Below, piece after piece: positions 1-64,000 of a stretch of DNA of 64,000 nucleotides (the first letter of the stretch is position 1; every line of letters begins with the position of its first letter). The stretch covers positions 31,496,001 to 31,560,000 of the forward strand of contig OX597822.1 in NCBI GenBank assembly GCA_951406725.2, read 5' to 3'. A program made the position numbers and the translations under genes. This DNA comes from Octopus vulgaris. Its lineage: Eukaryota. The notes beneath the pieces were generated by a model. It saw only the letters and a program-made list of their open reading frames with translations. It made no database searches and was not told the DNA's origin.

Positions 1-1499
1 GAAAATGGTAAGCAATTTATTAATTTTTTGCTTTGTTTTGATGTTTTACTACTTTTCCAATGTGAAAATCAAAGCTATATGTGTTCTGGTTCTTTATGTT
101 CTAGGTTCAAATCTCGTCCAGGTATCTTAATCTTTCAGTCTCCAAAACTGATGAAATAAAGTACCGATCAGTCACCGAGTTGATAAAACGACTGTTCCTT
201 TCTATTGATTTGGAAGTGTTACATAATGTAAGACTTCATTAATTTAACAACAGTAAAAATAGCCTTTGTTTAGTTTTCCTTTAACAATGAATCCTAACAA
301 AATAAATGTATGAATAAATAAATAATACTGAATAGTTTAAAAGGAGATAAGGTATTCATCACGAAATGAGTTGGAATGAATGTACGCTTAAAAGGGATAA
401 AGTTTATTAACGAGGGAAGCTGATAAAGTTATCGCATAAAACATGACCGCCAAATTAGAATCGATTGTGAAGATAGTCATTAACACAATACTACAGCACA
501 TGAAAGGATATTGATAATAAAGAAATATTTAAGAATTTTTTTTATTCATTATTACATAAAATGCCTCTTTTATAACATGTTCTTTTTCAAATTCTCTGCA
601 TGCATGTATGACAGCATGTAGCTCACTTTATGACACTATTATCATATATCGGTCTTTTGAATGAATCACTCTTCCTTCCTTTAATGAGCCTGTTTTGCTC
701 TCCGTCAAAATTTGTGTTTGAGTTTTTTCTCCATCGCTTGCTTTCTTCCTATCTTCGTTTCCTTCCATTTGTTTCTTTCTTTATTTCTCAATTATCACAA
801 AATACAACCATCTTTCTATCAGTTTAAATATACTCATCGCTCCCAGCGCCGTATTCTATTCTTTCTACTTCCGATAAAATAATAGTTTTATTTTTTCCTC
901 CCCTACACAATACTTCATCAAACGATCCTTTCTTACTTTCTCTTATGAGAATTTAATGATATTTAGATTATGCCGTCACGAAATGATTCATTAAATTAAC
1001 ATTATTCGAATTCTATTCTGTCGATATATTTTAGCCGAATAGAAAAAAAAGTTTACACCAAAACGACGAAGAGACAGATTCAACCCAGCAGATTAGCATC
1101 TTAGGTGAGTGCATTTTACCATACCTTCGAGTCTCATAAAACTTTGTCATGCAAATGAGTAACCGAAAACGATGCTGAAGCCCGTCGGATGTATTGGATT
1201 TTTAGTTCGAATTGATTGTACCTATTTATTATATTCATGTTACACAGATCTGTGGAGTGCCCTTCTTCTTATATGCTCTATCAATGAGCTGTAATTTAAT
1301 TGATCACCAACTGAATCTGCATTACTGATTCCATTTACATTTTGTCATTCATCTGACTATCATCTGATTCTTTCTTTTAATACACAGCAAACTTCTATTA
1401 TGTATTTTCTCTCCCCCCTCTCTCTCTCATTCATTCATTCCTTCTCTGCATCGCTGTAATATCAAAATTACAGGCAAACATATTTAGTAAAAACGCGGG

Positions 1500-1775
1500 T
1501 ATTTAAAGGGAAATTTGACAAGACAGTCAGTCGCCCGCTGACACTCGTTGACGCTACATCGAAGAGGCCAGGGAACAGAAGAAAGAAGGAAAAAGAAGAC
1601 TTGCACTCAACACCAGAGCTGAAGACACCTCCGAAACGGTGGAGCGCCATGTCAAAACGGTAGAGGAGTAGGGGCCTAAACCGCACGTGGTTCCTCCTGC
1701 TGATGTCTTGAGCTAATTGGATCCTATAAAGGAGCTGCTATGGAAGCAGAGCACGAAACATGGTTGAAATTTCTT
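1500..1775 (+). mobile_element. GC-richer decayed coding-like fragment, possibly retroelement gag/ORF1
   Basis: Sharp compositional island; frame RYIEEAREQKKEGKRRLALNTRAEDTSE... with stops; no recognised motif. Confidence 0.25.
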
Positions 1776-2517
1776 CCTTTTCAGATATCAGTCGCTGATT
1801 ATCTCCTTTTCACTCATAAATATATATCCTCAGACATTCTATTAAGTCTCTTCCATAAATATAGAAATATACTGTTATACAATTAACTACTTATCTACAA
1901 GGTCGCTACACACGACTTGATGCCGGAGAGTGGTCTTTACATACCGTAAAATACTAATAGTATTAATGATGTCACATATCCCAACCTGTCAGCCAGACAG
2001 CCAATGAGACATCATGAGTTTGTTAATTAGAACAAAACCGAAGTCAGCTACAGCTGTGCAAATTATGTGTGTAGCATAATTATGAACAAACATCTAATGA
2101 ATAACAAAAACATCTACGAGACACGGATGTACTTTGCGAGACAAGTGGAACGGATTGTTTAAACGAAAAAAGCTTAAAAGAAAAAAAAATGCTATATTAG
2201 CAAATAAGCTGATATAGAATTAAGCTGCATGCTAACTTGTTAGTGCAAAGCAGCAAACAAAACTGGTATTTGCGATGATAACTGCTTTAAAATGCTTTCG
2301 CCATTCATATCGCCAGAACAGTAAAACAATGAAATATTCTATAAAATCTATGTAGATTAAATCTAGAATGAGAATCTTTATCGTAATCTATAATATTTTG
2401 TAGGACTAATCGTTTTGCAACCAGTTAACAGATGTAATTTTTTTCCTGAGTAATAGTCGTCAAAAGTGGTAAATTCATATATACATACATACACATATAT
2501 TCAAACACACACACACT

Positions 2518-2563
<46 letters not shown>

Positions 2564-2959
2564 CATGTGAGGCAATCTATATGTGTGTGCGCGTGTTTAT
2601 GTATGTGTGTATGCATGCATGTAGGCATGTACTAGTATATAATTTATTTTATTTCAGAACAGTAATTCTAATAAAGATTATAAAAAAATTGACAATTTAT
2701 TGTTGGTCGATACCTCTTTTCTTCCAAATATTTTTCTCCACACTAAACCTGTTATCCTGACAATGGATGTATATATTTCTTCGAAAATTTTACATTTTCA
2801 ACTGATTTTCTTTTATCATACATCAATATACATTTTATGTGGGTTGATGTCATATCAGATAATAGTTTATTGGTTTAGTGACGTCATAGCCAACACAGGA
2901 GCACGAACACATTTTTGTGTATGTACTTTATTTAATTTTCCTCCTACTGATCCCTTCTT

Positions 2960-3460
2960 CTATAATACAAGAGGCTGTCTTCAGATTAATAGGACGCTGG
3001 TGCTCTGTTCGTTTCCCATATTGTCTGTGTTGATAAGGTGAGGGCGTGTATAGATCCATATTAGTTAACGGTTATTTTTAATATTTTCCTCGCTGTATTG
3101 TTTGTTCGTTTCTCTTTGTTGTATCTGTGGTTCTATTTTTGATCTTCTATGTAAATGAAGATATTTCCTTCATTTTGCTGATTTCCTTCTATGAAATGAG
3201 TAGGTACATTGCGGGACTGTTATTTTAAGGAGTTGTGTCTATTTATCCTCCGATGAGAAACATGTGCACCACAGGATTATTATGAACCAGTTGTTGAGTG
3301 TCCCACTCATGAGGGACTGATGCTAGATGTGTCGAAACAATCGTATGTTTTATTTTACCGTCTTTCATTTACCGTATACATAACAATCTCACTGAAAGTG
3401 ACCGTGTTTTACCAGTAAGCTACCAGGTGTAAGCCGTTCGGTTTATTATACAATAAACAC
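2960..3460 (+). mobile_element. Penelope-like terminal-repeat remnant with degenerate hammerhead core
   Basis: CTCATGA-GGGAC...GTC-GAAAC-AATC-GTA at 3306-3345, next to (TA)n. Confidence 0.4.
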
Positions 3461-3791
3461 GCACACATATATATATATATATACATATACATACAGTGAA
3501 AAGGCTGCATCTTTATAGTGGTGAAAAATATATGGTGTAAAATATATTGTAACAAGAAATGGTAACTGTGTCTGTAGGTATTCACAGTACGTATATTCTG
3601 AACTATAAAATCTTGGTCAAATCACGTAGTTTTAGATCAATCTTTTTGCAAGATGGATTCACTGTGTGTATCTAGGTATTTATGTAATTCTCTCCCCTGA
3701 CCTTTTACACAGTCTCTCTCTCTCTTTTTCTCTTACTGTCTGCACCCCACTCTCTCCGAATTTATATATGTATATGAAAATATATAAATGG

Positions 3792-3855
<64 letters not shown>

Positions 3856-3939
3856 GTATGAATGCATACATACACACACACATATATATATATATATGTG
3901 TTTATATACATACATACATATAGATATACTTATAAACAC

Positions 3940-3975
<36 letters not shown>

Positions 3976-4304
3976 GTCTATATAAGCATATATATATATG
4001 TGAGTCTGTGTGTGTATGTATTATGTATGCATATGCCAGAAATAAGACGAGAAGAGGCATTTCGCCATGTTGTAAGAGGGCAATAATCATGGATTGTCTT
4101 TAGTATATTGTGAACTTTCCTTTCCCCTGTGTGTATTTGGTGCCTGGTTTCTTCTCATTTATGTAGTTTTTAAGTTTTCATCAGCTATTTCAGAATATTT
4201 CTAAGCAGTCAGTACATTCAGTGGCTATGATATGCTAACTTGAGAGTGGAAATGTTTTCCGACTTAAAACCGCATAGATTTTAATTTGTGCGTGTGTATG
4301 TGTG

Positions 4305-4418
4305 TGCTACAGACATCCAGCGACATGACCTCCGTAATGCTATGATGGACCGTGAAGTCTGGCGTAACATAGTAAATTCTATTGTCTCGGCCACGGTCGA
4401 ACAATGATGATGATGATG
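4305..4418 (+). mobile_element. RTE-type LINE 3' end
   Basis: DLRNAMMDREVWRNIV...* followed by a (TGA)n tail. Confidence 0.65.
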
Positions 4419-5636
4419 TGTTGTGTGTGTGTGTGTGTGTCTGCGTGCGTGTGTGTCTGAAGTACTTTAATATAATATTTATTTCAGTAAATACAGAAGC
4501 GTTGATTTCCCCTTGTTATTTCAGTACAGCAGGATAACAAAAAGAAAAAAATAACCTACAATAATTGTGATTCAAAATATTATTATCTTTTCAATGGATG
4601 TACATATACAAATGCCTGTTTTCAGTGTTTATCTAAAACTGTAAATTTTCGCAATCAGATATACAAGTAGGGTTTGAACTCAGACGAGTTCTTCATGAGA
4701 ACTTACCGGTGATATTCCGTCCCGCGGCCAAATTATTTAACTCTGACAACTTAATTTATAGCTACTTCCACTGTACAAATACATCATTTAAACTCATTTA
4801 GAAATATTTATTCAATAAATATTTTATGCCCGTGGTGTCAATAATTGCGAAAACCATTCATTGCTAACAGTTCTTTTTACTTGCTATACTTCATAATTTC
4901 TATAACGTTCATTGATAATATATGATGATTCTATTTTCATGTTATTTTCTTGTATTCTTGCAATAGTTTTCTTAACTGGATTGGGCTGTCGACATGAGAG
5001 AACACTTTTCTCTTCTTTATCAATTCTATTCACATCTAGGAATTTTAAAGAAATATAAATAGACTCCAGTAATTAACTGGCACGTAATTGTTCCCACCTT
5101 TTGAGAATGGATTTTATTAAGGACATGGTTGAGGCTTGAAATCTGAAAGGTTCAACGCCCTGAGAGAAGGCATTTGTTTAAACGCCCGATCAATTCTTCC
5201 CTTTGATTGTTTGGATCATTTCTTCCCTTTTATGTACAATGCAATTACAGCATTAGGCTTTCTACTGCAGCTACCAATAATGACTACATTGGTTACTAAT
5301 AATGTTTACTCTGGCAACTAATAATAACAAATCTGTCTAACAACAATGTGTTATATAAGTTACAAAAAGTTCTTCCTGATCAGTAAATTATTACTAACTC
5401 CACAATAATTGATAAATATTTTGTGATGAAAATCGTTAAGTATTTTGTACATTTTGTCTGCCGGCAAAATGTAAGGTCTATAAGAAAAGTTTATCTTGCC
5501 AATTATGGCCTGCAATATGGAACACCTTATCAACAACATCTATTAGTATATAACTTCTCCACTTCTGTATAAAAAATCCATGAATAGCTCTTACTTTCAA
5601 CGTCTGAGAAGAACTAAGAAGTTTTTTATATTATCA

Positions 5637-5706
<70 letters not shown>

Positions 5707-5712
5707 CTTCAT

Positions 5713-5760
<48 letters not shown>

Positions 5761-5989
5761 ATATATGTCTGTATGTATATATATATGTATATATGTCTGT
5801 ATGTATGTATATATATATGGTGGTTGTCTACTCTTTATACAAAGTCTGAGCACCTCTTGTATCTACAACATAGATCCACGATGATGCGGCTTATTAAACC
5901 ATACAATGTACAGTAATGCCTCGAATATCGCGCGTTATGTTCCAAAACCTCCTATAGAATTAATTAAAATCTAAAAAATTATAAATACT

Positions 5990-6560
5990 TATCAGCCGCA
6001 GAAACCTTCTTCATTTTCTATAACCGGACTATTTCGTACTTAAGAGGGTTGTATTTATCTATATTTCCGCCATTCTTGTTGACTATTCGTGGGTTAAGGG
6101 GGTATGCAACATCAACTTTATAGCATATGTAGTGCACCTTGTCCAACACCTGATCTGTTTGGATTTGGAAATCCCAGAGGATTTTCCTAATCTTTGACTC
6201 CACCGCTCTCTGCGGTTTGTTCTCATACCATGTCTTCCCTCTCTCTAGCCCCTACTTTCCCAATGTAGCACTGTCACTACCTGATCGTAATCGCCACAAC
6301 TTGTAGTGATTTTGGGCAAGTCTAGGGCATTTGTTCCTGACTTGGGCAATGGTTCCACCCACTCTGTTGCAGCGGAGACACTTACTCATTCTTAAGGTCA
6401 ACTCTGCACTTCTTCATTCTTAAGGTTGACTCTCCAGTTTCTGACCAACGCTGCCAATTTAGTGCCCTCGATCTCATTTTTTAAAGATTCCTCTCATCAG
6501 CCAATGTGACCTATTTTTCCAGCAAATTCTGTTGTAGCTATATGGAATTGATTGTGCAGA
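5990..6560 (-). mobile_element. Decayed R4/Dong-type (restriction-like endonuclease) non-LTR element fragment
   Basis: KILWDFQIQTD..DVAYP..KY.PLKYEI.RL motif; adjacent (AAT)n-like tract. Confidence 0.7.
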
Positions 6561-7114
6561 CCCTTCTTGCGTAATTCTTTTTCTTATTATTATCATTATT
6601 AAAATTATTATTACTAAAATTATTAATATTATTATTATTATAGTCATTGTTGTTTTTGTTGCTGAAGTTTTCAATTTGAGAAGTGCAGTTTAATTTGAAG
6701 CCATTAATGAATGATATAATAAAACAGCTGCTGCTATGCAGAACAAATAGTACAGCATGTTCATCTGTCACTTGATATAAATGCAGTCCATTATTTTCAA
6801 TAATATTAACACTAATTTATAAAACATTTACCGTACAGAATAGTTTATATGTAGTTAGATTAGTATTGTTGAATTAATGTAGTGACCCCAAAAATATTAA
6901 ATGAAATAATGTTACACTCTTAATCAAGTTGAAATAAAAATTAACTGTAATAATAATTCTTGTCAAGAGGCTCGGAGTAGATTGTCCAGTGACAACACTG
7001 GACATATTTAATTCATATTCCACTTCTTTAGCAAAATATGCTTTAAAACCTTATGGCGACCGAGGGATGGCAGACTTGTTAGTGAAATATAATTATTATA
7101 TAAAGTAACTTTCT

Positions 7115-7789
7115 TAAATTTTTGCACAAGACACAGCCCGTTAATATTGTGATAAATGTATAGTTTATTCAAATACAACAACTCTGCAGTAAACCTGCAG
7201 TGATAATGAAATGTATTTTCTTTACTTCTAAAATAATGTCTATACACTTAATATCACACTCACTAGAGGTCATTAATGTTTCGTACATGATACTTCACAT
7301 CGAAAATGCAATGACAGCAGTTTGTCATTTCTTTTAGAATCTGTCAATGAAAAATAAGAAATATAAAATACAGTAATGTTAGTTGACATTCTGAAGGAAA
7401 GCTTCTTTACTTTTTGTCTTCTTAATGCCTCTAAATTATATTGTTCTTCAACTAAATTTTTGCTGAATGATGCAATTGTTCTGTTTAAGTAGTCTATGTT
7501 TCATGCTGCTTAGAAAAGACTTAAAGGCAAGAAAACTCTGCTGACATTTAAAATTCTTTTTGCAAATTGATAAACTCGGTGAATAATCCAAAAGAAAATT
7601 TGTAACAAAAGAGAAGAAACTTCATTGCAAAATGAGAATAACAAATTAGGTGTAACCGAAATAAATCGTACACAATTATATGAGATGAAATAAAAGAAAT
7701 GTATTGTCTAAGTGATAGAATAGTTCTCATATTCACAATTCAACTGTATTTTGCTTACTAAGAGTTTCTTCATTAATGCAACAAGTTTT
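7115..7789 (-). pseudogene. CFAP57: CFAP57-like C-terminal coiled-coil exon remnants
   Basis: RKLVALMKK, ILSLRQYI, FSKQH, NIDYLNRTIASFSKNL, then a 70-bp GT-AG intron (7341-7410) and exon 7264-7340 ILKEMTNCCHCIFDVK vs FKTDLHNCV..IQEPK. Confidence 0.6.
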
Positions 7790-7959
7790 CTATCGAAAGC
7801 ATAACAAAATACAGTTTATAATATCGCCAATAAAAGAATAATGAGAAACTCTCATAGTTATTCATTGCTACCAATATTATATTTAGCAAAGACAATTTTT
7901 TTTGAATTCATATTAAAACAGCGAATTGGTTTATATCTGAGATTATATCAGTAGAGAAT

Positions 7960-8290
7960 ATTTTTTTTATTTTTTTTTATTTTATCTAGTTTCAGCTCAC
8001 GAGCTGTGACCATGCTGGGGCACCGCCATTTGGTGTTGCTACATGATTTTATTTCACGAAATGCTTTTCAGCAATTGCCATTTGGTGCATGAGAGAGTTC
8101 GATGCAGCTGCCCTCATCTGCACCTCCTGCCGTGAAGTTGGTTCATCTTGGACACCTGACAGGAAGAGATCCACTTTTATTTTAAAGACATCTGCATCCA
8201 CCCCATGCAGGTTCTTCGGGAGGATATTGAAGAGCTGTGGGCCTCGGAAGCCCAGGCTATCACAGTATCTTGTCCTACATCTTGATGGCA
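7960..8290 (-). mobile_element. CR1/L2-group LINE 3' end
   Basis: SLGFRGPQLFNILPKNL..FKIKVDLFLSGVQDEP RT C-terminus, 3' UTR and A-rich tail. Confidence 0.75.
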
Positions 8291-8321
8291 AATATATTGC
8301 GACATATTTCATTTTCCTAAC

Positions 8322-8480
8322 CTAGATGTTGTGTCATTCTATAACGTTGGTTCTTTATATTGACTGACAACATCCAAGTAGGAGTGTTGTAATTTGAGCT
8401 GATAGTAAATTCTTATTATCTAAACTCATTTTTAACGTTGAATATCGGGATTACGATGCGGGTCGATCATTGTGTTTGCA
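8322..8480 (-). pseudogene. CFAP57: CFAP57-like exon remnant
   Basis: NKNLLSAQITTL(fs)LDVVSQYKEPTL*NDTTS vs [31 protein letters not shown]; donor gttagg is phase-compatible with the acceptor at 7790. Confidence 0.55.
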
Positions 8481-8714
8481 CTCAGAAAATAGGAAAGTTA
8501 AATTTCATTATATGAAACCTCGCGTTTGCATAAAGAAATATGAAAAGTAAATCGCAGCACAAAATCACCTTGAATTAAATAATCTGGTGTATTTTTAGTT
8601 TATTATATTTATATCCATTATAAAATACACTGAATGGCGTTTCACTTCGGGAAAAGAGAAAGTTGAACTCTAACAAGAGTAGCAAAAAAGACTGTTCTAT
8701 AAAAAGAATGTAGA

Positions 8715-9466
8715 TACGAGCATTGATTAGGTTTAAAGTAGTTTTGTTTTTCTTTTCTATAACTGTAATCCTTCCAGCAGTTTCACTTCCGTGAATGTCG
8801 GTATTGCTTCCGATTACCAACCAAAGAAAAATAAAGACACGAAAGGTAAAGAAAAAATAGCATCGTCGCATAGTGTCTATCTTATCAGATAGATTGCATA
8901 ATGTGATATAAAGTAGGTGCTTTTGGTCCTGAATTCATGAAATATTATGGTCTGACATAGCAGTGATTTTGAAAAGTTTATCTCTGATATATTCTTTTCT
9001 ACTCTAGGCACACGGTCTGAAATTTTGAGGGAAGTGGGGCAGTCGATTAGATAGACCCAAATACGCAACTAGTTCTTAATTATCGGCCCCGAAAGGATGA
9101 AAGGCAAAATCGACCTCGGCAGAATTTGAACTCAGGGAGACGGACGAAATACTTATTTCTATTTCTTTACTACCCACAAGTGGCTAAACACAGAGAGAAC
9201 AAACAAGGACAGGCAAACGGATTAAGTCGATTATATCGATCCCAGTGCGTAACTGGTACTTATTTTATCGACCCCGAAAGGATGAAAGGCAAAGTCGTCC
9301 ACGGCGGAATTTGAACGTAGAACGTAGCGGCAGACGAAATACTGCTAAGCATTTCACCCGGCGTGCTAATGTTTCTGCCAGCTCGCCACCTTTTATCTCT
9401 AATAAATTAAAATGAATTGTCTATGAAAAGCACAACTCAGTGAGTAGTTGATGATTTGACATTCGT
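8715..9466 (-). pseudogene. CFAP57: CFAP57-like coiled-coil exon remnant(s) split by a SINE insertion
   Basis: SNHQLLTE vs NNQKLLLE (9393-9466). After removing the SINEs the frame continues (FSKSL..FISHYAIYL vs YEKQL..LTEFYEAKL). GRITVIEKKNKTTLNLINAR vs [20 protein letters not shown] is ungapped. Confidence 0.6.
8994..9391 (-). mobile_element. Tandem tRNA-derived SINEs (family A) with imperfect 17-bp target duplication
   Basis: Family-A consensus (ggcgagctggcagaa..gttcaaattccgccg..cctttcatcctttcggggtcgat); flanks tttatctctgatatatt (8977-8993) and tttatctctaataaatt (9392-9408). Confidence 0.85.
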
Positions 9467-10088
9467 AGCAGCAGCAGCAGTAGTAGTTGTGTAATATTAG
9501 TAGTAGTTGTAGTTGTCATAATCTTTGTTTACTGAATAGGCCATTTTGCCTTAACATTGTTTGGAAAGCAATTTATTTCCACATAATTCCCCTGAGACTA
9601 CTCAGCTAGCCTTTGATTATTCAAATATAGATGCTTATAGATTTGAGAGTGATAATAATTTCTAAAATGTATTACATATACAGAAATAAAAGAGGCAGTA
9701 TACTTTCCCTTTTTTTCTTACACCATCTAAAGAGCAGGCGTTATGAAACAATTACTTCTTCAGAGCTGACTCTAGTAACATGTCGTAGAGAGTGTGTGAC
9801 TGAAAGATCCTGAGAGCTACCTTATCAATTTGTCACTGTGTAATATAAACTATATTGGGTGAGTGAGAGCAGTGTGTATTCGATAATTAAGTTACATCAC
9901 TTTGGTTTGAATTAAAATCCTGTAAGGATCGACTTGGTCTTTAATCAGATGGGGTCGACGAAATAATATGTACTGTAATCGATTAAATCAGCTCTATCAT
10001 TTTCTTAACATTTGTTAGAAATCAATACAATAGAAATTTGATTAGAAAATTTAAAACAAATTTCAAAAGAATTTTTCTTCAAAGAAAC

Positions 10089-10235
10089 CAACATGGAGTT
10101 GTGTTAAAGTTGTGTTAAACTTTCAAGTTATGATATCTTAGTTCATTACATTGATTTTTGTAAGTAATTTGCGTGTCATTATTGATTTCTTGCATTTAAA
10201 TTTGTCGGTCAATTGCTCAATGCCGTGAACTAAAT
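10089..10235 (-). pseudogene. CFAP57: CFAP57-like exon remnant (coiled coil)
   Basis: HGIEQLTDKF(frameshift)MQEI vs EKIKELTDKFIQEM. Confidence 0.75.
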
Positions 10236-10639
10236 CTAGTGCAATAATAGTGAAGTTACATCAAACCTTTCGGAATTGAGACCGATCCACGTTTACAACA
10301 CATCAGGAGCCTTAGATGTAAACCGGTGGCCTCTTTGTAGTTTATTGGGCTGCAGGAAATAGCAATACAATCAGTGACAAATTATACGCTACCATCTTGG
10401 AATGGGAGAACAACAAGACAGTATAAGCGATTAGACAAGATGCTCTCCATGATGATTCAATGAACTTAAATACGGCGGTTTTCTTTTTAAGGATTGCTTC
10501 AATAGGTCTGAGATAGACTTAAACACCTCAACAAAAATGTTAAGTAAGTCCTTGTGGGATTAATCTCTCTTGTAGAGATGTCTTAGATGGGGTTGAACAC
10601 AGTGAAACAGACACAAGTATATAGACATACATCGGTGAT

Positions 10640-11560
10640 GTATCTAGTGGAATATTTAAAAATTTTACACTCATCGTAATTTAGGAAGCTTTTGGTCGCA
10701 TGTACCTTATGAACAATATAGCTCGAACGTATAAAGTCTAATTTTACATGGAATTTTACTATGTTAGAATACTAAAACGCCAGTTGGTATCAAGGAAAGA
10801 TTACTTCTTTCAACAATAAATCTAAATGAATTTATGAAATTTTATTATGCCGGACGACTTTGCATATTTTGAAGGAAATATTTCAGTATTGGTAAATTAC
10901 CATTTGACGATGATATTCGTTTAATGGAACAGAATAACGCATGACTAAAATATCTTACAAATACGCCTGAATACAAAATGCTGTAAGGCATAGAATATAA
11001 CTAAAGCTGAAACAAAATCAAAAAGAGTTCGTACAATTACTCTCAAAAACGAAAGGGTGAATGCAATAGTGTGTTATATTTAAAAGAAGTTGAAGATTTT
11101 AAATATCTAGTAGGAACAATAACGGAAGGAATAAATTAACAGAACGAAGTAAAAATTCAGGATTTCCGAAGCTACAATGGCGGCAGTATCAGAAAAAAAT
11201 AGCAAAAAAAAAAGTCTTTAGAAAGCAATTATAGTTGTAGATGCGATATATAGACTGGAATCATGAATATTACATTCTGTATGTGAGAACAAGATAAGTG
11301 ATTTTGAAATGAAATATAATAGAAAAGTAGTTAATATTCCGTATAGCGAATGTGGAAATAAACTGATTGTGAGGATATTTTTGAGAATCTCTGAAGCCCT
11401 CTGGTTACGTTAAACAGAACAACATGATAATAATTTGTATCGATCGAATATCTTCATGATGTAAAAAGAAAAAAAAACCCGTAGAAGATGCAGAAGTAGA
11501 AACATGGCTGCTGATTCAGCTACTGGGAAGAGCCTGGTAGAAAACATGACGTTAACTATC
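10640..11560 (+). mobile_element. Old LINE reverse-transcriptase remnant (RTE-like)
   Basis: FDDDI (FADD-like) and EVEDFKYL motifs with stops. Confidence 0.6.
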
Positions 11561-11564
11561 CATA

Positions 11565-11604
<40 letters not shown>

Positions 11605-11924
11605 GGTACTTGTGTAATTTCCTATGTACCACCGGCATATTTATAAAATGTATCTCAACTGATTGAATAAAATCATTGTTTAGACAGGTTAATGTTCAAT
11701 AATCTTTATTTTTCTGACATTCGTAAATGGTGAGATGAGTAAAAGTACAAGAAAAACTAATTCTCATATTGGAAGGGATACGAAAACTGGCAATTGAGTG
11801 ATTTCTATGAAAGGGTACCAAAAACGGTGCCTGTGGCGCTAAATCGAGTAATGGTGGGGCAGCACCCAATGATTTATCGTTCGTAAAATCAAATATAAAC
11901 ATTAACATTAATTCAGTATCGCAA

Positions 11925-12194
11925 TGTGTATACATTAACGCACACACGCAATCATTGAGCAAATAGATTCAAACTAGTATCTATTACAGGTGGCCTCTAG
12001 AGATAAATGTTAGCATTCTGTACTTCACTATAAGGTGACGGTAAAGTATAATGAAGCAGCGTGTCAATAAAATTATTGTATTGTTATATATTCGGAGAAT
12101 AATGCATTTCATATTTGGTGTTGGGAATGAATGAGAACAAGTAGTTTTGAGACCTTAGAGAATTGCGTTAGGTGAAGTATGGAGAGTTTTTTCC
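11925..12194 (-). pseudogene. CFAP57: CFAP57-like exon remnants (last WD40 blades)
   Basis: Acceptor ttttagttacag; FSKVSKLLVLIHSQHQI vs ISHSGRMMFVGTSVGTI, then LHYTLP..PPVI vs MKYPLP..GPIT. Confidence 0.5.
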
Positions 12195-12394
12195 CTGTAA
12201 CTAAAAGTGCACAATATTCGGATATTTTATTTCTCATAAACAAACCACTTTCATTTTTTCCCTTATTTCGCCAATTTAATTGTTTTCGTCTTGTCTTCCT
12301 TTTCCGAATTTTTCCTTCCATTATATGAATAAATATGTGTGTTTGGTGTGGTGGTGTATACATACATTTGTACACACACACATACATATATACT

Positions 12395-12441
<47 letters not shown>

Positions 12442-12447
<6 letters not shown>

Positions 12448-12563
12448 TATATAGAAGGAGCTTCTACAGGACTAGAACTGTTTCATTCAAGAGAAATCTT
12501 CAGGAAGATTTCTCTTGAATGAAACAGTTCTAGTCCTGTAGAAGCTCCTTCTATATAATAAAT
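12442..12563. repeat. Perfect 60-bp-arm palindrome (2-nt spacer) with hammerhead-like core; Penelope-like inverted terminus
   Basis: Arms 12442-12501 and 12504-12563 are exact reverse complements; minus strand reads CTGAAGA..GAAAC..GTC. Confidence 0.85.
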
Positions 12564-12629
12564 TAATTTTACTCTGCTATGTATTGAGTACCTTATTTAC
12601 TGTGGTTAACCCCGAATCAACCCGGGACC

Positions 12630-12676
<47 letters not shown>

Positions 12677-12796
12677 GTATATGTTTATGTATATATGATA
12701 CAAAGATAGATAGACAAATAGATAGATAAATAGAGAGATAGATGTATACATACATAGGTACATACATAGGTACATATATATATACATATATATATA

Positions 12797-13166
12797 TCTC
12801 TCTATATATAAACGGCAGTTTGTCTGTGCGTGTTTCTGTGTGTCTGTTTGCTTGTACCCTCACCCTGACCACGGCTTTCAACCGATTCTGATGAAACTTG
12901 ACACACACATAGCCCAATGTCATAATTCAAAACTAACGCAGTGAAAATTTTGAAAAGTTCCCCCAGTTCTGAAAAAAATCGATAAAATCGACATGGGGTC
13001 GAGAATCAGAAACAAACCACAGACTGTCTAGGGGACGCAACTCAACCTTTTTTAACTCAAAAAAAATTTACCATCATTTTTTTGCTATTTTTTGGCTATA
13101 ACTCTCTAAAAATGCTTTATAGTTATTTCCCTTACAAACCTGAGCAACGCCGGGCGATACTGCTAG
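12797..13166 (+). mobile_element. Non-autonomous Helitron
   Basis: 5' TC(TC)TATATATAAA start; 3' GC-rich subterminal gcaacgccgggcg then CTAG; inserted between A and T. Confidence 0.75.
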
Positions 13167-13478
13167 TATATATATATATATATATATATGTACATGCACA
13201 TACGCGCAAACGCACACTTAAATAGACACACAAATACACACGCACACACGTATGTGCAATATATTTGTAAAAGAGATGAATATAAAGAGGCAAGGAGGGA
13301 ATTGCATAAATACAATTAGATAACTATCGTATAATTTTCAATATTATTAGAAAAGACAGAAAACGATATTAAGCGTTAAAAACTGAGTGAATAAAGAAAA
13401 ACTCCGTAAATTGCTATAGATAAAAAAATGTTTTTTAACGATTAGATCTATTTGAAATTTGTAATAATTTGTTCTTAA

Positions 13479-13534
13479 TTACGAAATGTTACTCTTCTTG
13501 TCTCCCCATATTGCTTTATCTGGTGCATCAAACT
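13479..13534 (-). pseudogene. CFAP57: CFAP57-like exon remnant
   Basis: KAIWGDKKSNIS vs SIVWNADDSKLIS; short, supported mainly by its position in the series. Confidence 0.4.
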
Positions 13535-13807
13535 CTATTCATACGCACGGACACACAAACGTATATATACATACATGCATACATACATACATATATGTAT
13601 ATATATATACGTATATATATGTGTGTGTGTGTGTACACATAGAGACATATATGTGTATATATGTATCTACTTATGTGTATCTATATATATAAATAAATAA
13701 ATAAAGAATTCTATATATGAGTGTGTGTATAAAGATGTATGTATATTTGTATAGTTATGCATACATATAGATGTATAGATTCCTGCATCTATCTATATAT
13801 CTTTCTA

Positions 13808-13882
<75 letters not shown>

Positions 13883-13933
13883 TTGTGTGTGGGTGTGTGT
13901 ATACATACATACACACGCACACATAATGGTTAC

Positions 13934-14060
13934 CGCTGTTCAATTCAGTCATCAGTACAGCTGCTGCCACTTATCAGAAGAATACAATGTTTGTGTTAAT
14001 TGCGATAAGCGTTCCTGTCGAGACGAATGTCATTTACATTTCGTTCATAATGAATAATAT
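13934..14060 (-). pseudogene. CFAP57: CFAP57-like exon remnant
   Basis: FVSTGTLIAINTNIVFF vs FSNGGHLFAAVNGNVIHV; donor gtaacc. Confidence 0.65.
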
Positions 14061-14293
14061 TAGTTATTGTTTTTGTTGTTGCCTAACTCCGTGACTTTTG
14101 ATTTAGAATTGTTTTGCAGACGTTCAGTCTAATTCTATTGTGTTTTATTCTATGGTGTTTTTCTCATCGTCGTACTTATTATTTTTGACTTTCATGACCG
14201 TATTGCTCTTATTCATATTGTTAACATTGTAGAAATATTGTTTGTTTGTTGTGGGTTTTTTTGTTTTTTTTTTGTTTTTTTTTTGTTTTTTAC

Positions 14294-14342
14294 ATTATAT
14301 CATATTTTAGTTCTCCGATACAGATAATTAGAAATGAACCGG
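14294..14342 (-). pseudogene. CFAP57: CFAP57-like exon remnant
   Basis: Follows a 70-bp GT-AG intron (14343-14412) in matching phase 1; GSFLIICIGELKYDIM vs GHFIVVGFADKLRLM. Confidence 0.7.
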
Positions 14343-14412
14343 CTGAAATAAAATATTTGTACAAGTAGTTAAAACTAGTAGGTGTAAATGTTATAGAACA
14401 ATATTAATTTAC

Positions 14413-14483
14413 CTCGGTGTAGTCAAATTCTATATTATAATAGTGCATATAGTTTTATATTTACTAATATTTTGTTACTATTT
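14413..14483 (-). pseudogene. CFAP57: CFAP57-like exon remnant (71 nt, two in-frame stops)
   Basis: tttcag|...|gtaaat; KILVNIKLYALL*YRI*LHR vs [20 protein letters not shown], ungapped. Confidence 0.75.
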
Positions 14484-14493
14484 CTGAAATGCA

Positions 14494-14665
14494 TTAATTC
14501 ATGATATTGGTGCTATATATCCACATGAGAATATACATGTATAAATAAATATATATGTGCGTATATATATATATATATATATACATACAATGAACATCAG
14601 TTGAAATAAGAACAGTAATAAACGAGTATAAAATGAATATAATTTGGTAAAATTGATGACCATAT
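14494..14665 (-). pseudogene. CFAP57: CFAP57-like exon remnant with internal (TA)n
   Basis: FITVLISTD..[(TA)n]..ILMWIYSTNIM vs [21 protein letters not shown]. Confidence 0.65.
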
Positions 14666-14799
14666 CTAAATATAACAGCACACGCAGGCGCGCACACACA
14701 TACATATTCTCAAATGTTTTGAGACTTATACAGCTGTCGTAGTTTCCAAGATTTTTGTATATTTAATATATCATTACTATGCATCTAATACGCTGTGAT

Positions 14800-15390
14800 G
14801 CAAAGTTTTGTTATTCCAGATTCGGGGGAATCGCTTTAACAGCACGTCGAACACATCCTCTCAAATACAGAATCTGATATAAAATGACCCAAATTGCTTA
14901 TGAAATAGAAATGTATGAGCCGACTATTTGTTTTTCGATAGCAAATGTGTCTAGACAAAGCAACTCCACCGGGAATCTCGTGATTATCTGCTTTTTTGAC
15001 AGAAAGATCGTCATTTATGTCCACTGGGTTCACTGTGGTCAAAAGTTCCACAAAACGTATCTTGTAAAGATGTTGATGGAGTTCAAAAAGAGGTTTCATC
15101 ATCACGGCCAGAACAACTGCATTAGGATTGTACACACCTTCACAGCGTCACCCTGGCAACCAAATAATTGATAGAAATGCGCATCATATATGTCTGTTAC
15201 CTGTCTAGAGTCTCTACGCTGAACGAGAGCCTCGGGAGCATTCGTTTTGAAGACAATGAGAAAATGAAGATAACTGCGATAAGATTCCTGGGCCTTCAGA
15301 ACATGGAAATGACTGCGACAAGGGTTCTGGATACAGAAAATGAATATGCCTGCGACAGGAGCTCTCACTTCAAGGGAACACTCACGAATA
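14800..15390 (+). mobile_element. Decayed mariner transposase fragment
   Basis: RQSNSTGNLVIICFFDRKIVIYVHWVHCGQKFHKTY resembles mariner SAGKVM..FFD..G.....VP.GQTVN..YY. Confidence 0.7.
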
Positions 15391-15798
15391 GGTTGAATCG
15401 TAACAACAATTGCACTGAAATCAGAGACCTTGCGCTAAAATTTGAACTCAATATTGATTTAGCTATACAATGATACAATTAACGAACAATATACAATGCA
15501 CAAACGTATAACGATTGAATTGAATCAGAGTAGTATGTATGGACATGAGCCACTCACTAAGAAACAATTAAAACTCTCCGTATCCCGAATGCGGGGTAGG
15601 TCAGTTAGTATGGAGAGGTTGATAAATGTGATACTAGGGACTTCGAAATGAAAACTATAGTCGAAAAATTGATTGAATTTGAAAAGATTTAGTTAAAACG
15701 CATATTTAGAAGCTGTCGTTCCACTCGCCCCCAGCTATCTTTCTTTCTCCATTCTATCTCTCTGTAAATGTAATTACATTCATATAAATATATACACA

Positions 15799-15926
<128 letters not shown>

Positions 15927-16537
15927 CGCATACACACGTATCTATATATAAGTACATGCATACATATATATATGAGTATGTGTATCTGTGTATTATGATG
16001 AGGTGTTAAACAGTTATACAAATTTGAAGAGTCTAATAGCAACAAAGATAAACGAACGTCTAGGAGAACAGAGAGAGAGGGGGCGAGACAGAGAAAGACA
16101 GAGAGAAAAAGGAAGTGAGATAAAAAACAAACTAAAAGACGGAATACGAAAAAATGATTTACAAAGAGAAAATGTGTCTGAGAATATAGGAGTGCTTGTC
16201 AGAGTTGCTAGTGCCCGTGTACGTGGGTGTATGTGTGCATGTGTATCTGTGTATATGTATGCGTGTGTGTGTGTATGTGTATGTGAAAATGTGTAGATTT
16301 GGAATCAGTTTGCGAAGCGATATAAATCCGCACAAAGTTAATTGTGCATTTTGTGCAAGCGAGTTATGCATAGATAATTGTATTGATTGTAATATGTCTA
16401 GGGTGTGTAAATGGCACTGATAGGAATAGAATTTTTTTCTTTGTCGGAACGGGTATAGCTCTATATCGCGTATACATACAATGCTAACATACATATATGT
16501 ATTTCTGTGCATGGGATATATATATATATATATATGC

Positions 16538-16576
<39 letters not shown>

Positions 16577-16636
16577 TATATATATATAAATATGTACATA
16601 TATATATATAAATATGTATGTATGTACATATATATG

Positions 16637-16700
<64 letters not shown>

Positions 16701-17465
16701 ATGCATATATTCATATACATAAACGTATATGTATATTTTCATATAATATATGCACACACGCGAATGCACTTATATACTAATATGGGTACGCTTTTAAAAA
16801 TATTACGCCTGCATGTACTTTTCTGCGATTTATCTTGCATTTATATACTAGTGATATGTTTTCACTCTTTTTTCCTCTTCTCCTCACTTATTTGGTCTTT
16901 CTCGCCAGTTTTGCGTTTGTTTGTGTGTCTGTTTCTTTGCCGGTTGTATTATGTATGTATGTATGTATGCATGTATATATGTGTGTGTGTGTACTTTTCA
17001 TGTCTTGTATATGGATGTAACAGCTTCTGTGGGTTTACTTCCTTCTCTCCCTCTCTCTTACATCTCTTCTAATTATCTAGTCGCGGTTAGACTTCATTCC
17101 CGTTTTTGTAGTAACGTTACGGTTAATAGGTTAATTGTCCAATATGGTCTACCAACGAAATTGCGCAGCTATTTCATAAAATGCGTAGAATGCAGACAAC
17201 GATTATACATAGATACATGAATATGCATATATATATATACTCACATGCACACGCACGGGTACACACACTCTCATACACATAAATATCAGTCTATTTATCT
17301 TTTTCTTTTTCTATGCATGTATCTACCTATCTCTGTTTCGCTTTGCACATATGCATATATACACGCACATATATAGTATATATATATATATATGGTGTAT
17401 ATATATACATATATATGAGTCCATGTACATCTGTTTCTGTCTAGCTATCTATCGATACGTATACG

Positions 17466-17516
<51 letters not shown>

Positions 17517-17652
17517 AGATATGCATGTGTATATAAATATATATATATATATATATATGAGCACATGTACAGCTGTGTCTGTCTAGCTATTTATCGATAG
17601 GGGTATGTATGTGTGATTGCGTGTGAGTATATGTGTGTGCGTATTGAAATAT

Positions 17653-17706
<54 letters not shown>

Positions 17707-18367
17707 AAATAGATAGATACATTTATGCATTCACTCATACATAGAGCTAAATTCGTATGTGTATCTGTGTGCATGAGTGTGAAAACTTCTTTTAGTTATA
17801 GAATTTTATACCATTAAACAAAAAAAATGCAGTTAATATTATCGAAAGTATTTGCCAGACACAAAGGGTTTAATTAGTTCTTTATTTAGCCATAATTTTG
17901 TTATTTCTGCTGAACTCTCACAAACGTTGAAAGAACGTGAAATCCGATTATCGCCATTATCAATCGAGATACCATTTGTTTGATTCATTTCTTTGTTCAT
18001 TACCTCTATACACTACGTTCAGCCATTACTAACTAACGGCGTAGCTTCTGCTCTATTACTCATACTGCAAGGAAACTGAAACTCATAATGCTTCCGTGAG
18101 AGGAAAAAAAAGAAGAAGAAAGGAAACAGAATGCAGGCGGTATTTATCTAATGTAAACCACGTCTGAAAAATAACATTAGAATTGGGGTATTACGCTATT
18201 CTCTAGGTTTGATCATATGATCAGATGTAGGCTAAATAAAGGCTGGGCAGCTATCATAAGACTGCGTGGCAAATGGTGATATACACACAATTTATGAGCA
18301 AAACTATTATGCTTTCTATTAAAGACAGAAGACCTGAAATCCTGGGGAGGGGGATAATCAATTATAT

Positions 18368-18602
18368 ATTTCTTATATATTAGCCCAGAAGGGGCTAAAC
18401 ATAGAGGGGACAAACAAAGACATGCAAATGGATTAAGACGATTACATTGACCCCAGTGCGTAACTGGTACTTTATTTATCGACCCCGCATGAATAAATGG
18501 CAAAATCGACCTCGGCGGAAAGTGAACTCAGACCGTAGCGAGGGGCGAATTACCACTAAGCATTCCGTCCAGCGTGCTAACGTTTCTGCCAGCTCGCCGC
18601 CT
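18368..18602 (-). mobile_element. SINE family A
   Basis: Near full-length match to the other family-A copies. Confidence 0.9.
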
Positions 18603-18997
18603 TGACCAGCAGAAATATTATGAACATATTACACACACAAACATATATATTGAAGCGAATGAGAAAACGAAAGAAGCATTTGCATTTCGTTGCAGTTGCA
18701 TTATTTTAATAGCAATATTACTCAAGTCCACATGACTTTAAAAATTTGCCAGTGCACAGGACTTGCCCATTTCATCAGATACTTCATGTGATCAAATGGT
18801 TATTCATCTACAGAAAGGAGCCTCTATCATGCGCCCATATAACGTTTCGAAATATTGTCATATGAAACTGAGTCAGATAGAAGCGCGTGCACACAGTTCT
18901 GTGTGATTGTGTGTGTGTATGTGTGTGTGTGTGTGTGTGTACACAGACACACACACACGCAGACACACACACACACACACACACATACATACATAAA

Positions 18998-19400
18998 GGA
19001 GCAGATGTAGCTGTGTGGCATGAAGTCAGTTTCCCGACCCCTTAACCACTCAGTAGCGTGTTCAGTCCCACTGCATGGCATTTTGGCCAGTTGTCTTCTC
19101 TAATACTACCACAAGTCGACCAAAGGTTTTGTAAGTGGATTTGATAGATGGAAACTGAAAGAAGCTTGTCGCATATGGTGTATATACCTATATCTACGCG
19201 TGTGTTTGCTTTTGTGTTTTGTTTGTCTACCGCTAATGCTTATCCACTGGTGTTGGTTTGCTTATGTACCCATACCTTTGAGTAAAATATAGTGTCTGAC
19301 TTTAAATAAATAAGTACTGGGGCCGATCTGCTTGACTAAAACTCTTCATCGTGGTGCCTCATCATGACTGCAGTGGAATGAGTGAAAGAAGTAAAATATG
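18998..19400 (+). mobile_element. SINE family B (tRNA head + CORE-like region), degenerate
   Basis: gtagctgtgtgg..gttcagtcccactgcatggca..ggaaactgaaagaagc..tail. Confidence 0.75.
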
Positions 19401-19625
19401 CTCTGTGTGTGTGTGTATGTGCGTTTGCATGTATGCTTAAGGATGTAACGTAAGCGTTGCGAACTTTTGCATTGTAAAAAAAATGTCCCTTAACTCAATC
19501 TGTAATTGACTCTCATGGCAATGATTTTAAGATATTTTAAAATGGATAGGTAATGGTTATTTGATCATATATTAAAAGGAATCTGGCTAGAGGTCTTGTA
19601 TTCAAACACTAGCGGCAGCAACATT

Positions 19626-19656
<31 letters not shown>

Positions 19657-21113
19657 ACAGCAGAAACAATGGCAGTAAGATCAACATCAACAACGCTCGA
19701 AAGATTAGATTTATAGTGAGAATATTCGTACCAGGGTTCTTGTAGGCAGACGGTCGTTGTGCAACACGTCAATCATTTCATATGAATTAGAACACTTCAT
19801 GACAAATCGTTAAGGCAATAAATGCAGTGAAGACGCCTTTAAGTCTCTGAACATTTGTTCGACCAGCTAGAAATAGCAACCAAAATTTCTTTAAGTTATA
19901 TCCCACTAGTGTGAAATTCTTTGAATACCTTAGGTAGTGTAATCTTTAACATATATTATCAGATGAATACTCTTCGGTAAAAAGTCTACTTACTCAGGGT
20001 TAAACCGTAATAAGCTTACCGTATCATTGTGCTTTTCTGAGAGACATTAATGACATTGATTCTGCAGACATGAATATTCCTTATACTACCTGGTCAGTAA
20101 CGCTTTCCTTCTGCTGGTCAACTGTTCCGATAAGTTTAGGGGTTTTGATTCAAAGTATAAGGCTGGCTGGTTGAATCACGCTTCAGTAAAAACAGAGTTG
20201 TTCATCTGCTACGATGATAATCATTCACATTTTTGTAGAAATGTGACAACCAGCTTCTTTTGGACAGAGTGCAAAGAGCTTAACGTAGGTAAAATGCGAA
20301 GTGATTTCGTAAACATAACCTCCACTTGTAATAATATAAAATGTCATATAAATCTGATGTAAATGAGCAGATGCCTCGTTTTTTGTTTTGTTTTTGAATT
20401 TTCAGATGTCAACGGAGTAGGTCAGCTGGAAAGTACTAATGTGATTAACATTTACATATTGTGTGTCGAGTGCAAATAATGTGCTGTAAGGCTTGTTGCG
20501 TCGTTATCTACAATGTGGAGTTCTAGAAAATAGATATTGACCTTCTAACAGCTGAATCGTTCAATTTCGTTAGATAGGCGACAATCCACAGTCAGCGAGC
20601 AGATAGGTAACAAGAAGGGAAAGAGAAAGAAAAGAGAGAAAGAGAGAGACAAAGAGAGAGAAACAACGAGGGAGAGATAGAGGGAGAGGAAGACAGAGAG
20701 AGTCAGAGAGAGAGAGATCGTAAGTAAACGCTTCTTTGTGTTTAGCTTTTTGCCGTATTTTATTTACGTGGGGCGTGATGGATTTGAAATGTAAGTTTGT
20801 GAGAAGAAAAGTCGAATAGGTGAAGACATATCCATTGCTAATTATAGAATATATTATATAATGGTTTTTAGGACAACGATTTAAGTAAGAAAAAATAATA
20901 AAAATACCTTTTCTTGACTATTTTCTCTACATCTTACATATAATCAAGTCACATTAATTTCTTTTTATTACTATATGGTATAATCATTAATATATTCTCT
21001 CAAACAAATAGCAAGCAAATGGGTTCGTGGCAAAGCATTGTTTGCAATGTATTGGACAATGTGATTCGTGTGCTGATTTCTGGGTAGATTCGCCGTTATA
21101 TTCAAAAGTTAAA

Positions 21114-21345
21114 GGGCGGCGAGCTGGCAGAAACGTTATCCCGCCGGGCGAAATGCTTAGCGGTATTTCGTCTGTCGTTAAGTTCTGAGTTCAAATTCCG
21201 CCAAGGTCGACTTTGCCTTTCATCCTTTCGGGGTCGATATATTAAGTACCAGTTTCGCACTGCTGTCGATGTATTCGACTTAATCCGTTTGTCTGTCCTT
21301 GTTTGTCCCCTCTATGTTTAGCCCCTTGTGGGTAGTAAGTAAATA
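21114..21345 (+). mobile_element. SINE family A
   Basis: Full-length copy. Confidence 0.9.
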
Positions 21346-21769
21346 TATATTCAAAGGTTATAGTTGCAATTAAACTGCGGAACTTTCACGTCAGAAACAC
21401 AGTAGACTTTATCAACAAAATGTATTCCACTTCACAATAGATGCGAACATTTCTGAAATGAATTTTTTACTCCTTTATTATGATTTGTATTAAAGTGATA
21501 TTACTGTTATTCTTTCTGATGTTTTTCTCAGGTCAACCATGAACGTGGCGCCTTAGAATCCAACACGTTGCAGTGAAAATTCTATCTGTTGATTTCTGTC
21601 TAAGACTACATTATATAATGTCTCATTGTCATTACCTTCTGCTGTGAGTCTGCGTAGAAGTTAGGTTTGAGGGAAAAACCCATTACAAGTTCCGGAAATT
21701 TGAGCGATAGCGAAGAAGTTACATCACTCGTATGCGAGGAAATGTTGTATGGAGCATGTATATAACTAC

Positions 21770-22190
21770 CAACTTAGGTTCTAAATATCTGCGCAAAGGC
21801 AGCAGTTTTAAGTATGGGATGAATCGATTAAATAGCCCTCAGTGTACAGCTGGTACTTAATTTATGGATCCCGAAAGATGAGAAACAAAGGGAACCTAGG
21901 CAGGATGTAAAGATGGATGGAATGCTGCAAAACTTGCTGCCTTACGAACAATTACTAATATTCCTTTCTGGCTGAGGATGCTACTCATATACATGGACCC
22001 TACTGCTCAACGCGTACTTATTTTATCGATCCCGGAAGCATGAAAGAAGAATCCCACCCCGTAGACATATGAAATCCAAACCTAAAGCTGAATGAAAAGC
22101 AGTTAAGGATCTTGCCGGCGTGATTAGGACTCAGTCAGCGCGACGTATGAAAGTCACAAGTAGTTTTCCTACTGTAGGCGCAAGATATGA
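21770..22190 (-). mobile_element. Two degenerate family-A-related SINEs
   Basis: gtacttattttatcgatcccggaagcatgaaag-like cores twice. Confidence 0.55.
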
Positions 22191-22276
22191 AACATCTAGA
22201 ATCTGTATAAAGCTACAACCGTGCAAGAGACTAATATAAATGTTTGAAATTTATTTAGTGTAATACTGTTAATGGT

Positions 22277-22475
22277 GGAGGCGCGTGGCTTAGTGATCGT
22301 AAGATTGTGTTTTCGATTCGTGTACCGGGCGACACGTTGTGTTCTTGAGCAAAACACTTTATTTCACGTTGCTCCAGTCCACTCAGCTGGCAAAAATTAG
22401 TAACGCTGCGATGGACTGACGTCCCGTCCAACTGGGGAACATATACACCATTGAAGCCGGGAAACCGAGCCCATT
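22277..22475 (+). mobile_element. SINE family C (tRNA head + CORE-like gttgtgttcttgagcaaaacactt)
   Basis: Shared with copies at 35372-35510 (-), 53835-54050 (+), 57133-57505 (+). Confidence 0.8.
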
Positions 22476-22799
22476 AGATAATAACATTAGATAATGTTAT
22501 TTACATAGTTTATAAATAATTATAAAGTATGTAGTGCACATAGTCAAATTAGAGTTATGAGGTGAAACTAAAGCACGTATGCAGAGCAAATGGCTAAAGT
22601 CAGTTGGGTGAGAAGATGGGGCATTTCCAGAGAAGCGCTCAATCTGAATAGTGTCCTATCAACACTGTTGGGATCCAAAGCCGGAGCATTTCTGATGTTG
22701 ATAATCAAAGAATAAAATTAAATGTGTGTATGTGGGATGTGTGTGTAGGAAAGATATTATGTGGTTGGGTGGAAATCAAGTGGGTGGATATGCATAATG

Positions 22800-23220
22800 A
22801 TACGTATAATAATAGCCAGCAATGTTGGCTGGAGAATTGCCATGGGATGAACCATCAAGTGAATGTTGTGAATACACAGACTGGAACAAGCGCTATACTT
22901 TATGTTCTCCGCGGAACAAAATTGAAAATATGGCTTTGTCTCTATTAAGGAAAAGCATAATAGAAAACAGCGAAAAACGTGATAGAATTCCACAGATAAA
23001 AAAAGAACCAATGGTTTTCAAAGAACTTGAGAAAATCTATACCAATACAGTTAGAGACCTTTTCTAATGAACCTGGAACATTTGAACGTAGACATTGAGG
23101 CCTAGACCAGTCTTCGCCTTCCGCTGTTGGAATATTTGATCATCAGTTCTCCTTGCCCGCGCCCGACGATATTTTCCGTGCAACAGAGAACCCATCATCT
23201 GCTGTTGATTCTATAAAAGT
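22800..23220 (+). pseudogene. CHEK1: CHK1 (checkpoint kinase 1) processed-pseudogene fragment: kinase C-lobe and linker
   Basis: [62 protein letters not shown] matches CHK1 [23 protein letters not shown]...[30 protein letters not shown]; no introns, 5' truncated, frameshifted. Confidence 0.85.
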
Positions 23221-23303
23221 ACTTACAAGTAGATCTAAAATCAAGCTGTAAAATTATATTATTAGAACGACCAGTAAAGTCATTCTTTAGCTTTTTCAAA
23301 TAT

Positions 23304-23370
<67 letters not shown>

Positions 23371-23372
<2 letters not shown>

Positions 23373-23826
23373 TCATCATCATCACCTTCATCGATTAGTG
23401 TCCGTTTTCCATGATGGCATGGGTTGGACGGCTCGACTGGGGTGTGATCTGGCAGTGTTTCTACAGTTGGATGCCCTTCCTAACTCCAACCACTCCGACG
23501 GTTTAGTGGGTCCTTTTTACGTGCTACCGACAAGGGGCTAACAACTACAATTTCCATTTGATATGATTTTGGTAGTGTTGATGTTGATGTACTTGACTCA
23601 ATAGGTCTCCTCAAGCACGGCATGTCGCCCTAAGATTCAAGGGGGTTGTTTATGCGACACTGGTGTAGGTTATAGCTGTGGACTGACTTTATTTACCGGG
23701 TCTTCTCAGTCATAGCATACCTCCAGTGGTCTCGGTCTTTTGTCATTGCCTCTGTGAGGCCCAACGTTCGAAGGTCATGCTTCACCACCTCATCCCATGT
23801 CTTGCAGGGCCTCCCTCTACACCGGA
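23371..23826 (-). mobile_element. RTE LINE 3' end
   Basis: GRGRPCKTWDEVVKHDLRTLGLTEAMTKDRDHWR; (GAT)n tail. Confidence 0.8.
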
Positions 23827-25144
23827 CATACATAGCCATTTACATGATACACGAATTATAATAAGGAATTTAAAGAATTTCTGTAGATAAATAGACCCTT
23901 TTAATTTTTGTTATATATAAGTACCGGAGATATCAACGAAACCAAAGAAAACATTCACGCGTTTGACAAATTTATATTGTTTTTAATCGAGCCCTCTCTA
24001 GTTGGACACACATATTAAAGGCGCCTTGAAGTTGAATCTCTGTGGAGTATTCTTTCGTAGTGTATAGTACATCTACAATTATGTTAATTAAAAAAAATTC
24101 GTGTTTTTTTAAGAACTTAGATGTAGTTTACTGTTTTATTCTTTGGTAGATTATAGATGCATTCTGATGATGAATATCTTTCTATTTCTAGCATGTCAGA
24201 CAATCGCCTACAAGTTTGTCTCATCGGTTTGTTTATTAACGATTTTCCATCACAGATGAACACACAGCGAATATTTTACGGTTGATTGAAATATAGTTCA
24301 AGAATCACATTCGTGTAAGCCCCCAAAAGACAACAAATATCACATCACACCACATCCGCAGTAAAATTTAAGATTACATGCAATGATCCAAGTTTTAGTG
24401 ATACAAATCCTTGTAACGTCTTTAAAATTGATCGTGGTTGAGTTTCTTGAACAATAAAACTTTTTGACTTGGTAAACAAATTAGCGTTATAATCCATCAT
24501 TTTACAGACAACGACAAAAGACTGGTAGTAAATTACATCACTATAATACTTTAGAGAATTGCCAAAGAACAGCGTCCAATATTTTAGTTCAGAAAATGTA
24601 TGATATCTTAACAGATGATTTGTTGAATATTTTTGTCCTATCAAATAATGCTAAGAAAAAAAAAATCGATGAATTACTTTTATATATTACTTAGATAGTG
24701 TAACGGCAGTCTCGGCCTAGATCTCATTTAGATATCACATGCCAATAGGGACTGACTTGAGAATACTTCAATTGGCTAATGCTCCACTACTTCGGTTGGC
24801 AAGATTGTATACTGTCTAAGACATTTGGCCTTAGTTCTTCTGTTGTGGGGAAAAAGAAGCGTATGAAAATTCATGAATATTGTCATTCAAAACTTTGAGA
24901 ATAACTTTGTGGATCGAAAACTGATAAATAACTTAGGAAATAAAGAAAGAAAAAATTACGCAAAATCATACACGTCGTCCATCACGTTTGTATAAAACTT
25001 AGAAGATCAATTGTATACCGCATTAGAGTACCACTTTGTATTCGAAAATATTTACTTATCTCTGTCACACTATCCCTATATATATATATATATATATCAT
25101 TACTATTATATATTATTATCATATTATATGTATGTATATATATA

Positions 25145-25367
25145 TTTCGTTATTGCCCACATGGGGCTAAACACAGAGGGGACAAACAAAGAGATTTGGT
25201 CGATTACATCGACCCCAGTGCGTAACAGGCATTTATTTAATCGACCCCGAAAGGATGAAAAGCAAAGTCGACCTCGGCGGAATTTGGGATCAGGAGGTAA
25301 CGGCAGACGAAATAACCCTAAGTATTTCGCCTGGCGTGCTAACGATCCTGCCAACAACTCGCCGCCT
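25145..25367 (-). mobile_element. SINE family A
   Basis: Near full-length copy. Confidence 0.9.
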
Positions 25368-25395
25368 CATATTTTATATATATAATGTATGTATG

Positions 25396-25437
<42 letters not shown>

Positions 25438-25439
25438 CA

Positions 25440-25522
<83 letters not shown>

Positions 25523-27215
25523 AGAAAGAGAGAGTGAGAGAGGCGATATATATACACGTATGCATGTAACACGTATCCAAATATAGGAGTGTATACAAAA
25601 TCTATGCAAATGAATAAGAAAGAGATCACCAAGGCGCTTGCCAACATTGAGAACGAAGGCAGCATATACGAACAAGCTCATGAATTATTCCACATATAAC
25701 AGCAGAAGAACAGACAATTAGGCAATTAGAATGTGATATACGTATGCCCTAACCAGTTTGTATATACAGAAAAACAAAGTTGAGCAGAAGGAAAACAAAA
25801 CGATCCATTCGTAGATAATATCATTCATACGAAATTAATCAAAATTTAGGCGTATTTTTGATATAGATGTATGGACAGGTCTTGAAAAAGTTTGGTTTCC
25901 CAATCAGTAATGGGATTCGTTACTGATGTTAAGAAATGTTAATAACTTCCTATTGAAATGTTATGCCTCATATTTCATAGTGTATTTTCGCTATGTTTGA
26001 AATTCTCATGAGTTGAGATTGTGATCTGTTTTCTTCTTTTTTAATCATATAGTAAGTAATAGTGAACCAGGTGGATCGCAATCAAGTATAAGCACTTTCT
26101 CCATTTCCTCTCCCTTCGCGAAAAGGACAAGAGGGATGCACCAGTACTCAGTATGTACCTATTACATATCTACGTGTGTAAATGTTATGCCAAACTAACA
26201 CTTAATTCTGAACTATATACATAATGAACTCTAACAGGAGGTTATTGTTATCGCTGCTGTTGCATTCCAAATATTAACTATTGATATTTTTAGCTTAAGA
26301 CAAATAAGTTAAAAGTAATTGTAAAAAATTGCTGTTCATATCCACATGAAACAGCGAGATGGGTGTTATGAAACAAAACAAAATAATAAATAAAATAAAA
26401 AATCATTTTAAAAATCCAAAGCATTATATCAAAGTAATTTATGTGATTATATTTGCCAAACTTATTCTTCCGATCGTTTAACAAAACGAGTTATTTGTGC
26501 GTTCTATAAAAGAGATTCAAATTCTGGTTTAACAAAGAATCATGTATGCATGAATGTTGCAAAGTTCAAACTAACTCAATAGACATCTAATGTTTATGTT
26601 TATCCCAGTATTGTCATCAAACGACAAGGAATTATTTATTAGAATAAAAGAATCAACAGTAACACATGACTATTATCAGATAAGCAATTAGCAATTGTAA
26701 TAATGTTAGATATCTACGATGATGGACGGAGCAGTTTCTTTAATTATCCTTCGAGGGAAAGTAATATTGCTTACTAATAATGCAATGACTCCAGAAAAAT
26801 ATTTTGAGTGAGATTAGGATCAATGAATCCACTCCCGTTTGTAACTGTTACATACTGTATCGACCAGGGCACATGTTAATATGTATTCAGTCGATTCTGG
26901 AACGATGTATCGCAAAGTATATGTCGAACGTAGAAAAAAAATATATATATATATATTTGTTATATTTTTACTTCTTCAAAAATATGTTTCCTCTCGAACT
27001 GCACTTTCTACGTCTTTTGATCGAATCCCCTGCCATTTAACCCAGAGTCTCCTAGCCTCAAAATATGTAATCAAAGTGTCATTGGCCCCAAGATTATCGT
27101 GCGGTTTACCAGGTATTTGGATAATTTCTACCTCCAAGATTTCGCTAGATATGGAGCATACGTAGCCTGGATTTTATCTGCTGCATTTCCTGATTTCGTA
27201 TGTATGTATGTATGT

Positions 27216-27460
27216 GTTATTATTGAGTTTATTTCAGGATTTCTTGCCAATAAAGAAGGAACCGGTTTCTAACCTAGACTCAAGACTCCTTCATTGGGAT
27301 TTCAGCATCAACAACAGGGTATTTCTCATTGTATGTATGTCGTTATTCAGTTAATTTCAAGATTTATTGCCAATAGAGAAAGAACCATTATCTGACCTAG
27401 ATCCAAGGCTCCTTCATTGGAATTTTAACATCAACTAGATGGTATTGTTTGTATGTATGT
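27216..27460 (+). repeat. Two diverged tandem copies of a ~120-bp unit
   Basis: gatttcttgccaataaagaagga..aacctaga..ctccttcattgg repeated, separated by (tatg)n. Confidence 0.8.
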
Positions 27461-27495
27461 GTGCATGTATATATGTATGCATGTTTGTATGTAAG

Positions 27496-27581
<86 letters not shown>

Positions 27582-27944
27582 TACTTAAGTATGTATGAGC
27601 AGATTTGTATGCTTTATGTATGCATACTCATGCATAAACTTGCATGTCTAGACATGCTCATATGTATTTAGATGATAAACCTCTGGTAAGTTTTATAGAT
27701 TTTTCAGTTCCAATGATGGATCTGTTGTTTTCGAATTAGCTTTCTCCTTTCTGGTTTTGAGAAGCCTAATTTCTCAAGATTGGTATGTAGGTAGTGTGTT
27801 ACATGTTCCAAGGCCCCAATATTTAGAGGTATAAACTTGAACTTTTAAACCGGATTGATATCTATGTATGTATATATGTGTGTGCATATGTGCGCGCGTC
27901 TCTGTTTTGTGTGTGTACATATATATATATTCACTTTCATATTT

Positions 27945-27984
<40 letters not shown>

Positions 27985-28062
27985 GAGAGGGAATCCACTA
28001 AAAGTGAACTCCCTTACGCTAGCCACTAAATTAATATACAATTTTTCACCCTCATTTTAATT

Positions 28063-28140
<78 letters not shown>

Positions 28141-28893
28141 GTGTGTGTGTGTATATATACAGGAGAGTCTAACATACACATAAGGGCTAAACTCAAAATT
28201 AGATTGCTTTAAAGCGAGCTTTCTAACCTGGCAGCCATTCCTACACCAGTTGTGCATACATATATAAATGTATATATACATATGTCTACATATAAGCTAA
28301 AAGAAATTATAAGTGCGTAGAACCAATAGATGTTATATGGAAAAAAAGAAAGCCATACTTTTAGTATGTAATTTTCTAGTGTATAAATTTATATTTCAAG
28401 TTGAATTAATTTCATTGTTACTTTCACCCATAATATTCTTAATATAAGCATTAAAAATATATAACGTACGAATCATTTCATTTCTTTAGAAACTGTGTAA
28501 TTTTAATAAATCAATATTGACTTCTCTACGAAGACACATATATGCAGTGTACTAGAAATAGTATCAATTTTATAAACCCGACTAAATTACAGGTACTTGA
28601 ATTATCTACCCAGACTAAGGAGCATGCGTGGTTGTGTAATAAGAAATTCACGTTGCAGTTACATTGACCTGGGATCAGTCAGACTGAGTATGAACTTGGG
28701 CAAGTATCTTGAAATATAGCCTCAGGTCGCCCAAATCCGTGTGAGTGAGTGCATTACGTAGACAGAAACACGAAGAAACTCGTCGTATACTTACATTCCT
28801 ACATATATACATACATACATACACACACGCACACATGTAAACATATACATACAGACACGCGCGCACACACACACCTATATATGCATATACAGG

Positions 28894-28949
<56 letters not shown>

Positions 28950-29016
28950 GACGCGTTAGGTTTATCTCTATAGGCACACATATATGTATGTATGTATCTG
29001 TCTATCTATCTATCAA

Positions 29017-29067
<51 letters not shown>

Positions 29068-29381
29068 TTAAATACCGTGTAATTATTAAACTAATAATTT
29101 ATAACGGTAGTTAGCAATGATGCAATAAGTAAGCATGTGTTTGTTTCGTGGATTGGGTTGTGACTGCCCTATCTAGCATGTAAGGATTCCACATGGGGGT
29201 CTTCTCTCTGTGTATGAATTATGGATATACTACACATACTACCCAACGTTGCCCTGTAATGTATTCCCAGGATTGTTTGGCACTTTGCAGAATGGGAATT
29301 CATGGTAGTTATGAAGGTATATATGTCTAACCTAAAGCCTCGAGTTATTTAATTGGAACTATCCAAGCAATAGTAATTAAT

Positions 29382-29411
29382 TTGGTAGACGGAAACTGAA
29401 AGAAGCCTGTC

Positions 29412-29449
<38 letters not shown>

Positions 29450-29640
29450 GTGTGTTTGTGTGTCTGTGTTTGTCCCCCTAGCACTCTTTGACAACCGATG
29501 CTGGTGTGTTTACGTCCCCGTCACTTAGTGATAGAATAATTACTGGGCTTATAAAAGAATAAGTCCCAGGGTCGATTTGCTCGACTAAAGGCGGTGCTCC
29601 AGCATGGCCGCAGTCAAATGACTGAAACAAGTAAAAGAGA
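29382..29640 (+). mobile_element. SINE family B, 5' truncated
   Basis: tttggtagacggaaactgaaagaagc...ggcggtgctccagcatggccgcagtcaaatgactgaaacaagtaaaaga. Confidence 0.9.
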
Positions 29641-30312
29641 GTGTATATGATGAAATGGACGTGTGTGTGTGAAAGAGAGAGAGAAAGGTTAGAAGAGAGA
29701 AAGAGTGCCACTTACTCATATATGAGAACACCCACGTTCACTCACTCACTCTCACTCTCTCTCTCACACACGCACAAGTAGATACTAAAAATGTATGAAT
29801 ATGTATTGATGTATGTACGTATACATAACAGCACACTCCTTCACTCACTCTCTCTCCCTCTTTTTCTCTCTCTCATTCTCTCTCTCTCTATTCCTCTCTC
29901 TTTCACGCACACACGTCCACTTCATTATACGCTTACATACATCTTTCATTTTCTCCTCTCTTTCACTTTAAAACAAAAGTAAATAAATAAATATCTTTTT
30001 ACGGAACTTAAACAACTCCGGATGATGAAATCACATTCAGTTAAAAATATGTCTAAATGAATAAAATATTGTGTACGTCATAATGTCAACGTTTTTTTCC
30101 TTAGAGAGTGCGGAGACTTCAAGGTTTTTTTCCTTAGAGAGCGCGGAGACTATGTGCGTGTATCTGTCACAAATAACGAACGTGTGCTTGTGTTGACTGA
30201 CACGCCATGACATTCATTATATGTGTGTATTATGTATGTGTGTTGCCGTCACGGAAGACATGTCTGTTTATCATCAAGAAATAACAAACAAAAATTGTGT
30301 TTAACCGTTTAC

Positions 30313-30433
30313 ATAGAGGTCCAAATGTCACAAATATTTGTAATGCACTGCCGAAGGTATGAAAATAAATATGTAAAAACAATTCAGATAAATTATACTA
30401 TTTCTGAGATATTTCAGTTAACCACAAACATCT
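30313..30433 (-). pseudogene. CFAP57: CFAP57-like exon remnant
   Basis: AG..GT bounded; LTEISQK*...FHTFGSALQIFVTFGPL vs LTEISKG...LHSAPITGLATCIRKPL (same H-to-PL spacing). Confidence 0.6.
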
Positions 30434-30530
30434 CTACAATTTTAGTATTATGCATGTATGTATGTATATATGTATGTATGTATGTGTGTGTATGTGCGTG
30501 TGTATGTATGTGTCTCCGTCTGCGTTTATC

Positions 30531-30563
<33 letters not shown>

Positions 30564-30589
30564 GTGCGCGCGTGTGTACGAAGGCTACA

Positions 30590-30827
30590 TTCCAACTTGC
30601 AGTTTTAATCAGTTTCTGCTGGTAGGTTATATTTACAGCAGTAATTTGCATGCACAAAATTGCGGGTACTGAACTTGGAGGCGAAATCGAAATGCTGCGA
30701 ACTGAATCGTTAAAACATTTCATGGACAGTCTCCTATTTATATCAACAGGAAACAAAAGTTGTTTACTATATACGATAGTAGTAACAACAACAACAAAAG
30801 CAATAACAATAACATTACTTAAACAAC

Positions 30828-30895
<68 letters not shown>

Positions 30896-30990
30896 TTATA
30901 AGACGAAGTTGGTAGATTTATTTCACCTGTAACTATGATTTCACGGTTCAAGTAAACAACTTACTAATATTTCTGCCTGAGTAACTCTAT
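30590..30990 (-). pseudogene. CFAP57: CFAP57-like exon remnant interrupted by an (AAT)n expansion
   Basis: ORF 30526-30951 contains SKQLLFPVD-INRRLSMKCFNDSV-RSISISP, matching [30 protein letters not shown] with identical spacing. Confidence 0.7.
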
Positions 30991-31014
30991 ACTGGCTTGA
31001 AACAATTTCCAAAA

Positions 31015-31073
<59 letters not shown>

Positions 31074-31490
31074 CATTATTATTATTATTATTACTATGGT
31101 AATCATCATCATTATCACTATCATCATTATGATGCGAGTCTATTTTGCTTCCTTCTTTTGTTTCAGTATTTCTCATATTTTTAGAGTAGAGTCTGGTGTA
31201 TCCATGTAACTGGAGTCGTTCCATATAACTTTCCAATTAAATTTCTCTTTTATCTAATCTGGTTGCATCACCGTGTTAAATTTATAACTAATTAAACAGA
31301 AATGTATGAAATCGGAGCTGAAAGTTTATTTTATTTTTAATAGTATTTGTTATCAATTGGTTTCAACACTCTAAAATTCTATTTCTAAATTTATGTTAAT
31401 ATTTGTATGAAAAATACGTACGTTTACGAACGAATATATACACACATAGGTACATACCTCATGTATATGTGTCTATTTATATATGTATGT

Positions 31491-31691
31491 ATTCTTTTAT
31501 TCTTTTACTAGTTTCAGTCACTTGACTGCAGCCATGCTGGATCACCACCATTAGTCGAACAAATCTACCCCAAGACTTCTTCTTTGTAAGACTAGTACTT
31601 GTTCCGAACCGCTAAGTTACGGGGACGTAAACACAGCAACATTGGTTCTCAAGCGATAGTGAGGGGACAAACACAGACACACATACACACA

Positions 31692-31725
<34 letters not shown>

Positions 31726-31765
31726 CGTTGGTCTTCTTTGTGTTTCCTTCTACCAAATCCACTTG
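31491..31765 (-). mobile_element. SINE family B fragment
   Basis: Reverse complement of the family-B body and tail. Confidence 0.85.
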
Positions 31766-32279
31766 ATTTCTTTTATTTCTAGTTCACTCAACTTGCAAAG
31801 GTGAGAAATGATTCTAAGGAGAGAGTCCCGTCTTGAGACGAGCATATATACTGGAAATCTGCCTTAAAGAATTGTCTCTGGAAGGACATTTGGTCATCAT
31901 ATGTGTGTGTATTTGTGTAGATGTGTGTGTGTGTGTGCTTATGTGTGTGTATGTTTGTATGCATTTGTATGTGTGTGAACATATATGCACAGATGGTATT
32001 ATTGTGTACGTACGAATTTACTTGTCCGTTCATATTTTGATAACAACACTTTATTTTGTCCAGTGTTATATGCGTATTTTCTTCATATTTCCATAGGTTA
32101 ATATTACAAGTTTCTTCGAAGATCTCTATATCTCTGTATCAACACTATTAAATATGTTTTATTTCTTAGACTACATCGGTTTCTGCTTTTTTTTCTAATA
32201 TGTTATACTAGTATTCAACAGCGAAAACAACTTGATTTATTTTTCTGAGTGCAAAACAGAATTTTATTTAGAGAGGAAG

Positions 32280-32504
32280 AAATCTAGTCAAATTACAATG
32301 ATACAACTCATATTGTTCCAAACTTTCACTCTAAACTCAGCATGTGATAATTTTGAAGTATGCATTCATTAAGTAGTCGATTGAGATTTCTATTTTTATT
32401 TTTAACTGTTAAGGCAGCTGAAATTCTACCGACTCTCATTTATATGCTAGCATCTTAGTTCTGTACTTATGTATACACAGACGCACTGAGTTCAACATGA
32501 AAGA
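32280..32504 (-). pseudogene. CFAP57: CFAP57-like exon remnant (WD40)
   Basis: Acceptor aaatttatag; SFMLNSVRLCIHKYRTKMLAY vs [23 protein letters not shown], continuing in frame to IDYLMNAYFKII vs QNYLAHTWV..KIV. Confidence 0.6.
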
Positions 32505-32689
32505 CTATAAATTTAGTATATATAAACACTTGATTATGAATTCATTTGCATCTTAAAATTTGTTGTCGATAATTATAAAAACATGAACTACAGATAATTC
32601 GAAATGTCAGACTTTGTCAAAGCATGTAAAACGGTAAATAGAATTAAACGACAGCATTGCAAGATGGTTTTTGACGCATCAATTTATTC

Positions 32690-33510
32690 TATCGATAATA
32701 GTCGTTAGCATACCGTGCGGACTGCAAAGCGGCATTTCGCCCATTGTTATATTCGGAGTTTAAACTCAGGCGAGGTCAACTTTACCTTTTATCCATTCCG
32801 TGTAAATGAAAATAGCACCAGTGGAATACTGGGCATGATCTAATCGACTTGCGCTCTTCCCCGAAATTGCTAGCTTTGTGTGACAGTTTGAAATCAATAC
32901 TCTATCGTTAATAATGCTGCGGGCTGTCAGAATTATTACCACGCCGGACAAAATGTATAGCGGCATTTTCCTCGACAGTATACTCTGATTCCAAATTCCA
33001 CCAGAGTCAGTTTTACCTTTCCTCTCATCGTGGTTGATAAAATAAGTACGGATTGAGTGCCCCATTCGATGTGATGGACTTATAGTCTTCCCCATAATTG
33101 CTGGATTTGTGCCAAAATTTGAAGCCAATATTATATAGCCAATAACATGCGTTATTTTTTTCTCTTCGTAGCTGTTTGTGTAGGCGCGATGGTGTGGTAA
33201 GATAGTGGCTTTTTTTTTCTGAAAGCGTGGCTCCGGGTTTAGTTTCAATTCCGTGGTACCCAGCGGGAATATATCTGCGGCTACAGTGCCGGACCGACCA
33301 ACGCCTTAGTGGATTTGGTTGACGGAAGTTGAATTATTGGTTTTATATATGTATTTAACAGGACATTATACATTAAACTCATGTGTGTAGATGTGTGTAT
33401 TTGTGTCTTTGCTTGCCCCACACTCACCACTTCCTAACCGGTGTTTGTGTGTTTTACTTCGTGTGGACTAGAGGACTGGCAAATGACCAATACTTACTGC
33501 GCTTCAGAAG
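32690..33510 (+). mobile_element. Cluster of degenerate SINEs (two A-like, one B-like)
   Basis: Diverged family cores in tandem. Confidence 0.6.
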
Positions 33511-33599
33511 ATATAGGTACGCGCGCGTATGTGTGTTTGCATGCAAGTATATATGTATATAATGTATTTATATAACAATTTTTTGCGTAATGAGTTAAA

Positions 33600-33730
33600 A
33601 AACTATGGTTCTGCAGATATTAGAACATTTATAGATAGAAAGTCTTCCAGCTGTTTCCAGAATATTTATTAATTATATCCCTTCATCGGAGACGGTGTGA
33701 GAGGATGATGCAGTAATAGTTAATTTAGAT
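33600..33730 (-). pseudogene. CFAP57: CFAP57-like exon remnant (WD40)
   Basis: TVSDEGI*LINILETAGRLSIYKC vs [25 protein letters not shown]. Confidence 0.45.
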
Positions 33731-33849
33731 AGGGTACAAAACAGAGAGTGAGGTGGAGGACAGAAAATAGATATGAGATATGTAGGGATGTATATGTATG
33801 TATGTATGTATACATTCGTGCATGTATGTATATGAGAAAGAAAGTGGTC

Positions 33850-33999
33850 TATATAATTTATTGCTGCTGAATCTTTCACATCAAAGATGGTCAACACGTC
33901 CTGGAATTTACATTGTGCGGTGTAGACATCGTCAGTATTTGACTGTTAGATGTTTGGGGGAAGACCTCGACGCTATTAGTTTCCACAGACAATATTTTG
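33850..33999 (-). pseudogene. CFAP57: CFAP57-like exon remnant (WD40)
   Basis: Acceptor ttatcgcctgcag; VFPQTSNSQILTMS...(frameshift)VLTIFDV vs ALSISPNRRYLAIS...AITIYEL. Confidence 0.6.
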
Positions 34000-34381
34000 C
34001 TGCAGGCGATAACAAATATTGTTCATGTACATCTTCGTTGGGTTACAACGCCTGCGCACTTATTCAAAAAGATGTCTATAAAGATTAAAGTGTCTCTCTG
34101 CGCAATTATCTTGTGTCTCTGTAGTATGGTTAATTTTTTTTGTTTTTACGCCTATCATCTTATATATGTTTCTTTCGGTATAAGTAGTCAGTAAAATTAG
34201 TATAGAATTCGAAAATACAATTTCTGCACACCGAGAGTGCGTGATAGAGTGAGAGAGAGAGAGAGAGAGATAAAGAGAGAGAGAGTGGGAGAGTGGGGGA
34301 GAGAGAGAAAGAGAGAAAGAAAGAAGGACAGAAAGAAAGACAGCACGAGAAAGAGCGGAGATAATGGTTTTATATACATAT

Positions 34382-34767
34382 ATTCTTTTATTCTTTTACT
34401 TGTTTCAGTCATTTGACAACGGCCATGCTGGAGCACCGCCTCTCATCGAGCAAATCCACCCCAGGACTTATTCTTTGTAAGCTTAGTACTTATTCTATCG
34501 GTATCTTTTGCTGAACTGCTATGTTACGGGGACGTAAGCACACTAGCATCGGTTGTCAAGCGATGTTGGGGGAACAAACAGAGACACACAAACATATGCA
34601 CACATATATATTTATACACATATACGACGGGATTCTTTCAGTTTCCGTCTACGAAATCCACTCGCAAGGCCCGAGGCTATAGTAGAAGACACTTGCCGAA
34701 GGTGCCAGGAAGTGGGACTGAACCCGGAACCATGTGGTTGCTAACCAAGCTACTTACCACATAGTCA
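34382..34767 (-). mobile_element. SINE family B, near full length
   Basis: tRNA-like head (gtggtaagtagcttg..ggttccgggttcagtccc) through the tail. Confidence 0.9.
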
Positions 34768-34789
34768 TATTCAGCGTGTAGCTGTAGTT

Positions 34790-34946
34790 AACTTTGGAAT
34801 TGACTAGGTGCCTGTAGATATTTCAAGACAATCTACAGCCACAGAATATACATACTACGCACTACGAGATTTTCTATGTATGCTTTCTGAACATTTGGGC
34901 ATTTAACATAGTAAATCTGATCAATAAGTATTCGGACTGTTGCCAT
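34790..34946 (-). pseudogene. CFAP57: CFAP57-like exon 1 remnant (MATVRILIDQIYYVKCPNVQKAYI...)
   Basis: ATG at 34946-34944. The hydrophobic pattern resembles the CFAP57 N-terminus ([24 protein letters not shown]). Position is consistent with the downstream exon order. Confidence 0.5.
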
Positions 34947-35048
34947 AGTAACGACGGTAAAACATGAGAGTAAAGCCGCTTGGTACAGATTAACCATAAA
35001 CTCTGCTGGGCATGCGCAATACCTTTTTACGTTCTAGCTCACTTCCGC
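34939..35048. promoter_or_regulatory. Promoter motif cluster: RFX X-box (34939-34952), NRF1-like (35007-35018), ETS/GABP-like (35040-35048)
   Basis: GTTGCCATAGTAAC, TGGGCATGCGCA and CACTTCCGC within 110 bp at the start of a cilia-gene homologue; RFX X-boxes are the canonical ciliary-gene element. Confidence 0.7.
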
Positions 35049-35371
35049 TGTTTAGTACAGTGCTTGAAAAGGTGTGTAGCGTTTGATCGTCGCAATGACT
35101 ATCAAATTTCGCCAAAAGCTTGGGGATACCTGCCTGCTCAATGATAATGGACTGAAGTGAACCGTATATAATCCTTGATTATAAACAGTGTATAGAAATA
35201 TGAATCTTTGTAGAATCACTGGGGATAGGTTGTGTTCGAATGATACGTATAGGTGTTTAATAATTATGTACTTTGATTTATGTCATTCTAATTATGGTAA
35301 AGGTAATTACATCACTGACTAGAAATCAATTGATCAATGGCTAAACCACAAAAGGCTGGCACCTCAAAATA

Positions 35372-35652
<281 letters not shown>

Positions 35653-35686
35653 TACAGTGTACTTTTAAACACATGAGATGGCCATA

Positions 35687-35965
35687 ATAGGGCATATAAC
35701 ACACTAGAAGGAGTAGTTAAAATCCAAACCACTATTAGAGGTCATTTCGAAAGAGAACGAAAAGTAAAATCATTTACCCTCTATTTCCTGGACCATGGTT
35801 TCAAGCTATCTTCAGCAAATAAAATAAAATTATTTTATTTGCAGAAGATAGCTTGAAATCATGGCCCAGGAAATAGAGGTTAAATGATTTTCTTTTTCTT
35901 TTTCTTTCGAAATTGCCTCTAATAATGGTTTGGATTTTAACTACTCCTTGTAGCGGGTTAGATGT

Positions 35966-35970
<5 letters not shown>
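35687..35970. repeat. Imperfect ~140-bp-arm inverted repeat between (TA)n tracts, with a minimal hammerhead core in the left arm
   Basis: Centre 35828-35829; minus strand 35815-35791 reads CTGAAGA-TAGCTT-GAAACCATGGTC. Confidence 0.8.
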
Positions 35971-36005
<35 letters not shown>

Positions 36006-36602
36006 GTCTATTACCATCTAGAGTGGAATAGTGGTTTAATCGTCCGTTTTTGAATCTAAAGAAAAACATGCCCTTCTGAAATTTTCTAAATTTGAAAGCT
36101 TTTTACTGAGATATACATGGGTTATATTTTCATAACGAGAATGGATATATATTACTGAAACAAACTGTACATGATTTTAGTGTGTAAATGTACACAACGT
36201 GTGTAGACACACACGCACAAAAACATTTCTTCGTATGAATGCGTATATAGGCGAGCAATCTACTGTTTCTTCGTGTGTTTTTGTAAATGTGAGTGTTTGT
36301 GCCAAACAGCAACTAGGATTAAGAATAAGCTGAACTACGGCTTCGTTAAATCCGATTTTTAGTTCCTGTATGCATCAGCGAATCTGAAAGAAATGATTTG
36401 TTCTCAATCCTCTATTGCCTACAATCAGCCAAAAATGCTGACTGAACGAAACTGTAGTTTGGATAATATGTAATCCTGATTAACATATATCAGACAACAA
36501 ACCCTACTGACATAATGTGAATTGAGCATTCCTTATATCCTTGTATCTCAGATTAGACACTGTATCTCTCTGTCTATCTGTTTGTCTTTCTCGCGCTATT
36601 TC

Positions 36603-36688
<86 letters not shown>

Positions 36689-36772
36689 AAATTACTTGTC
36701 CGTAAATTTATCTGCCCGTCTGTCCATCTGTCTGTGTTTGTCAATCTATCTATCGATGCAAATCTAAACATA

Positions 36773-37075
36773 TAAGTTAAGTTAGTTATGTTAAGTTAAC
36801 TTTTTGGCTCAAAAAGCAAAACCAAGGCCATGTAGGGGGACATGGGGTTATGTACAAGGAGGGTGTTCATGCAAAGTGTTCAGGCCATTTCTGGTCAAGA
36901 GTGTCTTTGAACCGAGCGGTCGTCGGCATCTTCACTATCTCGTCCGGCAGCTTATTCCACGGATCCGCAACCCGGACGGAGAAAGCCCCTCTCCTTCGAT
37001 TGAGGTGAAATCGTCGCAGTTAGAGCTTTTCGGAGTGATCCCGCAGCCGACGCTCTGGAGTAGGAGTGAAGAACA
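36773..37075 (-). mobile_element. CR1 LINE 3' end
   Basis: RLRDHSEKL*LRRFHLNRRRGAFSVRVADPWNKLPDEIV..FKDTLD; (TTAAC)n-like tail. Confidence 0.85.
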
Positions 37076-37162
37076 TATATACTGTATGTATATACACATA
37101 GACATGCACACACAGACATGAATACACAAACATACACACACATGCACAAGCACACAAACACA

Positions 37163-37680
37163 CTAGTTGAATATCCCGTCGTTGCCGGGCAAATGTCACT
37201 ATAGAATACTTTGGTCGACTTTCGGTATAGCACACTCACATAAGATGAGTTTTCTCCGTTTAGCGAGAATTTTTCAAATTTCGTTTTTAACCGCACTCTT
37301 GCAAATGATGGTGGAAACTTTTAATGTCCCCTTCCCAACTTTTGGGCCGTCCCTTGTTCATCTTATTACTTGCATTACGCTCTTAAAACCAATGTTTCTG
37401 AAGCAATTTCTTTTTTTATTATTGTAAATTTTATTTTCAAACCCCCTCTCCACTCAATTGCGATTTTGACCATTTTTGTTCAACAAAGCACTGAAAAAAG
37501 ATTGGAGAATCTTTTTCAGTTAAAAGTTTCAAAATTTGATTTTGGTGCGCGCAGAATAGATGATCTCCATAACAATTCTCACCTTCTTTATCTTCAAATA
37601 GAAGATCAAGCGAAATTTCAGAATAATGAATTCCATTTTTTCTTTTCTTTTTTTTTTATTCGTTAACCCAAACGCCCAAT
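37163..37680 (-). mobile_element. Helitron-like element (3' end)
   Basis: Minus strand ends gcccggcaacgacgggatattcaaCTAGt (hairpin + CTAG); 5' limit uncertain. Confidence 0.6.
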
Positions 37681-37710
37681 AAATCCTCAACCACTACGCC
37701 ATATCTCCAC

Positions 37711-37835
37711 GGGCATATAGCGTCGTGGTTAAGAGCGCGGGCTACTAACACCAATATTCCGAGTTCGATTCCAGGCAGTGGCCTGAATAATAATAGCAAT
37801 AATAATGATAATAATAATAATAATAATAATAATAT
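37711..37835 (+). mobile_element. Short tRNA-derived SINE / tRNA pseudogene with (AAT)n tail
   Basis: A box tagcgtcgtggtta, B box gagttcgattcc; acceptor stem not well formed. Confidence 0.65.
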
Positions 37836-37974
37836 CGAAAAATGACTTTTGTGTAATGGTAATAGTAGCGCCTCATGTATATACTTCCTTCCACCCTGCG
37901 TCGTTATATTATATATCCAATACAAGAATATAAAAGATAGCTAGCTAGCTAGATAGATAGATAGACAGATAGGT

Positions 37975-38020
<46 letters not shown>

Positions 38021-38229
38021 GTAGATGGAAAAATATTACACATTAAGATTTTACTATTGATAGTCTTTCAAATTAGAACACTAATTAACATTTACATTAA
38101 GCAATACGATATTAGTGTGGGCAATAGTATTGTATTGCTGTGCAATATAAGTACGTAAGTAAATAGGATACATATATATCTGGAAAAGAATCGGAAAGAT
38201 TGCAATGGTTTTAGTGTTGCTAACGTTGC

Positions 38230-38670
38230 TGCTATGGTGAGGATGATAACGAAATTGATAATGACGAGGAGGAGGATAAGGAAGAGCATGATGGAGTCAA
38301 TGAAGATGAAGACGACGAAGGCGCCGACGACGACGACTATGACAATGATGTTACCGGTATGGTGGCTATAGAAATGATGCAGGTTATTGTAGTGATGTAA
38401 GGATATTGCCATGATGAAGACGACGACGATAATGATAATGGTGATGATGATGTTCACGATGATGAAGATAATGATGGTGACGTTACTGGTGCTTGTGGTT
38501 TTGATGATGATGACCAGATAGATGATGATGACGACGACGACGATGATGGTGGTGGTGAGGAGAAGAAGGAGGAGGAGACTGCTGACGATCATGATCAGGA
38601 TGATGACGATGGCTATTGTTGTCATTATGACTATGATTATCCTCATTATTAGTATTATTATTATTGTTGT
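38230..38670. repeat. Degenerate (GAT/GAC/GAG)n triplet region
   Basis: Low-complexity trinucleotide runs. Confidence 0.85.
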
Positions 38671-38921
38671 TGATGGCAACGTGCTGGCAGAACATTTAGC
38701 ACGCCGATAAAATTGTTTAGCATTATCTCGCTGGTGTGTACGTTCTGAATTCATATTCCACTGAGGTCCACTTCATTTTTTATTCTTCGAGGTCGATAAA
38801 GTATGTGTCTGTTAAAGACAAGGGTCGATGTAATCAAGCTATCACCTCGCACAAAAACATGCTGCTCTTCAGGCTAAATTTGTAACTATTATTATCATTA
38901 CTATTATTATTATTATTATTA

Positions 38922-38961
<40 letters not shown>

Positions 38962-39004
38962 TATTATTATTATTATTATTATTATTATCATCATTATTAT
39001 TATT

Positions 39005-39551
39005 GAGTGAGAGAGCAGTGCATGCCATCAAAGTGACACTGGGGTAAAATAAACGAAGCCCAGTATACCCATCATGACTACCCATCTGATAAGGGTACAC
39101 CAGGCACATGCATCACAACCATATGTGCTCGACATGGTGATCGCATATCAAGATAAACAGCACATGACCTTGCAGGTGGGGCCCAGTTAGAATTTTCTTC
39201 TGGTCGAGTACCCCATCCCGCTCGAATAAGGATTGTTTAAAGATGTTGAACGAAACACCGATGTTTTCAAAGGTGAATTAACCAAACCCCCAAGAATTTC
39301 TTTCAACACATGGCTATGATGCTCCCCCACTACTTCTGCTCGTGGTCAGAGATGCACCTATCGACAGCCACTAAGGGACACGGTTCACTGTTTATGGTCA
39401 AACATCTGACAAGCAAATCTGTGGTATTGAGCAGAATATTTGCTGTAGCCTGTCTTTTATACCCAGACAAAACAATGTACATGATAACACTTCCAATCAG
39501 TTAAGATCAGAAGCCATGAGAGCCACTGACTGGTACTGCATCAGGGCATTT
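39005..39551. mobile_element. ~550-bp non-coding interspersed element inserted in an (ATT)n tract
   Basis: GC-richer block with (att)n on both sides; no ORF of recognisable family. Confidence 0.55.
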
Positions 39552-39608
39552 ATTATTATTGTTGATGTTGTTGTTGTTGGTGGTGGTGGTGGTGTGTGTG
39601 TGGTGGTG

Positions 39609-39640
<32 letters not shown>

Positions 39641-40379
39641 GCGCTATGAAAGAGGAAGTACTGAGGGGGAGATTGAGAAACTGTTGCTTGAAATATAATC
39701 CAGATCGTGTGCTTGTGTAAGTACGTTTGGGCGTATATACATGTATGTGTGTGTGCGAGTGTGTGCATATGTGTTAGAGTGAGTGAGAGAGAGACAGAGA
39801 GAGAGAGAGAGAAAGAAAGAGAAAGAGAGATAGAATATGTGAGTATTCACTTGGCAGAAGTCTACGCTGACACGTTGTTCCATAGTTCTGAATAAAGAGC
39901 TGGGAAGCAAGAGAAAGGTTATTATTTGTCAATTCACAGTGATCTTGCTTGGCAAGAAACTACCTGTAGTCGATAATGGCAGTGTATTTCTTACTCTTCT
40001 TTTAGAGCAAGGAAAAGCTCTCTGAAACACAGACGGACACATCGTGCACTGACATATACACACACGCTCACAGACACGCTTGAAAATAAACGCACGCACT
40101 GATGAAAAAAGAGAAGAGAAATACAAAAAAACAAAAATAAATATTGAAGAAAATATAATAAAAAAAAAAGCAAAATCCATTACTGTTTACTATTACATCA
40201 GCTGCCAACTATATTGGCATCGGTACATACACATAGGTACGCACAAACATACAAGCTCACAAACACACACATACACATATGCAGGTAGAAGAATGCACAC
40301 TAACACACATATACGCACATTTATACACACACGTAGTCTTATGCACATGCAATGAACACATCCATGTACGAAGAAAATC

Positions 40380-40457
<78 letters not shown>

Positions 40458-40492
40458 GTTAGATATAGATAAAGATACATACACATACATAC

Positions 40493-40548
<56 letters not shown>

Positions 40549-41574
40549 TGTATGTTATAGACATATACAAACACATGGACACACACATGCATCTTTAAAC
40601 ATAATTGCATATACAGCATATCATAGTATGAGGTTGTACGGGATTCTAAGTATATCGATCCATCGAACCAATCGGATATTAAATGTACAAAGTAATTCCA
40701 TTTGAGCCGACCATTTGCGCATGTTATAGGTTGTAGCCAACATAAGAAAGCAAGACTGCTGCAATAAATCACATCACCTATTCGAACATTTACTCTATTT
40801 TATTTTTATCTATATTTAGTTTTATAGTTATGTAATTTCTCTGGTATGAGCATCATTTTAGATAATATCTTATTTCTAGAAGAATCCATCTAAAATTATG
40901 ATTCTAGAGATTGATTGCGTTACGGTCATATCTGTAAGATCTAGTAGAAATAAACCTACTGGATGTTCTTTAAGGTCCGAATGACAACCTAAAGGTTGAA
41001 GAAACAACTGTTTCTTGGTAATTATGATTTTAAAATGTCAATACCATATTCTATTTTGGCCAGTCATTCCCAGTTTCTTTTCACATCAGCTTTAGTATCA
41101 TTTCACTTGCAGCGTTTACACTATTACTCCTATTTTAGATTATGCAATACTTTTAAGTGCAAAAGGAAAACAAAAGCACTCAATTGACTACACCGAAGAC
41201 TCGTAAACCAAATACTGGTCCATCTCGATTTCATAGCATTTGGAGTAAATAAAATGGTATAATGCACTTTTATTCTATATTAGCCCCGCTATCTAAAGGT
41301 AAAATAAATATGGACAGCGTGAGCAATATATTATAAAACCCAAGCGCTTCAATATTTTTCGTTTCGTAGTAGAATCGCTATCCAAATACTGAGACAACGT
41401 AATATGTATATGTATATATATATATATTTATTGAGAGAATTACAGTTTACGAATTAAAATACAATTAAGATTCAGTTGAATTAGATCATTAAATTGAGGT
41501 ACATTGTCTAGTCGGAGTAACATGCGTAATCAACAATATTTACCTGTCATTACTAGATATTTACATCCAGCATT

Positions 41575-41701
41575 AGCAGGATAATGTAGATACGAATGTA
41601 CCAAATCCAATTTAAATTATAGATCCGATTCTGGGGTTGTTCATTAGTGTGGCGTAGGTATAAAATGTAAATAAATGGCGCTTACTTCATATATATATAT
41701 A

Positions 41702-41749
<48 letters not shown>

Positions 41750-43080
41750 GAAGCATGTGAATGTTCATAAATTCTTGATCTTCACTTATTAGTCATCTCA
41801 CAGAAAGTTATCTGAAATCATGACGCAAGTGCAACAGCCACTTGGTGCATGAGTGCCAGCCACATGATATTCTCGCAGTGCATGGATATACAGGACATAA
41901 CATGGACACAGCTGATCCTTTTTATGATTGAACTTCATGAATTCATTACGGCCGTTTCTAATGACGCATTTAATTCATTAATAAGTACATCACATCATTG
42001 CAAATAAATCGTTTTCGGCAAATGAATTCATGATCTTCAAACATAAAAAAGATCATTCTGTCGAACAGAATGGTAACAGGATCAATGTATATATTTCTAC
42101 TCCGTGAATTTGTTAATAATGATGAATAAGTTGAGCTGACCTTTATGTCTAAAGATCATAAATCCATCTGACGAAAACGGTTTGTTTGCAATGATGTAAT
42201 GTTCCCATTAATCAATTAAAGGAGTCGTTAGAAATGGCCGCAATTAATTGACGCCTGCAGCTCTTTGTTATATATGTAGTAATCCCTAGCCATATCACGA
42301 TTCTCCGATCGGGGTTTAATATTTAAGCTTACCTTCATGGTGTTGTTTAGCATTTACAATAAAATAATTATACACAAATTATAAAAATAATAAACAAAAA
42401 TATACAGTATAGTACTTTTTTCACTTCCTGGATTTTCACCTATCCTGTGGGGTTTCGGAAAGTAACGCACGCGATAGTCGAGGGATTACGGTGTGTATAT
42501 ATATATATAATAACAAAATAGTAAGTAAAACATATGCATATATACATACATATATGTACGTACCTACATCTATATGTATATATGCATGCATTTATGGTTA
42601 CAGAACACAAAAAAAAAAACGAACGTCGAACACAATGAGAAGCGAAAACATAAAAACAGAACCATGGAAACGGACATTCTTTTAAACAAGGAAAAAACAG
42701 GGTAGAAGACATACAACACAAGGAAAATTCCCCTTCTTCAGCCTCCTCCGTTTCGTCTACTCCGCGTTATATATATATATATATATCTATATATAACACG
42801 CACACACATACACACACATATATGATATATATACAGATGATTTAGTTATAAGGATTCCTTTGAATCTAGGCACATCAAGAGACACGATGCCAGAAACGGC
42901 TACTGATGTAAACAAAATTGAAGACATATAGTGGTAGTAGGATAATGTAGATACAAAAGTATCAAATCCAATTTAAATTGTAGATTCGATTCGGGAGATG
43001 TTCATTATTTTGGCGTAGGTATAAAACAAATGGAGCTTACTTCATATATGTAGGTGTAATCTCTTTCTCTCTCTCTCTCT

Positions 43081-43162
<82 letters not shown>

Positions 43163-43272
43163 AGGGAGAGAATACAGAAACATGTGTAGGTGTATGTTCA
43201 TAAATTCTTGATGTTCACTTATTAGTCATCTCACAGAAAGTTATCTGATATTAGTGCGCAAGTGCAACACCC
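41575..43272 (+). repeat. Diverged direct duplication (41575-41840 vs 42935-43272), each copy split by a microsatellite
   Basis: ggataatgtagatac..aaatccaatttaaatt..ggcgtaggtataaaa..cttacttcatat and gttcataaattcttgat..cacttattagtcatctcacagaaagttatctga shared. Confidence 0.85.
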
Positions 43273-44094
43273 GCTTTTTTGTGGCTTGATAAATCAAGCA
43301 TTAATTACGTTAATCCGATTTTTGACTTGCGAATTATATTGTAAAGTAAGATTTTCACATCACAGACAGCTGCCTTAAACTTTACGGTCTCACAGACCGT
43401 GAAAGTTGTTTTACAATATTTTCTGTCATATTGCCACCTACGGATTTTGTTTCTTCACGCATATACCGCTCTGACGTCTCTTTCCCGACGCTATACAAAT
43501 TTCTATTCAGAGATATTTCACAGGCATTTGGGGGTGGGGATATGTATCATATATCTGTGTTATTTGAACGTACCCTTTTGTATTCATGTCTCATATTGGA
43601 GCTCCACCTTTCCTTGTCTGCTAAAAATGTCTTCTCCTTTGATAGTTTTACGAAATATATTTCCTGTATTCTATGTTTTAGAGAAGAATAACTAAATTAG
43701 TTGTTTTTATAGAAAAACAACTTGGGAACTTTCGAGAAATTACGGAGGATTCTAACTTCGCAAATACTCGTGGGTATAAAGAGGAAGTTAAATATTCCGA
43801 AACCTGGATAGCAAGACAGCTGTGGAAGGGGAGTTCTGACGAATCAGGAATAAATCTTGGTAGCAGCTCCTTCCCTTCTATGGTGGAAAGACTTTACATG
43901 ATTATATAATAAACATCCACTTGAACGATGCATAAGCAAAGGGCTGGAAATTTCTTGGCTGTAAGAATATCGAGAAAGACCGGCTGGAGGCCCAACCTTC
44001 CGAGTTCTACTACAGGGCTTAGAGAATCTGAAGGACTTCTGCAATGTGAGGATATGCTGAATAAAACCATATTTAACTGATCATTCTGTATTTT

Positions 44095-44290
44095 CTTTGT
44101 CAAGTGATGTAGGGGACAAACACAGACACACACACACATAAGACGTACCTCCTGTAATTTACGTCTACCAAATCCACTCACAAGTGTTTGGTAGGTCCGA
44201 AGTTATAGTCGAAGACACTTGGACAGGTGCCACGTAATGGAACCGAACCTGGAACCAGGTGGTTGGGAAGCAGCCACACCTGCACCTATA
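44095..44290 (-). mobile_element. SINE family B 5' half
   Basis: ctaccaaatccactcacaag..gaagacacttgg..ggaaccaggtggttgg. Confidence 0.75.
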
Positions 44291-44293
44291 TAT

Positions 44294-44360
<67 letters not shown>

Positions 44361-44504
44361 CATACATGTATGTATATTTGAGAAGTATTCGTATCCAGAA
44401 CACCCCAGGTGGCAGTTGATGGTATGTAAGTTCTATGGAGGGATCGTAGTTAAAATCTCGTTTCGATAATAATACGAGGAGCCTAATGTTTAAAAGTGTG
44501 TGTA

Positions 44505-44547
<43 letters not shown>

Positions 44548-45777
44548 CTTTTTCTTCATTTACTACTTCCATTTACTACAATCCCTCAAGTGGTTGGAAC
44601 ATCTCGTTAAATATATCATCTATGCGCATGCTGCACACGTGTGGTTTAGAGATGTACGTATAAAGACTGTTTAAGTGCTTCGATCGAGTCCATTACTGTC
44701 GATCAGTGAAACAGCATTTTGATAGCACACGTGTTGTATCATTCACAGGAGATTTCAGTGATCAAACACAACACCATTCTGAAGCGAGCCTCATAAAATT
44801 ACACTTGCGTGACATGTCCCCACCCCTAAATTACGACCAAATAAACCTCGTCATGTATTCGAATATAAGATCTTACTCTCTCTCTGTCATTTTAATTCTA
44901 TGTATTTCTATATAGAGTACGATGATAACAAGTTATTTGACAAGATAATTAACCTTCACCGATCAGAATATATAATGACGGTACAGACATTCTTTTAACA
45001 ACCCACAGAATCCTTTAAAATATCTGCCATTAATGAAGAAATAGCCGATGCAATAATAGCGGAACATTTATCTATAAGAATCCTCAATGATTCGAATCAC
45101 AATTGCTGACTGCTTTACAGCTAGTTATATGCCATTAGCTTTCTATACTGTAATGTCCAGTTAAGTCTCTTTAATCTTTATAATAAAGGGGAATTTTGGT
45201 ATAAGGTTACCGACTTTAATTGCGGATATAAACAATTGTTAACACAGTGGTTTAAACGAGAAATGTCTTTAGGCTGATGTAAATGTACATCACGCTACGC
45301 TAGAAATATAATAACTTGTGGGAACGCAGAAGGTCATTATGTATCCAGCTTCCTGCTCTGCATTCCTTGTGTTAGTGTGCTGGATTAAATAGGTTTATGC
45401 AATGCTATTTAATGATGATTTAACGTGTACACGTAAAACAATCTAATCGCAATGATGTATGTTATTCTCTATGTTGTTTCACGTTATTTGCTTTCTTATC
45501 AATGAAAGTGACGTAAAATGGATTATATCTTTGTTTATTCCAATCTACATGTATGTGGTCTCATACAGAAAACTGCATTTACATTTACACATAATGACGC
45601 ATATGTATACAAAAATTTACATATACATACGCACAGGCGCAAGCACACGCATACACAAACACACCTATAAAGATGCATGTATATATTTATGTGCGTAATA
45701 TACTTCGATTTGATTATTTATCTAAAACATTATGTTTAATTTTTTGAAAAACATTTGTTGATAAAATTAAGAAATAT

Positions 45778-46140
45778 TGGTTTGAAATTTTGGCACAGGG
45801 ATAGCAATTTCTGGGGTGGGTGTAAGCCGATTACATCAACTAAAATGCTCTACTGGTGCTTATTTTATTAACCTCGAAAGGATGACAAGCAAAATTGACC
45901 ACGGCGGAATATGAACCCGGAACGTAAAGACATTTGAAATACAGCTAAGCATTTTGCCTATCGTAAAAATGACACAGCTAGCTAGCCGCCTTAGAATTAA
46001 GAAATATTCTTTTCTAGTCTAGGCACAAGGTCTAAAATTTTGGGACAGGTGTCCAGCCGATTAGAACGACCCACTTGTACTAAATTTATCGACCCCGAAA
46101 CGATGAAAGGCAAAGTTGATCTCATAACGTAAAGACAGAC
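45778..46140 (-). mobile_element. Two degenerate family-A SINEs
   Basis: cgaaaggatgacaagcaaaattgacc and gaccccgaaacgatgaaaggcaaagttg cores. Confidence 0.7.
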
Positions 46141-47560
46141 AAATTAAGAAATATTAAGAAAAAATTTACATACGACAAAATAATGAAATAATATGCATTA
46201 CAATCGTACAAATTACTACTAAGATATAAGTGTATATACCAGAAAATATTTTTATAACTACGGATTTCAAAATATTAGGAAAAAATAGAAGATTCATTAA
46301 AACACGTGTAACTATAAATCTGCATAAATGAATAACTGACAGACATCAAATATGCAACAAAATTTCTCAGCCTTTCAATATATTCATATTTCTGTCAATT
46401 AAATATATCTATTTATGTAAGAATTCAATCAGGCATACACACATGCATGTATGGATGTATATATTTCTCCACGAGTACACAGACATTCTTGTCCATCGAG
46501 GCTTGCATACTAATGCAAAAAATTTACAATTATACTCCAGTCCATGTGAAGTATTTTAACATTTTAACGCATTTTCAATCTACTCATGTATGTGTACGTG
46601 TGTGTGTATGTATGTGTGTGTGTGTGTGTGCGCACATATATATTATTTGGGTCGCATCTATTTCTTACTATTTTGAGCTTCGTCTGTGAGAGCAGAGAAT
46701 CTTCAAGCAAGCTATGACTGCAAAATGAGGGAATTTACACTTCTATATATAGGTTTCCTGTCATAGGGGTTAATGGTGGAGAGATAATACGATAAAAAGA
46801 AGAAGAATCTATGTGATGAAATTGAAAGTGTGAAAATACAGGGCAATAAAAAGGAAAGAAAACAAAATAAAATGATAATAGAAAAGGAAGAAAGAGGGAG
46901 TAAGAAGAGAGGAGAAATAAGCATTGATCATCGATAGGGTAATAAGATGTGCGTGTATTTGAATGGTCAAAGAATGCAATGCAATATTAGATTAGCAGCG
47001 GAATGATTTGGGGATCCATTGACATTTAAAATAAGAAAATGATGAATGAATGAGTAAATACCCAAATTTTTTAACATATATATAAATACATCTCATGACA
47101 GATGAAGTGAACAGAAGGGAATATCAACAACAGAGTTGCTGATCTGAAAGACTGTTAAAAGCTGAGAAGGTAGCAATAGTAGTAACAGTGATTAAACATA
47201 GAATATTTACGGAATCAATGAAGGTCGGGAATTTTTAGACAAATTAAAACGGTGAGCTTTTAGAATCGTTTGCATGCCGGACAAAATGCTTGGATGCATT
47301 TCGGCTCTCTTTCCATTCTGAGTTCAAATATCACCTTTCTTTCTTTTGGGTCCGAGGAAATAAAAAAAAAACATTCGAGCACCGGTGTCGATGTGATCAA
47401 CGAGAAGCCATCCTCCAAAATTTTAGGCCTTGTGCCTATCGTAAAATGGATTAGTTTGCAGCAAAAATAAATACAGTTTTCGACATCAGATCTACATCCT
47501 TAATCTTTAAATTGATTTAGCTTGAGAGCTTCGTTCATGCTGAGGCACCACTGTTGACTG

Positions 47561-47838
47561 TACTACCCACAAGGGGCTAAACATAGAGAGGACAAACAAG
47601 GACAGACAAACGGATTAAGTCGATTATATCGACCCCAGTGCGTAACTGGTACTTATTTAATCGACCCCGTTACGTTCTGAGTTCAAATTCCGCCGAGGTC
47701 GACTTTGCCTTTCATCCTTTCGGGGTCGATTAAATAAGTACCAGTTTCGCACTGGGGTCGATGTAATCGACTTAATACCTATGTCTGTCCTTGTTTGTCC
47801 CCTCCATGTTTAGCCCCTTGTGGGCAATAAAGAAATAG
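47561..47838. mobile_element. Fold-back SINE family A (two partial copies fused in opposite orientation)
   Basis: 47561-47669 is the reverse complement of 47721-47829 with few mismatches. Confidence 0.9.
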
Positions 47839-48076
47839 GTATCAGAGGGTAGGGGGAACTTGCAATTGATCCAAATATCCACATCATTTCCACTGATGTA
47901 TTGCTTATATGCAATTCGTATTTATGTCGATACTGCATCTCTGCTCTTAATGTCCGTCAGAGAATCGACGTTTGGTTCGGGGTTAGAACGCACTGTATGT
48001 TCCTAAAATGTATATATCATTTGATATCTTGTTGTGCAACATTTATTTATGTGTGTGTGTGTGTGTGTGCGTGTGT

Positions 48077-48112
<36 letters not shown>

Positions 48113-48283
48113 GTGTGTGTGTGCTTTGCAGCATGATAAGAAAAAAGCAATATATTTCGAAAAGAAACCATTCAAAAGTTAATAACTGAAAAAAAAAGAG
48201 AGAGAGAGAGAGAAAGAGAAGAAGAGAGAGAGAGGGGGGGATAGAGAGAAATGGATAGATAGATAGATAGACAGAAATCTATG

Positions 48284-48325
<42 letters not shown>

Positions 48326-49043
48326 CACGCACACATATATTTATGTACATACGTATATATAAAATTGTGTGTGTAATTATAAATTGAGATTTTTTCTTAC
48401 TACGTTACACAAACATCTTTCAAATAGTATGTCGTTAATTCGTTATGTTAGTCTAGATCTTGTACGCTGTGTTTATTGGCTTCATTTAATTAAGATTAAG
48501 ATAACGAAGAAAACGTACTGGTTCTAAGTAGTTCTGCTTTGAAAGAAAACATGACGGTGTAACTATTATTTGTAATAGAATTATTGTAACGAATCTTAAG
48601 TAGATTTAGAGTTCATACGATACTGACCGTAGAATGTTGTCTTTGGTACTGTGTGGGTATTAATGGCAACCTCAGAAGCCAATGTTTGAGCATGTATGTG
48701 AGCGTTCAACCAGTTAAATTTAACAAATAAAATTTCCGTCACATTTCTGCAAACTACAGAAGAATACTAGAAAGTATAGTTGAAGGCCCTCCTAATAAGG
48801 ACACAAGATCACCATGGCTGAAATGTATCAAACCATAAGTTATTTTCTCATGGTTTCTTAGGACTAACTTCCCTTTGAAAATTAGTAATACAAGTATCTC
48901 CGCCTGGTATTAAACTTGTTAGATACAGTAGGTAAATTCTCCCAAATTATGTTGTACAATCTAAAAACATTTATGCACCTTGGTCAGTGCTGTTATAAAT
49001 GTGAGTGTGTGTATGTGTGTATGTATGTGTACATATATATATG

Positions 49044-49139
<96 letters not shown>

Positions 49140-49898
49140 GTAATACGTTACAAGGAGGCAAACACTCCAACATCGGTTGTCAAGTGATGCTGGGATGACA
49201 ACCACAGACACAAAAATACAATCACACACATATATACATATATATGTATGTATGTATGTGTGTGTGTGTGTGTGCGTATATGTGTGTATTACTATATGTA
49301 TACACACATGTATAACTTCAGTTAAATAAATAAAACTAACTCATTCAACTAGTAACTTCATAAACATACTTGTCGCTTTTAGGAGTCTTATATTTTGCAA
49401 GACCGCTGATTAGCATATGTTGTCCTAGGATTTCATTTTCTAAGTCGACACACTGGAATGCCTTACTACATAGTTAAACAGACATCACATTTTTTCTTAT
49501 TTTGGTTTTAAATGGATTTACTTTTGATTTGTGAAGAAGTAAACAGCGCCAAGGTTTCTCTTTCTTTTACTTTTTAGTATAGAAAACAAAAATACATTGA
49601 AACCTTAAGTTCTACAAGTTGGAATATAAAGTCCATATATGTCGAAAAATATACGTTATTCAATATACTTTTAAAGATACATGTTTGCATACATACATAC
49701 ATACATACATACATACATACACACACACACATACACACATATAAACGTGCATAGATGCATATAAAAGTACTTGTGGTGATATATATATATATATATTTAT
49801 AATAGGATTAGCTCGTATACGAGTAGGTATATATTTGTAAAAAATGAAGTTCGAAAATGATGCTGTATTATACAATTTTTAATTTTTATATATACATT

Positions 49899-49949
49899 AT
49901 AACATGTTTCAGTTCCTGAAATGAACCTTATCAAAAAAAGTTATATATA

Positions 49950-50036
<87 letters not shown>

Positions 50037-50240
50037 GGAAAGTTTACGAAAATAAACAAAAGACGAAGGCAGGTGGTGTAGAAACAAACAAATGTATTAG
50101 TATAGCGCTCAGGAATTGAAAAAGTCTTTTATGTTTCGAGCCTACGCTCTTCTACAGAAAGATACCCAGAAAAAGACAAGGACAGAAACAAGGACAGAAA
50201 AAAATGTGTGCAGTAGATAACGATCTATCATAGCGTCAGG
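49899..50240 (-). mobile_element. Two Penelope-like terminal remnants with degenerate hammerhead cores flanking a (TA)n tract
   Basis: TTGATAA-GGTTC..GAACT-GAAACATGTTA (49934-49899); CTGTAGA-AGAGC-GTAG-GCTC-GAAAC (50157-50133). Confidence 0.5.
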
Positions 50241-50785
50241 AATATATATATATGTGTATTACTATTTAACATTGTATCCGTGAACCAATACTTTTCAAGT
50301 TAAAATTTAACAGATAAAGTTTAAATCAAAAAATATTTTCTCCTCCAAATAATATCTTTGAGGATTTGTGAAAATATTTCTTTATGTAAAAACTAAACAA
50401 ATCAGTTAAGTAATAACGATTTTAAAAATATTTTTGTTATTCAGGTTGGCAATATCACGTCCGCTTTTTTTTTATCGTTGATTTCTTTTTTGTTCATTCA
50501 TTTTGATTTTGTTGATTCATTTCATTTTTATTTCACCAACCTATGTCTAATGAACTAAAATGCACCATAGCGTTGGTTTTATTGTTTCTCTGGCGGAGAT
50601 TTGATGCATTAATTCTGGCAGTGAGTTCGTTATCAGATAAGGAAGTAAAGAGTTGCACCTGACGCGCTCACATTCTTATGTATTCAAATATGTATACACC
50701 CATGCCAAAATACATACAAACACACACATACACTCATATGTATAAGACATTTGTATATAAATACATGTGTATGCATCTCAATTCG

Positions 50786-50831
<46 letters not shown>

Positions 50832-50980
50832 GCATATATATATACACATGAATGTATACATATATTTATGCATACATGTAATATATATACATACATTTAT
50901 GCATACATATAATATATACACACACATACATATATATATACACATATACATATATACACACACACACATATATATACACC

Positions 50981-51016
<36 letters not shown>

Positions 51017-51352
51017 CCCACATACATATTTATTTTATATATATATATATATACATATATATACAGAGGGCGAGAGAGAGAGAGAGAAGTTGCAGCTTGC
51101 ATCCCAACTGCTATACCCTCGGTCGACAGAGTAGGTACCGGGTTTAACAAAGCAGTAAGTACTCATTGATTAGACTAAAATTCTTCTGCGGTGCCCCAAT
51201 ATGGTTGCAGTCTAATGAGTGATACATGTAAAAGATGAAAAATAAAGAATAGAAAATAAAAGAGTAGCATTCGTCAAGCTATGTACGTGCGCGTGCCCAT
51301 GTGTATTAGAGAGCTTATATGAATGAGTGTAGATATATTTCACACACACAAA

Positions 51353-51410
<58 letters not shown>

Positions 51411-51896
51411 TATATATAAACTCATACACATACGTATATATATATATATGTATATATGTATGTGTATGAGTTTGTGCGTGTGTATGTGTGTGTGTATACG
51501 AATGTGAATGTTTATATGTAGACTGATAACTATATAAAGAAATAGAGGCGTTAATTAGTTGGATTATAAATATAAAGATGCAATCATATAGAAAATCATC
51601 ATAAATTCACAGACGCCAAGTATTCGTACGAGCGTATCGTTTTTCTTCTCTAAATATATATTGGCTTTAATATCATTTGGTGATAATCGTCTGAATAATT
51701 GCAATTATAATTCATTCTGAATTGAATGTGACAGATTTGCAGTTATATCATTCGCTATTATTTGGAATTTGTAGATGTTACTTTTAATAAGTAGCATTGC
51801 GCCTCAAAGACCTATGATAACAATTATTCCTGTTTCACCATCGGGTATTTGTTCAGCATATAAATCTATAATTTCGCTGCTCTCTTCCGCTATACG

Positions 51897-52809
51897 TACG
51901 AGGTGGTATCAGAAATTTCCAGACTAGTTATGTAGCTCGCCAACAGATAGCTGCACATAGTTGCCTGTGTAGTGGGAGCTAGCAGTGGCCCCCAGGAGAC
52001 AGTGTACGGAATGACATTGATGTTTTTACTTTGCAAGTTACGAAACTGATGATTTGGTGATCACGTGTACGCTGTAGTCTGCAATTCTATCTTGGAGAGA
52101 AAGAAAAAGCGTTAAACTTGGGACGTCTGCTACAGAGATACTGAGCTTGTTTAGGTAAGATTACAATGGTGAAGGCAATGGGTAGCACGCAGTGTTTCGA
52201 CTGGTACGAATGTTTCGAAGGTGGGAAAATATCAATGCAAAACAATGAACGATTTGGAAGACGAGCCTCACCACCCCACCGAAATATGATACTGTGCATC
52301 GAGAATTCCCCCCTCCACCAGGGCCAGACCCTCAAGTGAGAGTTCTACCGCGACGTTTTGAAGTGGTTGGGGGAGGTGGGGAACATTCTTTGAAAGCGAC
52401 CGGATCTGTGGAGCGGGAAAAATTGGATACTTCACGAGGACAATACACCTTGTCATCGAAATCTCCTTATCCGTGAGTTTCTCGCCGAAGCAACGTGGTG
52501 CCGCTTCCGTATGCACGTTATTCGGCAGATTTAGAACCTACGGCTTTCCGTCTCTTCCCAAAGACGAAAGTTCAACTCAAAGGTCACCGATTTAACCCCA
52601 TTGTCGAGATCCAGAATGAATCCCAGATCCTCGATTCACATACAGAAAATGACTTCCAGGCCGGATTTCAAAAGTGAAAGGAACGCAAGGACTGGTGCAT
52701 TTCTATGCAAGATGTCCCCTTTGAAGGAAATTATATTAAAACTTAGATGAATAAGTTTTATTTCTTTCTTAAACATAACAAGTCCTGGAACATTTTCATA
52801 CCCCCTCGT
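51897..52809 (+). mobile_element. Internally deleted mariner with both TIRs
   Basis: Left tacgaggtggtatcagaaatttccagactagt; right acaagtcctggaacattttcataccccctcgt; YSADLEPTAFRLFPKTK (YSPDLAP motif). Confidence 0.85.
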
Positions 52810-53481
52810 TGGGCCCTATAGGTATTCAATATATTAAAGGGAGATTAGCCGGATTTAGAGTGCTATCTTTAGCGTACTGTGCGTGCGACCACTAAAAGAC
52901 CGTCACTGCTGGTTTATGAATAGGTTGTCTTTCGTGTTAGCGAATTCGCAGAGTTAGCCTGCAAGCTATTGACGCCTAATAACGTCCTTGTTAGCCTACT
53001 GACTAAAACCAACAATACATGTATAAATATATATGAATGTAATTGTTTCTCAACTGATTTCATTGTCGGCACCGTTTTCTATACCATCGACTATTATTAA
53101 AAGTAATAGTTAACTCATTCTTAGTTATTAGTTATTCTTAAGCTAAATAAACAGCTCAGAGAAAGATAAATTGTCAGTGGGAAATGTTAGATGGAAGTTA
53201 TTTCTAGAAAATAGCTATTGGCGCTGAAAAGTATTCACTTTGGTTTTGTTTTGCTCTTACTGTTATTGTTTCTCGTAATGCTAATTTGTTTGCGTGTTGT
53301 CTTTGATGTATGCTGTCTTTCATCTTGCTATTGTTTATAAAATAATGCACCAGTCAAGTCCGGTGTACGATATTATCGACCCTCCCACTGCCCTTAGAAT
53401 TGGTGGCCTTGTGCCTAGATTTAAATAATTATCTTGTTGTTTTTAACGAAAGTGCAAGGTTATAAGTTTGTAAGTGAATTG

Positions 53482-53710
53482 AGGCGGCGAGCTGGCAGAA
53501 ACGTTAGCACGCCGGGCGAAATGCTTAGCCGTATTTCGTCTGCCGCTACGTTCTGAGTTCAAATTACGCCGAGGTCGACTTTGCCTTTCATCCTTTCGTG
53601 GTCGATTAAATAAGTACCAGTTACGCACTGGGGTCGATATAATCGACTTAATCCGTTTGTCCTTGTTTGTCCCCTCTGTGTTTAGCCCCTTGTGGGTAGT
53701 ACAGAAATAT
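53482..53710 (+). mobile_element. SINE family A, full length
   Basis: Consensus-like copy. Confidence 0.9.
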
Positions 53711-53834
53711 ATGTTTGTAAGTTAATTAAGACGACTCTAGTGCAGGTTTGATTCTGAAGTGGGTTTCGTCGACTAAGCCCTCTCTCTCCCTAATTTCTGG
53801 CCTTCTGCTTCTTTTAGTTACAGTTAATCTAGTG

Positions 53835-54560
53835 GGTACGGTGTTGCCCTCACGATTGCAAGATCGCAGTTTCAGTTCCTACCGATTGGGGAGTTGTGTT
53901 CTGGAGCAAAAACTTCATCTCACGTTCCTTTGCGATGACATCGTGCGTCTGTACAGGCAATGCCTATTTGATGAAAGGAGCAAGCTAATGTGCAGCACAT
54001 ACAATTGATCACTATAAACAAATCACTTGTGCAGGTCGCTCGGCAAGAGGTGTCTTCGACGGGAGCGACCTTCGTCGTCGTCATCATCGTCGTTGCTGTT
54101 GTTTAACATTATTATTATTCCACGCGGCGAGCTGGTAGAATCGTTAGCACCCTGGGCAATACGCTTATCGGTATTTCGCCCGTCGCTGCGTTCTGAGTCC
54201 AAATTCCGACGAGGTTGACTTTGCCTTTCATCCTTTCGAGGTAGATAAACTAAGTACCACTGAAATACTGAGTTCGATGTAATCACCTTAATCCCTTCCC
54301 CCAAGCTGCCCTTGTGGCAAAAATTAGAAATCATCATCATCATCATCATCATTATTATTATTGGCGAACTGGCACAATTGTTAACGCGCCGGACGAAATG
54401 CTTAGCGTATTTCATCCGTCTCTAGGTTCTGAGTTCAAATTCCGCCGAGGTTGACTTTACCTTTCATCTTTCGGGCTCGATGAAATAAGTACCAAGTAAT
54501 GCACTGGGTTCGATGTAATCAACTTAAGCACTCCCACCAAATTTGTGCCTATATTAGAAA
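53835..54560 (+). mobile_element. SINE cluster: one family C and two family-A variants
   Basis: Family cores at 53835-54050, 54123-54330 and 54362-54560. Confidence 0.8.
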
Positions 54561-54581
54561 TTATTATTACTATTATTATTA

Positions 54582-54855
54582 TTCTATGTTTGACTTTTGC
54601 TTTATATTTGTACAAGTTGGCTCCAAGTCTCACCCAGAGACCTCAAGAGACAACAGGTTGGAAGTTCATGTTGTTGTTATGCCTAGTGTGCCATATATTT
54701 GGTTTTGTATTTAGTGTTGTACTAGTGAATGTCTAACAAAAGAAAACATACGAAAATTATGTTTGTTTTAAAACTTGAGATTACATAGAAAGTATTTTGC
54801 ATAGGATATGAGCAGTTCCCATGAGCACTATCTTTTAATTGCCATGTTCTAGGCA
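54582..54855 (-). mobile_element. R4/Dong-type LINE, short 5'-truncated copy
   Basis: 3' UTR nearly identical to 54949-55180; ORF end KIVLMGTAHILCKILSM; (AAT)n on both sides. Confidence 0.85.
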
Positions 54856-54884
54856 TTATTATTATTATTACTATTACTATTATA

Positions 54885-54948
<64 letters not shown>

Positions 54949-54951
<3 letters not shown>

Positions 54952-55622
54952 TATGTTTGACTTTTGCTTTATATTTGTACAAGTTGGCTCCAAGTCTCAC
55001 CCAGAGACCTCAAGAGACAACAGGGTTGGAAGTTCATGTTGTTGTTATGCCTAGTGTGCCATATATTTGGGGGGTGGGGATGTTGTACTAATGAATGTCT
55101 AAAAAGAAAAAAAAAAGGTTTTTTTTTTTTTTTTTTTTTTTTTAAACCGAAAATTATGTTTGTTTTAAACCTTGAGATTACATAGAGAGTATTTTGCGTA
55201 GGATATGAGCAGTTCCCATGAGCACTATCTTTTGAACTTCTACCATTTTTGGGTTTCCTGGTATCTGAGTTAGGTAGCTATCAGCCCCTTTTGCTATCAT
55301 TCCCAGGGCACCTATGACAACAGGTATTGTTTTAGTCTTCAGCTTCCACATTTTGCTGATTTCTATTTCAAGATCTTTATATTTGCTCAGTTTTTGGTAG
55401 GTCTTGACAGATACGTTTATATCGATTGGGACAGTCATATCAATGAGGAGGCATGTTCTTTGTTTGAAGTTTTTCAATATGATGTCTGGCCTATTTGCAT
55501 CTATCTTCCTGTCAGTTTGAATGGTGAAGTTCCAGAGGAGTGAGATGTGGTCATTTTCAAGCACTGGGGGTGGTTTGTGTTCCCACCAGTTTTTGTCATG
55601 GGGCAAATCCAGGTTTTTACAG
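54949..55622 (-). mobile_element. R4/Dong-type non-LTR retrotransposon 3' part (restriction-like endonuclease domain)
   Basis: Open frame LLWNFTIQTDRKIDANRPDII..CLLIDMTVP..KLSKYKDL..IPVVIGALG; flanked by (AAT)n. Confidence 0.9.
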
Positions 55623-55684
<62 letters not shown>

Positions 55685-55685
<1 letters not shown>

Positions 55686-55830
55686 TGTTTTTGCACAGCT
55701 TCTAACGCTGGAGATGTACTATGGTGCCAGTTGTTCATTATCAGTGAACTAAGGCAACACCCCTTATTTTTCGAGCACCTTCCCAAGTATTTGAGCGGTT
55801 CGAAGCAGTACTGTTTACTGCAGTACTGTT
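55685..55830 (-). mobile_element. 3' end of a second R4/Dong-type subfamily
   Basis: LQ*TVLLRTAQILGKVLEK* is homologous to VQKIVLMGTAHILRKILSM*; different 3' UTR. Confidence 0.7.
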
Positions 55831-56210
55831 TTCTGCATTACTGTTTTCTGCAGTACTGTTTTCTGCATTACTGTTTTCTGCAGTACTGTTTTCTGCATTA
55901 CTGTTTTCTGCATTACAGTTTTCTGCAGTACTGTTTTCCGCATCACTGTTTTCTGCAGCACTGTTTTCTGCATTACTGTTTTCTGCATTACTGTTTTCTG
56001 CAGTACTGTTTTCTGCATCACTGTTTTCTGCATTACTGTTTTCTGCAGTACTGTTTTCTGTAGTACTGTTTTCTGCATTACTGTTTTCTGCATCACTGTT
56101 TTCTGCATCACTGTTTTCTGCATCACTGTTTTCTGCATTACTGTTTTCTGCATTACTGTTTTCTTCATTACTGTTTTCTGCATTACTGTTTTCTATATTA
56201 CTGTTTTCTG
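55806..56210. repeat. 15-bp minisatellite (ctgttttctgca[g/t][t/c]a), about 27 units
   Basis: Direct inspection; the minus strand translates as (QKTV[M/L])n. Confidence 0.95.
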
Positions 56211-56492
56211 TGCTCTATCATTATTGTAAACCCAAATTTGCTCCATATACTTCTCAAGAATTTTACTCACTGTTCTCACGGGTCTGACAATTATTGGTAC
56301 TACTACTTTTTAATGCACCACAACTGCTTGAGCTCACACGCTAGCCTGTCATATCTATCGACTTTTCTCGTGCCACATTTTTTCTCCGTCATGTCCATAC
56401 TTGTTGCAAAGTGTCCAATAAACAATACTTGTCATGGCGTAACTTATATTCTTTCTGGGCCACTGGCGAACATTGACAGGCAATATGCCATA

Positions 56493-56568
<76 letters not shown>

Positions 56569-56684
56569 ATGTGTGTGTGTATGTGTGCGTGTATGTGGGC
56601 GTGTATTCGTAAAAACGGTAAAATAACAAAAGAAAGAAAGGGACCTCAATATTATGTAAATAGAGGATATTTATCTGTAAAATA

Positions 56685-56843
<159 letters not shown>

Positions 56844-56930
56844 AATTTTACTCGAATGGGGCTTTTACATACCGAAATCTACTTGGTGTAATTGATAATT
56901 ATCCCTAATTAATTAATTTCACCCTTTTAT

Positions 56931-56962
<32 letters not shown>

Positions 56963-56982
56963 CATGTGTATAAATATATATG

Positions 56983-57019
<37 letters not shown>

Positions 57020-57038
57020 GTATATATATATATATATG

Positions 57039-57101
<63 letters not shown>

Positions 57102-57132
57102 ACGTATGTGTGTGTGCGTGTGTGTGAAGGTA

Positions 57133-57505
57133 CATTGCTCAGATTTTAAAGCGTTAAGCTTAAGATTGTGATGTTGTGAGTTAGATTCTCGGAGTGGGCT
57201 CCGAGTTGTGTTCTTGAGCAAGACACTTTATTTCCGTTGATCCAGCTCACTCAGCTGTAGAAATGTGTTACCACGCCGCCAGTCGCAAGCTGTTTCGGCC
57301 TTTGCCTTTCTCTTGGATAGCATTAGGTAGTGTGGAGAAGGGAAGTTGGTATGCATGCGCGAACGACTGCTGGTCCTCAAAAAAAAGAAGAATAAAACAA
57401 CGATAGGTTGTGCATTCGCCGGTGCGGCGAGTTTCCGTCCTGACATGCATATCGGAGGGGAACCTCTCATGTACACCCATGGTCATTCGTGATCGACGGA
57501 GTTAA
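57133..57505 (+). mobile_element. SINE family C, long form
   Basis: gttgtgttcttgagcaagacactttattt..ccagctcactcagctg. Confidence 0.75.
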
Positions 57506-58139
57506 GGTACACACACACAGATAAGTAGATAGATAGATAGATATGTACATAAAGGTGCGTCTCTGCTGTTTTGGTGTTACACCGATTTAAACTCCTGTGT
57601 TGTATGCATTGTGTCTTTTTATATCACTTAAACAGGCAGTTTGGCAACAGAATCACTGAAAGAAGTACCAAACTGGTATATGTCAGCTTGATTGGCTAAC
57701 ACTCTTGAAGCCAATCACCTAAAATGGTCTCACTGTAATGCAAGAAATATTATATTTCATTTTAACCTTTTCAAAATATATTTTGTCGTTCTTAATTAAA
57801 GTAACCTTTGCCATCCGATATTTACTTAACATATTTTACGAGATATTTTTCATCAGCAGCTTAAACATTAATCTGTTTGGCATAGGATGTGAAATCAGTC
57901 AATAACAAAGCTTTCCAAATCTTCCTGTGTTTGCTGCTTAAATGTTGTGTCACAGAAAGCTTTTTTTATGTTGCATTTTCCACTCTTTGAGGACAATAAA
58001 ATCTTAACAAACATCCATAAATTATTATTATGCAGTACTAAATTTATGTTGCGTACACTTCTTTTCTAAAAGGCGAATGTATCCAGTAAAATTACTCTGC
58101 ATAGCTAAACGTCAATCACTTAAATTCTTGTTTAATTAA

Positions 58140-58400
58140 AATCAAACTGAATAACTTATAAGCTATCGTTAGGTCTTTTAGATATGGCCATCAAAGTACT
58201 TTAAATCACAACTTTCCCCCCAGAGAATGAGACAGGAGGGGAAAGGTAATGAGATCCTCGATGTACAATGTCAACACCAACAAACTGTATGTTCACGGCT
58301 TTAGATAATTTCTTGATCGGTTTAGCGCATTTGGATAGACCTGGTCCTAAGAAGTGATTTTGTTTGTCACCTTGGGTTTGTTTTGTAACCAAATATTGTT
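58140..58400 (-). mobile_element. Highly decayed Tc1/mariner transposase fragment
   Basis: GSHYLSPPVSFSGGK resembles RSPDLSPPDFFLWG. Confidence 0.35.
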
Positions 58401-58975
58401 TAAAAGCCGCATCTAGAATCTGTTATTTGAATTCTGAGGTTGTTATTTCGTTTCTTGATAGTATATTTTTTATACGGTTCATGATTTCCCTTGCATTCTA
58501 ATACAGTCACTAGAGATTACATCATTACTTTATAAATTATGTTATTTCTTGTGGCTTCCCAGTTTGTCAGCATAACACTAATTCAAAACAACGATATTTA
58601 TCATGTCATGAATTACAGCCTTACAAAAATTCCAGCAACCCAGAATTTATTATGATACATTATGTTTAATGTATATTTCATGCTGGTCGAATAAACTCAT
58701 CCTAAAAAACACTGTCACACCTAGGGATGCCCTCTGACAGAAACGGAAATGGTAGTGTTGGTGACAATCTATTCAAGTGTCAATAATGAAATTAGTATGA
58801 GAGTTGTATTAATTCAAATTTATGTCAGAGGAATAAAAACAATGAAACGGATTATGCCTGCATATGCTTACGTACACGTATAATAAACCCATACATACAT
58901 TCATACAAGCACACTGATAGATACACACAGACTCACGCGAGCGGGTGCGCAGATATACACACACACATACACACA

Positions 58976-59034
<59 letters not shown>

Positions 59035-59635
59035 ATGAACGTATGTATACTTTCAGGCGTGTGGACACCATTCGCTGCGAAAATAATTCCAAGAGAAAAT
59101 TCTTCTCCCAGTGGGCGTGTGAAAACAGTTTGGGCTGTGAATGACGTCCTTCTAGTTCAGGAAGCATGTGTTAATCCCTTCTTTTGGATCAGGTGTTACA
59201 AACACAAAATGTGCCTTCCACCGTATGTGCGATTTGTTCTTATACAATAATCCGAATGTAGTCGAACATATTGAATATGAATTTTACGCGAACTTACTTT
59301 ATTCAGAGATATTTCCGGTGACTGCATGTGATTGTAGCTTGCTGTTCTGATAAAACAGTGCATTATCGTTAACGGGTTGTTAAAGGCAGCTCTGGCCTTA
59401 ATAACTGTCAAAAAGATCTATCTCTCCCTCTCTCTGTATATATATATACAGAGAGAGAGAGAGAGAGAGAACTCTGTGTGTAAGTATGTGGGGGCGCGGG
59501 TACATGCGAATAAGATGTAAACGCCTACAACAAAACTCAGGAGATCAATTAGTCTCAATGATTTGGGACCATTTCAAAGACGATGTAAATATCCTTAGCC
59601 AGAAAGAAATTGATCTTTGCATTATTTATGTTAAA

Positions 59636-59860
59636 ATGGCAGACTAGCACAATCGTTACCGTGTCAGGCGAACAGTTTAGCAGCATTTTTCCCCGTCTTT
59701 ACGTTCTGAGTTCAAATCCCACCGGCCTAGGTCAACTTTGTTTTTCTTTCTTTGAGGGCTCAATAAAATGAGTAGCAGTTGAGGGCTGGGTCCAATGTAA
59801 TTGACGCAACCCCTCCCTCTACCCCCGCCGAAATTACTGGATTTTTCCCAAACCTTGAAA
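59636..59860 (+). mobile_element. Degenerate family-A-related SINE
   Basis: acgttctgagttcaaatcc..ggtcaactttg..aataaaatgagtagcagtt. Confidence 0.7.
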
Positions 59861-60339
59861 GCATTATCTGGCTCTGACAGCCACGATACTGGCTAGCTCT
59901 ATTCCCTAAATTTTAGGCTGTTTACCTATTGTAGAAAGAATTATTTACGTGAAGCAAAACGTCCCACAGGACATATATCAAATGTATAGGCCTAGGCTCA
60001 ATTTACAGCCAGCTTACAACCATATTGTGGAACTACTTTAAATAATGATAAGTTAAATTAAAACAAAATGCTTTCACCTTGAATATTATTGACCAGAGAA
60101 CTGTAAAAATTATATAGCTATCATTTATGGAAATAGATAACTGGTTTCATATGCGTTCATAGAAACCTGGAAAAGTAAGCATACGAAGTGGTAGTTAATA
60201 CAGGGGTGATGGTGTTGGAATAATATGAACTTGAAGAGGGAGATAATTTGGATTGGAGAAATTGTGAAGTATGGCGGAAGGAAGAAAATGGCAGTGAAAG
60301 GAGAAGGCGGAGAGGCGACGAGTAGTGCGGATATGTTTA

Positions 60340-60965
60340 TACATGTGCATGTGTATGAAAGTGTGTGTATATGTGTGTATGTAAGTATGTGTATGTATGT
60401 ATGTTTGAGTGTGTATGTGTGTGTGTGTGTATCGGTGTGAGTGCCTATGTTAATGTGTGTTTATATGTATGTGTATGTGTTCGTGTATATGCATGTGTGT
60501 GTGTGCTAATGTGAGTATATAAGTGTTTACAACAGTGTGAATATGTGCATGCACGCATGTGGGTGTATGTGAGTGTGCGTGTTTAATGTGTGTTTATGTG
60601 TGTGTATGTGTATATGTGTGTATGCGTATAGATGAACGTGTGTGTGTGTATGTATGTGTGTGTGTGTTTGAGTTTGTAGGTGTGTGTATATCGGTGTGAA
60701 TGCCTATGTTAATGTGTGTTTACATGTGTGTGCATGTGTATGTGTGCGTGTATATGCATGTGTTTATGCTAATGTGAGTATATAAATGTGTACAATAGTG
60801 TGAAAAGGTGCATGCACGCATGTGAGTCTATGTGTGTGTTTAAATGTGTGTTTATATGAGTGTATGTTTGTATGCGTATGTGTGTGTATGTATGTGTATG
60901 TGTGTACACTAACGTGCGTATATAGGGCTTTGCATTCGTGTGAATGTGTGTGTGTATGCATGTGT
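60340..60965. repeat. (TG/TA)-rich region with a ~260-bp internal duplication
   Basis: tatcggtgtga.tgcctatgttaatgtgtgttt at 60430 and 60689. Confidence 0.75.
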
Positions 60966-61939
60966 GGAATGATGGACAAAGAGAACATGAGAGAAAAGCA
61001 AATGAGCACGGGAAAGTGTGTGAATTATTACAAAGGTATGAGGTAGGTGAAGAAGAAAAGGAAGAGTGGAGGTATGCAAAGAATGTACTTCTGTGTAAAC
61101 GTGAGTAACAGTGTGAGAAATAGATAGAGGGGGAGGAGGGTAAATAGAGAAGACGTTTTTGTGATAAATACAAGGAATGTAATTTAGGATATGCGAGAGA
61201 AGAATTAGAAAGAGGTGCACACGAGGAAAAGAAAAGAAAGAAGATTGAAAGATAGAAAAAAAAAAGAAAGAAAATGACGATTGAGTTTAGAAAGTAAAAG
61301 GGAAATACAACATGGAAGCTATGAAGAAGATTACAGAGATAGAGAAAAAGGTGGAGATTTTGAAGTTTGAGAGAGTGGTACTGAAAGGAGGGGGGGAAAA
61401 TGAAAAAAAAAAATAGTAACATGTGAAGATTTGTTGTGGTATGAGAATTGGACAAAAAAGAAATGTAAAGATAAAGAGAATGGGGGTGGGGGTGGGGGGT
61501 TTTTCACTCAGAGAGGAATGAAAAGAAAAGGTTAACAAACTGCGTTAATTGGTAGCAATAAACGAAACTACACAGACAAGCCACAGTTGTCTATCTGCAA
61601 GAAATAGCGAGGATATTTGAGTACTTGTTGTTGTCGTGGTTCTTATGGGTTGCTATTAGTCTATGCTTTTTATTCTTTATAATATATTGTTTCTGTTTTT
61701 TTTTGTTTTTTTTTGGTCTTTTGTCTTTCCTTGTTTTGTATGTTGTCTCATTTGATAAATTACAATTTATTTTAAAAAACTACTTCAAATGTTCTCTTTC
61801 TCTTTGAAACAGTCCTTCGCTCCGCCGCAGCCATTACCATCTACACCGTCATTACGCCAACGCGCTACCTTCCTCTCCTCTCCTCGCTGACAACGATTAA
61901 CCAACATCATTCGGTGTGTTAACACCAGCAACAACAACA

Positions 61940-61985
<46 letters not shown>

Positions 61986-62198
61986 AACTGTGTCCTGTAA
62001 ATTAGTGAACAATAAGACTTCCTATGATTGCTTATTGTTGTGCTGAAACAAAGAAAGGTCATAAATACTTGCATGAAGGAAAAATAAATGCAATGTAAAT
62101 GGGCCAATACATACCTACATACATACATACTTCTATTTCTAGTCAGTTGTATATCATGAGCGTTGTTGTCACTCAAGATATAACTTCATAATATGTAC

Positions 62199-62257
<59 letters not shown>

Positions 62258-62973
62258 CATATATATGTTTATGTGTATATATATATATATATTTGTAAGG
62301 TCATTGGGTTCGTAGAAGCAAGGTGCATTAGTCTAAAAGTGTATCACGCCTAGTTTTTTGTTGCTTTTGTATTCATCAAGCTTTAAATTTCACCTTTGTC
62401 TATTTTGAATTTAATCGTCCCATTGTCGCCTTTTAATAAGGGTGATAGACTGAGAAAGCTGTTAAGACGTCATACAAAATGACTAGTGAATTTCTAATTG
62501 CCATACGTAACATTCTGAATTCAAACTCTGCATAGTTCAAAAGGATTAATATTTTTTGTGAGTGCAGTACTGTAAAATAAAATAAAGTAAAGTGCCGCTC
62601 AAATAATGGAAGTCGGCTTAATGGGATAAATGTTCCGCATTCTTGCGGCATTTGTGCTACTGTTAAATGCAGATAAGGAATATAGACGACTAAGTTTGAA
62701 TCATATGTCTTCAGGCTTCCTACGAAAAAGAAAAAAGAAAGCCTGTGATATTTTGCCTGAGTGCGGAACCCGCCTTGTACAATCCTGAGTATGTTGAACA
62801 GAATTCTTAACCAGATTTCTTCCGACTCATTTCTGAGTTCGAAATCCGCCTTACCCCATTTTGTCTTTCATCTTTTAGGAATCAATGAGATGTGTAACCT
62901 CCTGGGCACTGACACTTTCCTCCCAAGTTTCGGACATTTTGCAAATAGCAGAAATGATTTTATTATATTTTTC

Positions 62974-63295
62974 TAGTAGTAGTAGTAGTGGTAATGGTGC
63001 TGGTGGTGGTGGTGGTGGTGGTGCTGCTGCTGGTTATGGAGGTAGTAGTAGTATTGCTAGTGGTGGTGGTGGGTGTAGTAGTAATACTATTGGTGGTGGT
63101 GGTCGTAATATTAGTACTAGTGGTGGTGGTAGTGGTGATGGCAGCAGTAGTAGTACTAGTTGTAGTAATAGAATGTGTGGTGGTAATAGTATTGTTAGCA
63201 GTAGTAGTAGTAGCAGCAGTAGTAGTAGTAGTATCAGTAGTAGTAGTAGCAGTAGTAGTAGTAGCAGTAGTAGTAGTATCAGTAGTAGTAGTAGC

Positions 63296-63350
<55 letters not shown>
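62974..63350. repeat. (GGT/AGT/AGC)n triplet microsatellite
   Basis: Direct inspection. Confidence 0.9.
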
Positions 63351-63812
63351 AGCGCAGCGACGAATTACTTGGTGGTACTTCTGATGACCTTACTATTTCT
63401 CAGCTCATAATCTACAGCCTGGTTTAATGTTATATTTCGTCTCTCCGGGCTCGATTGTAATAGAATACAAATCAATTACTGCGAACGATATAATCGATGA
63501 AACCGCTCCAGGCCAATCAGCTGTAAAATGGCTGACCCTACATCGCTCCGCTTCTCAATCTAGCAGGAATGTCGTGATCCTTGTAAGCCATGGAGACCTG
63601 CTAGCCGGCCTTATGAGTCCTAGGACTCGTGATAGTATCGTCTATGGGTCGTTGTTGTTAATGCTGTTGTTGCTGATGATGTTGTTGTTGATGATGATGA
63701 TGAGGATAATGATCATCATCATCGTGGTCATGATCATGATGATGACTGTGATGATGATGGTGATGCTGATGTGATAGTGTTGTTGATGGTAATGATGCTG
63801 CTGCTGCTGATA

Positions 63813-63854
<42 letters not shown>

Positions 63855-64000
63855 ATGATATTACGACTCGCATTATAGTAACATTCCGTCTGGGTAGCCT
63901 ACGACTGGAAAAAATTATCTTTCTTATATACCCCCCCCCCACCAAATGGAAAATCGAAAAGTACATTTTTCTTTTAACGTTATACATTCCCACATGGTCT

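Follow-up and report, generated by a model that had tools for sequence, protein, structure and literature searches.

A tight cluster of RFX-, NRF1- and ETS-type motifs as a probable TATA-less promoter in Octopus vulgaris

Does a tight group of three transcription factor motifs in the genome of Octopus vulgaris mark a working promoter and, if so, which strand would it serve? A preliminary description of this DNA had proposed an intact RFX/NRF1/ETS promoter on a dead minus-strand gene whose start codon lies inside the X-box, with a pseudogene-derived lncRNA or a divergent plus-strand transcript as its possible product. We examined the cluster within the window, i.e., the whole stretch of 64,000 nucleotides, which is AT-rich, about one third low-complexity and interspersed with many repeats.

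Motif content of the cluster

As previously described, motifs of RFX, NRF1 and ETS type were found within 110 bp, each of the three strings occurring a single time in the 64-kb window:

34939..34952, unstranded: X-box-like RFX palindrome GTTGCCATAGTAAC, two mismatches relative to a perfect palindrome
35007..35018, unstranded: NRF1-like site TGGGCATGCGCA, one mismatch relative to the palindrome searched
35040..35048, minus strand: ETS/GABP-like site CACTTCCGC, exact match to SCGGAAGTG

The surrounding segment (34780-35370) is neither low-complexity nor repeated elsewhere within the window. Taken singly, the X-box, NRF1 and ETS motifs are not significant, with a match found somewhere in 64 kb in 11, 7 and 19 of 100 shuffles, respectively. 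Taken jointly, the cluster is by far tighter than chance gives: with loose motif definitions, a third-order Markov background predicts about 1.5e-5 triad clusters per window, for consensus strings picked after the sequence had been seen. GC and CpG contents are raised only mildly, as 14% of 2258 unmasked windows reach the GC content of the cluster region (44% over 171 bp) and 7.5% of them reach its 10 CpG.

By motif content, this putative promoter resembles known RFX-target and NRF1/ETS TATA-less promoters. Like the X-box ciliary promoters targeted by human RFX1-3 and C. elegans DAF-19, it bears an imperfect palindrome of 14 bp in agreement with the consensus strings on either strand. This palindrome would lie less than 500 bp from the start predicted from the donor at 35071; functional human X-boxes are mostly found no more than 500 bp upstream or downstream of the start site (PMC5838959). 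Unlike those promoters, the octopus locus is paired with no recognized ciliary target gene, and X-box scans conducted without conservation are described as having high false-positive rates (PMC1794439).

The NRF1-like and ETS-like motifs are clustered 22 bp apart without a TATA box, as in the human TATA-less bidirectional promoters described by the Puffin and ProCapNet models. The nearest TATA-like sequence is at 35165, none lies ahead of the predicted start, and a strong 5' splice site follows downstream on one strand. In contrast with the human promoters, the locus is devoid of a CpG island. The donor also lies only 23 nt from the ETS site, whereas human U1 motifs are most conserved from 50 bp past the start (10.1101/2023.06.27.546584).

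A scan of metagenome contigs for the X-box/NRF1/ETS triad in the same order revealed three loci among 241 million records (L001, 1853-1964; L002, 3001-3115; L003, 817-931), each within a first coding exon whose gene is CABIT-like. L003 differs little from L002. In L001 and L002 the coding exon that contains the triad is conserved, with a CABIT match below the cut-off, and no homology was found between the three loci and the DNA of the window. Their triad is probably a coincidence with the encoded residues. Its presence in a coding exon of three metagenome loci thus indicates that coincidence can produce the triad when the collection is very large. We also observed that the X-box-like 14-mer is identical between L001 and L002, though flanking third positions differ.

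Elsewhere in the window, we observed several unrelated sequences. A broken, apparently intron-less copy of a Chk1 kinase gene, with stops around it, lies on the plus strand at 22651-23200, with a match to Chk1 residues 198-271 (E 6e-17). On the minus strand, a 46-codon frame at 27707-27844 shares 81% identity with a portion of P0012, a hypothetical protein of Octopus vulgaris. A SAM_TNK match at this position (E 1.8e-4, below the cut-off) was rejected as part of the candidate minus-strand gene because the match to P0012 is confined there and the sequence resembles 55181-55837; it is probably a retroelement remnant annotated as a gene. We take the 219-codon minus-strand frame at 55181-55837 to be the endonuclease end of a non-LTR retrotransposon. 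This frame obtained no Pfam support; 14 of 55 of its residues are identical to P0012, and a similar shorter piece is found at 6021-6251. Two plus-strand sequences (14878-15470 and 52145-52750) presumably are remnants of mariner transposases, and their frames gave no Pfam match. A miniature-transposon-like long inverted-repeat element lies between two (TA)n runs at about 35655-35990 (self-match at 35787-35870), and self-BLAST revealed two related segments about 1.4 kb apart (41574-41843 and 42935-43276). Finally, a protein-like 65-codon frame at 26979-27173 on the minus strand has a donor at 27110 that scores well (96th percentile), and our searches with it returned no homolog.

Direction of the putative promoter

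Two strong donors are located on the plus strand downstream of the ETS-like site:

35069..35077, plus strand: strong 5' splice site AAG/GTGTGT, last exon base 35071, 23 nt past the ETS site
35300..35308, plus strand: second strong donor, last exon base 35302, score 8.3, 99th percentile

Donor 35071 ranks 5th of 2274 unmasked plus-strand GT sites when scored with a generic matrix. By hand arithmetic, a donor this strong has about a 1.3% chance of occurring within 100 bp (5 sites in 37,914 unmasked bases). We infer that it may be the end of a short first exon starting near the ETS site. Strong donors are present nearby on the minus strand too: one, at 35043, falls within the ETS motif, and another, at 34758, adjoins a repeat copy.

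The distribution of AATAAA was also asymmetric. As would be expected of a non-productive direction, this signal is enriched toward the minus direction at 3 kb (7 vs 2.4, P 0.011) and 5 kb (9 vs 3.3, P 0.008); the asymmetry is not significant at 2 kb (P 0.42) or 8 kb (P 0.057). No significant depletion was found in the plus direction (P 0.14-0.82), and over 35-64 kb we counted 24 AATAAA on the plus strand vs 8 on the minus strand. No change of sign in base skews was seen around 35 kb. In a search of sequencing runs, which listed no RNA run with the locus, four runs presumed to be RNA contained 8-11% of the sequence words and three other runs 20-32%, shares that count neither for nor against expression.

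The strong donor at 35071 agrees with the divergent plus-strand transcript proposed earlier, but no later exon of it was recognized. At the Pfam cut-off, plus-strand exons were found in 0 of 64 frames, 0 of 4 frames and none of three read-through frames to 40 kb, and 34620-64000 gave no Rfam match. A long first intron or a non-coding transcript could explain this blank plus strand. We observed two stretches of exon-like character on this strand. At 43345-43909, in unique DNA, three overlapping open frames of 75-116 codons, with no Pfam match and with what by eye looks like an acceptor near 43680, are a candidate for a further exon of the putative plus-strand transcript. At 59193-59317, an exon-like open frame has strong acceptor and donor scores and no Pfam match.

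The likeliest reading is that the promoter is probably real and selected. More specifically, we hold with evenly balanced confidence that the cluster is a live RNA polymerase II promoter of an ordinary, TATA-less kind, the stable transcript of which would probably come from the plus strand. NRF1 and an ETS factor would open the site and fire both ways, RFX, about 100 bp upstream, would add an input from ciliated cells or testis, and the plus-strand product would be favored by U1 snRNP on 35071. A short, likely non-coding first exon would end at the predicted donor 35071, with the remainder of the plus-strand gene or lncRNA unrecognized or beyond the window. The promoter rules applied here come from human data. 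In one study, NRF1 and ETS are active on either strand, and a U1 motif determines which way the mature transcript runs (10.1101/2023.06.27.546584). NRF1/ETS motifs also drive two-strand initiation in PMC11160661, whose accessible portion does not mention RFX.

The X-box ATG and the candidate minus-strand gene

The minus-strand ATG at 34946-34944 is, as the preliminary description had it, the central CAT of the X-box. However, the apparent oddity of a start codon inside the X-box proved to be an artefact, since the ATG comes with the palindrome itself. All eight variants of the X-box consensus GTTRCCATRGYAAC bear an opposite-strand ATG with a purine at -3 and a G at +4, and of 40 matches simulated from a looser X-box pattern, 16 contained an ATG. 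These results show that the ATG is a by-product of the palindrome; because any full X-box yields a Kozak-type ATG, its presence is not a finding. Furthermore, the X-box look-alike of L001 and L002 gives an M-A-T start in a frame that is not used, which indicates that an X-box makes a false start codon unaided. X-boxes therefore constitute a trap and can be mistaken for gene starts, since a full X-box brings a strong-Kozak ATG. An in-frame ATG is also present upstream of the X-box ATG, at 34997 on the minus strand.

The candidate minus-strand gene would be composed of the following pieces:

34833..34946, minus strand: candidate exon 1, a 37-codon frame from the X-box ATG to its stop, moderate donors at 34863 and 34856
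34060..34118, minus strand: candidate exon 2, acceptor at the 78th and donor at the 84th percentile
33835..33906, minus strand: EF-hand-like 24-codon stretch, possible decayed exon, best following donor at the 56th percentile
32022..32133, minus strand: candidate exon 3, acceptor at the 80th and donor at the 94th percentile
31793..31877, minus strand: candidate exon 4, EF-hand-like, acceptor at the 90th and donor at the 30th percentile only

Splice sites were scored with a generic matrix that considers sequence only. Minus-strand donors after the X-box ATG reach the 87th-88th percentile at most, and the best-scoring donor of exon 1 runs into a stop (model M2). An open chain of 113 codons can also be drawn (34946-34863, 34118-34060, 32133-32022, 31877-31793), in which the six internal splice sites are all at or above the 78th percentile and candidate exons 3 and 4 are open, in phase and stop-free. 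Four chains pass the same threshold, among which this one has the lowest score. The amino acid make-up of the chain does not differ from that of random open stretches (P 0.29).

We found no parent protein for the proposed pseudogene with ruined exons that would start at the X-box ATG. The exon 1 frame has no homolog among 5.8 billion proteins (96-2000 aa covered), no usable match in the ESM Atlas and no homolog in PDB or Pfam, and a PDB sequence search returned no homolog for the frames at 34.1-33.8 kb. Exons 3-4 have no homolog among 1.84 billion representatives. Queried together with their intron, they gave 11 matches centred on the repeat of this intron, and its His-Thr repeat was present in 5 of the 5 matches examined, one of which (P0008) also carries an EF-hand. 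PDB sequence searches with pieces of the window gave matches at chance level only, and Pfam searches on 18 read-through frames and on sets of 28 and 107 frames returned none at the curated cut-off. AlphaFold2 modelled the exon 3-4 frame alone with a mean pLDDT of 42. The protein collection searched does include Octopus vulgaris predictions, and such searches are weak for short divergent pieces.

Exon 4 nevertheless aligns without gaps to the EF-hand of P0008 (12 of 28 residues identical), and its only two PDB matches are EF-hand-type calcium/lanthanide binders (E 0.45 and 1.3). EF-hand clusters also make up seven of the ten rows shown by the Atlas features for exons 3-4 (0.80-0.82), a result that the tool grades as a lead only. 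While these features recall the EF-hand proteins of the Pfam families EF-hand_1/6/7/8, no piece of the window matched an EF-hand family in Pfam at E up to 10. A helix-loop-helix with a 12-residue loop passing the Pfam model was not found, and the likeness remains sub-threshold. The stretch at 33906-33835 had no PDB or Pfam match and scored 9 with an ad hoc EF-hand pattern, a score tied by 13 others and exceeded by five. This pattern score was devised after exon 4 had been seen, which makes its top rank circular. The EF-hand-like minus-strand fragments may be the remains of a gene and are not needed to explain the promoter motifs.

A possible likeness of exon 1 and exons 3-4 to EFCAB9, a subunit of CatSper, was considered, and EFCAB9 was returned by none of the sequence searches. 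Likenesses to SPATA6, NICN1, EH domains, FAM69 and EFCAB9 contradict one another, came from no tool and were set aside as unreliable. EFCAB9 has been gained and lost in step with CatSper (10.1101/459487). In PMC6660944, CatSper is listed as absent from Mollusca; one passage reads otherwise, and Octopus is unnamed in the main text. A kinship with EFCAB9 is made less likely by this listing.

For the candidate minus-strand gene neither death nor activity is shown, because a comparable open two-exon link was also obtained from 53 of 120 control ATGs that open 28 codons. Likewise, ruin of the exons is not a forced reading because the open 113-codon chain exists; both open and broken chains can be drawn. 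Of the proposed intact promoter on a dead gene, the promoter is likely in view of the cluster statistic, but the dead gene was neither identified nor proved dead.

Alternative readings and significance of the locus

Could the cluster be the promoter of a decayed minus-strand EF-hand gene, kept since it now drives a pseudogene-derived minus-strand lncRNA? The EF-hand-like pieces follow one another in order at 1-3 kb from the X-box along the minus strand, the stretch at 33906-33835 is without a usable donor, the best donor of exon 1 leads to the stop of model M2, and no annotated protein matches even though Octopus vulgaris predictions are in the collection. However, every EF-hand signal is below significance, the parent protein is lacking, and the composition of the chain is that of random open stretches. 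Furthermore, the strongest directional cue, donor 35071, is on the plus strand, and the minus direction is rich in polyA signals. Intact motifs would argue for selection here, with a probability of 0.002 for three or fewer changes in 35 motif bases at 30% exon drift. Because this probability rises to 0.53 at 10% drift, the argument holds only if the exons are old ruins. We regard this reading as unlikely, although it comes first among the alternatives.

Also unlikely, and placed second, is the view that the motifs are idle now, either left over from a gene that died recently or from an old transposon end, or clustered by luck. At neutral drift of less than about 10%, the motifs would be expected to stay intact even in the absence of selection (P 0.53-0.90), and both the mild CpG and GC enrichment and the coincidental same-order triads of the metagenome contigs are consistent with this view. 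Those three coincidences were nonetheless drawn from 241 million records, whereas the joint expectation for the cluster is about 1.5e-5 per window. Moreover, the region is unique within the window, and an independent feature, the strong donor, sits where a promoter would put it.

Slightly less likely again is a live unannotated minus-strand gene encoding a small divergent sperm/cilia EF-hand protein that would start at the X-box ATG or at 34997. Ciliary genes typically carry an X-box close to their start (PMC5838959, PMC1794439), and the 113-codon chain, with its well-scored internal sites and its exons 3 and 4 in phase and without stops, would suit such a gene. Against it stand the comparable links obtained from control ATGs, the rank of the chain as lowest of four, the weak donor of exon 4, the negative composition test and the lack of homologs for exon 1 and exons 3-4 in the large protein collections. 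Least probable by our estimate is a live gene for a divergent sperm/cilia EF-hand protein, possibly kin to EFCAB9, arranged head-to-head with a plus-strand transcript on one RFX/NRF1/ETS promoter and with its start and first codons doubling as the RFX site.

Should a minus-strand EF-hand-like gene be true and tied to sperm calcium signalling, the locus would matter more. Among the papers listed by a literature search that covered mainly openly accessible journals, we found no mapping of RFX/NRF1/ETS promoters in cephalopods or spiralians. Read as a live TATA-less promoter with a probable plus-strand product, the cluster could serve as a test site, perhaps for a gene that is still unannotated. 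It would add to the signs that cephalopods may follow the RFX/NRF1/ETS promoter grammar described in human and nematode.
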